64,000 nt of DNA, taken from positions 32,001-96,000 of the forward strand of contig JBGPQV010000001.1 of assembly GCA_041489255.1 (NCBI GenBank), read 5' to 3'. Within the stretch, counting starts at the first letter, position 1; each line of letters starts with the position of its first letter. Source of the stretch: Thermoplasmata archaeon (GTDB lineage: Archaea > Thermoplasmatota > Thermoplasmata > RBG-16-68-12 > JAFNFQ01). The notes beneath the pieces were generated by a model that worked only from the letters and a program-made list of their open reading frames with translations, had not been told where the DNA came from and did not search any database. The translations under genes were made by a program, and so were the position numbers. Of the stretch, positions 1 through 64,000 are shown in pieces.

Positions 1-1
1 A

Positions 2-1702
2 ACCCTGACTCACGACATCGCGATTATTGGCTCTGGATTGGCCGGGATGAGGGCAGCCGTTGAGGCCGCGAGGGTCAGCAAGGGCAAGCTGAGCATCGCG
101 ATCTTCACGAAGACTCACGCGATGCGCTCGCACTCCGTTGCGGCTGAGGGCGGCTCCGCGGCGGTGCTCTACCCGGATGAGGGAGACTCGTACGACTCGC
201 ACGTGTTCGACACCGTCAAGGGCAGCGATTTCCTCGCTGATCAGGACGCGGTCGAGCGATTCGTGATGCTCGCCCCCGGTGAGCTCATACAGCTGGACCA
301 TTGGGGGATGCCCTGGTCGCGGCGCGATGATGGCAAGATCGCGCAGAGGCCCTTCGGAGGCCACGAGTACAACCGAGCGACATATGCGGCGGATAAAGTC
401 GGCTTCCTCGAGATGGAGACCCTCTACAGCGTTCTGCAAAAGTTCGACTGCATCAGGATCTACCATGAATGGTACGTCACTTCCATCGTCCGCGACGGCG
501 ACACCTTCAGAGGATTCACCGCCATCGACCTCACCATTGGGAACCTAGCCGTCATCAAGGCCAAGGCGGGGATCATGGCGACTGGCGGGGCCGGGCGGAT
601 GTACGGCTTCACCACGAACGGCCACAGCTCGACGGCCGACGGGCACTTCGTCGCGTACAGGGCCGGAATCCCGCTCAAGGACATGGAGTTCATCCAGTTC
701 CACCCGACCGGGCTGGTCCCGACGGGCATCTTGATCACCGAGGCGTCCAGGGGCGAGGGTGGCTACCTAATCAACAACAAGACCGAGCGCTTCATGTCGA
801 AGTACGCCCCGCAGAAGATGGAGCTTGGGCCGAGAGACTTGGTCTCTAGATCCGAGATGACGGAGATCAACGAGGGACGCGGTTTCGAGTTCAGGGACAT
901 GAATTGCATCCACCTCGACTTGAGGCATCTGGGGCGCGAGAAGATCCTGGAGAAGCTTCCTCAGATACGCGAGGTCACGATGAAGTTCATCGGCGTCGAC
1001 CCCATCGACGAGCCGATCCCGATTAGGCCTGTCGCGCACTTCACCATGGGCGGCATCCACACGAACATCGACGGCGCAACGCCGCTCAAGGGTCTTTGGG
1101 CGGCGGGAGAGGTCGCGTGCGTCAGCGTCAACGGCGCGAACCGCCTCGGGTCGAACAGCACGACGACATGCCTGGTCTGGGGAGCAATCACCGGCGGTCT
1201 TGCAGCGCAGTATTGCACCTCCGCAGGCGGCAGCGGCTTCCCCGTGGACGCCGTGAAGAAGGAGGAGTCCAGAGTCTTTGACGAGTTGCTCCGTGGCTCC
1301 GGCTCGGAGAATCCGTATGTCATCAGGCGCGAGCTCCAGAGCCTGATGGACAAGAACATGTACGTCTTCAGGACGGGCGAAGGCCTCAACGAGGCGGCGA
1401 AAACTATCAAGGCCCTTAAGAAACGGTCATACAAGCGCGTCGAGGACAAGACGAAGGAGTACAACACGAACCTCCTGCATGTCTTCGAGATCGAGGCGAT
1501 GCTCGAGGTCGCGGAGGCGGCAATCGTCGGTGCCCTGGCGCGTCAGGAGTCGAGGGGAGCGCACACCCGCACCGACTTCCCGAAGAGGGACGACGGCAAA
1601 TGGCTCAGGCACACGCTTGCCTGCTACACCCCCGACGGCCCGACCCTCGACTACATCCCTGTCATCATCACCAAGCACAAACCACAGGAGAGGAAGTACT
1701 GA
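2..1702 (+). CDS. sdhA: Succinate dehydrogenase/fumarate reductase flavoprotein subunit (5' end just outside window)
   Basis: Frame is open from base 2 (TLTHDIAIIGSGLAGMRAA, FAD-binding GxGxAG). Motifs RSHSVAAEGG, MEFIQFHPT, HFTMGG, GANRLGSNS, ESRGAH. Confidence 0.96.
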   Translation, partial: TLTHDIAIIGSGLAGMRAAVEAARVSKGKLSIAIFTKTHAMRSHSVAAEGGSAAVLYPDEGDSYDSHVFDTVKGSDFLADQDAVERFVMLAPGELIQLDHWGMPWSRRDDGKIAQRPFGGHEYNRATYAADKVGFLEMETLYSVLQKFDCIRIYHEWYVTSIVRDGDTFRGFTAIDLTIGNLAVIKAKAGIMATGGAGRMYGFTTNGHSSTADGHFVAYRAGIPLKDMEFIQFHPTGLVPTGILITEASRGEGGYLINNKTERFMSKYAPQKMELGPRDLVSRSEMTEINEGRGFEFRDMNCIHLDLRHLGREKILEKLPQIREVTMKFIGVDPIDEPIPIRPVAHFTMGGIHTNIDGATPLKGLWAAGEVACVSVNGANRLGSNSTTTCLVWGAITGGLAAQYCTSAGGSGFPVDAVKKEESRVFDELLRGSGSENPYVIRRELQSLMDKNMYVFRTGEGLNEAAKTIKALKKRSYKRVEDKTKEYNTNLLHVFEIEAMLEVAEAAIVGALARQESRGAHTRTDFPKRDDGKWLRHTLACYTPDGPTLDYIPVIITKHKPQERKY

Positions 1703-2172
1703 TGAACGCGCAATCACCCCCGAGCGCATCAACATCTGAATTGGAAAGCAGGAATAAGACCAGGTTCCTTGGCTGGGTCTTCGACAAGCCGCTGCACCTG
1801 GAAAGGTTCGGGATGATGCTGCATCGGGCGACCGGCCTCGGACTGCTGCTCTATCTAATCTTCCATCTAGTCGTGACAAACGCGATCCTCGGAGGCAGAG
1901 TGTTCTTCGCGGACATCATGGGCATGCTGTCGAACCCCGCAACGCACATAGGTGAGATCGTGGTCGTCGGAGCCGTGGGATTCCACGGCATAAACGGCAT
2001 CAGGCTTGTGCTCATAGGTCTGGGGGTCATCTCAGGCAGACCGCACAGGCCGGACTTCCCCTACAAGGCACCGTCGCTCAACAATGCGGAGAAAGGGGCG
2101 CTCTGGACCGCGTTCGGAATCGGGGTTGTCAGCGTTCTCTTCGCTTCGTTCTTCATCCTCATGGGGGGCTGA
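1702..2172 (+). CDS. sdhC: Succinate dehydrogenase/fumarate reductase cytochrome b membrane subunit
   Basis: ATG overlaps the sdhA stop (TGATG). LHRATG and FHGINGIRL heme-His motifs, 3 TM helices. Confidence 0.88.
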   Translation: MNAQSPPSASTSELESRNKTRFLGWVFDKPLHLERFGMMLHRATGLGLLLYLIFHLVVTNAILGGRVFFADIMGMLSNPATHIGEIVVVGAVGFHGINGIRLVLIGLGVISGRPHRPDFPYKAPSLNNAEKGALWTAFGIGVVSVLFASFFILMGG

Positions 2173-2175
2173 GAC

Positions 2176-2529
2176 ATGAGAGGATCCAAACTGATGCTGG
2201 TCAACTACATGTGCATGGTCCTCATCGGCATCACGCTGTTCCTGCACCTGGCCACGCATGCGTTCCTCGGCGTGTCCGGTTACGGGGCGAGCCTGGAGCC
2301 CGATGCCGTCAAGGGGCACTACACCGATACCGCAACGGCATTCATGCTCGCGGTGCTCCTCGTTGTCCTCGCGTTCCACAGCATCTTCAGCTTCAAGACC
2401 ACGCTGCTCGAATGGCGGCACGGCAAGACCTGGACCAAGGCGGTGAACTGGGGGGCGATTGTCGTGGCGGCGGTCATGGTGGCATTCGGCATGTGGACCA
2501 TCGTCGCCGCGTACATCACGAGGTGGTGA
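2176..2529 (+). CDS. sdhD: Succinate dehydrogenase/fumarate reductase hydrophobic anchor subunit
   Basis: 117 aa, 3 TM helices with His (LFLHLATH, AFHS), lies between sdhC and sdhB. Confidence 0.82.
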   Translation: MRGSKLMLVNYMCMVLIGITLFLHLATHAFLGVSGYGASLEPDAVKGHYTDTATAFMLAVLLVVLAFHSIFSFKTTLLEWRHGKTWTKAVNWGAIVVAAVMVAFGMWTIVAAYITRW

Positions 2530-2532
2530 GAG

Positions 2533-3306
2533 ATGGCAACCGCGTCAGAGAAGGAAATGAATGTGTCGTCCGAGCCAGGCTTCACCCCGCCAAAGGAGGT
2601 CGTCATCCGCTGCTCGCGCTGGACCCCGAGCGTCGGCGGGAAGCCCGCGGTCAAGGAATACAAAGTCCCCTATTCCCAGGGGATGACCGTTCTGGACGCG
2701 CTCCTGTACGCCAAGGAGAACATCGACGCGAGCCTCTCGTTCAGGTACTCTTGCAGGATGGGGATATGCGGGTCCTGCGGCATGCTCATCAACGGCCGAC
2801 CGATGCTCGCGTGCGAGACGCAGATCAAGGAATTGCCGCCAGGCCCGATAGAGACCGAGCCCCTCGCCAACTACGACACCATCAGGGATCTCGCCACGGA
2901 TTTCACGGATTTCTTCGCGCACTATAGATTCGTCAAGCCCTATCTGATCCGTGCGGACAAAGACGAGCAGGAGAAACCTGCGAAGCAATATCCTCAGACG
3001 GAGAAGGATCGCCTGAAGTACCTGCAGTTCAGCTACTGCATCATGTGCGGCCTGTGCGACGCCGCATGCCCGCCGGTGGCGATGGATCCGAAGTACCTCG
3101 GACCTCAGGCGCTCGCCGCTTCGTTCAGGTGGATGGCCGATTCCAGGGACGAAGGCCGCGCGGAGAGGGCCGAAACGGTGGACCACGAGCACGGGTGCTG
3201 GCAGTGCCACGTCGCCATGACCTGCTCGGTCGTCTGCCCCAAGGGGATCGACCCGGCACTGGGAATCCAGATGCTCAAACGGCTGTTGATCCTGAAGAGG
3301 CTGTGA
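2533..3306 (+). CDS. sdhB: Succinate dehydrogenase/fumarate reductase iron-sulfur subunit
   Basis: SCRMGICGSC...C (2Fe-2S), CIMCGLCDAACP (4Fe-4S), CWQCHVAMTCSVVCP (3Fe-4S type). Confidence 0.95.
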   Translation: MATASEKEMNVSSEPGFTPPKEVVIRCSRWTPSVGGKPAVKEYKVPYSQGMTVLDALLYAKENIDASLSFRYSCRMGICGSCGMLINGRPMLACETQIKELPPGPIETEPLANYDTIRDLATDFTDFFAHYRFVKPYLIRADKDEQEKPAKQYPQTEKDRLKYLQFSYCIMCGLCDAACPPVAMDPKYLGPQALAASFRWMADSRDEGRAERAETVDHEHGCWQCHVAMTCSVVCPKGIDPALGIQMLKRLLILKRL

Positions 3307-3349
3307 GGCCCGCTAGACCTCGCTCCATGGTTTCGCTGCTGTCAGCAAG

Positions 3350-3356
3350 TTTTATA
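3350..3356 (+). promoter_or_regulatory. Archaeal TATA box, probably leaderless transcript
   Basis: TTTTATA about 28 nt upstream of the ATG at 3384. Confidence 0.55.
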
Positions 3357-3383
3357 GTCGCGGACGCGGCATGAGTCGGACGG

Positions 3384-4355
3384 ATGCATGTCCGCGAGGG
3401 GTTCCACAGAATCGAGATTCCGACCTGCCTTCCGGTCGGCGATGTCAACGTCTACCTCTTCGAGGGACCGCCACCGACCCTCATCGACACCGGTCCAAAG
3501 ACCCAGGAAGCTTACGAGGCCCTCACCAAGGAACTGCGGAAGCTGGGGCTCTCCATCAAGGATGTCGCCCGCGTCCTCATCACGCACGGTCACGTCGACC
3601 ACCACGGTCTCGCCGAAGTCATAAGGCGCGACAGCAGGGCAGACATCGTCGCCCCGGAAGGCGACGCAGAGACTGTCAGGAACTTCAAGGAAGCGTACCG
3701 CCACAAGCGGCAGGCCACCGCCGAAGCCTTTTTCAAGACAGGCGTGCCCGCGGAGACGCTCGAGCTGGTCGAAGGCTTCTTCGAATACCTCGCGACGCTC
3801 TCGGAAGCGACGACGATATCGTCCACGATCAGGGACGGAGACATCATCGACGTGGGACAGTGCAAGCTGAAAGCCATCCACACCCCGGGCCATTCCCCCG
3901 GCTCGATGTGCTACCAAGGCCTGGAAGGATGCCTGATTTCCGGGGACACTCTTGTCAAGGATCTCGTTCCGGTCGCTGCCTTCGGCTCCGCGGAAGGCGA
4001 GTCGATAGGGCTCTCCGACTACATGGCATCGGTCGACAAGCTCGAGAGACTCGGCTTCACGGATGTCAAGCCAGGCCACAGATCGGAGTTCAGGGACATC
4101 CCGGCCTGCACCGCCCTGATCCACTCGCAGTTCGAGAGCCGCCAGTCGAGCATCACGGAGGTGCTCCGCAACGAACCGAGCACCGCATGCGACATCATCG
4201 ACCGCCTTTACGGGATGCTGCCGATCCAGGACATCTTCCCCGCGCTCACGGAGGTCCTCGGCCACTTGGAGATTCTCACCGCCGAGGGTAAAGTGAGGTG
4301 CGAGGACAAAGGCGGGTTCGCCTACTACTCGGTCGCGCATACCGTGCTGGTCTGA
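3384..4355 (+). CDS. MBL-fold metallo-hydrolase with C-terminal winged-helix-like tail
   Basis: LIDTG, THGHVDHHG, TPGHSPG, SGD, PGH motifs. Confidence 0.9.
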   Translation: MHVREGFHRIEIPTCLPVGDVNVYLFEGPPPTLIDTGPKTQEAYEALTKELRKLGLSIKDVARVLITHGHVDHHGLAEVIRRDSRADIVAPEGDAETVRNFKEAYRHKRQATAEAFFKTGVPAETLELVEGFFEYLATLSEATTISSTIRDGDIIDVGQCKLKAIHTPGHSPGSMCYQGLEGCLISGDTLVKDLVPVAAFGSAEGESIGLSDYMASVDKLERLGFTDVKPGHRSEFRDIPACTALIHSQFESRQSSITEVLRNEPSTACDIIDRLYGMLPIQDIFPALTEVLGHLEILTAEGKVRCEDKGGFAYYSVAHTVLV

Positions 4356-4473
4356 CTCGGCCTCACTGCAGTCCATCCGGTCCAGTCCTCTCCAGTGTTG
4401 CTCCGACCCGAAGCAGGTTGTCTTGGCGGGGTTGGCGGCGGGCAACAAGGTTATTATTCGGCGGCGGTTCTGC

Positions 4474-5112
4474 ATGACTGCGGCCATGCCGGAGAAGAAG
4501 CCATTCGTCAGAGCGCCCAGGGACGAATACTACCTGAGGATCGCCTACGATGTCGCCGCAAGGTCCACATGCCTGCGCCGCCAGATCGGCGCGGTCATCG
4601 TGACAGGCGACGTGATCGTCTCCACAGGCTATAACGGGAACCCCCGCGGTATGCCGCACTGCGACCTGATAGGCTGCATACGCGACGAGCTGAACATCCC
4701 GAGCGGCGAGCGGATGGAGATCTGCACGGGAGTTCATGCGGAGATGAACGCGCTGGTCTTTGCGGGACCTGCAGCGCGCGGCGGGGCGCTTTATTGCACG
4801 ATTGTCCCGTGCAACACCTGCGCCAAGATGATCGTGAACGCCGGGGTGAAGCGTGTCGCGTACAGCGAAGGCTACCCCGACGTCATGGGTTTCGAGACGC
4901 TGAAACAATGCGGTGTTCAGGTCGATAGGATCGCGTTGAAGAAGAGCAAGGCAGCTACGAAACCGGAGCACGGGAAGGAGAAGCTCAACCCCAAGCTCCT
5001 CAAGGACATCAGGCGGATGAAGGAGGAACTCAGGGAGAAGTTCGCTGCCGCAAGCGCCTTGGAGATGAAGGCGACTCAGATAATGAAACGGAAGAGAGCG
5101 CGTGGCGGCTAG
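4474..5112 (+). CDS. dCMP deaminase (ComEB family) with basic C-terminal extension
   Basis: RSTCLRRQIGAVIV, GYNG, HAEMNA, PCNTC zinc motifs. Start ATG at 4474 or 4486, after TTATTA at about 4451. Confidence 0.88.
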   Translation: MTAAMPEKKPFVRAPRDEYYLRIAYDVAARSTCLRRQIGAVIVTGDVIVSTGYNGNPRGMPHCDLIGCIRDELNIPSGERMEICTGVHAEMNALVFAGPAARGGALYCTIVPCNTCAKMIVNAGVKRVAYSEGYPDVMGFETLKQCGVQVDRIALKKSKAATKPEHGKEKLNPKLLKDIRRMKEELREKFAAASALEMKATQIMKRKRARGG

Positions 5113-5118
5113 CCGGAT

Positions 5119-6144
5119 TCACTTCTGCGGCTCGATTATCACCTTTATCGATTCCTTTGCCTCTGCCACGAGTCTGAAACCCAGACCCGTATCCGCCAGA
5201 CCGAGGCGGTGCGTGATCATGTCGCGGACGTTCACCATTCCGGAGCTGATCAGATCGATGGCGGTCTCCAGGTCCTCCGGACTGGCGCCATAGGACCCGA
5301 CCATCGTCACCTCCTCCCGCCACAGCTCGTTGAACGGTATCGGGATTGCGCGGCCTGGGTCGGTCGGGGCGAAGAGCAGTATCGTCCCGCCACGATCCAC
5401 GGAGTTCAGTCCCTGGTCTATTGCCTTCGACGCGCCGGTGCAGATTATCACTAGGTCGGCCTTTTTTCCATCATTGAGCTCCACGACTCTCGCCGGGACA
5501 TCATCGGTCGCCTTGATCACCGCGGTCGCCCCGAAACGTCTCGCCGCCTCGAGCCTATAGCCAACCATGTCTGTCGCGATGATGCGTTCGGCCTTCGACG
5601 CCTTCGCGAGCTTGATGTGCAGCAACCCAGTGATTCCACTTCCGATCACCAGCACGGTCTGACCGGGCTCGGCGCCCGCCAAATCCTGTCCCCGGGCGAC
5701 GCAACCGAGCGGCTCGATGAACACGCCCTCATCATAGGTCATGTTGTCGGGTAGCAGGAAGACGCCGCGATCGACGTTCATCTCCGGGACGCTGATGTAC
5801 TCGGCGAAACCGCCAGGGTCGTAGTTGGTGCTGCGGAGCGTGTCGCAGACCGTGTGGTGTCCCGCCATGCAGTATTTGCACGACATGCAGGGAATGTGGT
5901 GCGAGACGAACACCCTGTCTCCCTCCTTGAAACCCCGCACATCGTCTCCGACCTCTACTATGTCGCCGGCAATCTCGTGGCCCAGGACCAGGGGTGCCTT
6001 CTTCTTCCTGTACCACTCCATGACATCGCTGCCGCAGATCCCGCTCGCGATGACCTTGACGAGCAACTCCGAGGGGTCGATCTCCGGCTTCGGCATCTCT
6101 TCCAGCCGGATGTCGTTGTTGTTGTAGTACATCGCGACGCGCAA
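5119..6144 (-). CDS. Zinc-dependent medium-chain dehydrogenase (sorbitol/threonine dehydrogenase-like)
   Basis: GICGSD, GHEIAG, CMSCKYC...C structural zinc site, GSGITG NAD-binding. TTG start. Confidence 0.9.
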   Translation of the reverse strand: MRVAMYYNNNDIRLEEMPKPEIDPSELLVKVIASGICGSDVMEWYRKKKAPLVLGHEIAGDIVEVGDDVRGFKEGDRVFVSHHIPCMSCKYCMAGHHTVCDTLRSTNYDPGGFAEYISVPEMNVDRGVFLLPDNMTYDEGVFIEPLGCVARGQDLAGAEPGQTVLVIGSGITGLLHIKLAKASKAERIIATDMVGYRLEAARRFGATAVIKATDDVPARVVELNDGKKADLVIICTGASKAIDQGLNSVDRGGTILLFAPTDPGRAIPIPFNELWREEVTMVGSYGASPEDLETAIDLISSGMVNVRDMITHRLGLADTGLGFRLVAEAKESIKVIIEPQK

Positions 6145-6168
6145 AGTCTGTCTCCGGGGGAAACCACC

Positions 6169-6969
6169 TCACTTCTTCTTGCCCTTGAGGCTCTTGAACA
6201 GGTCGAAGGCCTCCTTGGGAGTCGCCTTATCGTGGACTATCGACCTGACCGCCTTGATCATCGGAATCGGGTTGTCATTCTGCCAGATGTTGCGCCCCAT
6301 GTCCACCCCGACCGCACCTTCGTGGATCGCGCTGTAGGTCATCTTGAAGGCGTCCATCTCCGTCTCGAGCTTCGGGCCGCCGGCGATGACCAACGGCACG
6401 GGGCAGCCTTCGACGACCTTGGTGAAGTTGTCGCAGTAGTAAGTCTTGACGACGTGCGCGCCGAGCTCGGCCGCTATCCTGCAGCTCAAAGCAAGGTATC
6501 GCGCATCCCGCTTCTCCAGTTCCTTGCCGACCGCGGTGACCGCGAGGACCGGCATCCCGACAGACTGCCCCTCCGTGACCATGTTAGAGAGGCTGAGCAG
6601 CGTCTGCCGCTCGTGAGGGGTGCCCACGAAGATCGACAGGGCGACCGCCGCGGCGTTCAGCCTCAGCGCCTCGACGATCGGGGTCGTGATGCCCTCGTTC
6701 GCCAGGTTCTCCCCGATGACGCTCGTGCCGCCGGAGACTCGGAGCACGATCGGCGTGCTCGTGTCGGCTCTTATGGAGGATCTGAGGACTCCGCGCGTGA
6801 GCATCACCGAGTCCGCATATGGCAAAAGTGGCTCGATCGTCTTGCGAGGGACCTCGAGCTTGCTGGTCGGACCGAGGAAGTATCCATGGTCCACCGCCAG
6901 CATCACCGTCCGTCCGTCAGGCTGAATTATCCTGGAAATCCTGTTCTTCATTCCCCAGTCCATTTCCAT
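6169..6969 (-). CDS. lsrF: LsrF-like thiolase / DhnA-type class I aldolase
   Basis: MDWGMKNRISRI N-terminus, LAVDHGY, AELGAHVVKTYY (Schiff-base Lys), IAGG, GVDMGRNIWQ. Confidence 0.8.
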   Translation of the reverse strand: MEMDWGMKNRISRIIQPDGRTVMLAVDHGYFLGPTSKLEVPRKTIEPLLPYADSVMLTRGVLRSSIRADTSTPIVLRVSGGTSVIGENLANEGITTPIVEALRLNAAAVALSIFVGTPHERQTLLSLSNMVTEGQSVGMPVLAVTAVGKELEKRDARYLALSCRIAAELGAHVVKTYYCDNFTKVVEGCPVPLVIAGGPKLETEMDAFKMTYSAIHEGAVGVDMGRNIWQNDNPIPMIKAVRSIVHDKATPKEAFDLFKSLKGKKK

Positions 6970-7083
6970 CCGCCATCCTCTGTCGGCGCTTCATCCCACC
7001 TGAGGGTCGCACGATATTTGAATGTTGTTGGCTTCTAGCGCGCGCCGGAACATGGTTAAATATCGCCCTGCATTGACAACGAG

Positions 7084-7317
7084 GTGATTGTCACGGCGAA
7101 GAAATCCTACTCGACGAAGAACTTCGCGAAGCAGCAAGCGCGTTCAGCGAAGATGATGAAGAAGAAGGCGGCGGCATTGGAAAAGGCATCGAAGCTGAAG
7201 TCGAAGGCCGCGAAATTAAGGGCCAGGGCGTCGAAGATACGAGAAGATCTGAGGAAGGTCGAGGAGAAGGCGAGTCGCCTCGAGATGAAGGCGGCGCAGC
7301 TCGAAGGCCGCCACTGA
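7084..7317 (+). CDS. Small Lys/Ala-rich basic coiled-coil protein
   Basis: 77 aa with heptad pattern. GTTAAATA TATA at about 7055 and GAGGTGA SD at 7081. Start uncertain (GTG 7084 or ACG 7093). Confidence 0.7.
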   Translation: MIVTAKKSYSTKNFAKQQARSAKMMKKKAAALEKASKLKSKAAKLRARASKIREDLRKVEEKASRLEMKAAQLEGRH

Positions 7318-7354
7318 CGCAATGGTTAAATGGCCGCCTCAGGATTGTAGCGCG

Positions 7355-8275
7355 ATGGCGGTGTGTTCCGCTCCTGGCAAGGTAATCCTTTTTGGAGAAC
7401 ACGCGGTCGTTTTCGGTGAGCCAGCGCTGGCGGTTGCCATCGACCTCAGGACGGAAGTCACAGTCGCTCCCGCAAGTGAATGGTCTGTAGATCGTGGGTC
7501 GGTTGACGACGCACACCACAAGTACGTCAGAATGGCGGTGGAGGCCTCCGGAACAAAGGGCCCCCTCCGCATAGCGATCAAGTCCGGAATCCCGGAGAGT
7601 TCAGGAATGGGATCCTCTGCGGCGGTGACCGTGGCGAGCTTGGGCGCCATGCATGCGGTCCGTGGCGGTGTCAAGCCCGAGATAGTGGCCAAGGAAGCCT
7701 TCGATGTGGAGCATTCGGTCCAGGGGCGGGCCAGCCCGATAGACACCAGCACCAGCACGCACGGCCATGCGGTGCTCGTCCTCAAGGAGAGGGGGACTGA
7801 TTTTCTATGGCGGATGCAGAGGGGAGACCGCCAATGGTATCTGCATCACCGCGACATTCCACCGATGACCTTTGTCGTTGGCCATACGGGCGTGGAAGCC
7901 GCCACCGGACCGCTTGTCGAGAAAGTGAAGGCGTTCTCCGACAGGAGCGCAGAGGCTCGCAAGATGATCGCCGACATCGGACAGATCACTCTCGATGGCG
8001 CCGAGGCGATACGAGACAAGGATTGGGCGGCCGTCGGAAGCCTGATGGATCGGAATCACAAGCTCCTCAACGCCCTAGGAGTGGGCCATGATAAACTTGA
8101 CGAGCTCATAGCCGCCGCCAAGCCTTTCTCCTACGGCGCCAAGCTGACGGGAGCGGGAGGCGGCGGGAGCATGATCGCCCTCACCGACAAGCCAGATGAG
8201 GTGGCGCGTGCAATCGAGGCTGCCAGAGGCAGGGCGTTCAAGGTATTGACCGGGCAGCGCGGAATGGAGGTCTAG
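7355..8275 (+). CDS. mvk: Mevalonate kinase
   Basis: SAPGKVILFGEHAVV, PESSGMGSSAA, GAKLTGAGGGG GHMP motifs. Confidence 0.93.
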   Translation: MAVCSAPGKVILFGEHAVVFGEPALAVAIDLRTEVTVAPASEWSVDRGSVDDAHHKYVRMAVEASGTKGPLRIAIKSGIPESSGMGSSAAVTVASLGAMHAVRGGVKPEIVAKEAFDVEHSVQGRASPIDTSTSTHGHAVLVLKERGTDFLWRMQRGDRQWYLHHRDIPPMTFVVGHTGVEAATGPLVEKVKAFSDRSAEARKMIADIGQITLDGAEAIRDKDWAAVGSLMDRNHKLLNALGVGHDKLDELIAAAKPFSYGAKLTGAGGGGSMIALTDKPDEVARAIEAARGRAFKVLTGQRGMEV

Positions 8276-8280
8276 ATCCG

Positions 8281-9603
8281 ATGAGGCTGGCGCACAAGAT
8301 ACTCAGCCCTAGAGAGGAGGCTGAATTGCCGCCGCGTCCCGTGGTCAAGAAAAGGGGGCTCCTCCTTGTTAACGCAGGTGAAATCGCCACGATGGCGGGA
8401 CACGACAGACCGCGCCGCGGCGAGCAGATGAAGGATCTCGCCCTCATCCCCGAGGGAGCGATATATGCATTGCAGGGAAAGATCGTCGAAGTCGGTGATT
8501 CAAGGACACTCGAAAGGAAGTACTCCGGTTCATCGACCGTCATCGACGCTGAAGGGGATATCGTAGTTCCGGGCTTCGTGGACCCTCACACGCACCTAGT
8601 GTTCGCCGGGTCCCGGGAGAATGAGCTGGAGCTGAAGCTCAAGGGAGCCACCTACCAAGAAATCGCGGCATCTGGCGGCGGTCTGCTGAGCACGGTCGCC
8701 AAGACCAGAGCCGCCACAACAGAACAGCTCATCAGCGAGGCCTCATCGAGGCTTAGCGGAATGCTGGAGGAGGGCACGACGACCGCCGAGGCCAAGAGCG
8801 GGTATGCCCTCGATTCCAACGGAGAACTGAAAATCCTCGCTGCGACAGAGACCCTGAGCGAGCGGCAACCGGTACATCTCGTCCCGACATTCCTGGGCGC
8901 GCATGCTGTCCCGCCAGAGTTCGAAGGGAAGGCAGACGCCTATGTCGACCTGCTGGTCAATGAGATGCTGCAGCTTGTCGCGCGCAGGACGGCTGCGAGG
9001 TTCTGCGACGTCTGGGTGGAACAGGGATACTTCAGCGTCGAGCAGGCAAGGCGGCTGTTGCTCCAGGCGAAACTTCTGGGGCTGACCCCGAAAGTCCACG
9101 CGGATGAGCTCACCGCGTGCGGCGGCGCTGAACTTGCGGGAGAGATGGAGGCTGCATCGGCGGACCATCTCATCCACGTATCAGATGGCGGTCTGGAGGC
9201 GATGAAGAATGCAGGCACCGTCGCCGTGCTCCTTCCGGCTGCCTCGATGTCCTCAAGGCTCCCCTATGCCGATGCGAGGAAGATCATCGCCGCAGGCGTG
9301 CCAGTTGCGGTGGGCACCGACCTCAATCCCGGCTGTTGGGTCGAGAGCATGCAGTTCGTCGTCTCCTTGGCGGTGCATCAGCTGAGGATGACTCCCGCCG
9401 AGGCGGTGACCGCGGCGACGATCAATGCGGCGCATGCCATAGGTCTCGCCAGGGAGGTGGGAAGCATCGAGCCAGGGAAGAGCGCGGACTTCGTCGTCCT
9501 GGACACAGACAAACTTGGCCAAATCGGATACAGGTTCGGGAGGAACATGGCCGAGGTTGTCGTGAAAGCGGGCAATGTCATCGTCGACAGGCGGGCTCGC
9601 TAG
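8281..9603 (+). CDS. hutI: Imidazolonepropionase
   Basis: PGFVDPHTHLVFAGSR, EAKSGY, HADEL, SADHL, GTDLNPG. Confidence 0.94.
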   Translation: MRLAHKILSPREEAELPPRPVVKKRGLLLVNAGEIATMAGHDRPRRGEQMKDLALIPEGAIYALQGKIVEVGDSRTLERKYSGSSTVIDAEGDIVVPGFVDPHTHLVFAGSRENELELKLKGATYQEIAASGGGLLSTVAKTRAATTEQLISEASSRLSGMLEEGTTTAEAKSGYALDSNGELKILAATETLSERQPVHLVPTFLGAHAVPPEFEGKADAYVDLLVNEMLQLVARRTAARFCDVWVEQGYFSVEQARRLLLQAKLLGLTPKVHADELTACGGAELAGEMEAASADHLIHVSDGGLEAMKNAGTVAVLLPAASMSSRLPYADARKIIAAGVPVAVGTDLNPGCWVESMQFVVSLAVHQLRMTPAEAVTAATINAAHAIGLAREVGSIEPGKSADFVVLDTDKLGQIGYRFGRNMAEVVVKAGNVIVDRRAR

Positions 9604-9644
9604 CTATTTTATGCCCCCTGGCATGTACCCTGCATCGAGAAAGA

Positions 9645-10928
9645 TTGACCGAGAAGATACTGGCGCTCTCCATACTTCTACTGGTCTATGTGCTGATCCT
9701 TTCAAAGAGGGTCCACAGGACGACCGCCGTCCTCCTTGGCGCCATCCTTGTGGTGGGCCTCAGGCTCCTTGACGAGCGCGGGATCATTGAGGCGATACAG
9801 TGGGAGGCATTGGGCCTGATATTTGGGATGTTCGTCATCGTAGCGGCCCTAACCAAGAGCGGTTTCTTCAGGTGGGTGGGCCTGCACGCGCTGAAGTGGA
9901 GCCGCTTCCGGCCCTTCAGGATCCTCGTGGCCTTCTCCGCCCTGTCCGCCATCCTTGCCGCCTTCATGGACAGCATCACTGTCATGGTCTTCATGGCCTC
10001 GCTGACAGTCGAGGTGTGCGGCATCCTGAAGCTCCACCCCGGCCCTTTCCTCATCGCCGAGATCACTTCTGCGAATATCGGCGGACTCTCGACGATGGTC
10101 GGCGACCCACCGAACATCATCCTTGGGACCAGTTTCGGGTTCTCTTTCATGGACTTCGTCGCGAACACCGGCGTCATCGCCGTCATCGCGTTCTTCGTTA
10201 ACCTGGGGGTCTTGGGCTTCATGCTGAAGCGCCGTGGCGAGGTCCGGATGCAGGTGGACGCGGAAACACTGGAGAAGGAGCACGCCGAGCTTGAGCCCTC
10301 GTCCGCAATCTTGGACATGAGGCTAATGCGAATCTCGTTGATGATCTTCGCATTCACCGTCACGCTCCTAATCCTGCATCACGTGCTCGACATCCTCATC
10401 GCCTTCGTGGCGGTCCTCGGCGCCACGCTCGTCCTCATGCTTGGCGGGAAAGACATGCCTGAACTCGTCGAGAAGATCGACTGGCACACACTGCTGTTCT
10501 TGGCGGGGCTCTTCGTCGTGGTAGGAGCGCTGGATAAGAGCGGCGCTCTCGCGGATGTTGCGGCGGGAATGGCGTGGATTGGCGGGAACAACTTGGCGTT
10601 ACTCCTGACCGTCATCCTCTGGGTCTCCATCCCGCTGTCGATGTTTCTAGACAACGTGCCTTTCGCCGCCGCCATGGTGCCGGTTCTGAGGGGGCTTGCC
10701 GCAGACGGGGTTGCCCCGCTTGCCCCGATGACCTGGACCGTCGCCGTAGCAGCTGACATCGGAGGGAACGCGACGCCAATCGGCGCCTCCGCCAACGTTG
10801 TCGGCCTGGCGATCGCCGAGAAGCACGGTATTCACATCGGGTGGCGGGAGTACATGCGGTTGGCCCTTCCCGCCATGCTCCTCTCAATCCTCGCCGCCAA
10901 CATCGTGCTCGTGATCATCCATCACTAG
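9645..10928 (+). CDS. ArsB/NhaD (ion transporter superfamily, P-protein-like) permease
   Basis: About 12 TM helices, SANIGG..TMVGDPPNI, LDNVPF, GGNATPIGASANVV. Probable TTG start; the ORF-track extension to 9336 overlaps hutI. Confidence 0.88.
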   Translation: MTEKILALSILLLVYVLILSKRVHRTTAVLLGAILVVGLRLLDERGIIEAIQWEALGLIFGMFVIVAALTKSGFFRWVGLHALKWSRFRPFRILVAFSALSAILAAFMDSITVMVFMASLTVEVCGILKLHPGPFLIAEITSANIGGLSTMVGDPPNIILGTSFGFSFMDFVANTGVIAVIAFFVNLGVLGFMLKRRGEVRMQVDAETLEKEHAELEPSSAILDMRLMRISLMIFAFTVTLLILHHVLDILIAFVAVLGATLVLMLGGKDMPELVEKIDWHTLLFLAGLFVVVGALDKSGALADVAAGMAWIGGNNLALLLTVILWVSIPLSMFLDNVPFAAAMVPVLRGLAADGVAPLAPMTWTVAVAADIGGNATPIGASANVVGLAIAEKHGIHIGWREYMRLALPAMLLSILAANIVLVIIHH

Positions 10929-11039
10929 GTTGTCGCCATCATCACCTTTTGCCCTGCCTCCGCGACCAGTGAAAGCAGCAGCATGGATACAAGAGCCAGC
11001 GGAATGAGGGATGGTGTCCGTTTCATTCTGGACGTCATC

Positions 11040-12110
11040 TCACGACAAAGTCACGTCGCGGAGGACCATCTGAGACTTGACCTTGACGCCGTCCCCTATG
11101 ACGCAGTTGACGAGCCCCGCCCCGTCCATGACTTCGCATCCGCTCCCGATGACGCTGCCCGAGACCTCGGTCCCCTTCCCCGTCACCGAGAAATCCATGA
11201 TGAGTGAGTCCTCTATCGACGCGCCTTGGCCGACCGAGACGCCGTCGTGGAGGCATGACCTCCTCACGACCGCCTCGTCGCCTATCTTGACGTCCCGGCC
11301 GAAGTAGCACGGCCCTTCTATCGTCACACCTTCGCCCGCGCCCACAGGCCCTCGCGCCAGGATCCGCCCCGAGGCATTGAGCCCCGGGATCGAATTCTCC
11401 TTCCCCCTGCGGTTGACCATCTCGATGTTCGCCCTCATGAGATCCGCCGGGCGGCCTATGTCCATCCAAACGCCTTTGATCTGCATTCCGTATAGAGGAA
11501 TCCTGTTGGAGAGGAGCTTGGGGAAGAGATTCTTGGAGAAATCGAACATCTCACCCTCGGGGATGAACTCCACCACCCTTTTCTCGAGCACGTATATGCC
11601 GGCGTTGACGAGCCTGGAGAACGCCTCCTCCCTCTTCGGCTTCTCCTGGAACCTCTGTATCCTCCCTTTCTCGTTGATCGCCGCAATGCCATACTGCGAA
11701 GGATCGTCAACCTCTGTGAGGGCGATGGTCACCGCCGCTTTCCTTTCCTTGTGGAACTCCACCAGCGACCCTATGTCGACGTCCGCCACTATGTCGCCCA
11801 TCGCCACGACGAACGTGCCGTCGATGAACTCCTCGACCCTCTTGACCGCCCCGGCGGTCCCCGCCGGCGTCTCCTCGAAAGAATAGACTATGGATGCATC
11901 GTATTCCAGCCCGTCCCCTATCGACTTTATAAGCTTGTCTGAGAGGTGGTGAGTCGCGATGATTATCTTCTTGATGCCCGCCTCGACGAGCGACCTGAGC
12001 ACATAGTCGATGCACGGTCTGTCAGCGACCGGCATCAATGGCTTCGGCCTGGTGCTGGTCAGGGGCCTGAGGCGCGTACCCTCGCCCCCCGCCAGGACGA
12101 TAGCCTTCAT
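11040..12110 (-). CDS. NDP-sugar pyrophosphorylase (mannose-1-phosphate guanylyltransferase-like) with left-handed beta-helix
   Basis: LAGGEGTRLRPLT..RPKP, FQEKP, NAGIY, WMDIG, hexapeptide repeats. Confidence 0.92.
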   Translation of the reverse strand: MKAIVLAGGEGTRLRPLTSTRPKPLMPVADRPCIDYVLRSLVEAGIKKIIIATHHLSDKLIKSIGDGLEYDASIVYSFEETPAGTAGAVKRVEEFIDGTFVVAMGDIVADVDIGSLVEFHKERKAAVTIALTEVDDPSQYGIAAINEKGRIQRFQEKPKREEAFSRLVNAGIYVLEKRVVEFIPEGEMFDFSKNLFPKLLSNRIPLYGMQIKGVWMDIGRPADLMRANIEMVNRRGKENSIPGLNASGRILARGPVGAGEGVTIEGPCYFGRDVKIGDEAVVRRSCLHDGVSVGQGASIEDSLIMDFSVTGKGTEVSGSVIGSGCEVMDGAGLVNCVIGDGVKVKSQMVLRDVTLS

Positions 12111-12979
12111 CCCTTCAGCTCCACCTTCCCATGCTTGAGCAACCGCTGCAGCTGCTCGTCGGCGACCTCGTCGAGTTTCTTCTTGTCGGTGAGGGCCTTC
12201 CTGACCGATAGGTTCTGCTGGCGGATGATGTCCTTCGCCTCCCGCCTCTCGCGCCTCTCGTCCTCCTTCGTCTTGAGGACGGTCCTGCGCATCTCCTGCG
12301 CCCGCTCATGGTAGGCGTTCGCCTTCTCCCTGAGCTCCAGGAAATCCTTGTGCTTCTTGTCCGCCTCGGCGGTGAGAGTCGCGATCGCGCTGAACGCCTT
12401 GACGACCTTCTCGTGCATCTCCTGCGCCTTATTGGAAAGCTCGACCACCAGCTTGTGCTCCTCGTCCGCGGTCTTGAACAGGTCGTCTATCTGCTCGTTG
12501 ATCTCGCCGACGTTCCTGGACGTCTTGACGTTCTCGTCCTCTATCTTCTCCAGGTCCTTGAGCTCGTGGTATGTCTTGCGGATGTCGTCGATTAGGGCGT
12601 TCTCCTTCGCAATCGTCAGGGGCGTGGTCTGCTGCTTCATCTCCATTTCATCGAAGTTCCTGCGCAGCTGCCTGAGGTCGTCCACAATCATGACGTTCAC
12701 TTTGCCCCTCATCTTCCTCTTGAGCTCGATGAGGTCGCTTGCCTGGTTGTGCAGCGAGTTCCTCTTCTGCTTGTGGACGCGCATCTCCTTGACGAACGAG
12801 TCTCTCTTCCCCTTGAAATCCCTCATCTTGTCGGCGGTTTCCCGCCTCTGATCATGGAGGAGGTCCCTCTCCTGGCGTATCGCGTTGGCCTCCTCGTTGA
12901 GCTGGTCTCTCTTGTCGAGCAGCGAACTGAGCTTGACCTCCGCCTTCTCCAGCTCATTTGGTGTCTTCTTTCTAGGCAT
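12107..12979 (-). CDS. Archaeal long coiled-coil protein (COG1340-like)
   Basis: 290 aa all-helical heptads, RDxLNE repeats, QQTTPLT..KE hinge, ADEEH/AQEMH/ADKKH repeats. Confidence 0.75.
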   Translation of the reverse strand: MPRKKTPNELEKAEVKLSSLLDKRDQLNEEANAIRQERDLLHDQRRETADKMRDFKGKRDSFVKEMRVHKQKRNSLHNQASDLIELKRKMRGKVNVMIVDDLRQLRRNFDEMEMKQQTTPLTIAKENALIDDIRKTYHELKDLEKIEDENVKTSRNVGEINEQIDDLFKTADEEHKLVVELSNKAQEMHEKVVKAFSAIATLTAEADKKHKDFLELREKANAYHERAQEMRRTVLKTKEDERRERREAKDIIRQQNLSVRKALTDKKKLDEVADEQLQRLLKHGKVELKG

Positions 12980-13082
12980 CCAGAATGCCCTCGGGTCGGT
13001 GAGGTTCTGATGAAGTGGTGGGGAATTAAGCTTTCGCTACGGGTATCGCCTCGAAATCGCGTAAAAAGCCCCCTTTCGACCC

Positions 13083-13907
13083 CTAAACGGGCTCGGTCCC
13101 TTGCGCGGTCCAGAGTTCATCCGCCAGCTTTCCCATCTGCTCCGGCTCCAGCTCTTCCGGCCTCATTCCCCCGAATCCCGAGGATTCTACCGCCTTCTTC
13201 ACCGCTTCCCTGCTTGCGGCAAACTCCCGCCAATTCAGCAAGAGACTGTTCTCGATGGTCTTCCGGCGATGCTGGAACATGCGGTCCACCATGTTCGAGA
13301 ATAATCCCTCATCCCTGACCTTGAACGGAGGCTTCCTTGGCCTCAATGACAATATGGACGAGTCAACCTCCGGCGGGGGATAGAAAGCAGAACGGGGCAC
13401 TCTCTCAATCACCTCGGCCAGGGCCCGATAATACACATGGACCGACAATCGAGAGTAGCCCTCCCCACCCCTCTTCGCGACCATCCTGTCGGCGAACTCC
13501 TTCTGGAACATGAGCACGGCCCGGTCGAACTTGTTCTCCAGCAACCTGAACGTGATCGGCGAGGAAATCTGGTAGGGAAGGTTCGAGATGACGACATCGA
13601 ATTGCGGAAGGTCGACTTTGAGAGCGTCTCCTTCAATGATGCGCACGTCAGGGACTTCCCTCTCCAGAAATCGACAGAATCGCCGATCCTTCTCGATGGC
13701 AATCACATTCCGCGATCTCTCGGAGAGGATGCGTGTGAGCACTCCTAGGCCGGGCCCTATCTCCAAGACCCGTTCATTCCGCCGAATCGCCGCGAACTCC
13801 ACCTGCCTGTGCGCGACCCTTTCATCAACGAGGAAGTGCTGTCCGAACCTCTTGTCAGCCCTCACCCCGAGCGAGCGAAGGACATCGCGCACCTCCGACG
13901 CGTTCAT
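13083..13907 (-). CDS. rsmA: 16S rRNA adenine dimethyltransferase KsgA/Dim1
   Basis: FGQHFL, VLEIGPGLG, SNLPYQIS, FQKEFA, FYPPPEVDS. Confidence 0.95.
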   Translation of the reverse strand: MNASEVRDVLRSLGVRADKRFGQHFLVDERVAHRQVEFAAIRRNERVLEIGPGLGVLTRILSERSRNVIAIEKDRRFCRFLEREVPDVRIIEGDALKVDLPQFDVVISNLPYQISSPITFRLLENKFDRAVLMFQKEFADRMVAKRGGEGYSRLSVHVYYRALAEVIERVPRSAFYPPPEVDSSILSLRPRKPPFKVRDEGLFSNMVDRMFQHRRKTIENSLLLNWREFAASREAVKKAVESSGFGGMRPEELEPEQMGKLADELWTAQGTEPV

Positions 13908-13977
13908 CGCCGCACAATCCTATCAGTGGCTTAACTCTTCTCGCCAAGCTTTTATATCCGCCAACGAATCAAGCCGT

Positions 13978-14280
13978 GTGCCAATCGATTTGGCGAGCCT
14001 AGCTCTCGACCAGACGAGCGACGCGGGCCCATTCACATGCGTCGTCATCATTTCAGTGGTTGGGCTGATACTCCTCCTTCTCCTCGCAATGTATGCTTAT
14101 CAGAAATATGTCGCCAGCAAGAGACCGATACAGCATCTATGCGACTATTGTGGGCACATGGTCAATGTCGTCTCCGACTGCCATCACGCCCCGGTCAAGG
14201 AGAAATTCCTCCATGGCATCTGCCGGGACTGCAAGAAGGAGTGTCGCCTGGTCTGTGCAAGATGCAAGAGACCGGTCTAA
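13978..14280 (+). CDS. Small single-TM protein with Cys/His zinc-finger tail
   Basis: GTG start about 25 nt after TTTATAT. One TM, then CDYC, CHH, CRDC, C...CARC. Confidence 0.65.
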   Translation: MPIDLASLALDQTSDAGPFTCVVIISVVGLILLLLLAMYAYQKYVASKRPIQHLCDYCGHMVNVVSDCHHAPVKEKFLHGICRDCKKECRLVCARCKRPV

Positions 14281-14339
14281 AGACTCCTCAGTGCGGGAAG
14301 GACAGGCTCAAATACGCCGGCGGGAATCGATTGGCTCCA

Positions 14340-15410
14340 ATGGCGGTGCATGACAGACCGTACGGCTCATTCTACATCGGCAGGCTGCCGAAAGGTTGTG
14401 CACAGTGCGAGAAAGGCGGCAAGATGGTCCTCTTCACCACTGGACTCTGCCCTTTCAGCTGCTACTACTGCCCAATTTCCTTGGAGAAGAAGGGCAAAGA
14501 TGTGGTTTTTGCCGACGAAATGCGCGTGAGGCGGGAGGCGGACATACTCGAAGAGGCCGAGGCAATCAGCGCCACCGGGGCGGGAATAACCGGCGGGGAT
14601 CCTCTTGCCGTTATTGACCGCACATCGAGATACGTGCGCCTGCTGAAGAGAGAGTTCGGCGACAAGTTCCACATCCACCTATACACCATGGGGACGGATC
14701 TGAAGAAGATAGCCAGACTCAGCAAGGCTGGCCTGGATGAGATTCGGTTCCACCCGCCATCGCGGCTCTGGAACCGCATGGGAAGAAGCGGGTATCCAGC
14801 CGCCACCGCCGCCGGCCGCGACAACGGCATGCATGTCGGCTTGGAGGTCCCGCTCATCCCGGACATGCGCCCCGAGGTCGTCGCGCTGATCGGATGGGCG
14901 GAGGTGAACGACCTCGACTTCGTGAACCTTAACGAGATGGAATTCTCCGACACGAATCGAGGACGACTCAGAGCGAAGGGATACAGAGTCGGGCGGGGGA
15001 AATCATATGGAGTCGCAGGCAGCGATTGCGCAGCCAGAGACATCCTCTCGCGCAATTAGGACATCACGGTCCATTATTGCACCTCGGCCTACAAGGACGG
15101 CTGGCAGCTCAGGGAGCGCATCAAGAGGAGAGCGAGGAATGTCAGTCAGCCATGGGACGTCGTGACGAAGGATGGGACGCTCGTCAAGGGCGTCATCGAA
15201 TCAGGCGACCTGAAAAAAGTCATGCGCGATTTGCTGCGGACCTACAGCGTCCCTCGAGGGCTAATCTGGCTCAACCGGGAAAGACACCGCCTCGAAATCG
15301 CCCCCTGGATCTTGGAAGAGCTCGCGAGCAGTCTAGAAATGGAAGCCCACATCATCGAGGAGTATCCGACTGCCGACCATCTCGAGGTGGAGAGGCAAAG
15401 GCTCGCCTAG
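14340..15410 (+). CDS. Archaeal radical SAM protein (COG2108-like) interrupted by an in-frame TAG at 15057-15059 (pseudogene, readthrough or sequencing error)
   Basis: GCAQC, CPFSCYYCP (CxxxCxxC), GITGGDP, HIHLYT. After the TAG the frame continues DITVHYCTSAYKDGWQLRERIKRRA and joins ORF 15162..15410. Confidence 0.85.
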
Positions 15411-16867
15411 CCCTCCCAGACCAGCTTGCCTTCTTTGTCGAGAACGAATGTCCTCTTCGCAAGCATCGACCTCCCCTCGACTATCGTGAACCTCCTGTTC
15501 CCTGCAACCCTCCACTTGCCGAACTTGCCGGAGAATGCGCTCTGGGACTTGACTCGAGCCACATCTGCGTCATCTACAGCCACGATCGTCAGCGACCTGC
15601 ATGTGCTGCACGTTTTCCCCTTTGCCGCAACACATAGGAAACAATACCTCTGACTGCATCTCTCGCATCTCGCGACGAACGAGCCACTCGCCTTCTTGCC
15701 GCAGGAGGGGCAGTCGACCACATGATCCGGGCAGTAGATGCCGAGGCCGAAATCATCTCTGACCGCATGAAGCTCGCATAGCAACTTGCCGCATTGAGCG
15801 CACTTATCTGAAACCCGGAGATCCTCGGCGCATGATTGACAGGACATGCGGTCGCAGACTGCACATTTCCGTTCGCACCTCACGCAAACGACGTGCCCCT
15901 CGTCGCACAGCCCGAGTTCGTTCATCTCCGTCCCGCAGGCGTCACACTTTGGCGGCGGTATCTCCAAACTGACCTCGTCGTACTGCAGCTCGAGCTCCCG
16001 GCCCTTCTTTCGCCCGGTGAGGTGCACCGCCATCTTCACGGTCGGGACAATGATGGTCCTCACTCCGACCAGATTCACTTTGGCGTCTAGGCTGTACTTC
16101 AGCCGCGCCTCCTCGAGCCTCTTCTCTTCCTCCGCGGCGTACGCCTCGATCGCCGCCTTGGCCCGTTCGGGGTACTTCGACTCCTGCGCCTCGCGCGCGA
16201 GGCCGGCGAAGTAGTCCTTGATCCTCTGCTCCTCCTCGGCCAATCTCCCTCTCGCGCTTTCCCGGCAGTCCGCCACGGCCTTGGCGATTCTTTTCTCGAT
16301 GCTCTCGCACGCTGCAATGTACAATGATCGAATGTCTCGTTCTCCCTCCGGAAACTCCTCAGGAAGAGCCAACGCCTCCTCGAAGAACAAATCGCTGACC
16401 TGATGCTCGCGGAGACTTACGGAGTTCAACAGCACGGTCTCCAGAAGTTCAGTTTTCTCGTCGGTGATCATCGTAGCCCTGAACGTGAACAGCGTGTAAG
16501 GAACGAGATCCCTCTTGCTTGTCGAGACCTCGGGGGTCGCATTCCTGAATGACAGGTTTGCGGCAAGCACATCCTTCTCCGACGAGCCCTCTCCGGCCTT
16601 CACTCTCGCGACACAATGATGGCCCCTGCTGCTCGCGTCCTCGATTATCTTGTCGAGCAGGAGGCTCCCCGGGGTCAGCAGCTCGACGCCGTCGTACCTC
16701 TCCGCAAGTGCGGGGTCAAATGTGACTCGCAGGACAGCGGCGTTGAGCGCCGCTCGGCGCTCGGTGGGTATCTCATACCTCACTACCCCGGGTACGTCCT
16801 CGAACCTCCCCGCCCCAAGCTTCTCGAAGTAAGTGCCTATGAAGGATCTCAGTTCAGGCTGCCTCAG
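15407..16867 (-). CDS. SNF2 partner: RapA_C/YqhG-like N-terminal region, coiled coil and multi-zinc-finger C-terminus
   Basis: TFDPALAE..ELLTPGSLLLDKII motif, coiled coil, 21 Cys in CxxC/CxxH units. Probable CTG start overlaps the SNF2 stop (CTGA) after GGTGGAGGGG. Confidence 0.8.
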   Translation of the reverse strand: MRQPELRSFIGTYFEKLGAGRFEDVPGVVRYEIPTERRAALNAAVLRVTFDPALAERYDGVELLTPGSLLLDKIIEDASSRGHHCVARVKAGEGSSEKDVLAANLSFRNATPEVSTSKRDLVPYTLFTFRATMITDEKTELLETVLLNSVSLREHQVSDLFFEEALALPEEFPEGERDIRSLYIAACESIEKRIAKAVADCRESARGRLAEEEQRIKDYFAGLAREAQESKYPERAKAAIEAYAAEEEKRLEEARLKYSLDAKVNLVGVRTIIVPTVKMAVHLTGRKKGRELELQYDEVSLEIPPPKCDACGTEMNELGLCDEGHVVCVRCERKCAVCDRMSCQSCAEDLRVSDKCAQCGKLLCELHAVRDDFGLGIYCPDHVVDCPSCGKKASGSFVARCERCSQRYCFLCVAAKGKTCSTCRSLTIVAVDDADVARVKSQSAFSGKFGKWRVAGNRRFTIVEGRSMLAKRTFVLDKEGKLVWEG

Positions 16868-18618
16868 GTCGACCCCTCCACCGCCAGAGATGAACCCAGG
16901 AGGTTCTCCTGATAGGACTTGACCGCGGCGTACCGCCTCTTCGCATCGAGCAGTTCCCCGCCAAACCTCTCCAGCTCCCTCCTTCTCTCGGCCTCGCTCT
17001 CCATGGACCAGATTTCCATCAGCACCTCCTCGAAGCTCCTCCTGTCCTCGACGCTGCCGAGGATGAGATCGAGCTCGCCAACGACCAGCTCGAACATGTC
17101 GATCTTCTTGTCGAGAAGCTCGAGGATGTACTCGTCGATCGTCTTGTCGGTCCAGAAGCTGACTATCTGACACTCCTTCTCCTGGCCGACGCGGTGTATC
17201 CTGCCTATCCTCTGCTCGAGCCTCAGCGGGTTCCATGGCAGGTCGTAGTTGACCAGCTTGTTCGCGAACTGCAGGTTGCGCCCCTCGCCGCCAGCCTCGG
17301 TGCTGAGGAACACCTTCGCCGCTCCCTTGAACTTCCTGACGCTCTCCTCCTTCGTCCACGCGTCCATGCCGCCGTGGAAGATCGAATGCGTGAAGCCCTC
17401 CTGAGTGAGCAGCCCATCCAGGTAGCTGAGCGTCGGCAGGTACTGCGTGAAGACGAGCACCTTGTCGTCGAACTTGCCGAGGAACTCGACGAGCTTCAGG
17501 CCTTTCTCGTGGCGGTCCACAGAAACCGCCATATCGCGCAGTCTCGACAACTGCTCCCTCTCCTCGAAGGCGAACTGCTCGCTCTCGCTCAACCTCCTCA
17601 GCGTCGCCGCCGCGGCGAAACTGCTGCTGCCCACCTCCTTCTGGAGAATCATCAGCGCGAGGCGATTGATCGATGTCTCCTTCCTGTCCAAGCGAGGATA
17701 TCTGGAGCGAATGAATGAGGTCACCTCGTCGTAAAGTCTGCGCTCGCCGGGCGAGAATGTTATGCGGGCGAGGTGCGCCCTCCTTGGCGGGAGCGTCAGG
17801 ACGTTCCCCCGCCTGTTCCTGATCATCACCTCGAACAGCAGGCCCCTGAGGTCGCCCACGTCCTTGGGCATGCGCTTGTCCCCCGCCGCCAGGAACCTCT
17901 TCTTGAACTGCCCCCACGTCCCCATCTGCCCCGGCTTGAGCAGGGTGACCAGGTTGAACAGCTCCTCCAGGTCGTTCTGCACCGGCGTGGCGGTCAGGAG
18001 GAGGAGGTACTTCTTGCGGATGCCGTTGACGAACTTCCAGTTGAGCGTGAGGCGGTTCTTCAGCTTGTGCGCCTCGTCGATGATGACGAGGTCGAACGTG
18101 ATGCCCTCGATGTTCGCGGAATGGCGGGGCCTCTTCGCAGTGTCGAGCGAGCATATCAAACGATCGTGCCTCGCCCAGTCCTCCACCTCGTCGGTCACCT
18201 CGAAGGGGATCCCGAACTTCTCCTGCATCTCGTCCCGCCACTGCTCAGTCAATGAAGCTGGCACGAGGACGAGCACCTTCCTCACGAGACCCCTGATCAT
18301 CAGCTCCTTCGCGATCAGCCCGGCCTCAATCGTCTTCCCGAGGCCGACCTCGTCCGCGAGTATTGCCCTGCCCCTCAGCTCCCTGAGCACCTTGAGCGCC
18401 GTCTTGATCTGGAAGTCGTACTTGCGCAGGCCCCTGACGAGAGGCAGACACAGGAGCTCCTCGAATCCGGATTTCAGGCTGAGAGTCTGAGCGTCCAGAT
18501 TGAGCAACCATGACTTCGAGTCCTCCACAATCCCGTCCTGCACCTCGTTGAGAATCGCGAAGTCTTCTGGAGAGAAACGGAGTTCCGGTACATGTCTGGG
18601 CACATACGCCTCAGTCAT
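16864..18618 (-). CDS. SNF2-family SF2 ATPase (YqhH/RapA-like)
   Basis: LADEVGLGKT, IIDEAH, LTATPVQN, STEAGGEGRNLQ, NYDLPWNP..LEQRIGRIHRVGQ. Start uncertain; frame is open further upstream. Confidence 0.93.
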   Translation of the reverse strand: MTEAYVPRHVPELRFSPEDFAILNEVQDGIVEDSKSWLLNLDAQTLSLKSGFEELLCLPLVRGLRKYDFQIKTALKVLRELRGRAILADEVGLGKTIEAGLIAKELMIRGLVRKVLVLVPASLTEQWRDEMQEKFGIPFEVTDEVEDWARHDRLICSLDTAKRPRHSANIEGITFDLVIIDEAHKLKNRLTLNWKFVNGIRKKYLLLLTATPVQNDLEELFNLVTLLKPGQMGTWGQFKKRFLAAGDKRMPKDVGDLRGLLFEVMIRNRRGNVLTLPPRRAHLARITFSPGERRLYDEVTSFIRSRYPRLDRKETSINRLALMILQKEVGSSSFAAAATLRRLSESEQFAFEEREQLSRLRDMAVSVDRHEKGLKLVEFLGKFDDKVLVFTQYLPTLSYLDGLLTQEGFTHSIFHGGMDAWTKEESVRKFKGAAKVFLSTEAGGEGRNLQFANKLVNYDLPWNPLRLEQRIGRIHRVGQEKECQIVSFWTDKTIDEYILELLDKKIDMFELVVGELDLILGSVEDRRSFEEVLMEIWSMESEAERRRELERFGGELLDAKRRYAAVKSYQENLLGSSLAVEGST

Positions 18619-18796
18619 CCTTTGCGGGACTGATGCTTCGGAGACCTGATCAGAGGATTCCACATTTGCTGGAGATGAACGTGCCCCATCCAGTGTGCCA
18701 CGTCTCAGATTCTGCACTCTCCTCGAAGTGGGTGGCTTTAGGCCAGATGCTGAGATAATGGTTTTGGCGGGGTGCGCGTCCGCAGCGCAGCGGCCA

Positions 18797-19222
18797 TCAC
18801 GCAACGCTGACGCTCTCAATCGCGTGATGCCTTGCGATCAGGTCCCTGGCCATCCGGAGGTTCTTGCCCTCCTTCCCTATCGCGCGGCCCTTCTTGGTCG
18901 ACTCGACCGTCACGGTCGCGTGCGTGACCCCGTCCCTGTCCTCAATCTCCACCTTCTTGACGTCGTACGCGTGGAAGACGTTCGCCACGAACTCCTCTGG
19001 TTTCTCCGAGAACTCGATGACCTGGATGTCCCTTTTTAAAAGAAGCCTAACGCGCGCGACAGTCTCCCCTTTCCTGCCTATTGCCTTGCTCGCCTCACCC
19101 TTGCCGACGACAAAGATGATCTTGTCCCCGGTGTCGACGCAGTCCATCACCGTGCACAAGGTGACATTCTGGAAGATCGTGACGTACCCTAACGTGTCCT
19201 CGTTGAAGGTCACCTGGCCCAT
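18797..19222 (-). CDS. nusA: Archaeal NusA (two KH domains)
   Basis: KAIGRKG and RAIGKEGKN KH motifs; position after rpl30e. Confidence 0.93.
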   Translation of the reverse strand: MGQVTFNEDTLGYVTIFQNVTLCTVMDCVDTGDKIIFVVGKGEASKAIGRKGETVARVRLLLKRDIQVIEFSEKPEEFVANVFHAYDVKKVEIEDRDGVTHATVTVESTKKGRAIGKEGKNLRMARDLIARHHAIESVSVA

Positions 19223-19230
19223 GCTGACAC

Positions 19231-19503
19231 CTACAGGGACATTATCGTCGACTCGCCGGGGCTCAGCACGGCGAGCACGGCGACCGAATACGGCTTGCCG
19301 CACGCCGCCCCCAGGTCGAGGCTGGTCCCCTTGTATCTGTGTATCTTCACCGCGACATCTTTCAGCCAGGCGAATTCCGGGCAGTTGGAGGCGATTACCA
19401 ACATCTTCGCCGTCTTCTTCCTGACGGCTTTCTCGGACCTCCTCGTGCCTATGACCACGTCGCCGGTATCGACCGCCTGTTTGATGACCATGCTCTCGTC
19501 CAT
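19231..19503 (-). CDS. rpl30e: 50S ribosomal protein L30e
   Basis: AVDTGDVVIG, IASNCP, LGAACGKPYSV, PGESTI. Confidence 0.93.
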   Translation of the reverse strand: MDESMVIKQAVDTGDVVIGTRRSEKAVRKKTAKMLVIASNCPEFAWLKDVAVKIHRYKGTSLDLGAACGKPYSVAVLAVLSPGESTIMSL

Positions 19504-19505
19504 GC

Positions 19506-23799
<4,294 letters not shown>

Positions 23800-23803
<4 letters not shown>

Positions 23804-26800
23804 TTCAAGTCCTCCAGTTGAAGGCGCATCGCAATTCCGAGCGAGAGCAGCTCGTCGAGCAGAAGTTTGAACGCGTAGCTCGTCTGCACAGGGTAGATGC
23901 GGGAGTTGTTGTCGCAGACGGGGCACCTGAGGTTCCCCTTCCTGTCCTTGATGGCGAAGTGACCGCACTCCGCCTCCCCGCAGACGTACTGTATCGTGCC
24001 GTCCGACTCGTCGAGCAAGCGGTCCTTGATGACCATCGCGGCGCCGTGGCCTATGAGACAGTCCCGCTCCATTTCGCCGAACCTCAAGCCGCCCTGGCGG
24101 GAGCGGCCTTCCGTCGGCTGCCGGGTGAGTATCTGCACGGGCCCTCGCGACCTCACGTGCAGCTTGCCGCTGACCATGTGGTGCAGCTTCTGGTAGTAGA
24201 TGACACCGATGAAAATCTCGGCGGGGATGATCCTGCCCGTCATGCCGTCGTACATGACCTCCTTGCAGTTGCTCTTGAAGCCGTAGTCCTCGAGTTCCTT
24301 GCGCAGGGCCTCCTCTCTCTCGCCGCTGAAAGGCGTGCCGTCGACGAACCTCCCCTCCATGGCACCGACCTTCCCGCCAATCATCTCGAGGACGTGCGCG
24401 ATTGTCATCCTCGAAGGGATGGCATGCGGGTTGATGATGAGGTCCGGCACGATCCCATGCTCTGTGAACGGCATGTCCTCCTGCTGGGCAATCAGCCCAA
24501 TCACACCCTTTTGCCCATGACGGGAGGCGAACTTGTCGCCGAGCTCCGGCACCCTGAGGTCCCTGACCTTGACCTTGGCGAGCTTGCTACCGTTCTCGGA
24601 CTCGGTGAGCATGACACTGTCGACCCAGCCGCTCTCCCCGTGCCTGACTGTTACGGACGTCTCGCGCCTCTTCTGCGGCGTGAGGAAGTCAGTCTCCTCC
24701 TCAAGGAAACGCGGCGGCGACGTCTTCCCTATGAGAACCTCTCCACCGTTGACCTGAACCTCTGGCGATATCAGACCGTCGTCCGGAGTGAGGCTCGCGT
24801 AGCTGAGGTCTGCGCGCGCTCCGCGAACATCGGGGGACGGGATCTCGAAGTGGTCCTCCTGCCCGCCGGGGTACCTGCGCTCCTCGGATCTGTACGTCCT
24901 CATGAAGGACGAGCGACCGAGACCCCTGTCAATTGACGCCTTGTTCATCACGATGGCGTATTCCATGTTGTACCCGTGGTAGGACATGACCGCCACGACG
25001 AAATTCTCGCCTGCCGGTCTCTCGTTGAAACTGACGAACTTCATCGCCTCGGTCTGGACCATAGGGACCTGCGGGTTGTGCAGCAGATGGCTTCTCGTGT
25101 CCGGCCTTATCCGGTAGTTGCTGGAGCCGAATCCGAGCGACTGCTTCGCCATGCCCGCGCCCATCGTGACCCTGGGTGACGAGTTGTGCTCCGGGTAAGG
25201 AACGAGGCCAGAGGCGACGCCGAGTATGACCAGCGGATCGATCTCGGCATGGGTGTTGTCCAGGGTGAGAGATGGCTTGACTCGGAACGACTTGCCGCAC
25301 AGGCGGCACTCCAGTTCCACGTCGCCGTCCTCGCCCATGTTCGCCCACCTTACGTCGTTGCGCGATATCGGGCGGCGGCACTCCTTGCACTTCAGCGGGA
25401 CCTCGTATGGATATATCGACACGAACGAGTCCTCTTCCTCCTCCGCGTCGATCCATTCAACCAGGCCGTTCCTGACCAGGTCGCTCCACTTCAGGCGTCC
25501 GGACTCCAGGTCCGTCAACTGCTTCGCCGTTATCAGCGGCTTGCCGTCCCTGACGACCATGAGGGGCCGCCTTATCCTCCCCTCGTCGCAGTTGATCGTG
25601 ACGTCGTTCATCATCTCGTCGTAGTGGATGTTCACCTCGTGGCTCAGCAGCCCGCTGCGCCTCCTTTCCCTGATTTCGGACACCAGCGTCGCGGGATCAT
25701 CGTGCAGTCCGACCAGGTCTCCGTTCACGTAGACCCTGGTCAGGTTCGTCTGCTGGCTCTTGACCTGCTTCGTGCCCAGGTCCGCCAGAAGCAGCTTGAC
25801 CTCGTCCTCCGAGAAACCTTCCGAGACATCGATCACGAGGGCGCAGTTCTTCACCAGCCCGCAGTTCTGCCCTTCGGGGGTCTCGTTGGGGCACAGCCGC
25901 CCCCATTGCGTCGGATGCAAGTCCCTGGCCTCGAAGTGTGGCTGGCTGCGCGTGAGCGGGGATGTGATCCGCCTCAGGTGACTGAGCGCGCTGATGTTGT
26001 TCGTCCTGTCTAAGAGCTGCGAGACTCCTGCCCTCCCGCCAACCCAATTGCCCGTGGCCAGGGCGTGAAGCAGCCTCTGGCTCAGCAGGTCCGGCCTGAT
26101 CGCCGACGCGATCTTGATGTCCTTGCGGCGGGCATAGCTCCTCTCGAGCTGGTACTTGAGGTCCTTCACCAGGTTGGCGAACGCCACTCTGAACAGGTCC
26201 TCCATCAGGTCCCCCGCCAGCTTCAGTCTCTTGTTGGCGTAGTGGTCCTTGTCGTCCTCGCGCCTCTTGCCCAGGTAGAACTCCAGGACGGACCTGGCGG
26301 TTCTGCCTAGGAAGATCGCCTTCTTGATCCTGTCCTCCCTCGTGTCCCCGAGGTGGGGCAGCAAGCTCCTGTCGAGGATCGACTCGACCTTCTTTATCCT
26401 GTACTCCTTCGCTTGACCCGTGGCAAACTTCTTCTCGAGGAAGCCGAGAGCGTCCTCCCTGGTGAAGATGCCGTTCGGCGGGTACTGTTTCTTGCTCTGG
26501 CACTCCTCTATGTTCGCGTAGAGGATGCTCGCCATCTCGGGAGTCGAGACGATAGCGTTGTAGATATCCTCGTCCTTTTCCATGCTCAGGGCCTTCATCA
26601 GGATAATCAGCGGAATCTGGCCGGACGCGGTCGGGACAGTCACTATGAGCATCCCGTCCTTCTTCATCTCGACGAGGGTGAGCGCACGGTAGCCCTCGCG
26701 CTGTGAGAACACCTTGGCCACTGGTATCTTGCGGCCGTACCTCTCGTTGTACTCAACGAGCACCCTGTTAGGTGCGAGGTCCTCCAGTGAAATTAGAACC

Positions 26801-27390
26801 CTCTCTGTGCCGCCAATGATGAAGTACCCGCCAGGGTCTGCGTGGTCTTCTCCCATCTTGACGAGCCTGTCGCGGAACTCCTGATCGGTGATTTCTCCAT
26901 CTACCTCCAGGTTCTCCCTGTAGAGCGAGCACTTCTTGCTCTTTGTCATGATCGGCAGGTTGCCTATGTGCACCCTCTCCGGCTCCCTCTCGATCCCGTT
27001 CTCGATGACGGTGAAGTCGAGGTAGACAGGCGCCTGGTAGCTGAGGTTCCTCAGGCGCGCCTCCATCGGCGTGAGCGGATGCGTCGCCCCGTTCGCCTCC
27101 TTGACGATCGGCAGCGACACCGAGATGGTCGGCTTCGCCTCCATGTCGATCTTGCCCTTGTCGTCCCTCTTCCGCCCTATCCTGATCTCAATCGTGTCCC
27201 CCTCGGTGCGGTCCTCGTCCAGCTTGAACACGCCGCGCCTGTCGTCCTCCGGGGACGACCTCATGTTGTCCACTATGCGCTGCATCCTGCTGTTAGGGTT
27301 GTCGAGCGTCGGCAGGAAATCGTTGATGCTAGCTATGTGGTGGTTGACGATGCTCCTCTCGCGGAAAAACGCCTCGATAAGTTCTCTCAT
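23800..27390 (-). CDS. rpoB: RNA polymerase subunit B (unsplit) with an inserted zinc ribbon
   Basis: [33 protein letters not shown]; 1196 aa single chain. Confidence 0.98.
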
Positions 27391-27393
27391 GAC

Positions 27394-27663
27394 TCACCTC
27401 CCCACGACGAGCCTGTACGCCTCCGACACACCAGCGGTCTCGCTGATCCTCGTGACCTTGATTATCGTGCCTTCGGGAATCGGCGCCTTCCTTGCCTTCT
27501 CCAGAACCTGTACGGCGGGGTCGATTCCCCTGATCTTCGGCAACTGGTCCTTGGTCACCCTGAGGGCCTTGAGGACTTCCTCGGATTCCTTGTCGGTCAA
27601 GACACGATGCTCTGGGACTAGCTTATGCTCTAGCACGTTGAACTTCAACGTGGACTCCTCCAT
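27394..27663 (-). CDS. rpoH: RNA polymerase subunit H
   Basis: FNVLEHKLVPEH, QLPKI..DP, SETAG..YRLVV. Confidence 0.95.
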   Translation of the reverse strand: MEESTLKFNVLEHKLVPEHRVLTDKESEEVLKALRVTKDQLPKIRGIDPAVQVLEKARKAPIPEGTIIKVTRISETAGVSEAYRLVVGR

Positions 27664-27703
27664 TGTCGGCGGGGGCGGGGTGCATTCTGCCTCGACGCTG
27701 AAA

Positions 27704-27878
27704 CGGGCCCGCGGGGATTTTCGAAGCCCCACTTGTTTCTGGCAGGCAGGGCATTTTCGAACCCCGGACCACCCGGTTTCTTCACCAACGCAACCCTTTC
27801 GAGTTCCATCAGTTAAAAGCCGGATGCTCTATCTAGGGACGGTCTCTGAGACATCCAACCTAGCTGAGCTACGGGCCC
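27704..27878 (-). tRNA. tRNA-Lys(UUU) with three introns (20/21, 37/38, 59/60); CCA not encoded
   Basis: Exons 27878-27858, 27830-27814, 27777-27756 and 27717-27704 join to GGGCCCGTAGCTCAGCTAGGTAGAGCATCCGGCTTTTAACCGGGTGGTCCGGGGTTCGAATCCCCGCGGGCCCG, a complete cloverleaf. Each intron forms a BHB/BHL motif. Confidence 0.92.
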
Positions 27879-27926
27879 CCGGTATCAGCGCTGGACACAT
27901 GCGAACCCGTTCGAATCATTGACTCC

Positions 27927-27938
27927 TTAATAAGTTTT
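27927..27938 (-). promoter_or_regulatory. BRE-TATA promoter for tRNA-Lys and probably the rpo operon
   Basis: Minus strand reads AAAACTTATTAA about 50 nt upstream of the tRNA 5' end. Confidence 0.55.
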
Positions 27939-28122
27939 GCGGTTAGCCCCGTCCTGCAGGCCCTCATGGAGACGCACCAATTCTGGGCGCTTAGACAATC
28001 CGCGCCTTCTCCGCGGCGATATCCGGGTCCCGCACCTCACGCAACGAAGGCAGACACAAGCGAACGAGGCTCGCGATTCCTTTCTCGAAGAGTTTAAGAG
28101 AGGATGTGTCTTCGCAGTTCTC

Positions 28123-28293
28123 GTGATTTCGCAGGAGAAGCGCTGCATCTCATGCGGCATAGTCCTCCACGGCCCCGGCACGACCTCGTTCCTGTGCCCG
28201 TCATGCGGGAAGAACGAAATCGGACGGTGCGCGCAGTGCAGGGACCAGAGCGTCATTTACGTGTGTCCTGTTTGCGGGTTCGAGGGGCCGTAG
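28123..28293 (+). CDS. Small double zinc-ribbon protein (HVO_2753/DUF1610-like)
   Basis: [30 protein letters not shown]; this family is typically found upstream of EF-1beta. Confidence 0.9.
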
Positions 28294-28299
28294 AACGTC

Positions 28300-28560
28300 A
28301 TGGGCAAAGTTGCGGCGACCTACAGGATTCTTCCCGAGGGAACCGAGGTCGACCTGAAGAGTCTGGAGGACTCCGTGAAGAGGGTGCTGGGCTCCAAGCT
28401 CATCAAGATCGAGACCCAGCCGGTCGCATTCGGGCTCAAGGCGCTCATTGCCACCGCAATCTTCAACGACGCATCCGGCGAAGGTGAGGCCGTCGAGTCG
28501 AGTTTAAGCTCGCTCCCCGGAGTAAGCAGCGTTGAGATCATGGAAATGGGCCTCATCTAG
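28300..28560 (+). CDS. ef1b: Translation elongation factor EF-1beta
   Basis: MGKVAATYRILPE, PVAFGLKAL, GVSSVE. Confidence 0.93.
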   Translation: MGKVAATYRILPEGTEVDLKSLEDSVKRVLGSKLIKIETQPVAFGLKALIATAIFNDASGEGEAVESSLSSLPGVSSVEIMEMGLI

Positions 28561-28703
28561 ATGCTTCGGCTCCCGAGACTCGGAAAGGATTTCCGCATCT
28601 GATTCCCAGCATGACAGCGCTACAATGTGTATCTTGCTCCAAGATACGTCTTCTGAGAGGACGGAAATAGAGCCCACCCCCGTGATATGACGGGGATGTG
28701 TTA

Positions 28704-31700
28704 ATGAAACTAGATCGGCATGGAAGAGCGTCGTTCGCCGTTTTGGCGCTCGCAATCCTGCTCCTTGCGAACCTGAGCGTCGTCTACATGCTCCAGGTGC
28801 AGCGGGAAGAAATGGACCTCGCGAATCAGGCGAATGAAGTGCGCATGATGAGAGAGTTCGGTGCATTGGTCCACAGAGAGGTGGAGGTCGCCGCCCACTA
28901 CATCGCGATGGCCACGATAAGGAACGCCACGCAAGACCTCAACAACCAAAGCAGGATCAATGAGCTGTTCTCCGATTCATTCGCTAGCTTCGTCGAGGAA
29001 TCGTTCCCGCGCGAGGCAAGGGGATTCACGGTCGCCGTAGACGACTACGGGATCATCGTCGTGACCGAGGCAAAGAGCGTGACGGACGTCGTGAGGACGG
29101 GGACTCTGGCAGAAAACAGCGAGGGGGAAGATTCTCCCGAAGCGATAGAGACGGGTGTGCCCGGCGGTCTGGAGGAAGCCCAGCGGATTTCCTACTATCA
29201 TCTGATTGGGCACCTGAACTACACAATCTCGGACGGCACAACGACTCTCCGCACGAGCGAGGATGTTGCCTCGGAGATCGACTCGCCTTTCCCATTCGTC
29301 AACAGACAACTCCAGCGATTCTCCATTACATCGCAGGGCCCGATGTCGCACTCGGCGCAGGCACTCAGGTACATGCTCACGACCGTTGCGCAGCAGAGGG
29401 TCCTGCTCGGCTACGCTGGCGGCGACTACGGCAGCCCTGGTACCGGGATCACCAACATACTCACCCCGCAGGACGTCGAGATGGCGGTGAATCTCGTGCT
29501 TGTCTTGGAGCAGATCAGGCTCTTCAGATCGGTTGACAGGGATGCTGTCGACAAGTTTGACGAGGCCTACTTCATGGACTACGCTGGCGGCGTCTCATCT
29601 CCGACACTGACCCCGTCCGCAGACAACAGGACACTCCTGAGGCTTCTCGACACTTACTCGGGAAATGGGACGTTGGACCCGGCTGACCTATTTGCGCTGT
29701 TCACCGCGTTGGACCGGGAAGATATCCAGATGAACCGCGTACTCGCTCAAGCCCTCTATGCCATGATTGACCAGTTTTCCCTCAAGTACCTAGACTACCT
29801 AGACTTCCTGCCTTTAGAGTTCATCGCCAACCTTGGCCTGAGCGTCCTCGAGCTCTTGACCGGTGCGCTCGACCAATTCATCGGCTGGCTGACGAATCAT
29901 CAAAAAGAGGCGGACATGGTCCGCGAGTTCGTGAGTAATCTGTTTGGCGACCTTGGCGTCTCGACGTCCATTCTGGGTCCCGCGAGTCTGTCGCTCCCCG
30001 CTCAGACTTTCACCGTGACTGACGAAGGCGGGCAAGAATACAACATCTCGCTGCCAGCCCAGCTCTACTCTGTCCCGTTCAAGACAAGATACCTTCTCGA
30101 AGGGAACAACGCCATTTGGAGCGAATACTTCAATGAGATCTACAAGGACGACCTCAAGGCAGTCCACGCCGGTGTCAGGGACCTCGCAAGGGACATCGCC
30201 AACAGCCTCGCCAGCAAGCTCGACATGATCGGCCTGTTCAATCCAGTTCGGATCAACGGGGCCATTGATCCCCGAGATGATGTAGGGATGCTTGAGTACC
30301 TTTACGGCGCAATCAAGGCTTCCGTCTATGAGGCCATGGAGGGGCTCCGAGGGAATCCGAAGTTCTACCAAGGGCTTGTCGCGAACTTGTGGGGACATGA
30401 GAAGGAGATGATTAGAGGACTCATGGACTATATTGAACTGGAATACGATGCTCTCGCGGACCAAGCATCGAACGTCGAATTCGCCCGCGGGTCGCTCGTC
30501 AACTCGATGATCGGCGTGGCTACATTCGACGGAGTCTATCGCCTCCTCGATGACACTGCGAGGGCACAGCTGGCACAGCACATTACCCAGGCTATTGATG
30601 AGAACGGTTGGGCGCAGGCCGCATATGAGAAAGCGAAGAGCAATGATGTGCAGAGGTTCGAGTCGCTCTACGACAAGGCGATAAACCTCGACACGCCGCC
30701 GGCGAATGGCGGGTTGTACCAGCGGACGATGGAGATGATATCAGGTGCCACCGGCATCCTCACAGAGGCCGGCGATTTCGTGAATGTGTTCCTGGAGGGG
30801 TTGACGAGAAACGAACACATCTCGAACGATAAGATATTGATACCTGCGTACACGCAACCTTTCGAGTTCCGCAATCCGGGACTGTTCGCGAACCGCTCCC
30901 AAGCGGGTTTGAAGGAGGAAGCCCTCGTCGCCGACCAGAGCCCCGACCTGCTGCCCATAACACGACTCACGAGAGTTGGCGGTGAATTGCAGGGGGAACC
31001 GAATCAAGGCGAGCTTTGGGTGGACATAGTCGACCCCATGGATGTCCCGTTGTCAAAAGATTCGCCGAATGTGCATTACACCCAGGTCGACCGAATCTCC
31101 GACCGACCGTTCCAGACCCAGTGGACGATCACGATCAAGGGGTCAGTCGGGATGACCGTATCGACCGAGCGCGCGGTCTATCTCGACCCCGAAGGCCTTG
31201 TCCCGGTCGTCGATCAGCTGGCAGTCCCTCTGAACCTGACATTGATTGTGACGACCTTCAGTGGCTGGCCTCTCGACGGCGTGGCCTATGCCAGTTCGAA
31301 CACGCTCGGCAGTGACCTCTGGGCCAAGATTCAGAGCTTCTTTGAGGGGGTTTGGGACGCTGTCAGTTCCTCTGTTGGGTGGCTACTCGACGGCGCAAAA
31401 TCCCTGCTGGATCAGCTTTCTTCGATAATCGACTACCTGCTCGCCCAAGCCTCGAAAGTCCTCAAAATGGTTTACGACGTCATCGACAAGGTTTTCGACT
31501 TACTACAGAAGGCGCTGCAAGGCGTCATTTCTCATCTTATGGAGGCGCTGGACTACGTCCTGAAATCGCTGCCCAGTTTCGAGTTCAAACTCTCTGGGTT
31601 CGGCCTCACTCTTCGCATCGCCGTTAACTGCGATGAAGCGAACAGGCTGCTGGTCGAAGCTACCCTCGGTTCGTTCAACATCACCGCAAGGTTCGTCAAT

Positions 31701-32663
31701 CTCGAAAAAGCGGGGATAACCCCGCGCCAGAAGTGGGCATCGTGGGACATCCTCGCTGACGTCGAGGGTGCGGTAGGCCCGTTCACCCTGAAAGCCAGAA
31801 TCGACCCGCTGATGATCGTCAGCGACCGCCTTGTGAGGGCGAGAGCCCGGTGGGGAGAGACATTCGAACTGGACCTCGTCATGCCGGAGGTGGAAACCTA
31901 TCACGCGTATGGCTTCAGTGTGGCGATACCGATCCCGGTGCCGCCGATCGGGGAAGTGGAAATCGAGCTGGGTTTCCGCGTCAGGGCATCTGAACAATTC
32001 GAAGCGATTGACATCCCTGGCATTATGGCACACAGCATCCAAGAAGGGATAGAGCAGTGCGGTGGTATTCCGACATCCCTCGATCTGCTGGGGGAATGCA
32101 TCGAACAAGTCGTGAGGCATTTCGTGGATGACCTGTTGGCGGCTGTCGAAGATAGATTGACTAAGATAATCGATGTGACTCTCTATGTTCAGGGGGCCTT
32201 GATGTTTGAGGGAGTGGCGGGGGTGGGGGCTAGATTATCGCTCACCGTCGAGGGGGAAGGATTGTTGGAGCTTTTCGCGTTCATCGCGGACAACATCAGA
32301 GGGCTCCTCGATTGCATCTTCGATGGTGTGTGCCTGATACACATGGAGAACGCCCCCAAGAAAATCGGGGAGCATATCTTCATCACCTTGGGGATTTTCA
32401 TGAATGTCCAGGCGCCGACATTCATCCCGCTTGCCTTACCCGTCGGCGGGAGCGCGGAAGTCGCTGTCACATTCGGCATAGGGGCCAACTTGGCTCTGCT
32501 AGGGAGAATAGTCGGACGCGACTTGGGCGCATGGGAGATTGATTTCGGCATGGTGATTGAGGATCTCCCTGCTTCAATGGCGCCCGAGCTCTTCGGGGCC
32601 GGCGTCGAACGGGGCGACCTGTGGATATTCAAGGGGACGGTGACGGCTCCGCGGCCCCCTTGA
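28704..32663 (+). CDS. Very large hypothetical membrane-anchored or secreted protein (about 1320 aa)
   Basis: Long ORF with N-terminal MKLDRHGRASFAVLALAILLLA hydrophobic segment, an amphipathic helical stretch near 31320-31570 and a beta-rich C-terminus. Confidence 0.85.
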   Translation: MKLDRHGRASFAVLALAILLLANLSVVYMLQVQREEMDLANQANEVRMMREFGALVHREVEVAAHYIAMATIRNATQDLNNQSRINELFSDSFASFVEESFPREARGFTVAVDDYGIIVVTEAKSVTDVVRTGTLAENSEGEDSPEAIETGVPGGLEEAQRISYYHLIGHLNYTISDGTTTLRTSEDVASEIDSPFPFVNRQLQRFSITSQGPMSHSAQALRYMLTTVAQQRVLLGYAGGDYGSPGTGITNILTPQDVEMAVNLVLVLEQIRLFRSVDRDAVDKFDEAYFMDYAGGVSSPTLTPSADNRTLLRLLDTYSGNGTLDPADLFALFTALDREDIQMNRVLAQALYAMIDQFSLKYLDYLDFLPLEFIANLGLSVLELLTGALDQFIGWLTNHQKEADMVREFVSNLFGDLGVSTSILGPASLSLPAQTFTVTDEGGQEYNISLPAQLYSVPFKTRYLLEGNNAIWSEYFNEIYKDDLKAVHAGVRDLARDIANSLASKLDMIGLFNPVRINGAIDPRDDVGMLEYLYGAIKASVYEAMEGLRGNPKFYQGLVANLWGHEKEMIRGLMDYIELEYDALADQASNVEFARGSLVNSMIGVATFDGVYRLLDDTARAQLAQHITQAIDENGWAQAAYEKAKSNDVQRFESLYDKAINLDTPPANGGLYQRTMEMISGATGILTEAGDFVNVFLEGLTRNEHISNDKILIPAYTQPFEFRNPGLFANRSQAGLKEEALVADQSPDLLPITRLTRVGGELQGEPNQGELWVDIVDPMDVPLSKDSPNVHYTQVDRISDRPFQTQWTITIKGSVGMTVSTERAVYLDPEGLVPVVDQLAVPLNLTLIVTTFSGWPLDGVAYASSNTLGSDLWAKIQSFFEGVWDAVSSSVGWLLDGAKSLLDQLSSIIDYLLAQASKVLKMVYDVIDKVFDLLQKALQGVISHLMEALDYVLKSLPSFEFKLSGFGLTLRIAVNCDEANRLLVEATLGSFNITARFVNLEKAGITPRQKWASWDILADVEGAVGPFTLKARIDPLMIVSDRLVRARARWGETFELDLVMPEVETYHAYGFSVAIPIPVPPIGEVEIELGFRVRASEQFEAIDIPGIMAHSIQEGIEQCGGIPTSLDLLGECIEQVVRHFVDDLLAAVEDRLTKIIDVTLYVQGALMFEGVAGVGARLSLTVEGEGLLELFAFIADNIRGLLDCIFDGVCLIHMENAPKKIGEHIFITLGIFMNVQAPTFIPLALPVGGSAEVAVTFGIGANLALLGRIVGRDLGAWEIDFGMVIEDLPASMAPELFGAGVERGDLWIFKGTVTAPRPP

Positions 32664-32712
32664 GCTCGTCATTGACTCTCCTTGGCGGGTAGACTTAAAT
32701 AACTCGAGATTC

Positions 32713-34062
32713 GTGCGACGGGTCGTGCCCACGCTGGCCTTGGACTTCCTGAACGACCTCAGCATGTTCGCAGTCGATTGGCTGCCGGTGATAATCGCAG
32801 TCGCATTCCTCATGGCTCTGATGATGTGGTTCCTCGCATGGGCATCGAGGTACTTCGAGTACCTGAAGATGCTGGAGAGTCCCGTATTCGACAAGGAGAC
32901 TCTTGATTTCATTCACAAGGTCCTTCAAGCGATCTGGGTCAGCTGCCTGGCGCTCCTGATTTTTGTCGTCCTCTCATTCCGCGTCGTCGAGATCAAGACC
33001 GCCCTCTCCGTCTTCTTCGGTCGGATGCCCGCCCTTTTCTTCGTCATCTTCGTGATTTTCATCGCGGCAATAATAGTCAGGGCCCTCCACAGGTTCGCAT
33101 CGTACCTCAGGGGCGACTTGAAACTGAAGCCCCGTAGGATCGCGCCGCCAAGGGCTCTCGCATTCACCGAGATGGTCTTGAAATACCTCATCTACACCAT
33201 CGCCGGCGTGGTTGCCTTTATAGGGGGCATCGGTTCGCTTCCTTCCGAGGACCAGCCGTACAAGGACCTTGTGTTCTCCTACATAAAGGTCCCAGAACCC
33301 GCTGTCGTCCTAGGATTCGTCGTCGCGCTCCTCGGGATATTCGTGGCATCTCGCTTCGTGGACTCGCTGTTCGAGGACATGAAGAAGCGCAGCACGAAGT
33401 TCACGCCGAGGGTCATAGAGGAGCTGAAGTCCACCGCCAGATACGCCGTCTACATCATCGGCGCGGTAATCATTTTCATCCTGGCGGTGAGTCTGCTCCT
33501 GCAGGGCGAGCAGCTGCTCGTTTTCGTCGTGGCGGTGATTTTCATCAGCCTAGTGGCCGCCCTCACCGGATTCGAGGCCATGAAGAACGGTCTGGCGGGA
33601 GTGACCCTAATGCTCGCAAACCCCTTCGACGCGGGTGATCGCATCAGGATGGGGAACGGCGAGGAGTCCAAGGTCGAGTCCATGGGGCTGATGATGACTC
33701 AGATCAGGACGCTTGGCGGCGAGTTGATCAGCATCCCGAACACCGAGATGCTGAAGAAGGAAATCCTCAACCTCACGAGGTCCGCGAGCGGGGTCATTAT
33801 CATCAAAGTGTCGATGGATTTCTCGGCACCCTACCACAAGGTCCAAGCGGCCCTTCTCGATGCGGCTCAGAAGACGGCCGGCGTCGAGCAGAAGCCGATC
33901 CCGCAAATCCTGAACAAGGATGTCCGCGGCCATACCATGATCTACCAATTGACGGCCTATACGAAGGACGTGCTGCGGACTGAGGAGATCAAGAGCGAGC
34001 TCATCGCGAATATCCAGGAAGTATTCTACCGGGAAGGTATCAACCCCGTCAGCTCAGAATGA
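32713..34062 (+). CDS. MscS-family mechanosensitive channel with extra TM hairpins
   Basis: AG..LMLANPFDAGDRI, T.IRTLGGELISIPN; multiple N-terminal TM pairs. Confidence 0.85.
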   Translation: MRRVVPTLALDFLNDLSMFAVDWLPVIIAVAFLMALMMWFLAWASRYFEYLKMLESPVFDKETLDFIHKVLQAIWVSCLALLIFVVLSFRVVEIKTALSVFFGRMPALFFVIFVIFIAAIIVRALHRFASYLRGDLKLKPRRIAPPRALAFTEMVLKYLIYTIAGVVAFIGGIGSLPSEDQPYKDLVFSYIKVPEPAVVLGFVVALLGIFVASRFVDSLFEDMKKRSTKFTPRVIEELKSTARYAVYIIGAVIIFILAVSLLLQGEQLLVFVVAVIFISLVAALTGFEAMKNGLAGVTLMLANPFDAGDRIRMGNGEESKVESMGLMMTQIRTLGGELISIPNTEMLKKEILNLTRSASGVIIIKVSMDFSAPYHKVQAALLDAAQKTAGVEQKPIPQILNKDVRGHTMIYQLTAYTKDVLRTEEIKSELIANIQEVFYREGINPVSSE

Positions 34063-36396
34063 CAGTTCTCTCACACCCTTCCTGAAGAGTATCACAGGCT
34101 TGTCGAGAACCTTGGCAAGTCTCTCCTCCAGAGGTGAGAGCATCAACCTGCGCGTTCCTTTGGGCGTCGGCGAACTCATCATGACCAAGTCGCAGTCGGC
34201 GCTCTCTCGTCTCACCTCCGCCTCCAGCTCCTTCGCGACCACGGTCTTCTGTTCGACCCGTATGCCCGCCGCTCGGCACATCTCGGTGAACGGTCGCACG
34301 GCCTTGACTGATTGCTCGATCTCCTGCTCCTGACCCGCAACGATCAAGAGTTTGATCTCAGCTCGCGCGTTCTTCGCGACTGTCAGAATTATATCAGAGA
34401 TTCCTTCGAGAGTGAATGAAGGACCTGCCAACGCCATGACCCTCTCCAGCTTCTCCCCGAAACCAGTCGTCTTGAACACAACGACATCGCAGGGAGCCGT
34501 CTCAATCAGGTAGTCGATGTTGCTGCCCAAGATTCGCCCCTGGGTCCCCCGCCCACCCCGCCACCCGAGCACGAGCAGGTTGACATCCTCCTCCGAGAGA
34601 GTGTCCACAATTATCTCGTAGACCTTATGACCGATTTTCACCGAGGCCCTCGCATCGACGCCCTCTTTCCCCGCCATTTTCGTGAGCCGTTGCAGTTCCT
34701 TGATCCTGTCATTGACGAAGGAGAACTTGATTGCCTTCGGCGGGAGGTTGCGGGGAATCTCGACAACGTTGAGAAGGCTCAATTCACCCCCACGATTCTT
34801 GGCGATCTGGGCGCCAAATCTCACGAGGTTGAGGTCAGTGAACTCCTTCAGCGGCAGGAAGACACGGTAGCGCTGCAGGTCTATCTCTTTCCTCTCGGTC
34901 GCGAGGATGTCTGAAAGGTCGGCCTTTCTGGCGCCCTCGGCCGTGCCGACGAGCTGCTTTCCACCAGCGAAGAAGTGATAGAACATCCCCGCCGTGATCC
35001 ACATGATAACCACATACCAGGCAATCCTCCCGGGGGCCAGCATCTCTGACCCGAACGCGGGGAAAGCCCAGAGAGACCCCGCCAACGCAAGGTTGGCGAC
35101 TATCCCGATGGCGGGAAGAAGGGGGACGAGCGGCACCCTGAAGCCACGCGGCGCTTCCCTGTCCCGGCGATGGATGGCTACCAGAGCCGCATCGACCAGA
35201 GCGAAGAGTATCAAATAGAGGATGCTCGCAACCATTGCCATCTGAGGTATGTCCAGCAGTAAAACGAACATGGAAGCGAGGAGGCCGCTTGCCAGCACCG
35301 GGGGGTTCGGCATTCTCCCGCCACGCTGCCCTTCACCGAGCCGCTTGAACAGCACTCCGTCCTTTGCCATCACGAAAGACAATCTCGCCGCGGAAGACAG
35401 GTTATTGCCCACGGCCGTGACCATTGCCACAACTCCCGCGACCAGCAGCAGAACAGCGCCGCCCGGACCGAGATTCTTGAGCGCAAGAGAGGCGAAGCTG
35501 AGCTCTGCACGAGGGCCTGTGAGTGTGCAGGCGGCCAAGCTGCCAGAACAGCCGTATCTCGCCAATGATAGAAGGGAGGCCTCTAACAACACGTAGAGGA
35601 GCACGACCAGCCCCACGGAGATGAGAATGCCCCGGGGGATCGTTTTGTGCGGCTGTTTTACCTCCGTCGCAGAGAGAGCGATTATTTCGTAGCCTTCGTA
35701 GGCGACGAAAATAAAGGCTATTGCCAGAGGAATCCCAGCCCATCCGCTCGTTCCCAAGAAGTTCATTTCCGCGCCAACGGATGGCACGGATGGCGGGTTG
35801 ACGAACGCAACAACAAACGCCACAGTCAGGAACGCCAGCACCAGAACCGTCTTGACTATCAGCCCCCATGGCAGGCGTCGTGCCCTGATCCTGCCGCGAA
35901 TGCCGCTTGAGGATATGAAGGCCAGAATCACCAAGAACGCTCCCACCTTGAGGGCTGCCACGTACGTCGGATCGGAGAGGAACGATGCCATTCTGATTGC
36001 TCCCGCCCAATCCAAGAGTGCGGCCACCCCGTACAGCACAAACGCCGACAAGCTCATGGCGGAGAGGGCAAGCGCGGCCGAGTGTCCAGCCCAAGCCGTC
36101 CAGCCGGCAAGAAAACCCGAGGGCGGGGGAAGACCTTCCTTGACCCATGTATAGCCACCGCCAGCCCTCGGATACTTGGATGCCAACTCTGCATACGAGA
36201 CCGCAGTCAGCAGAACCACAAGCCCGGCAGCAGCAAGAGCCAAGAGGGTCGACAGGCCAGCGACTTGGGTCGCGGGGGCGAGTAATACGAATATCCCGGC
36301 CCCTACCATGGCACCTACCCCAAGGCCAACGACGTCGGCGAGGCCAAGATCCCTAGAGACCTCTACCCGCACTCCGTCTCTCGGTTCTCCAGCCAT
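34054..36396 (-). CDS. APC amino-acid permease fused to universal stress protein domains
   Basis: GAMVGAGIF, YAELAS.YP.AGGGY, AYEGYE; C-terminal LLVLGWRG..ILGSNIDYLIETAPCDV USP motif. Confidence 0.9.
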   Translation of the reverse strand: MAGEPRDGVRVEVSRDLGLADVVGLGVGAMVGAGIFVLLAPATQVAGLSTLLALAAAGLVVLLTAVSYAELASKYPRAGGGYTWVKEGLPPPSGFLAGWTAWAGHSAALALSAMSLSAFVLYGVAALLDWAGAIRMASFLSDPTYVAALKVGAFLVILAFISSSGIRGRIRARRLPWGLIVKTVLVLAFLTVAFVVAFVNPPSVPSVGAEMNFLGTSGWAGIPLAIAFIFVAYEGYEIIALSATEVKQPHKTIPRGILISVGLVVLLYVLLEASLLSLARYGCSGSLAACTLTGPRAELSFASLALKNLGPGGAVLLLVAGVVAMVTAVGNNLSSAARLSFVMAKDGVLFKRLGEGQRGGRMPNPPVLASGLLASMFVLLLDIPQMAMVASILYLILFALVDAALVAIHRRDREAPRGFRVPLVPLLPAIGIVANLALAGSLWAFPAFGSEMLAPGRIAWYVVIMWITAGMFYHFFAGGKQLVGTAEGARKADLSDILATERKEIDLQRYRVFLPLKEFTDLNLVRFGAQIAKNRGGELSLLNVVEIPRNLPPKAIKFSFVNDRIKELQRLTKMAGKEGVDARASVKIGHKVYEIIVDTLSEEDVNLLVLGWRGGRGTQGRILGSNIDYLIETAPCDVVVFKTTGFGEKLERVMALAGPSFTLEGISDIILTVAKNARAEIKLLIVAGQEQEIEQSVKAVRPFTEMCRAAGIRVEQKTVVAKELEAEVRRESADCDLVMMSSPTPKGTRRLMLSPLEERLAKVLDKPVILFRKGVRELSF

Positions 36397-36500
36397 ATTG
36401 CCGCACTGACACTTCACCGCCAATTAAAGGCTTGCGGGTGTCGATGAGGCTGTTGCCAGAGTTGAGAACACCCCGGCAATCTGATGGAGAAAAGACATGG

Positions 36501-36507
36501 TTTATAT
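36501..36507 (+). promoter_or_regulatory. TATA box of the thioredoxin gene
   Basis: TTTATAT 36 nt before ATG 36543, with AGGTGA SD in between. Confidence 0.55.
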
Positions 36508-36542
36508 GCGGTCGGGGCATCTACCGCATAATAGGTGAATAG

Positions 36543-36869
36543 ATGGCATCCGATGCCATAGTTGAGGTCACCGACGCCAACTTCGACAAGGTCATCAAGG
36601 AGAATCCGGTGGTCGTGGTTGACTTCTGGGCGGTGTGGTGCATGCCCTGCAAAGTGATCGCGCCCTACATCGAGGACCTGGCCAAGAGATACGCGGGCAA
36701 AGCCGTGTTCGCCAAGCTGGACGCGGACCCGAATCCCGTGAAGATGCGGGAGTACGGGGTCATGGGCGTGCCGACTCTCCTCTTCTTCAAGAACGGCAAG
36801 CTCGTGGACAACATAGTCGGAGCGGTCCCGAAGGCGCAGATCGAATCGAAGCTGAAGAAATATCTCTAG
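36543..36869 (+). CDS. trxA: Thioredoxin (WCMPC active site)
   Basis: VVDFWAVWCMPCK, GVMGVPTLLFFKNG, VGAVPK. Confidence 0.93.
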   Translation: MASDAIVEVTDANFDKVIKENPVVVVDFWAVWCMPCKVIAPYIEDLAKRYAGKAVFAKLDADPNPVKMREYGVMGVPTLLFFKNGKLVDNIVGAVPKAQIESKLKKYL

Positions 36870-36929
36870 TAACCAGCCCGCAAGAGTTATAACCGAGGTT
36901 GACAATGAAATCACCCCGGGGAATCAGAA

Positions 36930-37649
36930 CTGGCAGAGAAGGACAAGAGAGTCACCTGTCCCGAATGCGGGGCGTTCGTCAAGTCCATCAACCTGGAGTC
37001 TCACCTCAAGGAAGTCCACAAGACGAAGATGAAGAAGCAAGACAAGGCTGGTGCTGCGGGCGAGAAGCCCGGATCCAAGAAACCCAAGGCTTCGGTCGTC
37101 GCATTCCCATGGAAGTGGGTCGGCGTGGGGGCCGTCGCCCTCATCATCATACTCTCCGTGATAGTAATCAGGCCATTGCTCCCAGGAGGCGGCTCAACGA
37201 ACCCCAACGTACCCGAAGAATGCATAGAGGGCAAGACTCTCAAGATTGATTTCGACGTGAGCCTCCATATATTCATCACCGACGACCACCGGAACAACTA
37301 CACCCAACTCATACCCAACGGCATCGGAACCGACCCGATAGATGGCCAATCGTGCACGAGACGGCTGCATACCGGATATGACTACAATACGAGCTACCAG
37401 GCTGCGAGGATCCATGTCCAATCGCCAAACGAGAGGGACTTCACGCTGGGAGACTTCTTCGTCATATGGAACAACCAGACGCTCGGACCGGATAAAGTCC
37501 TCAGCTTCTGGCTATCCTCCGGGTGGAGGATAGTTTTCAAAGTCAACGGGGCCGTCCTGGATGACACGGACACCAACCCGGGATACCACTACGAGACCTT
37601 CAGACTTATCGCGGATCAAGATATCGTGTTCTATGTCTCCCATCCGTGA
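36930..37649 (+). CDS. C2H2 zinc finger, basic linker, single TM and extracellular domain protein (probable CTG start)
   Basis: Upstream of ATG 37029 the frame encodes LAEKDKRVTCPECGAFVKSINLESHLKEVH. In-frame TGA at 36906 and no ATG/GTG/TTG before the finger. Extracellular IPNGIG..C..LHT..IHVQS..FTLGDFF..W. Confidence 0.78.
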   Translation: MAEKDKRVTCPECGAFVKSINLESHLKEVHKTKMKKQDKAGAAGEKPGSKKPKASVVAFPWKWVGVGAVALIIILSVIVIRPLLPGGGSTNPNVPEECIEGKTLKIDFDVSLHIFITDDHRNNYTQLIPNGIGTDPIDGQSCTRRLHTGYDYNTSYQAARIHVQSPNERDFTLGDFFVIWNNQTLGPDKVLSFWLSSGWRIVFKVNGAVLDDTDTNPGYHYETFRLIADQDIVFYVSHP

Positions 37650-37758
37650 TTGAAGTGAAGTTTCTCGGTTATCCAGCTTGAGAATCAGTGAAAATAACCA
37701 GCTCTGGCCCCTTTAATACACCCCCCGTCCAATAAAGAGTCAAGAGGAGGTGTAAGAA

Positions 37759-38103
37759 CTGGATCCTCTAGAAGCATCGCGAATCGTGACTGATGAGTAC
37801 TCGGCAAAGATACTCGTCGCCACCTTCAAGAGACCCCGGTCCGCGATCGAACTCAGCAGGGAATACGGGATACCGATCGCCGCCTGTTATAGGCGCATAC
37901 ACGCGCTGGAGAACGCCGGCCTCATCAGGTGTGTCGAGAGGGCCTTGACGCAGAAGGGCAAGAGGATAAGCCTTTACCTGTCGCAGCTGAGGAACGCTTA
38001 CATCTTCTTCGAGAACGGACGGCTCAGAGTCCGCTTCCAGTTGAGCAACGGATTGATCAGGGATTTCGGAGGCGACTGGAAGGCCGTGGATGTGATGCAG
38101 TGA
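37759..38103 (+). CDS. Winged-helix (ArsR-like) transcriptional regulator (probable CTG start)
   Basis: GAGGAGGTG SD, then CTG GAT CCT CTA GAA (MDPLEASRIVTDEYSAKIL). HTH SAIELSREYGIPIAACYRRIHALE. Confidence 0.85.
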   Translation: MDPLEASRIVTDEYSAKILVATFKRPRSAIELSREYGIPIAACYRRIHALENAGLIRCVERALTQKGKRISLYLSQLRNAYIFFENGRLRVRFQLSNGLIRDFGGDWKAVDVMQ

Positions 38104-38115
38104 TTTCGCGCTTAA

Positions 38116-38232
38116 ACCCCTCCTCCACAACCCATGGGCAGGCCCGAGCAAGGCTCGGCCTGCCTCTTTATTGCCTATGACCCCTCCTCAACCCCATGGG
38201 TTCACCTAACCGGTGAACCCAAACTATTTTTT
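38116..38232 (+). repeat. Two tandem units of ACCCCTCCTC..AACCC(C)ATGGG, GC hairpin and T-rich tail (terminator or sRNA)
   Basis: Units start at 38116 and 38180. Hairpins at 38137-38164 and a perfect 10-bp TGGGTTCACC/GGTGAACCCA at 38197-38221, followed by TTTTTT. Confidence 0.6.
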
Positions 38233-38260
38233 CTAATAGAAGTAACGTATTGGGTGCACC

Positions 38261-38476
38261 ATGGACCGCGAACGGCTCAAGTACCTGATGCGCGAGGTTC
38301 TTGGAGTCGACGTCGACGGGGTCGTCGGCCGGATAATGGCTGACCTCTCGATCAAGCAGGCGAAGAGGACGGCCGAGTACACCAAGGAATGGAAGAGATA
38401 CATGAAGAAGGAGGGTGGCCTCGTGGTGATGCCGAGGAACGTCACCGAGGTCGGCCGCAAGCGGAGACGGGCCTAG
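38261..38476 (+). CDS. Small hypothetical basic protein
   Basis: 71 aa, genome-typical codon usage, AT-rich upstream region. Confidence 0.6.
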   Translation: MDRERLKYLMREVLGVDVDGVVGRIMADLSIKQAKRTAEYTKEWKRYMKKEGGLVVMPRNVTEVGRKRRRA

Positions 38477-38516
38477 CTCGCTACATTTATCTCCCGCCAT
38501 CCCCTTCCCGCGCACA

Positions 38517-39449
38517 ATGTCGTCGTTCGAAGGCCTAGATGTCATCTCGATCTCGGATTTCTCGAAAGAAGACGTGATGAGGGTCCTGAAGACCGCCAAG
38601 GGGATGGTGCCCATGGCGACGGGCAGGAAGCCGGACAGATCCCTCGAGGGGAAGATAATGTCCGCCCTCTTTTTCGAACCCAGCACGCGGACTCGACTTT
38701 CCTTCGAGAGCGCGATGAAGAGACTTGGCGGTGGCGTGCTCGGCTTCGCCCAGCCCGAGGGCACCTCGATAATGAAGGGCGAGACTCTGGCGGACACTGT
38801 CAGGATGGTCGATGCCTACTCGGACGTGGTAGTCATCCGGCACCCCCATGAAGGGGCGGCGCGGCTCGCGGCAGACTTCGCATCCAAGCCCGTCATCAAT
38901 GCAGGTGATGGTGCGGGCCAGCATCCCACGCAAACGCTTCTCGACTTATATACGATCTGGGAAGGGCTCGGGAAGCTGGATGGCGTCAACATCGCCCTTG
39001 TCGGCGACCTGAAGTATGGAAGGACCGTGCACTCGCTGACCACGGCGCTGTCAATGTTCCGCACCAACCTCAGCTTCGTCGCACCGCCGTCTCTCCAGAT
39101 GCCGAGGGAACTGATAGACCAGGTCAAGGAGAAGGGGCTACCTCTGAAGATGACCCACGACATCCGCGATGTCATCAACGATGTCGACGTGCTCTACGTC
39201 ACGAGGATCCAGAAAGAGAGGTTCCCGGATCCGCAGGAGTATGCAAAGGTGGCGGGTACCTACCGAATCGATATACCCCTGTTGCGCGATGTGAAGAAGA
39301 ACCTCATGATCATGCACCCCCTGCCGCGCGTTGACGAGATTGCAGCAGAAGTGGACGAGACCCCCTACGCGAGATATTTCCAGCAGGCTCTCAACGGTGT
39401 GTCGGTCAGGATGGCCCTACTGTCGCTCATACTGGGGGGGACCAAATGA
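38517..39449 (+). CDS. pyrB: Aspartate carbamoyltransferase catalytic subunit
   Basis: [32 protein letters not shown]. Confidence 0.97.
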
Positions 39450-39901
39450 GAGAGCTTCGCGTGCAGCCGATCAAGAACGGTACGGTCATCGACCACATAC
39501 CTTCGGGCATGGCCCTGAAGGTCCTGAAGATTCTTGGAATAAGCGGCAACGTCGCGTCGACGGTGACCGTCGCCATGCACGTCGCGAGCGCGAAGATGAA
39601 GTGGAAAGATATAGTGAAGGTGGAGGATAGGGAACTCAACCCGCGCGAGGTCGACAAAATCTGCCTCATTGCCCCCTCAGCGACTGTCAACGTCATCAGG
39701 AACTACAATGTCGCGGAGAAGAGGCGCGTCTCACTGCCGGAAAGGGCCGTGGGAATCCTCAAGTGCGGCAATCCCAACTGCATCACGAACCAGAGGGAGC
39801 CTGTGGAAACGGTGTTTATAGTCGGCAGCAAGACGCCCCTGCTACTGAGATGCAGGTACTGCGACCGCATGCTCGAGGACGTCGCCGCCGCGATCGTTTG
39901 A
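39446..39901 (+). CDS. pyrI: Aspartate carbamoyltransferase regulatory subunit
   Basis: [29 protein letters not shown]. Confidence 0.96.
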
Positions 39902-39982
39902 GCGCGACAGATCGGCGTCCTTGCCCCGACCGAAGCATTAATCTACTCGATTCTGCTTTCTGGTTATAGGGATGGTGAGAAG

Positions 39983-40267
39983 TTGCTCGAAGAAGTTTCC
40001 GAGCTCATCGGCCTGCAGGTCTACACGAACAACGGCGTTTTCCTCGGCAACGTGAACAACCTTGTAGTTGACGTCGACAACGGCCTCGTGGAAGGCGTAT
40101 TCGTCGGGGAGACGAATCCGCTCCTTGTCGAGGGTTCCAAGGCCGTAAGCGTGCCCTATAGGTGGGTGCAGAGCGTCGGAGACATCGTGATCCTGAGGTA
40201 TTTCCCCAAGCGGGTCAGCCTTAAGAAATCCCCGTCGTCCGCGAAGACACCGGAGTCGAAGAAGTAG
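39983..40267 (+). CDS. PRC-barrel protein (CdpB-like cell division protein)
   Basis: LIGLQVYTNNGVFLGNV..VVD, VPYRWVQSVGDIVIL. Confidence 0.85.
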   Translation: MLEEVSELIGLQVYTNNGVFLGNVNNLVVDVDNGLVEGVFVGETNPLLVEGSKAVSVPYRWVQSVGDIVILRYFPKRVSLKKSPSSAKTPESKK

Positions 40268-40361
40268 CCGGAGCCGTATTTGCACAACCTTTTTCATCCA
40301 GCAGGCTTTCGCGCAGCGATAGCCATCTGAGGACAATCTCGACCGAGCGGGAGAGTGGCGC

Positions 40362-40760
40362 ATGAAGCTCCGCTTCGAATTGTTGGAAGTCAGCAAGCTG
40401 AAGAGCCATGAGGAGATCAGACCGGAGTTGCTTGACAGCCTGGTGAGAGAGATCCAGGCCGACGGTTACCTCAGGAAGCCCGTCCTCGTGGAAGACCGCC
40501 ACTACGTAATCCTCGACGGCCACCACAGGTATGAGGCGCTCAAGAAGCTCGGCTGCAGGAAGATACCCGTGTACCTCGTCGACTACTTCGACGACGCAAT
40601 CTACCTGACCACATGGCCGGGAGCGAAACACACGCACGTGACGAAGGACGATGTTCTGAAAATGGCGGGATCTGGCGGGCTCTATCCCCCGAAAACCACG
40701 AGACACATCGTAAACATCGAGCTGAGAGAAGTGAAGGTGAAGCTCACCGAGCTGATGTGA
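40362..40760 (+). CDS. Stand-alone ParB/Srx-fold protein (SerK/SbnI-like)
   Basis: LKSHEE, KPVLV, ILDGHHRYEALKKLG, YPPKTTRH. Confidence 0.85.
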   Translation: MKLRFELLEVSKLKSHEEIRPELLDSLVREIQADGYLRKPVLVEDRHYVILDGHHRYEALKKLGCRKIPVYLVDYFDDAIYLTTWPGAKHTHVTKDDVLKMAGSGGLYPPKTTRHIVNIELREVKVKLTELM

Positions 40761-40763
40761 GAT

Positions 40764-41303
40764 TCATTTCTTCGGCCTGGCACCCATTGCCTTGGTCATC
40801 ATTCTGTCGTGCTGCCCTATCTCGAACATGCAGTGCCGTGAACCGCTAGCCCTGCATTCGACCTCGAGACACATGATGTCTTCTCGCCCGGCGAGTTCTT
40901 GATAGAAACCTGCGAACACACCGCGGGTATAATCGCAAACAGGGCCTTTGGCGAGATGCTTGTTCTCCTTGAATGCGAACGCCTCAAAGGCGGTAGGCGC
41001 ATCGCACTCGATGATGACCCGCGGTTCCCGCCAGTCGGCGTCCGAGATGAAGAAGTTGCCAAAGCCCGCCTGAGAGAATATCTCGATGCAATCTGCAAGG
41101 CCTTCCGTACCGACCTTGATCATCCCTATCCTTCCCGCGGAGCTGGCGAAGCGCTTGCCTCCCTGGACACCTGCAAGATAGAGCAGTGTTGAGGCGGCTG
41201 GACCTATCGATTTCTCCAGGGAATCACGAATGGAGTAGAACGCGCCACCTATCTCGAAGAGACACATCCTCAGACCGCCGACCCTGATCTCTCCTCGCTG
41301 CAC
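40764..41303 (-). CDS. Stand-alone V4R (XylR_N/V4R) ligand-binding domain protein
   Basis: GEIRVGGLRM, GFG, PVCDYTRGVFAG, EVECRASGSRHCMF. Start uncertain. Confidence 0.85.
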   Translation of the reverse strand: MQRGEIRVGGLRMCLFEIGGAFYSIRDSLEKSIGPAASTLLYLAGVQGGKRFASSAGRIGMIKVGTEGLADCIEIFSQAGFGNFFISDADWREPRVIIECDAPTAFEAFAFKENKHLAKGPVCDYTRGVFAGFYQELAGREDIMCLEVECRASGSRHCMFEIGQHDRMMTKAMGARPKK

Positions 41304-41391
41304 GAAATTGGCTATGCCCTCTTCGCCGTCCGGTATCTCCTCACCCTCCGAGGCCTGACCGTGTCATATATATGCATGCCCACATATTATG

Positions 41392-41919
41392 CTATCGTCT
41401 GGAAGATGCGTGTTCCCCTGAATCCACGACGGTCTTGCCGCGTTCGGATGGGATGATCGTCAGCCTGCCCTTCACGACCCTCCTGACACCCTCCCCGCAG
41501 AGGAACCTGTCCAGAAACACAGCCACCGCCGCCACCTCGGAATGCGGCTGATTGCCGACCGCCACATTGAAGTCGGCCATTTCGTAGATCTCCGGCGGCA
41601 CCTTCTCCGCACCAACCACCACTAGAACATCTCCCTTCGGAATATTGGGGACTGCCTCGCCAATTGGAAGGCCGTACATCGTCAGGTGCACCACCGTCCC
41701 CTGCCACGCTCTCACGAGCTTCTTCCAATCCACTCCGTCCTCGATCTCGAAATCACCGCCAAAACGGGCAACCACGGACCTCACCGAGCGTACAAGGCCC
41801 GCGTCTTTGGAGGACAGAAATATCTTGTCCGCACCGAAAGCCCTGGCGGTCAAAGCCACATGCGTGGTCACGCGCTTGTCCCGTCCGATCCTGTGACCAA
41901 GGCGCAGGATTGCCAGCAT
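41392..41919 (-). CDS. trm56: tRNA (cytidine-56-2'-O)-methyltransferase
   Basis: LRLGHR..RDKRVTTHVALTARAFGA, VHLTMYG, VGAEKVP, GNQPHSEVAA. Confidence 0.95.
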   Translation of the reverse strand: MLAILRLGHRIGRDKRVTTHVALTARAFGADKIFLSSKDAGLVRSVRSVVARFGGDFEIEDGVDWKKLVRAWQGTVVHLTMYGLPIGEAVPNIPKGDVLVVVGAEKVPPEIYEMADFNVAVGNQPHSEVAAVAVFLDRFLCGEGVRRVVKGRLTIIPSERGKTVVDSGEHASSRR

Positions 41920-41928
41920 CTCGTCCAC

Positions 41929-42447
41929 CTATTCTTCCCAGAGCATCGAGTAGAAGAAGAGCGCGAAGCTCGCGTTCGTCAGCACGAAAATCGCGTAGAG
42001 GTAGATGAGGCGCAGGTAGTCCGGCCAGAAGATGCTCGTCATGACGAAAGTCAGAAGGAGCAGAAGCGCCCAGATCATGCCCGCCACGAACTTCGTGCCA
42101 CGCTCCGTGACTCTGAGCGGCCTGATGCGGAGATCGTCCAGCATGTAGAAGAATGCGACAAGCGTCGAGAGAACCATCCCCGATATCCCGAAGACGTAGG
42201 TGTACAAGCCCCCCTGCATGACTATCCCGAGATACACGAGAACGACGAGCAGGACGAACGCGGCGCCCGCCCCCATGGCCAGCCTGCCCTTGCTGGCAAC
42301 CCGAGGGGAGAGTTGCGCGAGATCCTTGAAGTCCATATGCGCGGACGTCCTTTCCGCTCTTTCTGTGGCTGGGGCTGCACCCGCCCCTGTCCCGGCATCC
42401 GCGAACTCATCAGGAGTATTCTCGAAGGGATTCTCGTCCTCGGACAT
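41929..42447 (-). CDS. Hypothetical 4-TM membrane protein
   Basis: Acidic N-terminus and four hydrophobic segments; operonic with its neighbours. Confidence 0.7.
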   Translation of the reverse strand: MSEDENPFENTPDEFADAGTGAGAAPATERAERTSAHMDFKDLAQLSPRVASKGRLAMGAGAAFVLLVVLVYLGIVMQGGLYTYVFGISGMVLSTLVAFFYMLDDLRIRPLRVTERGTKFVAGMIWALLLLLTFVMTSIFWPDYLRLIYLYAIFVLTNASFALFFYSMLWEE

Positions 42448-42451
42448 TGGA

Positions 42452-42949
42452 CTAGTCCTCGAACTTCTGCACTCGGTGCCCGCGGAAATCCAAGCGCGAC
42501 GATCTCTTGACGAGCGCCCTGAGCATCGTCTGAGTCACGGCGAGTTCATCTGCGAGGTCTCCTGCGAACTTGCCCTCCTCACCAACCGATTTGGCGAGTT
42601 TCTCCTCCAGCTTCTTATACTTCGCATCAGGCATCATCGCGACCGACAGTATGTCGCTCATCTCCTGGACAGGCGCGGACGCATTGATGTGGAAGGATCC
42701 GTAGAAGGCATGGTACGCCTTCTCCGGCGACGCCGAGGCACTTGTCTGCCATTTGGTCTCGACTAGCTTGAGTTTGTCGAAGAAACGCAGCGCCTCGACT
42801 CCCTCTATCCCGTACTTCTCCTGAACCTGGTTGGCGGTCCTCCAATCGTTGGAGACCTCCTTGAAAACTTCTCTCTTCACATCGCTATCGACGGCCCGGA
42901 GCATGGGGACAAGCTCTGCTAATTCGCTCACGACCTTAATCCTGTTCAT
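42452..42949 (-). CDS. Archaeal ArsR-like winged-helix protein (COG4860-like)
   Basis: RIKVV....ELVPML, LVETKW, PEKAYHAFY..FHIN; TATATAT upstream at about 42983-42990. Confidence 0.75.
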   Translation of the reverse strand: MNRIKVVSELAELVPMLRAVDSDVKREVFKEVSNDWRTANQVQEKYGIEGVEALRFFDKLKLVETKWQTSASASPEKAYHAFYGSFHINASAPVQEMSDILSVAMMPDAKYKKLEEKLAKSVGEEGKFAGDLADELAVTQTMLRALVKRSSRLDFRGHRVQKFED

Positions 42950-43070
42950 CGACAACCTTTCGCGCGGGATGGCGGTGCGGCCATATATATTTTAATAGAG
43001 GCCTCAAGCTAAAAATGGTTCTGGCCCTCCGCTGTCGCCCCGAAGAGCCTTTTGGTGCTTAGGATGGTGA

Positions 43071-44192
43071 TTACGACGCCTGACCTGGAGGGTAGGCACC
43101 GTGCGTCCTTTGAGCAGTCCGAGGCGAGGCTCTCCCGCGCGGGACGTCGAGGGAGATCAACCCCTCGAACAGCTTGAAGTGACTCCTCAGGGTGACCTCC
43201 GAGACTCCTGCAACCTTTGCGACTCTCTTCTGGGGGACTCTCTGACCGCGCGAAAGGGCTGCCAAGTAGATGGCCGACGCGGCCGTCCCAGGCGGGGACA
43301 GGGAATTCTCGCCACCCGTCTTGGCGAGGATGCTACCGGCCAAGACTCGAACGTCCTCGCCGAGGGATAGTTCGCTGCAGAAGCGGGCGATGTAGTCAGT
43401 CGCCTCCACTGGCTTGGGTCGCATTCCGAGCCTCCTCGAGAGCACGCTTACGGTCTTGGTCAACCGCTTCCTGCCGATTCCCGCCATCATGGAGATCTCG
43501 TTAATGGTTCTCGGAACCGCCAAGTTCCGGCACGATATGTACAATGACGCCGAGACGAGCGCCTGTATCGACCTGCCTCGCAAGAGATCCGATTTAATCG
43601 CCCTCATGCTAATGAAGCTGGCCGCCTCGACCACGGCTGGCGGCAGCTGCAACTGAGATGCGAGGCGGCTGAGGCTCCTCGAAACCGCGCCCACGCTTCT
43701 TTCCCCCCTGCCCGACCTCGCGACTTGGCGCTGCAGCCTGCCGAGGCGGTAGTACATGCTCATGGCCCTCGGAGAAATCGGCGTCCCGCGGCTGTCGACC
43801 GGGCCCGGGTTTATGACCGTGCTGAGCTGACTGTTGAGGGTTCCTCGCTTTATCGGAGGACCGACTCTCGAGAGGCGCTTCTCGTCCTCATGGTCGTACG
43901 CTGCCCACTCCGGCCGCTCATCCAAGACCTTGTCCTCCATGACGAAACCGCAGCTCTCACAGAACAATTCACCACGTATCGAATCGAAGGATAGGTGGGT
44001 GCTGCGGCATTCAGAGCATGATTGTCCGTTCGGGGACATCGACTCCACGTCCCCCTTGTTTCCCCCATCTTGCGGGGATTCAGTCCGGACCGCAAACTTC
44101 CTTTCATCAATGACCGGTGGAGAGAACTCGGGCTTCGAGTCCGGCTCGTTCTTCACCGATGATTCGCGTCCCACGCTGTTTCTGTTTGGCAC
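43071..44192 (-). CDS. tfb: Transcription initiation factor IIB, divergent paralogue 1
   Basis: CSEC..RGELFCESCG zinc ribbon, PEW, two cyclin repeats (LLRGRSI, VPRT), VAGVSEVTLR. About 50-aa N-terminal extension. Confidence 0.9.
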   Translation of the reverse strand: MPNRNSVGRESSVKNEPDSKPEFSPPVIDERKFAVRTESPQDGGNKGDVESMSPNGQSCSECRSTHLSFDSIRGELFCESCGFVMEDKVLDERPEWAAYDHEDEKRLSRVGPPIKRGTLNSQLSTVINPGPVDSRGTPISPRAMSMYYRLGRLQRQVARSGRGERSVGAVSRSLSRLASQLQLPPAVVEAASFISMRAIKSDLLRGRSIQALVSASLYISCRNLAVPRTINEISMMAGIGRKRLTKTVSVLSRRLGMRPKPVEATDYIARFCSELSLGEDVRVLAGSILAKTGGENSLSPPGTAASAIYLAALSRGQRVPQKRVAKVAGVSEVTLRSHFKLFEGLISLDVPRGRASPRTAQRTHGAYPPGQAS

Positions 44193-44324
44193 CTTGACAC
44201 TCCCCTTTGTGATGGGAAGATGGTCCTCGGGGGTATAGCCAAGCGTCAGTAATGCACCTTACAAACACACCAGATCCGTTCCCGCTGGGAAATCTACTAA
44301 TATCACGCCTCGGTTTGTCTCGCG

Positions 44325-45179
44325 ATGCTCGAGGAGGGCAGGACAAGCGAGTCGGAACTGGGTGGAATCCTCGAAACCTTGGGGCTATCGTCGCTCGAGG
44401 CCAGGACCTATCTAGAATTGGCGCGAGGGGGCAGCCTTTCTGCCTCCGAGACGGCCAAGAAGTCCAAGATTGCGAGGCCCGAGGCCTATGAGGTTCTCAG
44501 GAAGTTGGAGGGCAAGGGCTTCGTGCGGCAGGTGCTTGGAAAGCCTGCGAGATACGAACCGGTTGACCCCCTGGAACTCCGGAATAGAATCCTCCAAGAG
44601 GAGAGGAAACGTTTCAACTCAATCGAGGCAGGGATGAGCAAGATTCTCGAGGTCTGGCCATTCCTGCGCGCCATGCACATGCCTGAGAGCCACCTACCGC
44701 GGACGGCCACCCTCCGTGGCCGCAAGAACATTGCGGCAGTCTTGGAGGGCATGATGAGCAGTGCCCAAGAATCCGTCAATATGTGCACGACGAAACGAGG
44801 ACTGTTGACAGCGATGCAGGAGAATTTTCCCGAGATCGGCAAGAGGCTGATCGATCGCGGTGTCGAGGTCCGAATGCTGATCGACGAAAGTTCCGCCAAG
44901 CAACTCACCTCGAGTCTGGTGCCGGATGCCATCGATATGAGGATCAGCAAAGGCCCTAAGGCCCGTTATTACATCATAGACGACCATGAAGTCCTCTATC
45001 ACCTGCACTTGCAGGCCGAGGAGGACCTCTGGGGGAGTGATGAGACCGCGCTCAGGACCGATAGCCCGGATCAACTGAACGTGTACGGATGGCTGTTCAA
45101 GAACGCATGGGACAATGGCACGCCATTGAAAAGGGCTCAAGTACTACCGCGTCGTGTTCAGCATAAGGGTGGTAGCTAG
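44325..45179 (+). CDS. TrmB-family transcriptional regulator
   Basis: LGLSSLEARTYLEL, IARPEAYEVLRKLEGKGFV, KPARYEPV; C-terminal PLD-like effector domain. Confidence 0.9.
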   Translation: MLEEGRTSESELGGILETLGLSSLEARTYLELARGGSLSASETAKKSKIARPEAYEVLRKLEGKGFVRQVLGKPARYEPVDPLELRNRILQEERKRFNSIEAGMSKILEVWPFLRAMHMPESHLPRTATLRGRKNIAAVLEGMMSSAQESVNMCTTKRGLLTAMQENFPEIGKRLIDRGVEVRMLIDESSAKQLTSSLVPDAIDMRISKGPKARYYIIDDHEVLYHLHLQAEEDLWGSDETALRTDSPDQLNVYGWLFKNAWDNGTPLKRAQVLPRRVQHKGGS

Positions 45180-45182
45180 GCC

Positions 45183-45812
45183 ATGATCACGCTCGATGAC
45201 GATTATAAGGGTGCCCTTGCCGAGGGGCTTGGCGGCAACCACCTGGTCCTTTGGTACCGAACGAACAAGGGGCGGGCGCAGGCAATCCTGAGATTCTTGC
45301 GGAATGGCGCCGACAATGACGAAATGATGGCAATCGTCCTTCCCCTGCAAGAACTGCAGGAGACAGAGAATGCCCTGATCGCGGCGGGGCTCCCCGTCGA
45401 GAGACTGATGAGCGAAGGGCGGTTGCTCCTCTTCGCCTCTGAGGAATTGATCCCCATAAATGCCAGCGATTGCAGGAGCATCGTGGAGGCGGTAACGGGA
45501 CTCGGAGATAGGGCTGCAGCACAAGGGCGGAGACTTCGGCTGGTCGGAAGGGTCGCGCCAATGTTCTTCGAACGTGGAGACATCGAGAGTGCTTTGGCTG
45601 TGGAGTTGGCTACGGATTCATCGCTGGGCCAAGCTAAACTGCTATGCCTCTATGACGCAAGGAGCCGGGATAGGCTTCCCGAGGCGGATGGACAGAGAAT
45701 AGACGGCATACACAACCACGTACTCCATGAAACCTCGAAGGGCAAGGTCAAGCTGCGAAAGAAACAGAGCAAGAGCCCCCCGCGAGGTTCTGCAAAGCAT
45801 AAGAAGCGCTGA
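45183..45812 (+). CDS. Stand-alone MEDS (DcmR sensory) domain protein
   Basis: HLVLWY, FLRNG, GRLLL, RLRLVG, LLCLYD, HNHV. Confidence 0.8.
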   Translation: MITLDDDYKGALAEGLGGNHLVLWYRTNKGRAQAILRFLRNGADNDEMMAIVLPLQELQETENALIAAGLPVERLMSEGRLLLFASEELIPINASDCRSIVEAVTGLGDRAAAQGRRLRLVGRVAPMFFERGDIESALAVELATDSSLGQAKLLCLYDARSRDRLPEADGQRIDGIHNHVLHETSKGKVKLRKKQSKSPPRGSAKHKKR

Positions 45813-45846
45813 TGTCACGCCGGCAGTGGTGAAAGGGGCACTTGCA

Positions 45847-46770
45847 TTATCTCCGGCGCCGGCCACGACGCCTGCCTCTATGTTTCTTGGATCTTGTGAG
45901 TAAAATGATTACCACTAGTGTCAGGAGTACGACAATGAGGAAAGCGATTGCCAGAGCGTTGGCCGCCAAGAAATCATAGACACCACCTGCCGGCTTCCCT
46001 GCCTCCACCCACAATGTATGGAGGGCGTCGGCAACTGCGTTGACCGAAAGACTGAGTGAACGCCCGACCCTCGCGTTGAAGACCGAATTACTCCAGTCGT
46101 AGTTCTGATCCATCCAGAGGGCCGTGCGGCCCTGACCGCTGTCATCGAACGTCGTATCGTGCGCGAGTCTCAGCGTCGCATCGTATGCACTCAGGTTTTC
46201 GAGGTTTCCGTCAAAGGCCAGGGCCGCGTCGTAAGAGGAAGCGTAGCTGGTCGTGCGATCCTTGACATAGGTCTCATAATCATCATGGTGATTCTCCGTG
46301 CCCCAATCAGTCGGCGCACCCATCACATGTCCGAAAACGCCGAGATCGCCGATGTAATGAGCCATCGTCCCGGCCCACTTCGCCGCGCTGGAATAGTCTC
46401 CCGCTCGGAGTCTGTCGAGTGCGGTCGAGAACGTGTCTCGCGCGCGCCTCGCTGCGGCATCGTCCCGGAGGCGCCCATCCGAGTGATAGTAGAGATGATG
46501 ATTCTTGGTGTCGCCTATCCCATCCCCGCCCATGGCGTCTGCAAAGTCGGGAAGCTCTGTCCCGTAGAGAAAAGCGTTCAGATTGTCCTCAAGGAATTGC
46601 TTTTCCGTGACTGGAATCCAATCCAGCGCATGCTGAGCAATCCAGTCGTGCGTGCCATACCTCGGTGCAGACGTGCTGGACGAGGGGCCACCATTCGACC
46701 ATGCCGAAGCGGGTCGCGATGAAAGAATGACAACCATGACCACCGAAACGACGAGCACCACAACTCTCAT
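45847..46770 (-). CDS. Membrane-anchored zinc-dependent phospholipase C / P1-nuclease-fold protein
   Basis: Signal peptide (ASA|WSNGG), THDWIA, PD, NHH, HYIGD..H, HDDYE; C-terminal TM plus poly-Arg tail. Confidence 0.82.
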   Translation of the reverse strand: MRVVVLVVSVVMVVILSSRPASAWSNGGPSSSTSAPRYGTHDWIAQHALDWIPVTEKQFLEDNLNAFLYGTELPDFADAMGGDGIGDTKNHHLYYHSDGRLRDDAAARRARDTFSTALDRLRAGDYSSAAKWAGTMAHYIGDLGVFGHVMGAPTDWGTENHHDDYETYVKDRTTSYASSYDAALAFDGNLENLSAYDATLRLAHDTTFDDSGQGRTALWMDQNYDWSNSVFNARVGRSLSLSVNAVADALHTLWVEAGKPAGGVYDFLAANALAIAFLIVVLLTLVVIILLTRSKKHRGRRRGRRRR

Positions 46771-46911
46771 TCGTCCAGCAAGTCGTGGAATAGGCATGGA
46801 TCGACCATTACTGCTAGAGCATTTCCCGTCATAAACAATTGCTGCGCATGTGTCACCGGACGAAGTAACAAGGCTTATACAGAACAACTTCCTCCGATTC
46901 TGGGTGATAGA

Positions 46912-47709
46912 ATGCCAATCAACCCTGAGCGCATCCAGAGACTGATGGATTTCGGACTCACCGAGTACCAGTGCAGGGTCTACCTTGCCTTGCTTGACCT
47001 TGGAACCGCCACAGCCAGTCAGATCCCGCCAATCTCCCGGGTGCCGAGGACGCGAATATACGCGACGATGTCCCAGCTGCACGAGAAGGGACTGGTTGAA
47101 ATAGTCCCTGAGACCCCGTTGCGGTACAAGGCCGTTCCATTCGCCAAGTACCTGAAGAAGGTGAGCGAGGAATACAGGCAGAAGGCAATCGACATTGAAT
47201 CCGACTTGGACATGCTGTCGAAGGAGTTCGCCGTCCGCGCGGGCGCCGAACCCGAGAAGCATGGAAGTTTTGAGGCCATCTATGGACGTAGGAACGCGCG
47301 TAGAAGGCTTCTGAAGATGTACGATTCGGCTCAGAGGGAAATCATCGGCATAGGGACGAGACATAGTCCTGGCAGAATCCTGAAAGCCTTCGGTCCGGTC
47401 CTCGAGGAGAAGTCACGGGCTGGCGTGACATTGCGGTACGCTTTCCCTATCAGCGACCCCGATCTCCCTGATGTTAGGGCTTTGATGAGATATGCCAGCG
47501 TGCGGAAGATGGATTTTGAGATGCCGGTCTACCTGCACGTTGTTGATTGCAGGGAGTTTCTCATGAGCCACCCAATCCCTGACGATGAGAGCTTCTACAT
47601 CGGTGACGACATCTGTATCTGGACGAACGACCCTGCAATCACGAAGGCCATGAACGAAATGGCCGAGAGAATCTGGCAGGGCGGACAGGAACCGTCGGCC
47701 ACCGCGTGA
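46912..47709 (+). CDS. TrmB-family transcriptional regulator
   Basis: FGLTEYQCRVYLALL, VPRTRIYATMSQLHEKGLV, PLRYKAVP; CTTATAC at 46874. Confidence 0.9.
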   Translation: MPINPERIQRLMDFGLTEYQCRVYLALLDLGTATASQIPPISRVPRTRIYATMSQLHEKGLVEIVPETPLRYKAVPFAKYLKKVSEEYRQKAIDIESDLDMLSKEFAVRAGAEPEKHGSFEAIYGRRNARRRLLKMYDSAQREIIGIGTRHSPGRILKAFGPVLEEKSRAGVTLRYAFPISDPDLPDVRALMRYASVRKMDFEMPVYLHVVDCREFLMSHPIPDDESFYIGDDICIWTNDPAITKAMNEMAERIWQGGQEPSATA

Positions 47710-47720
47710 GAATCGGAATA

Positions 47721-48605
47721 TCACTGATATTCACGGATGAAGTCCTCGACCTTGAGCCTGCCTGCAATGAGCGCCCTGTCCCTGAGTCCTTTATACTTCT
47801 CGTCCAGGGTCTCCTCCTCCCGCTGATAGAACACCCCGAGCCTGGTCTTGTCGGTGATCGATGCAATGCGGAATGCTTCTGACCTGTCTTCCGGATCATG
47901 CGCCTCCACCTCGACCGTGTTGGCCTGCCAATAATCGAATGCGTCGAGGAAAGTCACGCAGGGCGAAACGACATGGACAAAGGCGAAGCCTTTGTGGCTA
48001 ATCGCGCTGACGATGAGCGCCTCCAGGTCCCTGGGCTTGCCGCTGTAGCCCCTTGCCACGAATGTCCCTCCGAATGCGATGGCGAGCGCGGCGGGGTTGA
48101 TAGGCTGTTCGAGGACACCGTATGGCGATGCCTTCGTTACCATCCCCATGTCGCTGGTCGGGGATGGCTGTCCCTTGGTCATTCCGTAGACCGCGTTGTC
48201 CATCATCACGTAGGCGATATCGACATTCCTTCGAGCCGCATGCATGAAATGGTTACCGCCAATTGCGAGTCCGTCTCCGTCCCCGCCTACCGCGAGCACT
48301 TCCAGCTCCGGCCTCGCGAGCTTGATGCCCGTGGCGATGGGGAGGAGCCTCCCGTGCACGCTGTGGAACCCGTAGGCGTTCACGAACTCAGGGAGGCGAC
48401 TCGAGCAGCCGATTCCGGAGACTATCACGAAGTTTTCCGGCCGCGCCCGCAGGTCGGCCATCGCCCTGTAGATCGCGTTGAGCACGCCGAAATCGCCACA
48501 GCCCGGGCACCAAGTTGGTTTGTGCTCGGACCTGTAGGCCATGGGCGATACGACGGCACGAGTCATTCCTGATGCCGTCTTGCCGCCAGCCGCTTCATCG
48601 GCCAT
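47721..48605 (-). CDS. 2-oxoacid:ferredoxin oxidoreductase beta subunit
   Basis: PTWCPGCGDF, SGIGCS, HGR, GGDGDG, NAVYGMTKGQ, SPCVTF. Confidence 0.94.
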   Translation of the reverse strand: MADEAAGGKTASGMTRAVVSPMAYRSEHKPTWCPGCGDFGVLNAIYRAMADLRARPENFVIVSGIGCSSRLPEFVNAYGFHSVHGRLLPIATGIKLARPELEVLAVGGDGDGLAIGGNHFMHAARRNVDIAYVMMDNAVYGMTKGQPSPTSDMGMVTKASPYGVLEQPINPAALAIAFGGTFVARGYSGKPRDLEALIVSAISHKGFAFVHVVSPCVTFLDAFDYWQANTVEVEAHDPEDRSEAFRIASITDKTRLGVFYQREEETLDEKYKGLRDRALIAGRLKVEDFIREYQ

Positions 48606-50313
48606 GCTTCGCCACCTCCTCGACCTTGGCAAGGATTTCTCCCGCCGTGAATGGAAGGCCTGTAGCCTTGTGAAGAGAATCCATGATCCTCCCGAACTCT
48701 GCCTGGAGGATGTGCTGATACTGTCCCGTCTGGTTCACCTCTACCACTATTACGTCGCGAAGCTTTGATAGCCATTCGCCAATCCGCTGCTTCGGCGGCG
48801 GGAACAGAAGTTTCGGATGCAGCGATGTCACTTTGAGCCTCCGCGAAACCGCCAACTGCACAGCCTCTCGCACGGCTCCTGTTGTGGACCCCCAGCTGAT
48901 GATCCCGATTCGCGCGTCCTCGACCCCGTACTGCTCGAACTCCGCATCCTCGATTGCGGCCCTCTCGAGCTTCTTCTGCCTTTTCCGCATGTTCAGCTGG
49001 TGGTTTTCAGGGTCATAGCTGGGCATGCCGACCTCGTCTCGCTCGATGCCCGTTGCCACATATGCGCCCCCGACCACGCCAGGTATGGACATGGGTGAGA
49101 CCCCGTCCTCTGTGCGCAGGTAGCGTCTGTAGTGCTTCAGGTCCTCCGGAGTGGGCCTCTTTGGCGAGCTGACGGGGACTCTCGCCGGGTCCAGCATCGG
49201 AATCGCCTCCAGGCGATGCGAAAGGCTCTGGTCAGAGAGGAGGATCACTGGCAGCTGGTACTTGTCTGCAAGGTTGAAAGCCCTCATCGTCTGGTAGAAG
49301 CAGTCTTCAACGCTCGTCGGTGCGATGACTATCCGCGGCGCCTCTCCGGGCCCGCCCAGAGCCGCGTGGCTGAGGTCGGACTGCTCGGTCTTCGTCGGCA
49401 TTCCGGTGCTCGGTCCCGCTCGCTGCACATCGACAACCACTATGGGGATTTCGGCAGTTCCCGCCAAGTTCACGAACTCGGTCATGAGCGCCAATCCGGG
49501 GCCGCTTGTCGCGGTCATCGATCTAACACCTGAATATGAAGCTCCGAGGGCGGCGCCAAAAGCGGATATTTCATCCTCGACCTGGATTGCCACGCCCCCG
49601 ACCTTCGGCAGCCTATCCATAAGCCACTCCAGAAGATCCGAAGCTGGCGTTATGGGGTAACCGGAGAAGAACCTGCAGCCCGCGCCGACGGCGCCGAGGC
49701 ATATCGCTTCGTTGCCCGACAGGACTATTCTACGCGGGGCGTCGACGGACTCGAACCTGAAGCCGTCCTTCTTGATCAGGTTGGCGGCAGCCCAATCATG
49801 ACCCGCCATGAGGGCATCGAGGTTCCTCTTGATTATATCCTGGCTCTTGCCCCACCTTTCAGAAAGGACCGCCTTGATCTCCTTCATGTCTACGTTGAAC
49901 AGCTTAGAAATCACGCCGAGCATTAGCACATTCCTCGATCTTGCGAGCCCGGTACTGGCTGTGAGTGACCTCACTGGAATCCCATAGCTCACTTCGCGGA
50001 TCTGCTCCTGCGGCACAGACTCGCTGTTGTAGAGGAGCACACTGGTGGACCGAAGGCGATTGCTGTTGAGCGTGTAGGCACTGGAGTCCATGCACAGGAG
50101 GATATCGTACTCGTCACCCTGCGAGAAGACCTGGTCCTGCTGCGAGTTTATGGTGAAGATGCATTGTCCACCACGGACCTCGGCGGGATAGGTCCTGAAG
50201 GTGACGATGTTGATGCCCATCCTGGCCAGGACCTTCGCCAGTATCTCGCCGAGCGAGATTATCCCGTCGCCGGATTCCCCGGTCAAGGCCACCATGGCAC
50301 TATTGACTTGCAA
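48595..50313 (-). CDS. 2-oxoacid:ferredoxin oxidoreductase alpha subunit (gamma-alpha fusion)
   Basis: GESGDG, YPAEVRGG, GYPITPAS, EDEI, TSGPG, QRAGPSTGMPT. Confidence 0.95.
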   Translation of the reverse strand: MQVNSAMVALTGESGDGIISLGEILAKVLARMGINIVTFRTYPAEVRGGQCIFTINSQQDQVFSQGDEYDILLCMDSSAYTLNSNRLRSTSVLLYNSESVPQEQIREVSYGIPVRSLTASTGLARSRNVLMLGVISKLFNVDMKEIKAVLSERWGKSQDIIKRNLDALMAGHDWAAANLIKKDGFRFESVDAPRRIVLSGNEAICLGAVGAGCRFFSGYPITPASDLLEWLMDRLPKVGGVAIQVEDEISAFGAALGASYSGVRSMTATSGPGLALMTEFVNLAGTAEIPIVVVDVQRAGPSTGMPTKTEQSDLSHAALGGPGEAPRIVIAPTSVEDCFYQTMRAFNLADKYQLPVILLSDQSLSHRLEAIPMLDPARVPVSSPKRPTPEDLKHYRRYLRTEDGVSPMSIPGVVGGAYVATGIERDEVGMPSYDPENHQLNMRKRQKKLERAAIEDAEFEQYGVEDARIGIISWGSTTGAVREAVQLAVSRRLKVTSLHPKLLFPPPKQRIGEWLSKLRDVIVVEVNQTGQYQHILQAEFGRIMDSLHKATGLPFTAGEILAKVEEVAKHGR

Positions 50314-50474
50314 GTCTCTTCACCCTAACAACTAAACCCATCTTGGGCGCGTCTTCCTGCAAAACCCGCGCTCGTACTAGAAAGTGAGCAATGTACGTCT
50401 TGATAAGACCATAGAGAAAGGACGGCAGCCGGACGTTTTCCATATTCAGGCTTGACAAGATGTGGCGCGGGTCC

Positions 50475-51458
50475 TCATGAACCTGTGCCTGCGATCCTCT
50501 GGTGCTTCGGGACGCGGCCCCGGGGGAGAGAGAGGTTGCTCATGAAAGCCTTGTTCACCAGCTGGAAGCGGTTCCTGAGCGTGACCTCGGAGACTCCTGC
50601 GACTTTGGCTATCGCCTTCTGCGGCCGCCTCTCTCCGCACGCAAGCGACGCGAGGTATATCGCCGCCGCGCTAGTCCCGATAGGCGATAGGGATAGGCTG
50701 CCGTCCAGATCGTCAATCTCCTTGAGAATCCGCCTCGCCTCCGCCTGGACTCCGGTGCCAAGCCCCAATTCGCTGCAGAATCTGGAGATGTAGTCCGCTG
50801 GCTTCGATTGCGGAACCTTCAATTGCAGTAGCCTAGACAATGCACCGTACGCCTTTGCGATGACCTTTCTAGGGAGCCCAGTCACGCCAGAGAGTTCCTC
50901 CAGTGTCCTTGGGACGCCGTTGATCCTGCACGCGCTGTATATCGCCGCCGCGACCAGAGCTTCGATGCTTCGTCCCCTCAGGAAGCCCTTCTCCAATGCT
51001 TTCTTGCTGATGAAACCGGCTTCCTCCCTGATGCTCTTCGGCAGTTCGAGTAACGATGAGACTCGGTCCAAGGCTCTGATCGTCTCCGGCAGACTCCGCT
51101 CTCCCGGTCTGTTGTGGCCCGAGTGATGCTGGAGCTTCCTCATCCTGTAGAACTTCTCCATTTCCCGCGCGGGAATCGGGTTGCCCCTGGAATCCCTGTT
51201 TGAGGAGGTGATGACGGTCGTCAGGTTGATCGCTTGGCTCGTGTAGTTCCGGGGGGCACCAGTTCTCGATAGCTTGTCGCGGTCCTCGCTGTCGTACGCG
51301 GTCCACTCGGGACCTTGGTCTATCTGCTTGTCATCCACGACCAAGCCGCAAGATTCGCAAAGCAGCTCGCCCCGAGTGTAGTCACGGACCAGCCTGTCCG
51401 ACCCGCACTCAGGGCAATGATTGACTTCTTCGGCAAGCTCAACAGTCTTGCTCCTCAT
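50475..51458 (-). CDS. tfb: Transcription initiation factor IIB, divergent paralogue 2
   Basis: CPECGS..RGELLCESCG, DQGPEW, FLRGRSIE, VPRTLEE, VAGVSEVTLRNR. Confidence 0.92.
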   Translation of the reverse strand: MRSKTVELAEEVNHCPECGSDRLVRDYTRGELLCESCGLVVDDKQIDQGPEWTAYDSEDRDKLSRTGAPRNYTSQAINLTTVITSSNRDSRGNPIPAREMEKFYRMRKLQHHSGHNRPGERSLPETIRALDRVSSLLELPKSIREEAGFISKKALEKGFLRGRSIEALVAAAIYSACRINGVPRTLEELSGVTGLPRKVIAKAYGALSRLLQLKVPQSKPADYISRFCSELGLGTGVQAEARRILKEIDDLDGSLSLSPIGTSAAAIYLASLACGERRPQKAIAKVAGVSEVTLRNRFQLVNKAFMSNLSLPRGRVPKHQRIAGTGS

Positions 51459-51572
51459 ACATCTCACCCACCAATTCTATATTGTAATCTGATTTCGCGG
51501 ATATTTATAAACAATAACAGGCTTATATTATGCCTTGTCACCAAGAGGAGTTACACAAAGAAACGCGAATTC

Positions 51573-52013
51573 TCACGCCTTCCCGTCGAGCCTAGGTACT
51601 TGGGACGGATGCATTCTCCTGTCTATGCAGGCGAGGATCAGCACGGCTGCGAGGACGCCCACGCAATTCACCAAGGCGTCCGCGGGGTCAGCGAACCGCC
51701 CGGGCACGAACAACTGATGCATCTCGTCAGTCACCCCGTAAATCCCTCCAAGAACAATCGCGAGAGGTGCGTCCCATGGTCGCCAGCCTGCCGAGGCGAA
51801 TGTCAGAAACAGCAGGCTGCCGAACAGCGCGAACTCGAGGAAGTGGACAAGCTTGTCAGAGAGGGAGAATATCGGCATGGCGATGGCTGGAATGTCCGTC
51901 TGCGAGGATGAATAGAAAATCAAGCAAGCATACAGAATCGCGGCGAAGCCGAAGATGATCGCGCTACTTCCCGCCTTCCTTCTTCGTCGCAGCCGATTTC
52001 CCCTTGGTCTCAA
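51573..52013 (-). CDS. VanZ-family membrane protein
   Basis: DKLVHFLEF, YGVTDEMHQLFVPGR..D..D..VN. Start uncertain. Confidence 0.85.
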   Translation of the reverse strand: MRPRGNRLRRRRKAGSSAIIFGFAAILYACLIFYSSSQTDIPAIAMPIFSLSDKLVHFLEFALFGSLLFLTFASAGWRPWDAPLAIVLGGIYGVTDEMHQLFVPGRFADPADALVNCVGVLAAVLILACIDRRMHPSQVPRLDGKA

Positions 52014-53028
52014 TCTCCCTCCCCTTCTCGACTTTCTTGGCGCGAACTACAGGTTCCTCCTCATCCTCGAAAATCGCACCGCAGCGATGGCACCTGGTGG
52101 CGGATGCAGAGACCTCGGAGCCGCAGTTCGTGCACTCGAAGCCGCCCCCTCCTGCATCGGATGGAACGCGGGCGGGTCCGCGCATAGTCCGTGCCTTCCC
52201 CACCCACCAGTACATCCCGACGATGATGAGGTAGAGTGTGAAGGGGAAGAGAAGTTGGACCAAGATTGCCAGCGCAATGACGGAGGAGAATGTGGTCCAG
52301 GATGCGTTTATTGGCCCGAACCCAAGCGGCGTTGAGACTTCCGTGTAGATCCCATTGTATGCAGTGTTCGCCGTGAAGTTGTAGAAATAGATCCCTTCGG
52401 TCAAAGCCAAGTGCATGTAGTAGGTCCATCCCTCGGACGCAGAGGGCGGCGCCGCGCTGGAGATATTTGAACTTATGTTGAACGTGCTGGTCCTTGTCGT
52501 GACCGCGTCGAAGACTCTCAGGGTCAGCCATACATCGGAGCGATCGACCGGATCGGTGTTCACATAGACAACCGAGTAGTTGTAGCTGCTTTCAGCAGGG
52601 CCTGCGTAAGGATCCACCATCCCATGATCGAGTCTCGTATTGCCGGATTGCGCTGACAATTCCTGTTCGGGAGAAGCCAAGGTCAGGGCCGTGTAGAAGA
52701 GGTTCACAAGAACAAGGGAGATGAGGAATACCGCAACGCCGTTAATGAGGTAGCGCTTGATGTTCCTCTCCTTCAGGTAATACGGCACCGCGAACATGAG
52801 CAGCGGCATGAAGAATGTCGCCAGGCAACCCGTGCCGACCGTCACCACCGAGGATGCGAGGGCGATCAGGAAAACGTAGAGAACCCGGAACCATTTGGAC
52901 TTGAGGAAACGCTTGAGAGGGGTCTCTTCTTTTTCGGGTGAGTACACGAGCGCGCTAAGGTCCAAGCCCCCTAAAAAGCTACGCAGCAGCTGGGTCCGGA
53001 CCAACCGTGCATCTTTGGTCTCAGCCAC
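51964..53028 (-). CDS. Membrane protein with extracellular beta domain and C-terminal zinc ribbon
   Basis: 3 N-terminal TM, Ser/Thr/Tyr-rich beta region, TM, FECTNCG..CHRCGAIF. Confidence 0.8.
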   Translation of the reverse strand: MAETKDARLVRTQLLRSFLGGLDLSALVYSPEKEETPLKRFLKSKWFRVLYVFLIALASSVVTVGTGCLATFFMPLLMFAVPYYLKERNIKRYLINGVAVFLISLVLVNLFYTALTLASPEQELSAQSGNTRLDHGMVDPYAGPAESSYNYSVVYVNTDPVDRSDVWLTLRVFDAVTTRTSTFNISSNISSAAPPSASEGWTYYMHLALTEGIYFYNFTANTAYNGIYTEVSTPLGFGPINASWTTFSSVIALAILVQLLFPFTLYLIIVGMYWWVGKARTMRGPARVPSDAGGGGFECTNCGSEVSASATRCHRCGAIFEDEEEPVVRAKKVEKGREIETKGKSAATKKEGGK

Positions 53029-53170
53029 TTACTCCAAGCCTGTCGTCCGGAACAAAACAGGTGGGGTGCACGATCGTGATGAGCGGGCAGACATGGGGGA
53101 TGATTTTGTCAAATTGTTATATTCTGTATATTCTCAAACATTAATATCATCATCATAACCTTGCAAGAAC

Positions 53171-53752
53171 ATGGACCGCGGTAACAATGGCCTTCGGAGC
53201 AAGTGGGGAGAGAGATTCACGAAAGCAACACTGGTTCAGGGAGCCCTCGCCACGGGTCTGACCGCCTATCTGCTGTATCAGGGGGTGTTCGGCGTGCCCG
53301 CGGCCTCTCGCATCGTCGCCGGTGGAGGGGCCGGGATGTGGCTGACTGTCGGGTACTTCGCATACATCATCATGGGCGTTCTGGCAACGATGGCGGTGGC
53401 CCTGTTCTTCAGGCACCTCGAGCTGGATCTCAAGAGGAGATTCAACAAGTGGACCAGCGGACTCGCCTGGATCACGCTCGTGATGTGGAACATAGGCGTC
53501 ATCGGTGCTACATGGCTCATGATGTACGCCGGATACACGGGAGGGGCGGCGGCCCTGCCGACGACCTCGGGCGGTCTCGGCTACAACGCCGGCCAGGTCC
53601 ACTCATTGATCATGGTCGGCTATCCGACGCCCATCGCCATCTTCATGGCAGTTGCGGTGTTCGGAGCATTCCTCGGGCTGCTTGACGCCGCCCTCGTGTG
53701 GCTACGCCCCGCGAAGGTTGAAGCGCCCGTGGAAGCAAGCGTCGGCCAGTAA
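53171..53752 (+). CDS. 4-TM membrane protein, possibly related to one repeat of heme-copper oxidase subunit I
   Basis: 4 TM; W..RF....LVQG, GGAGMWLTVGY, LAW..L...NIG.....LMMYAGY.GG. Confidence 0.7.
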   Translation: MDRGNNGLRSKWGERFTKATLVQGALATGLTAYLLYQGVFGVPAASRIVAGGGAGMWLTVGYFAYIIMGVLATMAVALFFRHLELDLKRRFNKWTSGLAWITLVMWNIGVIGATWLMMYAGYTGGAAALPTTSGGLGYNAGQVHSLIMVGYPTPIAIFMAVAVFGAFLGLLDAALVWLRPAKVEAPVEASVGQ

Positions 53753-53764
53753 GCCAGACTCAAG

Positions 53765-53840
53765 ATTCCCCCCTCGGGGAAGGCCGCGCCAAAGGGCCGG
53801 GACAGCCCGGCCCCCCATTCTCTTTTCTTCTGCTTTTCTT
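53765..53840 (+). terminator. Hairpins followed by a pyrimidine/T-rich tract
   Basis: TTCCCC-CTC-GGGGAA and GGGCCGGG-ACAG-CCCGGCCC, then TTCTCTTTTCTTCTGCTTTTCTT. Confidence 0.55.
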
Positions 53841-53933
53841 CAATCCCAGCTTAGCCATCGACCCCGAATCGATACGCGCATCCAAGGATTTATATGACCA
53901 TGGCAGACTAATTGTCCCTTCCTCGGTATTCGG

Positions 53934-54878
53934 ATGAAAACCGCCATTGTAGCTATTGGTGGCAACGCCCTCCTGCCCGCCAAGGACTCTGGCACAGCTG
54001 AGGGGCAGAGGAAGCGGATACGCGAGACTTGCCGGCACCTAGCAGCGGTTATCCAGAGAGGTTGGGACATAGCGCTTGTCCACGGGAATGGACCTCAGGT
54101 AGGCAACATACTGCTGCAGAACGAAGCAGCCCAAGCGACTGTCCCGGCGTTGCCGCTCGATGTTTGTGTTGCGGAAAGCCAAGCACAGATCGGATATGTG
54201 CTGCAGCAGGAGCTCTCTAACGAACTCGCCGCCAGAGGAATCAGGAAGAATGTCGTCAGCATCGTCACCCAAGTCGTCGTCGACGAGAACGACCCGGCGA
54301 TGCAGAACCCGACGAAGCCAATCGGCCCCTATTATGACCGGGACAGGGCTGAGGAACTCAAGAAGGCGAGGGGGTGGAAGCTGGTCTACGACAGGAGGGG
54401 GGGATATCGACGTGTGGTGCCCTCTCCAAAGCCAATCGATATAGTCGAAAAGGCCACAATAGAGAGGCTGATGTTCACCGGCACGACGGATTGGGTGGTC
54501 ATCGCAGCGGGGGGCGGCGGTGTCCCAGTAATCAGGAAGAACGGGGAATTGATTGGGGTTGAGGCGGTAATCGACAAAGACCTTGCCGCAGCCGTCTTGG
54601 CGAAAGTGGTCAAGGAGAAGTTGCTTGTGATGCTCACCGACGTGGCGCATGTTGCGGTGAACTTCGGGAAAGTGGAGCAGACGAACATCGGTCGGATGAC
54701 GGTGGCCGAGGCGAGACACTACATGGCCCAAGGCCACTTCCCGCCGGGGAGCATGGGGCCGAAAGTCGAGGCTGCAATCGAATTCCTGGAGGGCGGCGGT
54801 GAGAGGGTCATCATAACGAACCCAGACAACTTCGAGAAGGCCCTCGAAGGCGTGGCGGGTACGACGATTACGCCATAG
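53934..54878 (+). CDS. arcC: Carbamate kinase
   Basis: AIGGNAL, HGNGPQVG, NPTKPIG, RRVVPSP, GGGGVPV, EAVIDKD, GSMGPK. Confidence 0.95.
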   Translation: MKTAIVAIGGNALLPAKDSGTAEGQRKRIRETCRHLAAVIQRGWDIALVHGNGPQVGNILLQNEAAQATVPALPLDVCVAESQAQIGYVLQQELSNELAARGIRKNVVSIVTQVVVDENDPAMQNPTKPIGPYYDRDRAEELKKARGWKLVYDRRGGYRRVVPSPKPIDIVEKATIERLMFTGTTDWVVIAAGGGGVPVIRKNGELIGVEAVIDKDLAAAVLAKVVKEKLLVMLTDVAHVAVNFGKVEQTNIGRMTVAEARHYMAQGHFPPGSMGPKVEAAIEFLEGGGERVIITNPDNFEKALEGVAGTTITP

Positions 54879-54927
54879 CCCTGCATGGCCCATCTTTAGC
54901 TAGTCGGCGCGGCGATTCACCCGCCAC

Positions 54928-55668
54928 ATGGTAGACTCGATGCGTCTCTATGGGCAGGCGATGATTGACCACTTGCACGGAAGGATGGGGAGGCTTGTGA
55001 TCGAGCGAGACGATGGACGGAGGGAAGTGACCGATATCTCCTCCCTCTTCGCACCATACTCGGGGACACACGAAAGATGGCGGGAGGATGAACGGAAAGC
55101 CATCCACCTCGCGAGAGGACATGTGCTTGATATTGGCTGCGGACCCGGGCGGGTCGCCCTGTATCTTCAACGAAGAGGAATCAGAGTAACCGCCATCGAC
55201 ATCTCTCCCGAGGCGCTCCAAGTCGCGAAAACGCGCGGCGTTCGGAATGCCATGCTCATGGACGCCCGCCAGCTCTCATTCCCGCCCAGGAGCTTCGACA
55301 CCTTCGTCATGTTCGGAAACAACTTCGGCATCTGCGGGGACTTCGCCGCAACGAGGCGATTCCTCAAGGGATTGGCGCGAGTGGTGCGGCCCCGAGCGCG
55401 GCTCATAGCATCGACGCGAACACCTGGCTCATGGATTCTTCGGCATGCGCCCTACGTCATGAAAAATGTCCGCGAGGGGCGTCCGCCCGTCCTCATCAGG
55501 CTCAGACTCGAGTACAAAGGCGAGAAGGGATCATGGTTCCCGCTGCTGCTCCTCAGCCCTGACGATGCGATGAGACTCTGTCTCTCGGCGGGCTGGGAGG
55601 TTGTCAGGGTCGTGCCGTGTGGCGGTGGGATTGAGGATTATTCCTTCGTCGCGGAAAAGCTGGGTTGA
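54928..55668 (+). CDS. Class I SAM-dependent methyltransferase
   Basis: VLDIGCGPGR, AIDIS, FDT....GNNFG. Confidence 0.88.
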   Translation: MVDSMRLYGQAMIDHLHGRMGRLVIERDDGRREVTDISSLFAPYSGTHERWREDERKAIHLARGHVLDIGCGPGRVALYLQRRGIRVTAIDISPEALQVAKTRGVRNAMLMDARQLSFPPRSFDTFVMFGNNFGICGDFAATRRFLKGLARVVRPRARLIASTRTPGSWILRHAPYVMKNVREGRPPVLIRLRLEYKGEKGSWFPLLLLSPDDAMRLCLSAGWEVVRVVPCGGGIEDYSFVAEKLG

Positions 55669-55735
55669 ACAGCTTTCTCGTCCGATGCTCGTGTCGCAAT
55701 CCTTTTAGCCAGCTGTCCGGATGCTCATCCGTCGA

Positions 55736-56839
55736 ATGGCCACCATAGAAGACCATATCAAAGAAGTCGAGGACGAAATCCAGCGCACGCCGTACAACAA
55801 GGCGACCCAGCACCACATCGGCAAGCTCAAAGCGAAGTTGGCGCGGCTCAAGGACGAGGCGCAGAAACGTCTGTCTGCAAGGGGCGGCGGCGCCCCCGGA
55901 TACGCCGTCAAGAAGTCCGGTCACGCGACGGTCGCGATTGTCGGCTTCCCCAGCGTCGGCAAGAGCACGCTCCTGAACCAGATAACGGATGCGAACAGCC
56001 CGGTCGCCAGCTACGACTTCACGACGCTGGACGTCATCCCGGGAGTCATGTACCACAACGGGGCGCAAATCCAAATCCTCGACATGCCCGGGCTGATCAG
56101 GGGGGCATCGAAGGGCAGGGGCAGAGGGCGGGAAGTCATCTCGGTGGCCAGAGGCTCCGACCTCATCATGCTCATGGTCGATGTCTTCGAGGCGAACATC
56201 GACGTCCTCGTGGACGAGCTGAGCCAGAGTGGCATCCGGCTGAATCAACACCCGCCGGACGTGGTGATCACGAAGAAATCGAGGGGCGGCGTCGATGTCA
56301 ACCCGACGGTGAAGCTCACACGGATGAACAAGGAGACCATCGCGGATATGCTCCGCGAGTTCGGTTACATCAATGCCGACATCGTCGTCCGCGACGACAT
56401 CACGGAGGATCAGTTGGTCGATATCCTGGCGGGGAACCGCGTCTACGTCCCGGCTTTCATCGTGATTAACAAAGTCGACCTAGTCACGGATGAGTACCTG
56501 AAGAAAGTCAAAGCGCGGATGAAGGGCTGGAAGTTCTTGGCGGTTTCGGCGGAAAAAGGCGGCGGACTCGACGTGCTGAAGGACACCATATATGATGTGC
56601 TGAACTTCATTCGGATTTTCCTGAAGCCGCAGGGAAAGGATGCGGACATGGCGGAGCCCTTGATCACGAGGCAGGGCGCCACGGTCGAAACCGTCTGCGA
56701 GACAATCCACAGGGACTTCCGCAAGAAGTTCCGCTACGCCAACATCTGGGGCCCAAGCGCAAAGTTCCCCGGGCAGACGGTTGGCCTGAATCACGGTCTG
56801 CTGGACGGGGACATCCTGACGCTGGTGCTCAAGAGGTGA
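55736..56839 (+). CDS. DRG-family OBG-like GTPase with TGS domain
   Basis: TPYNKATQHHIGKLKAKLA, GFPSVGKS, YDFTT, DMPG, NKVD, WGPSAKFPGQ. Confidence 0.95.
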   Translation: MATIEDHIKEVEDEIQRTPYNKATQHHIGKLKAKLARLKDEAQKRLSARGGGAPGYAVKKSGHATVAIVGFPSVGKSTLLNQITDANSPVASYDFTTLDVIPGVMYHNGAQIQILDMPGLIRGASKGRGRGREVISVARGSDLIMLMVDVFEANIDVLVDELSQSGIRLNQHPPDVVITKKSRGGVDVNPTVKLTRMNKETIADMLREFGYINADIVVRDDITEDQLVDILAGNRVYVPAFIVINKVDLVTDEYLKKVKARMKGWKFLAVSAEKGGGLDVLKDTIYDVLNFIRIFLKPQGKDADMAEPLITRQGATVETVCETIHRDFRKKFRYANIWGPSAKFPGQTVGLNHGLLDGDILTLVLKR

Positions 56840-56867
56840 GGGAAGGCTTAAATTGGCACGCCAGCGT

Positions 56868-59300
56868 ATGACGGCGGGAGGTCTGTCTATGCCGGGGCGA
56901 GGAGGAGCAGTGATTCTGCTCGCAGTCTTCATTTTAGGGTGCATACTCGTGCCAACTTCCCGCAACGTCTCTGCGGCCGAACCGATAGGGAATGATTTCT
57001 GGGGAGTGGTCGTCGCGGACGGCGGTGACAATCCTCCCAGCGGCCTGCAGGTCAGGGCGGAGGTTGACGGTGTCGTATACGGCACCGGGAGCACGCTGAA
57101 CACGGGAATCAACACAGTATACGCCATGAGCACCGAGGGGGATGACGATGCCACGCCGGAGAAGGACGGCATCGTTACCGGCGACCTTATGATGTTCTGG
57201 GTGGAAGGCTACGTCTGCGACGAGACCTACAACAACTGGCAGGCGGGCCAAGTGATAATCGGCATCCCCATACCAACGGTGACGAACCTGGACCTTCACT
57301 ATTCCACCGTCGGACAGCCCGCCCCCCTCAAGATCAACGAGGTCATGCCCAACCCGACCATGGGAGATGACTGGATCGAAATCTACAACCCGACGGCAAA
57401 TGCCGTCGCTCTCAGTCAATATAGAGTCGAGGACAGCGAGGGATACACCCAGCAGTTGAGCGGCGCCATAGACCCGTACGGTTTCCTGGTCGTCTCGCTG
57501 ACCGGAGGGGATGTGCTGGCGAATTCCGGACAGGACGAGATCAAGATAGCCTGGCGGGATTCTTCGGGCATCAAAGCTGGCGGCAACTGGGTGCCGATTG
57601 ACCGCATGGAGTACGGGCCGGGCGGGAGCGGGCCCGGAGACACTGCCCCCAGCAACGGGGACATGGTGAACGCCCAACTGCCGCCACTCGATGTCAGCCT
57701 TGAGCTGGTGCCTGACGGCGACGAAACGAACCATCCAAACGTCGATTACACATTGGCCTCCAGACCTGAGAGTACGCCAGGCTACACGAACACCGAGGTG
57801 CAACCGACAATCGCGCTGATCACCCCACCGAGCGGGATCACGAGCGCAGACCTGAACTACAGCATCGCGTGGACCGATGATGACCCTGATGACAACGCCG
57901 ATATCCGCCTCTTCTACGACGTCGACGATCAACCCGGAGGCGAGTCGCCGATTGCGAGCCTGCCTCTGGCGGAGGACCAGGACGGCCCTGGGGACCAGTA
58001 TCTTTGGGACACGACCAGCGTGCCCGCCGGACTCTATTTTATCAAGGCAGTCATAAGTGATAGAATCACCCCGGACTTCAGCGCCTACAGCCCGGGAAGA
58101 GTCTCGATAGTCCATCCGCCGAGCATCACACTTCTCGAGCCGGATGGCGTCGGAGACGTGGCAGACAGCGTCTTCAACATACGCTGGGTGGACTCAGATG
58201 CCGACAGCAACGCATCCATAACCCTTCGTTACGACGAGGACTGCAATTTCGGGGGCGAGGTTCTCATCGACCTTGTTCCTTGGGGCGAAGATCCGGACGG
58301 CATCTGGGACACATATCCCTGGAACCTGGACGCCATTCCGGAGGGGCAATACTACGTGAAGGCGACGATAGACGATGACATCAACACACCAGTCTACTCA
58401 TGCAGTCCCGGCCCGCTCACTGTCATACACCCGCCGTCGATAACGATTCTCAAGCCAGATGCGATTGGCGACGAGACTCACCGCTCCTACAGGATCGATT
58501 GGGACGATCGCGACGCGGACGACAATGCAACGATCAGTCTCTGGTATGACGCTGACAAAACGCTCGGCGGGGAGACGCTGATTGCGCAGGTCCCCTGGGG
58601 AGAGGATCCCGATGGGACCGCCTTCGACTCCTATTTGTGGAACACCACCCTCGTTCCCCCTGGTTACTACTACATCAAGGCAATCATAGACGATGGCAAG
58701 TCCAGCAACTACTCATACAGCGCCGGCCGAATAAGGATCACCGCCAACGACCCGCCAGAAATCACGGTCCTGGAGCCGAGCGGGGAGAGAGAAGCCAGCA
58801 GGACTTTCCTGATCACCTGGATCGACCATGATGAGGACGACAATGCAACGATTAGCCTCTACTATGACACCGATAGAAACCCGGGTGGGGAAATCTTCAT
58901 CGGCGTGGTTCCCCAAGGTTCACTCAGCGACAATAACACATTTCTATGGATTGTCTCCGATATCCCGGAGGGACTATACTACATCAGGGCGGTAATCACC
59001 GATGGCATGGCCACGGCGCGCAGCTACAGCACCGGGACCGTTCGTGTTGTTCACCCCCGGCAAGCGGGGAATCTGAACGTCGGCGACTTTCTCCTCGTGA
59101 TAATCGTCGCTCTGGCCATCGTGATTTCGGCTTTCTTTCTGTTTCTGTATGGGAGAAGACGCAGGAAGCGGAGCGCCGAGGTCGCCAAAGTGAAAGAAGA
59201 CGGGACGGACAAAGAGAGCGACGGCGGAAACGAAGCAATCGGAGAGCGACGCGCTCAAGAGGACGCAGAGGCTACTCGGAAGCGCCCGGGTTTTGAGTGA
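56868..59300 (+). CDS. Cell-surface protein: lamin-tail domain, four Ig-like repeats and C-terminal TM anchor
   Basis: Signal peptide, INEVMPNP..DWIEIYNP (lamin-tail domain), repeats, TM followed by RRRRKR. Start uncertain (56853-56889). Confidence 0.85.
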   Translation: MTAGGLSMPGRGGAVILLAVFILGCILVPTSRNVSAAEPIGNDFWGVVVADGGDNPPSGLQVRAEVDGVVYGTGSTLNTGINTVYAMSTEGDDDATPEKDGIVTGDLMMFWVEGYVCDETYNNWQAGQVIIGIPIPTVTNLDLHYSTVGQPAPLKINEVMPNPTMGDDWIEIYNPTANAVALSQYRVEDSEGYTQQLSGAIDPYGFLVVSLTGGDVLANSGQDEIKIAWRDSSGIKAGGNWVPIDRMEYGPGGSGPGDTAPSNGDMVNAQLPPLDVSLELVPDGDETNHPNVDYTLASRPESTPGYTNTEVQPTIALITPPSGITSADLNYSIAWTDDDPDDNADIRLFYDVDDQPGGESPIASLPLAEDQDGPGDQYLWDTTSVPAGLYFIKAVISDRITPDFSAYSPGRVSIVHPPSITLLEPDGVGDVADSVFNIRWVDSDADSNASITLRYDEDCNFGGEVLIDLVPWGEDPDGIWDTYPWNLDAIPEGQYYVKATIDDDINTPVYSCSPGPLTVIHPPSITILKPDAIGDETHRSYRIDWDDRDADDNATISLWYDADKTLGGETLIAQVPWGEDPDGTAFDSYLWNTTLVPPGYYYIKAIIDDGKSSNYSYSAGRIRITANDPPEITVLEPSGEREASRTFLITWIDHDEDDNATISLYYDTDRNPGGEIFIGVVPQGSLSDNNTFLWIVSDIPEGLYYIRAVITDGMATARSYSTGTVRVVHPRQAGNLNVGDFLLVIIVALAIVISAFFLFLYGRRRRKRSAEVAKVKEDGTDKESDGGNEAIGERRAQEDAEATRKRPGFE
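57804..59055 (+). repeat. Four tandem acidic beta-sandwich repeats of about 105 aa
   Basis: Repeat starts at 57804, 58119, 58434 and 58755. Consensus PxITxLxP...I.W.D.D.D.NA.I.L.YD.D...GGE..I....W....P.G.YY.KA.I.D. Confidence 0.85.
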
Positions 59301-59778
59301 CACCGGCGTCTGCCTTCTCCTCCTTATGCCGACCCGAGTATTGCCACAATGCGATTATCATCAGAATGACTATCATTATCGCATGCGATGCGGCGCAGAA
59401 TATGCAGAGCTTGTGGATCACCGCGAACTCAAGGTAGTTCAGGTAAACCACGAAGATAACGCCAATCACCGAGAACAGCAGGAGCAGGGACACGAAGCGC
59501 CCCTTCCTGTCGAATTCTGGATAGTACAGCTTCAGATAGGACAGACTGAACACGGCCACAAAGCCAGCGAGCCCGACCACAGCCCAAGGAAGTCCAGGGA
59601 ACACCTCCGAGTAAGGGCCTCCGTTGACGTCCTCGCAGCTGGACCAGGGGCCTATCTCGCAGAATTCCGCCGAGACCAGCCTGTAGTGGTTCGCGACCAG
59701 AAACGTGGCGAGGCCTATCCCTGCCATGCTCAGAATCAGGACGACACCCATGACGCGGGCTTCGCGGCTTCCTTTCAA
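59272..59778 (-). CDS. Vitamin K epoxide reductase (VKOR) family disulfide-formation protein
   Basis: Loop pair FCEIGPWSSCEDV, LCIFC CxxC, 4 TM. TTG start overlaps the upstream stop. Confidence 0.92.
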   Translation of the reverse strand: MKGSREARVMGVVLILSMAGIGLATFLVANHYRLVSAEFCEIGPWSSCEDVNGGPYSEVFPGLPWAVVGLAGFVAVFSLSYLKLYYPEFDRKGRFVSLLLLFSVIGVIFVVYLNYLEFAVIHKLCIFCAASHAIMIVILMIIALWQYSGRHKEEKADAGVTQNPGASE

Positions 59779-60494
59779 GGTGTCAACTCGCTGATTATCG
59801 CGCTTCTCAATCCGGCCAGATCACCCGCGCCGGTGTTCTTGTAGGCAATCTTGCCGTCCGTTCCAATGAGGAAGAAAGTGGGCGTCGCGGTCACCTGGTA
59901 CAGAGTCCTCACGGCCGTCCCCGACGTCTCCACCAAGTAGGTCCACGGCGTGGGGTATTGCGATATGAATGAGTTCACCATGTCGAATGTCGGCGGGTTC
60001 GTGAATCCCTCAGCCTCAAGGGTTATTGCTATGCTCACAAACTCCACACTGGCCCCATAGTCGCCGTATAGAACCCTTAAGGGAGATGTTGGAGTCTGGA
60101 CCTCGCCAATGCACGCACTGCACTGCGGGTGAAAGAACTCAAGGAGGATTGGTTTGGCGTCACGCAGGTGGATGTCGAGGTTCCAGTCCTGCCTACTGGC
60201 GTTATCCGTCAGCGTGAAGTCGGGCGGACTGTCTCCCACCCCGAGACCGCGTGGAATCAAAACCAACGCCAAGATCACCACCACCACGACGATTGCGGCG
60301 ATGATGACTATCCATCTTCCCCTCGGTCTCGCCGAAGGCTTGTAGGCCCTCTTGGCCTCCTTGACCTCTCTCTGCTCTTCCTGGTCCAGCTGGATGTCCA
60401 CCTTCTCCTTCGGATGAACCTTCTTGACGTGCGCTTCGAGCTTGTCAATCCCAACTTTCTGCCCGCAAACCGGACAGGCTTTCATCTTGGCCAT
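59775..60494 (-). CDS. C2H2 finger, TM and TlpA/redoxin-like domain protein
   Basis: CPVC..LEAHVKKVH, TM, VGDSPPDFTLTD, LLEFFHPQCSAC, YQVTATPTFFLIG.DG. Confidence 0.88.
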   Translation of the reverse strand: MAKMKACPVCGQKVGIDKLEAHVKKVHPKEKVDIQLDQEEQREVKEAKRAYKPSARPRGRWIVIIAAIVVVVVILALVLIPRGLGVGDSPPDFTLTDNASRQDWNLDIHLRDAKPILLEFFHPQCSACIGEVQTPTSPLRVLYGDYGASVEFVSIAITLEAEGFTNPPTFDMVNSFISQYPTPWTYLVETSGTAVRTLYQVTATPTFFLIGTDGKIAYKNTGAGDLAGLRSAIISELTP

Positions 60495-60592
60495 TCAACT
60501 GTCCTTCCTTGCTAGTATCCTAGAACATTCAGGCATATTAAGACTGACCTTTGGAGAATCACTTAGCTTACTGGCGGGCGGCAGTGGGAGCC

Positions 60593-61296
60593 TCATAAAA
60601 CCAGCTGCGCCGCCGCCTCGAGAGTGGCATAGTCCACGATGCCGGTGTGCGTCCATGCCACATATCCGTTCCTGTCTATGACGAAAACCGTGGGCAAAGC
60701 GACGACGCCGTAGAGATCGCGCACAGTTGTGCCGTTGTCCACGAGATAGGTCCAATTGGTGTCGTACTGCTCTTTGAACTCCCGCACGAGCTCGGGCGTC
60801 GGGGTGATGTGCCCCACGCCTTCCAATGATGTCACCACTGTCACAAACTCGATTTCCGAGCCTAGTTCCCATATAGTTCCCTGAGCGAACCGCCTGGGCT
60901 CTGCGCCCACGACATACATGGATTGCAGTCGAGCGCGATGAACTCGATGAATATCGGCTTGCCTTCGCGGATGTGATTCCCCAGATTCCAATCGCTGCCG
61001 CTGGTGTCTGACAAGCTGAAGTTCAGAGGATTCTTGACGGCCTTGGGAACCATCAGGATTGATATGGTTGCAAGAATGATGATTGTCACCAATGTCAGCG
61101 CGAGGAGGACTATCCAGCCTCGCTTCCTCGATGCTTCTTCCGGCCCTGTGCCGTCCCCGTGCACCTTCTCCCGATTGCCCTCCCCCGCTGAATTGCCGGC
61201 GGAAGACCCGGCAGGATGCATCTGCTCCATGTGTCCCTTGATATCGCCTTCGACTACCCGCTCAGCGCAAATCGGGCAGGTCGTTTCTCCTTCCAT
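60593..61296 (-). pseudogene. Paralogous C2H2 finger, TM and redoxin protein split by a 1-nt deletion (or sequencing error)
   Basis: CPIC..HMEQMH, TM, FIEFIALDCNPC. Frame shifts at AAC-TA(G)-GCTCG (60862-60865). Adding one base gives LYGNYGSEIEFV and 234 aa, matching the paralogue LYGDYGASVEFV. Confidence 0.82.
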
Positions 61297-61377
61297 GGGG
61301 AAACCCTCCTTCTCGATTCTTCACGCCACCAGCGCTTATTAATAATGTCTGGTACGCTCTTAGTATGCGGAGGATCT

Positions 61378-62412
61378 TCAGAGGATACCGCCCTCGACCA
61401 CCTTCCTGATCCAGCCGAGAGCCTCGCTGTCCTCATTCTGGGCGGTCCTGAGCAGACTCGCGTACTCCGCCCGACGTTCGTCATCCGCCAGCAATTTCTC
61501 CAGACGCTCCGCCGCCTTCTCCGGGGTCGCCTGAGGATACGGAATGAGTTGGCGCGCGCTCTTCAGCGCAAGCACCTCGTGTGCGTAATGCTCTGCAGCC
61601 CTGGACAGGAGCAGCGCGGCAGGCCTCACCCTGTTGCACAGGTCGAGCAGGTAATTCTGGGCGGCCGTCCTGGCATCTATGAGCTGGTTCATGTTCAGTG
61701 ACGTCGCGAACCCGCGGTGAGCAGCGTCCCCTCTCGGTTTCTCGGAAATCCCGCCTGCCCAGGCAATATAGGCATCCAGTCCGGAAATCATCACGTGCCT
61801 CGTGTTGTGGATGGCGCAATATTCAGAGGCAATCCTGCCTTCGCCCGCGAGTCGGAGAACCGTTTCCAAAGAGGCTTTGATTAGGGCGGGCAAATCGGGT
61901 TCCTTGCCTTCTCTGAGTGTCGTTATTGGCATGAGGCCAAAGCTCTGGTGACACCACCCATACCATGGCCTGAAGTCCAGCTGCGAGTACGCATCTCCCT
62001 CGTCCAGATAGCCCCGGATGTGGAGCCGGCGCGGACTCTCCTCGTATCCGACGATGAGACACGTCTCGAAGGGGCTGGTCAGGCCGCACGAGAGCATGGG
62101 CGATTGCGTGTCGATGGATCGGCACAGCAATTCCCACATTTCCTCCGATTTCTCATCTAAGTGCGCCTCTGCCTCGATGCCGATGGATTCCGCCGCGGTC
62201 CTCACGACATCCGCGGTGACGAAATTGGCCATGTCGAGGCTCCAGTCCTGGCTCCAGTACAGGCGGAAGGCGGCTCCGCCAATCCCCATGAGCCAAGGGT
62301 ACGAGGCCTTGCGCCCGAGGGCTTCAGCGCCCGCCTTGAGAGCCCCGATGGCGGTGAAATCCTCTCCGACGCCATATCTGAGCCGGGAGACGCGGGGCGT
62401 TATCTCAGGCAT
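61378..62412 (-). CDS. Hypothetical protein, possibly BtrH N-terminal / papain-like fold plus helical C-terminus
   Basis: LMGIGGAAFRLYW, SID...P, LIVGY, SGLDAY..WA, AAEHY. Confidence 0.65.
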   Translation of the reverse strand: MPEITPRVSRLRYGVGEDFTAIGALKAGAEALGRKASYPWLMGIGGAAFRLYWSQDWSLDMANFVTADVVRTAAESIGIEAEAHLDEKSEEMWELLCRSIDTQSPMLSCGLTSPFETCLIVGYEESPRRLHIRGYLDEGDAYSQLDFRPWYGWCHQSFGLMPITTLREGKEPDLPALIKASLETVLRLAGEGRIASEYCAIHNTRHVMISGLDAYIAWAGGISEKPRGDAAHRGFATSLNMNQLIDARTAAQNYLLDLCNRVRPAALLLSRAAEHYAHEVLALKSARQLIPYPQATPEKAAERLEKLLADDERRAEYASLLRTAQNEDSEALGWIRKVVEGGIL

Positions 62413-62461
62413 CGTGGGGGAAAATAGCGGGAGACACTTAAGCATTCACGAAGCGGAAGAG

Positions 62462-62725
62462 CTAGTCTTGGATTACCCTGTATACCAAGTCCTTCTCTCG
62501 AACCTTCTCGCTGACCTTTATGCCGACGCTCTGGCCCGTCTCCGCGCGCTGCAGAGGCGTGTTCTCCACCTGCATCGATTCCACCTTCTGCGTCAGGTTG
62601 GTCGTGACCCCTTGGATGAGTACCGTGTCGCCGACCTGGAGGTAACTGTCTGTCAGATTGATCGCCGCCACACCCGCCTTCGTGAAATAGTGGAACACCT
62701 CCCCTACCTTCTCCTTCTCCATCAT
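62462..62725 (-). CDS. Small beta-barrel protein (translation-factor domain II / peptidase U32 C-terminal-like)
   Basis: VGEVFHYFTKAGVA, VGD...IQG.TT, VESMQ, GQSVGIKV...VRE.D.VY. Confidence 0.8.
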   Translation of the reverse strand: MMEKEKVGEVFHYFTKAGVAAINLTDSYLQVGDTVLIQGVTTNLTQKVESMQVENTPLQRAETGQSVGIKVSEKVREKDLVYRVIQD

Positions 62726-62825
62726 GTCACCGATATCTGAATAGAGGTCTCTGGATAAAAATCTATTCGCGCCTCAGGTCTCCATGAGACCGGAACCGAG
62801 ATGGCGCACCGGACAGTAGTAAAGC

Positions 62826-62832
62826 TTTAAAT
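62826..62832 (+). promoter_or_regulatory. TATA box of the Lsm gene
   Basis: AAAGC-TTTAAAT (BRE-TATA) 40 nt before ATG 62872, with a GGGGGAG SD. Confidence 0.55.
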
Positions 62833-62871
62833 GCGGGGGGCGATACCTCAGCAACATAGGGGGAGAAACCC

Positions 62872-63087
62872 ATGGTGATGCCTCTAAGCGTGCTGGAGAA
62901 GTCGATAAACAAGCGTATCTCTCTGCTTCTGAAGGACAACAGGATTCTCGAAGGCAAGCTCATGGGCTATGACGACTACATGAACATGGTGCTCGAGGAT
63001 GCCGAGGAGACCAAAGACGAGCTCGTCCGGAGGATAGGCACCGTCGTCCTGCGCGGCAACAACGTCGTCACCATAGTCCCGAAGTAG
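62872..63087 (+). CDS. Sm-like archaeal protein (Lsm/SmAP)
   Basis: PL..L, LKDNR..EGKLMGYDDYMNMVL (Sm1), VVLRGNNV (Sm2). Confidence 0.95.
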   Translation: MVMPLSVLEKSINKRISLLLKDNRILEGKLMGYDDYMNMVLEDAEETKDELVRRIGTVVLRGNNVVTIVPK

Positions 63088-63139
63088 TCCTTTATCGGCG
63101 GGGCAAGATTATTAGGTCGCGAGTTGCTTTAGTCCTTCA

Positions 63140-64000
63140 ATGCAGGCAGTCATCATAGCCGGGGGGCTCGGGACCCGGATGAGGCCCCTCACTTTCACCC
63201 GGCCGAAGCCGCTCATCCCCCTCCTCAACAGGGAAATGATCCTCCACGTGCTCGACCGCCTGCCCAGGGAAATCGAGGACGTCATCCTGCCTGTGAATTA
63301 CATGATCGACAGGATGCGGCAGTTCTTCATGGAAAACGACGTGGGGCGCAGGGTCCAGATCGTCGAGGAGAAGATCCCTCTCGGCACAGGTGGCGCGCTG
63401 AAGAACGTGGAGAACCTTCTGGGGTCAAGATTCCTCGTTTTCAATGGCGATGTCATATCTTCGATCAATGTGGACGAAATGGTGAAACGTCACGAGGACA
63501 ACGGCGGCATTGCGACTTTGGCGGTATGGGAAGTCGAGGATCCGTCCGCCTTCGGTGCTCTGGACCTCAAGGAGGGCGGCAGGATAGCACGATTCGTGGA
63601 GAAACCCAAGGAGGGTGAAGCTCCTTCGAAGCTGATCAACGCGGGCGTATACGTCTTCGAGCGCGAGGTCTTGAGGTTCATCCCTGACGGGAAACAGGTA
63701 TCGATGGAACGCGAGGTCTTCCCCAAGCTGATCAGGAAAGGACTCTACGGCTACAGGTTCGAGGGGTACTGGGCGGACGCAGGAACCCTGAAGAACTACA
63801 TCCGCGCGATGAAGATGCTCCTGGCATCCAGAGGCTCGGAGATAAATCTCTCCGTGCAAATCAAAGAAGGCGCAAAGGTCGAAAAGCCGGTGAACATCGG
63901 GCCGGGGTGCACGGTTGACGGGTCAATCGGCCCGAACGTCTCTCTCGGCTCGGAGTGCGAGATCCGTCGTGCTACCATCGCCGACTCGGCCCTGTTCGAC
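63140..64000 (+). CDS. NDP-sugar pyrophosphorylase, partial (runs off the window; absent from the ORF track)
   Basis: MQAVIIAGGLGTRMRPLTFTRPKPLIP, PLGTGGA, FVEKP, INAGVY, YWADAG. Confidence 0.92.
   Translation, partial: MQAVIIAGGLGTRMRPLTFTRPKPLIPLLNREMILHVLDRLPREIEDVILPVNYMIDRMRQFFMENDVGRRVQIVEEKIPLGTGGALKNVENLLGSRFLVFNGDVISSINVDEMVKRHEDNGGIATLAVWEVEDPSAFGALDLKEGGRIARFVEKPKEGEAPSKLINAGVYVFEREVLRFIPDGKQVSMEREVFPKLIRKGLYGYRFEGYWADAGTLKNYIRAMKMLLASRGSEINLSVQIKEGAKVEKPVNIGPGCTVDGSIGPNVSLGSECEIRRATIADSALFD

Follow-up and report, generated by a model that had tools for sequence, protein, structure and literature searches.

A Swi2/Snf2 motor and a zinc-array partner encoded beside nusA in a Thermoplasmata archaeon as a probable two-subunit RapA-type enzyme

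A Thermoplasmata archaeon carries two overlapping genes directly downstream of nusA, one for a short Swi2/Snf2 ATPase and one for a cysteine-rich partner, and the locus raises the question of whether their products form a single machine and, if so, on what this machine acts. The original prediction, made from the letters of the 64,000-nucleotide stretch of DNA analysed here (the window), proposed a RapA-like machine split into a motor and an adaptor, and took its position after nusA as a hint of action on RNA polymerase.

An overlapping gene pair with an unusual first codon

The motor gene (16864..18618, minus strand) runs from an ATG at 18618 to a stop TGA at 16866..16864 and encodes 584 amino acids, and the partner gene (15407..16867, minus strand) runs from a first codon at 16867 to a stop TAG at 15409..15407 and encodes 486 amino acids. 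These open reading frames and the accompanying Pfam calls bear out the description of a compact SNF2 ATPase and partner that overlap by CTGA on the same strand after nusA. The overlap (16864..16867, minus strand) comprises the motor stop TGA and the partner first codon CTG and, judged from its sequence, is a predicted site of translational coupling through which the 486-amino-acid protein would be made.

The codon CTG is none of ATG, GTG or TTG, and about 28 codons separate it from the next in-frame canonical start, a GTG. We nevertheless take CTG to be the real N-terminus of the partner because relatives begin with methionine at this point, because the overlap is conserved and because the codons that follow have changed only synonymously. 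Methionine occupies the aligned position in 9 of 15 database relatives (485–487 amino acids; P0004, P0009–P0017), whose first residues are conserved. A stop/start codon overlap is present at all 21 junctions compared, with the form NTGA at 20 of them (GTGA 11, ATGA 6, CTGA 2, TTGA 1), and locus L029 has a GTG partner start with an 8-nucleotide overlap. Such an NTGA overlap is built with ATG, GTG or TTG at the partner start in 18 of 20 related loci; CTGA is found only in the window and in its congener G001, and the first 10 partner codons of these two differ by synonymous changes only. Partner residues 3–17 form a confident helix in the AlphaFold model. An assembly artefact at the junction is ruled out by contigs of three other, independent metagenome runs (X3 record 2, X6 record 18, X8 record 27), all of which bridge it without an indel.

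Likeness of the two proteins to parts of RapA

The motor is matched by the Pfam families SNF2-rel_dom (E = 5e-34) and Helicase_C (E = 4e-21), and its ATPase motifs are intact, with Walker A, DEAH and motif VI columns invariant or nearly so among 22 orthologues. Among PDB sequences its best match is RapA (8e-41), followed by SSO1653 (1.4e-34; query 60–518 in a single stretch). Alignment of the motor profile A3 with E. coli RapA by hhalign (probability 100, E = 5e-48) pairs motor residues 25–571 with RapA residues 114–711. The motor scores 200 bits with the NCBIfam RapA model, whose cut-off is 576, and lacks anything equivalent to the RapA N-terminal domain, a double beta-sheet that regulates the ATPase and touches RNA polymerase according to the available excerpts of PMC8501970. 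The 584-amino-acid protein would be an ATP-driven double-stranded-DNA translocase.

Partner residues 1–300 (15968..16867, minus strand) form a YqhG-like domain that combines an alpha/beta subdomain with a beta sheet, a long helical hairpin and closing strands, and it contains all the sequences quoted by the original prediction (VTFDP...DKII at residues 48–75, the helical hairpin at 179–257 and VNLVGVRTIIV at 264–274). When the AlphaFold model of this N-domain (pLDDT 92, pTM 0.76) is searched against the PDB with Foldseek, the top five matches are all RapA, four at E values of 1.9e-7 to 3.1e-7 and 4s20 at 9.8e-3, and the next match has an E value of 0.023 and a probability of 0.08. Comparison by VIA gives Z scores of 10.5, 9.6, 9.0 and 8.6 for RapA chains, with 234–237 residues aligned (model 1–277 with RapA 710–968), and the next chain reaches a Z of 7.8 over 60 aligned residues. 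The superpositions on RapA have a high rmsd of about 10–11 Å, and a structure search that did not rely on Foldseek scores RapA (Z 7.8) level with helical-hairpin matches (Z up to 8.4), from which only its 224 aligned residues set it apart.

A deep partner profile, A2, holds 82 sequences and covers the first 300 amino acids. Its hhalign alignment (probability 80.6, E = 1.3e-5) places partner residues 2–254 on RapA 711–950 and the first subdomain on RapA 711–789, and an hmmsearch of A2 against PDB sequences detects RapA at E = 0.0027 in two collinear stretches. When the shallow alignment A1 is used instead, hhalign finds no significant resemblance to RapA (probability 0.6, E = 0.09). Profile A1 retrieves 1148 proteins at E ≤ 1e-3, and among the 72 remote relatives scanned (72 of 149 A1 matches listed) eight match Pfam YqhG at E ≤ 1e-3, five of them reaching the 25-bit cut-off. 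Neither YqhG nor RapA_C matches the window's partner in Pfam, and a six-frame search of the whole genome yields neither family at E ≤ 1. The predicted resemblance of the first ~280 amino acids to the C-terminal part of RapA is therefore upheld by the agreement of Foldseek, VIA and the deep-profile alignment, and the predicted parallel with yqhH-yqhG by remote relatives that exceed the Pfam cut-off, whereas a direct match of the window's partner to either Pfam family was not found. Taking the model and the profiles together, partner residues 1–300 are the putative equivalent of the RapA Spacer and C-terminal domain.

This domain is followed by a cysteine-rich zinc array (partner residues ~301–425; 15593..15967, minus strand) with 22 invariant cysteines and two invariant histidines; across 16 sequences, the invariant columns extend from C308 to C423 and include H325 and H367. 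From the count of these residues we infer about six predicted zinc sites. The model has a pLDDT of ~80–92 across partner residues 280–400, and the array weakly resembles RING, PHD and zinc-ribbon chains. Cysteines number from 1 to 88 per protein across the partner family, so that the number of modules is highly variable. The small, conserved C-terminal module (partner residues ~426–486 plus the stop; 15407..15592, minus strand) has beta strands predicted at low confidence (pLDDT 33–45) and invariant residues K451, W452, N457, E464, G465, F474, D477, E485 and G486. Some remote relatives also end in this module, which has no family or Atlas match.

The motor and partner alignments abut at RapA residue 711 (114–711, then 711–950), and the two genes therefore tile RapA end to end. 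At all 12 loci examined from other families of the phylum, the motor gene lies directly upstream of a partner-like match, and at nine of them the motor and partner domain are fused in one frame. The reverse order is represented by P0100, a fusion in which the partner-like domain precedes a motor 45% identical to that of the window. Across 61 genomes from the order, 28 encode the partner and 30 the motor, all of them in families f1, f4 and f6. Because fusions exist in either order, co-occurrence is strict, the overlap is conserved and the two proteins tile RapA, we consider it probable that the genes encode the halves of one two-subunit RapA-type Swi2/Snf2 enzyme. This tiling and the fused forms in the same phylum agree well with the proposal of a RapA-like machine divided between a motor and an adaptor.

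In such an enzyme, the partner's first ~280 residues would supply the counterpart of the RapA Spacer and C-terminal domain, to which the zinc sites and the C-terminal module are appended. The partner may dock on the motor in the way that the corresponding parts pack within the single RapA chain and, once docked, may regulate the motor ATPase. The target would presumably be held by the zinc array together with the Spacer-like subdomain, and the motor, by pulling DNA, could then displace or shift a protein bound to the DNA.

The rpo neighbourhood, the candidate target and alternative readings

Upstream of the pair on the minus strand lie rpoB (27390..23800), rpoA' (23968..21017), rpoA'' (21020..19506), L30e (about 19550..19231) and the gene for a KH-domain NusA (19303..18797), all assigned by Pfam, and a 178-bp spacer (18619..18796) separates the nusA stop from the motor start. 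The corresponding interval in relatives ranges from 0.14 to 6.2 kb. It holds a gene on the opposite strand for a 1358-amino-acid surface protein in the sister genome G001; in genus g8, the genes found there encode an MFS transporter and a TPR ATPase. The spot of the pair within the nusA-ksgA interval varies, and in sister families that lack the pair nothing more than a short radical-SAM-like remnant separates nusA from ksgA. Adjacency to rpo and nusA is limited to three families of one order, in which the pair keeps the same chromosomal place at 20 of 20 loci and shows divergence of the same order as its neighbouring housekeeping genes.

Two plus-strand genes converge on the partner: a radical SAM gene (14037..15059; Pfam Radical_SAM) and a conserved 82-amino-acid open reading frame (15162..15410) whose 3' end overlaps the partner stop. 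Both co-vary with the pair inside this order. The small frame, which has no family match, is present at 20 of 20 pair-bearing loci and missing from all five pair-less loci and from all 12 loci examined beyond the order.

The step from following nusA to acting on RNA polymerase is not supported by this context, because the adjacency is lineage-limited and interrupted by unrelated genes; synteny with rpo or nusA beyond the order was found at none of the 12 outside loci. By analogy with RapA, stalled or post-termination RNA polymerase is still the most likely candidate target, although we name it only tentatively. The available excerpts of PMC8501970 describe a contact between the zinc-binding domain of the RNA polymerase beta' subunit and the RapA Spacer at D744, and a near loss of RapA ATPase activation when that zinc-binding domain is deleted. 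The RNA polymerase pull-down evidence from B. subtilis in the available portions of PMC3797733 and PMC10804225 concerns the long RapA homologue YwqA, not YqhH.

Alternatively, the pair might work in recombination or repair as a Rad54-like translocase of the SSO1653 (SsoRad54) type, whose motor remodels DNA or recombinase filaments and whose partner targets DNA structures, not RNA polymerase. The SSO1653 catalytic domain matches the motor nearly as well as RapA does (E = 1.4e-34). As described in the available text of PMC2677860, full-length SsoRad54 has dsDNA-dependent ATPase activity, stimulates strand exchange by RadA, is 39% identical to the Bacillus 'HepA' and carries its motor at residues 430–906 behind a long N-terminal part, a reported layout that P0100 shares in having its partner-like domain ahead of the motor. 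A Pfam YqhG match below the cut-off was detected in the Sulfolobus acidocaldarius control genome, and deletion of yqhH sensitised PcrA-depleted B. subtilis to MMS (excerpts of PMC7385302). However, genes for recombination or repair are absent from the surroundings of the pair, both here and at the 12 outside loci, and the sole solved relative of the accessory domain is RapA. We regard this reading as rather unlikely.

It appears improbable that the proteins form no complex and that the partner acts independently as a zinc-finger protein that binds nucleic acids and shares only an operon with the helicase. The partner does evolve much faster than the motor (26–39% versus 51–61% identity within the order), and its zinc part is freely gained and lost, but independence is difficult to reconcile with fusions in either order, strict co-occurrence, a conserved stop/start overlap and the end-to-end tiling of one known polypeptide.

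Least credible is membership in an anti-virus defence system with an SNF2 helicase, as in DISARM (DrmD), Dpd (DpdE), BREX (BrxH) or Zorya (ZorD). In its favour, DrmD, BrxHI, HmaA and DpdE are the NCBIfam and PADLOC models that score best with the motor, and in 4 of 10 open reading frames scanned, more distant motors of the phylum that carry no more than the first ~85 partner-domain residues terminate in a NOV_C nuclease-like domain. The defence-model scores nevertheless fall far under curated cut-offs (DrmD 273 versus 610 bits) and reflect the generic ATPase core only, no PADLOC model matches the partner, the fixed place at 20 of 20 loci comes with housekeeping-like divergence, and methylase, nuclease or other defence genes are absent within ~10 kb here, in line with the lack of methylase and nuclease neighbours remarked on in the original prediction, and likewise around seven outside loci.

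Comparison with known systems

Compared with defence SNF2 helicases (DISARM DrmD, DpdE, BrxH, ZorD), the pair has only the generic SNF2 core of the motor in common, lacks companion genes and is inherited vertically at a fixed locus. SsoRad54 of Sulfolobus solfataricus, from the SSO1653 subfamily of prokaryotic Snf2 proteins, is archaeal and similar over the full length of the motor, but is a single chain with its accessory part in front; this reported layout parallels that of the permuted relative P0100.

The B. subtilis genes yqhH (= hepA) and yqhG, adjacent according to the accessible text of PMC6123443, resemble the pair in placing a short SNF2 motor of ~560–590 amino acids beside an uncharacterised partner. 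Relative to YqhG (Pfam PF11079), the archaeal partner has about 190 extra residues, namely the zinc array and the C-terminal module. Our literature search found no paper that ties YqhG to the RapA C-terminus or assigns it a function.

The closest characterised counterpart of the probable two-subunit enzyme is E. coli RapA (HepA; PDB 6BOG, 4S20, 8T0L, 8SO8), the RNA-polymerase-associated Swi2/Snf2 recycling ATPase. The two have a homologous ATPase core and identical domain order, and the partner's first ~280 residues match RapA 710–968 in fold and weakly in sequence. RapA is one bacterial polypeptide without an equivalent of the zinc array or of the C-terminal module, whereas the pair comprises two archaeal polypeptides. 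On this reading the pair, a RapA-type enzyme cut in two and extended by a zinc array, is a variation on a known enzyme and not a new system.

Organization of the gene pair

On the minus strand of the window, Pfam matches place rpoB at 27390..23800, rpoA' at 23968..21017 and rpoA'' at 21020..19506, followed by an L30e-family gene and then by the gene for a KH-domain NusA (19303..18797). The gene for the motor, a 584-amino-acid SNF2 ATPase identified from its open reading frame (ORF) and Pfam matches, begins 178 bp beyond nusA on the same strand and extends from an ATG at 18618 to a TGA at 16864. The ORF of its partner, a protein of 486 amino acids, occupies another frame of this strand from 16867 to a TAG at 15407, and the two genes share the four-letter overlap CTGA. 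These ORFs, the overlap and the 178-bp gap confirm the original prediction of an overlapping SNF2-partner gene pair after nusA on the same strand, and every string quoted in that prediction is present in the translated sequences.

The first codon of the partner gene is a CTG (16865-16867, minus strand), which the window shares only with its congener G001, at the same junction of locus L014. Eighteen of 20 related loci carry an NTGA overlap with an ATG, GTG or TTG partner start, and locus L029 has a GTG start within an 8-nt overlap. A stop/start overlap between motor and partner is kept in all 21 junctions (the 20 related loci plus the window). Comparative data indicate that the CTG position is the true start region of the partner, because relatives start there with methionine (9 of 15 database relatives at the aligned position), the first residues are conserved, and the first ten codons differ between the window and G001 by synonymous changes only. 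The codons downstream of the CTG are under purifying selection, and these observations suggest that translation either initiates at the CTG or terminates and reinitiates at the CTGA overlap. Because contigs from three further metagenome runs span this junction with no insertion or deletion, the split is genuine and did not arise in assembly. Together with the 21 conserved overlaps, these indel-free contigs from independent runs rule out a single gene broken by a frameshift or by misassembly.

Similarity of the motor and partner to RapA and YqhG

The motor carries the Pfam SNF2-rel_dom and Helicase_C domains with intact ATPase motifs, and only ~60 residues precede motif I. In a search of PDB sequences, its closest solved relative is RapA (8e-41), the Swi2/Snf2 ATPase that recycles RNA polymerase in E. 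coli, and the next is the catalytic domain of Sulfolobus SSO1653. The latter match (chain 1z63_A, E 1.4e-34) joins query residues 60-518 to chain residues 34-479 in a single stretch, which amounts to a whole-length likeness. A less likely alternative explanation is that the pair constitutes a Rad54-like recombination translocase of the SSO1653 (SsoRad54) type. In favour of this reading, PMC2677860 reports that SsoRad54, a member of the SSO1653 subfamily, hydrolyses ATP in a dsDNA-dependent manner and stimulates strand exchange by RadA, with its motor at residues 430-906. On the NCBIfam RapA model (NF003426 / PRK04914), the motor scores 200.3 bits in two stretches, under the equivalog cut-off of 576.

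A RapA_C-like character had been proposed for the partner, and structural comparison of its first 300 amino acids bears this out, in that RapA is the sole significant PDB fold match. Although the model of the whole partner is mediocre (pLDDT 67), its top four Foldseek matches are nonetheless RapA (E 8e-5 to 2e-4). Residues 1-300, hereafter the N-domain, were modelled from a deep profile (A2; 82 sequences) with pLDDT 92 and pTM 0.76. The five best PDB matches of this model in Foldseek are all RapA chains, four of them at E 1.9e-7 to 3.1e-7 and the fifth, 4s20, at 9.8e-3, and the first match to another protein is a kinesin (E 0.023, probability 0.08). Comparison of model residues 1-277 with RapA 710-968 by VIA-align yields Z scores of 10.5, 9.6, 9.0 and 8.6 with 234-237 residues aligned; the next chain after RapA has a Z score of 7.8 over 60 residues. 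A wide fold search carried out without Foldseek places RapA at rank 6 (Z 7.8, 224 residues aligned) as the sole domain-spanning match, in a list dominated by helical hairpins of ~55 residues that are tied with RapA on Z (up to 8.4). The RapA superpositions have a high rmsd of about 10-11 A, which in a predicted model is consistent with subdomains joined by hinges, yet calls for caution. As modelled, the N-domain has the fold of the RapA Spacer and C-terminal region (710-968).

Profile comparisons extend this likeness to sequence. A search of PDB sequences with A2 finds RapA at E 0.0027 in two collinear stretches. In hhalign runs against the E. coli K-12 record of RapA, where each E-value refers to a single comparison, the motor profile (A3) aligns from residues 25-571 to RapA 114-711 (probability 100, E 5e-48) and A2 aligns the partner to RapA 711-950 (probability 80.6, E 1.3e-5), and therefore the two genes tile RapA end to end. 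The motor alignment indicates that its Swi2/Snf2 core is homologous to RapA domains 1A, 1B, 2A and 2B. The break between the motor and partner alignments falls at RapA residue ~711. The RapA N-terminal domain, which in RapA keeps the ATPase autoinhibited and touches RNA polymerase, is the only part that lacks a counterpart: nothing in the motor corresponds to RapA 1-107, and the alignment begins at RapA 114 with 24 motor residues before it. For the partner, the usable RapA signal comes from the deep alignment A2 only, as a shallow whole-partner profile (A1) gives one match to full-length RapA that is not significant (RapA 713-922, probability 0.6, E 0.09) and nothing on RapA 1-113.

The Pfam RapA_C model (PF12137) has no match in the partner at E<=0.1 and none in the six-frame translation of the whole genome at E<=1, with a positive E. 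coli control; the YqhG model (PF11079, cut-off 25 bits) likewise has no match in the partner of the window and none genome-wide at E<=1. More broadly, none of the models in Pfam, NCBIfam and PADLOC matches the partner, a phmmer search of PDB sequences returns PHD-finger matches only (E 0.3), and an ESM Atlas search with residues 296-486 returns no usable match. The weak outcome with the shallow alignment, the silence of the two Pfam models in this genome and the single-comparison basis of the hhalign E-values speak against too firm a claim of likeness to RapA.

The route to YqhG leads through relatives of the partner. A word-indexed search identified 15 close relatives with 52-92% identity, and a profile built from them matches 1148 proteins in a library of 1.84 billion at E<=1e-3, of which 571 remain at the stricter threshold of E<=1e-10. 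Among the 149 matches listed, the first ~300 residues form the shared core, and the part behind it varies between a single zinc ribbon and cysteine arrays of very large size (1 to 88 cysteines per protein). Of these 149, 72 were scanned against Pfam: PF11079 is found in eight at E<=1e-3 and reaches the 25-bit cut-off in five, and two of the 72 have an SNF2 domain as part of one polypeptide. For example, relative P0022, found by A1 at 2.6e-46, scores 36.2 bits on PF11079. These matches indicate that the partner is homologous to YqhG-family proteins through intermediate sequences. The predicted mirroring of Bacillus yqhH-yqhG holds in this form, since relatives of the partner reach PF11079 and a short SNF2 motor gene lies immediately beside that of the partner, in the same orientation. 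All eight relatives looked up in public collections are unnamed or annotated as 'hypothetical protein'. Because one of them comes from a Planctomycetota metagenome-assembled genome, the family spans Bacteria and Archaea.

Distribution and genomic neighbourhood

Of 61 genomes of the order to which the window belongs, 28 have the partner and 30 the motor, in each case only within families f1, f4 and f6; a search of 29 genomes from families f2, f3, f5 and f7 found neither. Each of the 20 loci fetched from the order has the motor gene directly before the partner gene. Of 301 genomes sampled from the phylum, 40 have a partner match, which by our reading of the match table comprise 25 with the N-terminal domain and 15 with the zinc part only.

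Outside the order, the motor gene is directly upstream of the partner domain in all 12 N-domain loci fetched, and nine of these loci have both in a single open frame of 953-1181 codons. Four of the fusions, all from family f41, join a motor that is ~40% identical to the full partner domain. The other five have more distant motors (28-30% identical) and a domain of which no more than the first ~85 residues are kept. The four of these that were scanned (loci L036, L037, L041 and L044; 1126-1181 codons), in which this stretch directly follows the motor, end in a NOV_C (PF13020) nuclease-like domain. These NOV_C-ended motors may represent a different, possibly defence-type, use of the first subdomain of the partner. 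Database relative P0100 is permuted, with the partner domain followed by a zinc ribbon and then by a motor 45% identical to that of the window. We infer that motor and partner bind each other physically.

The surrounding genes are less constant. Adjacency to rpoA''/nusA, on which the original prediction placed weight, recurs upstream of the motor in all 18 loci of the order that reach far enough (of 20 in total), but within the stretches fetched neither rpo nor nusA is near the pair in any of the 12 loci elsewhere in the phylum. The distance from nusA to the motor within the order varies from 0.14 to 6.2 kb. A gene for a 1358-aa surface protein on the opposite strand separates them in the sister genome G001, and an MFS transporter gene, in one case with a TPR ATPase gene, does so in genus g8; these intervening genes rule out the pair as a general part of an rpo-nusA transcription unit. 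Five genomes from families that lack the pair (f2, f3 and f7) have ksgA, DUF7121 and a nucleotidyltransferase gene downstream of nusA, either immediately or with a short radical-SAM-like remnant in between; these genes also come after the pair in the window. The rpo adjacency seems to be synteny kept by inheritance, at a position that varies.

A radical SAM gene (14037-15059, plus strand) is convergent with the partner gene and co-varies with the pair inside the order. Directly downstream of it, an 82-aa ORF (15162-15410, plus strand) overlaps the partner stop with its end. This ORF, which has no Pfam or NCBIfam match, is present at 52-89% identity in all 20 pair-bearing loci of the order and in none of five pair-less or 12 outside loci. 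Since the pair co-varies with both, the four genes form a block that is present or absent as a whole.

Several further features of the region were observed. The first ~85 residues of the radical SAM protein match a separate piece in several relatives (loci L021, L025, L029, L031, L032, L033 and L046-L048), from a few tens of bases to ~2 kb off the main part, and in pair-less families only this piece is left between nusA and ksgA; it may have been left by a deletion or be a small gene in its own right. The gene for the DUF7121 coiled-coil protein (12107-12979, minus strand), between ksgA and the nucleotidyltransferase gene, belongs to an order-wide backbone whether the pair is present or not. 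The rpoA'' match in genomes G011 and G020 falls into two parts ~1.5 kb apart, broken between query residues 183 and 179 (L017 3814-6840; L019 13766-16810), which could reflect an intein or other insertion in this RNA polymerase gene. A 1321-aa ORF (28698-32663, plus strand), which lies upstream of the rpo cluster on the opposite strand, has no Pfam match at E<=0.01.

A defence island is rejected on the basis of the low helicase scores, the lack of companion genes, a partner without a PADLOC match and the housekeeping neighbours outside the order. All NCBIfam and PADLOC matches of the motor (DrmD, DpdE, RapA, BrxH, ZorD) are far below curated cut-offs, as in DrmD (273 versus 610 bits), DrmD_b (232 versus 950), DpdE (206 versus 500) and ZorD (73 versus 1500). 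As originally noted for the window, and now also for seven loci outside the order, defence genes are absent from the vicinity: no methylase, DrmA/B/C, DpdA-K or ZorA-C gene was found around the pair in the window, where the neighbours are rpo genes, nusA, the radical SAM gene, ksgA, DUF7121, a sugar nucleotidyltransferase gene and transporter genes, and the seven outside loci have ordinary housekeeping neighbours. This rpo and housekeeping context argues against a defence role.

Possible functions of the pair

We consider that the pair is probably a split, two-subunit Swi2/Snf2 enzyme of the RapA type with an added zinc array. To this extent the predicted split RapA-like machine stands, but its rpo context does not serve as support for action on RNA polymerase: gene context lends little support to such a role and should not be read as evidence. 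By analogy with RapA, RNA polymerase is the likeliest target of the pair, a tentative suggestion that we hold with low confidence. More doubtful still is the proposal that the pair is a counterpart of RapA in Archaea not only by form but also by function, binding archaeal RNA polymerase and freeing or reactivating stalled or post-termination complexes. If it were such a counterpart, the Spacer-like subdomain and zinc array of the partner would bind RNA polymerase, and the placement after nusA in the order would be a remnant of that link.

To our knowledge, short SNF2 motors with YqhG-type partners occur in thousands of prokaryotes and nobody has characterized the partner; we also know of no SNF2-type RNA polymerase factor in Archaea, for which the pair is a candidate. 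The RapA-counterpart reading, if true, would give Archaea their first known SNF2-type RNA polymerase remodeller and would assign a function to the uncharacterized YqhG family in both Bacteria and Archaea. The tiling of RapA 114-950 with a break at 711, combined with the coexistence of fused, split and permuted forms, provides a concrete, testable role for this family, which we propose to be the half of a RapA-type enzyme that carries out regulation and targeting, detached from the motor. RapA is the sole solved relative of the accessory domain of the partner.

Literature outside subscription journals yielded neither a link between YqhG and the C-terminal part of RapA nor an archaeal split RapA. 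In B. subtilis, YqhH is named HepA/RapA and grouped with RNA polymerase-associated translocases in PMC7385302, and yqhH and yqhG adjoin each other according to PMC6123443. The RNA polymerase pull-down evidence from this species (PMC3797733, PMC10804225) concerns the long homologue YwqA. For the RapA-RNA polymerase complex, PMC8501970 reports that the beta' zinc-binding domain touches the RapA Spacer (D744) and N-terminal domain, and that ATPase activation is almost lost when this beta' domain is deleted; the paper also describes the RapA group as having archaeal members. SSO1653 (SsoRad54) carries a long accessory region N-terminal to its motor in the same chain, whereas the accessory domain in the window is encoded by a separate downstream gene.
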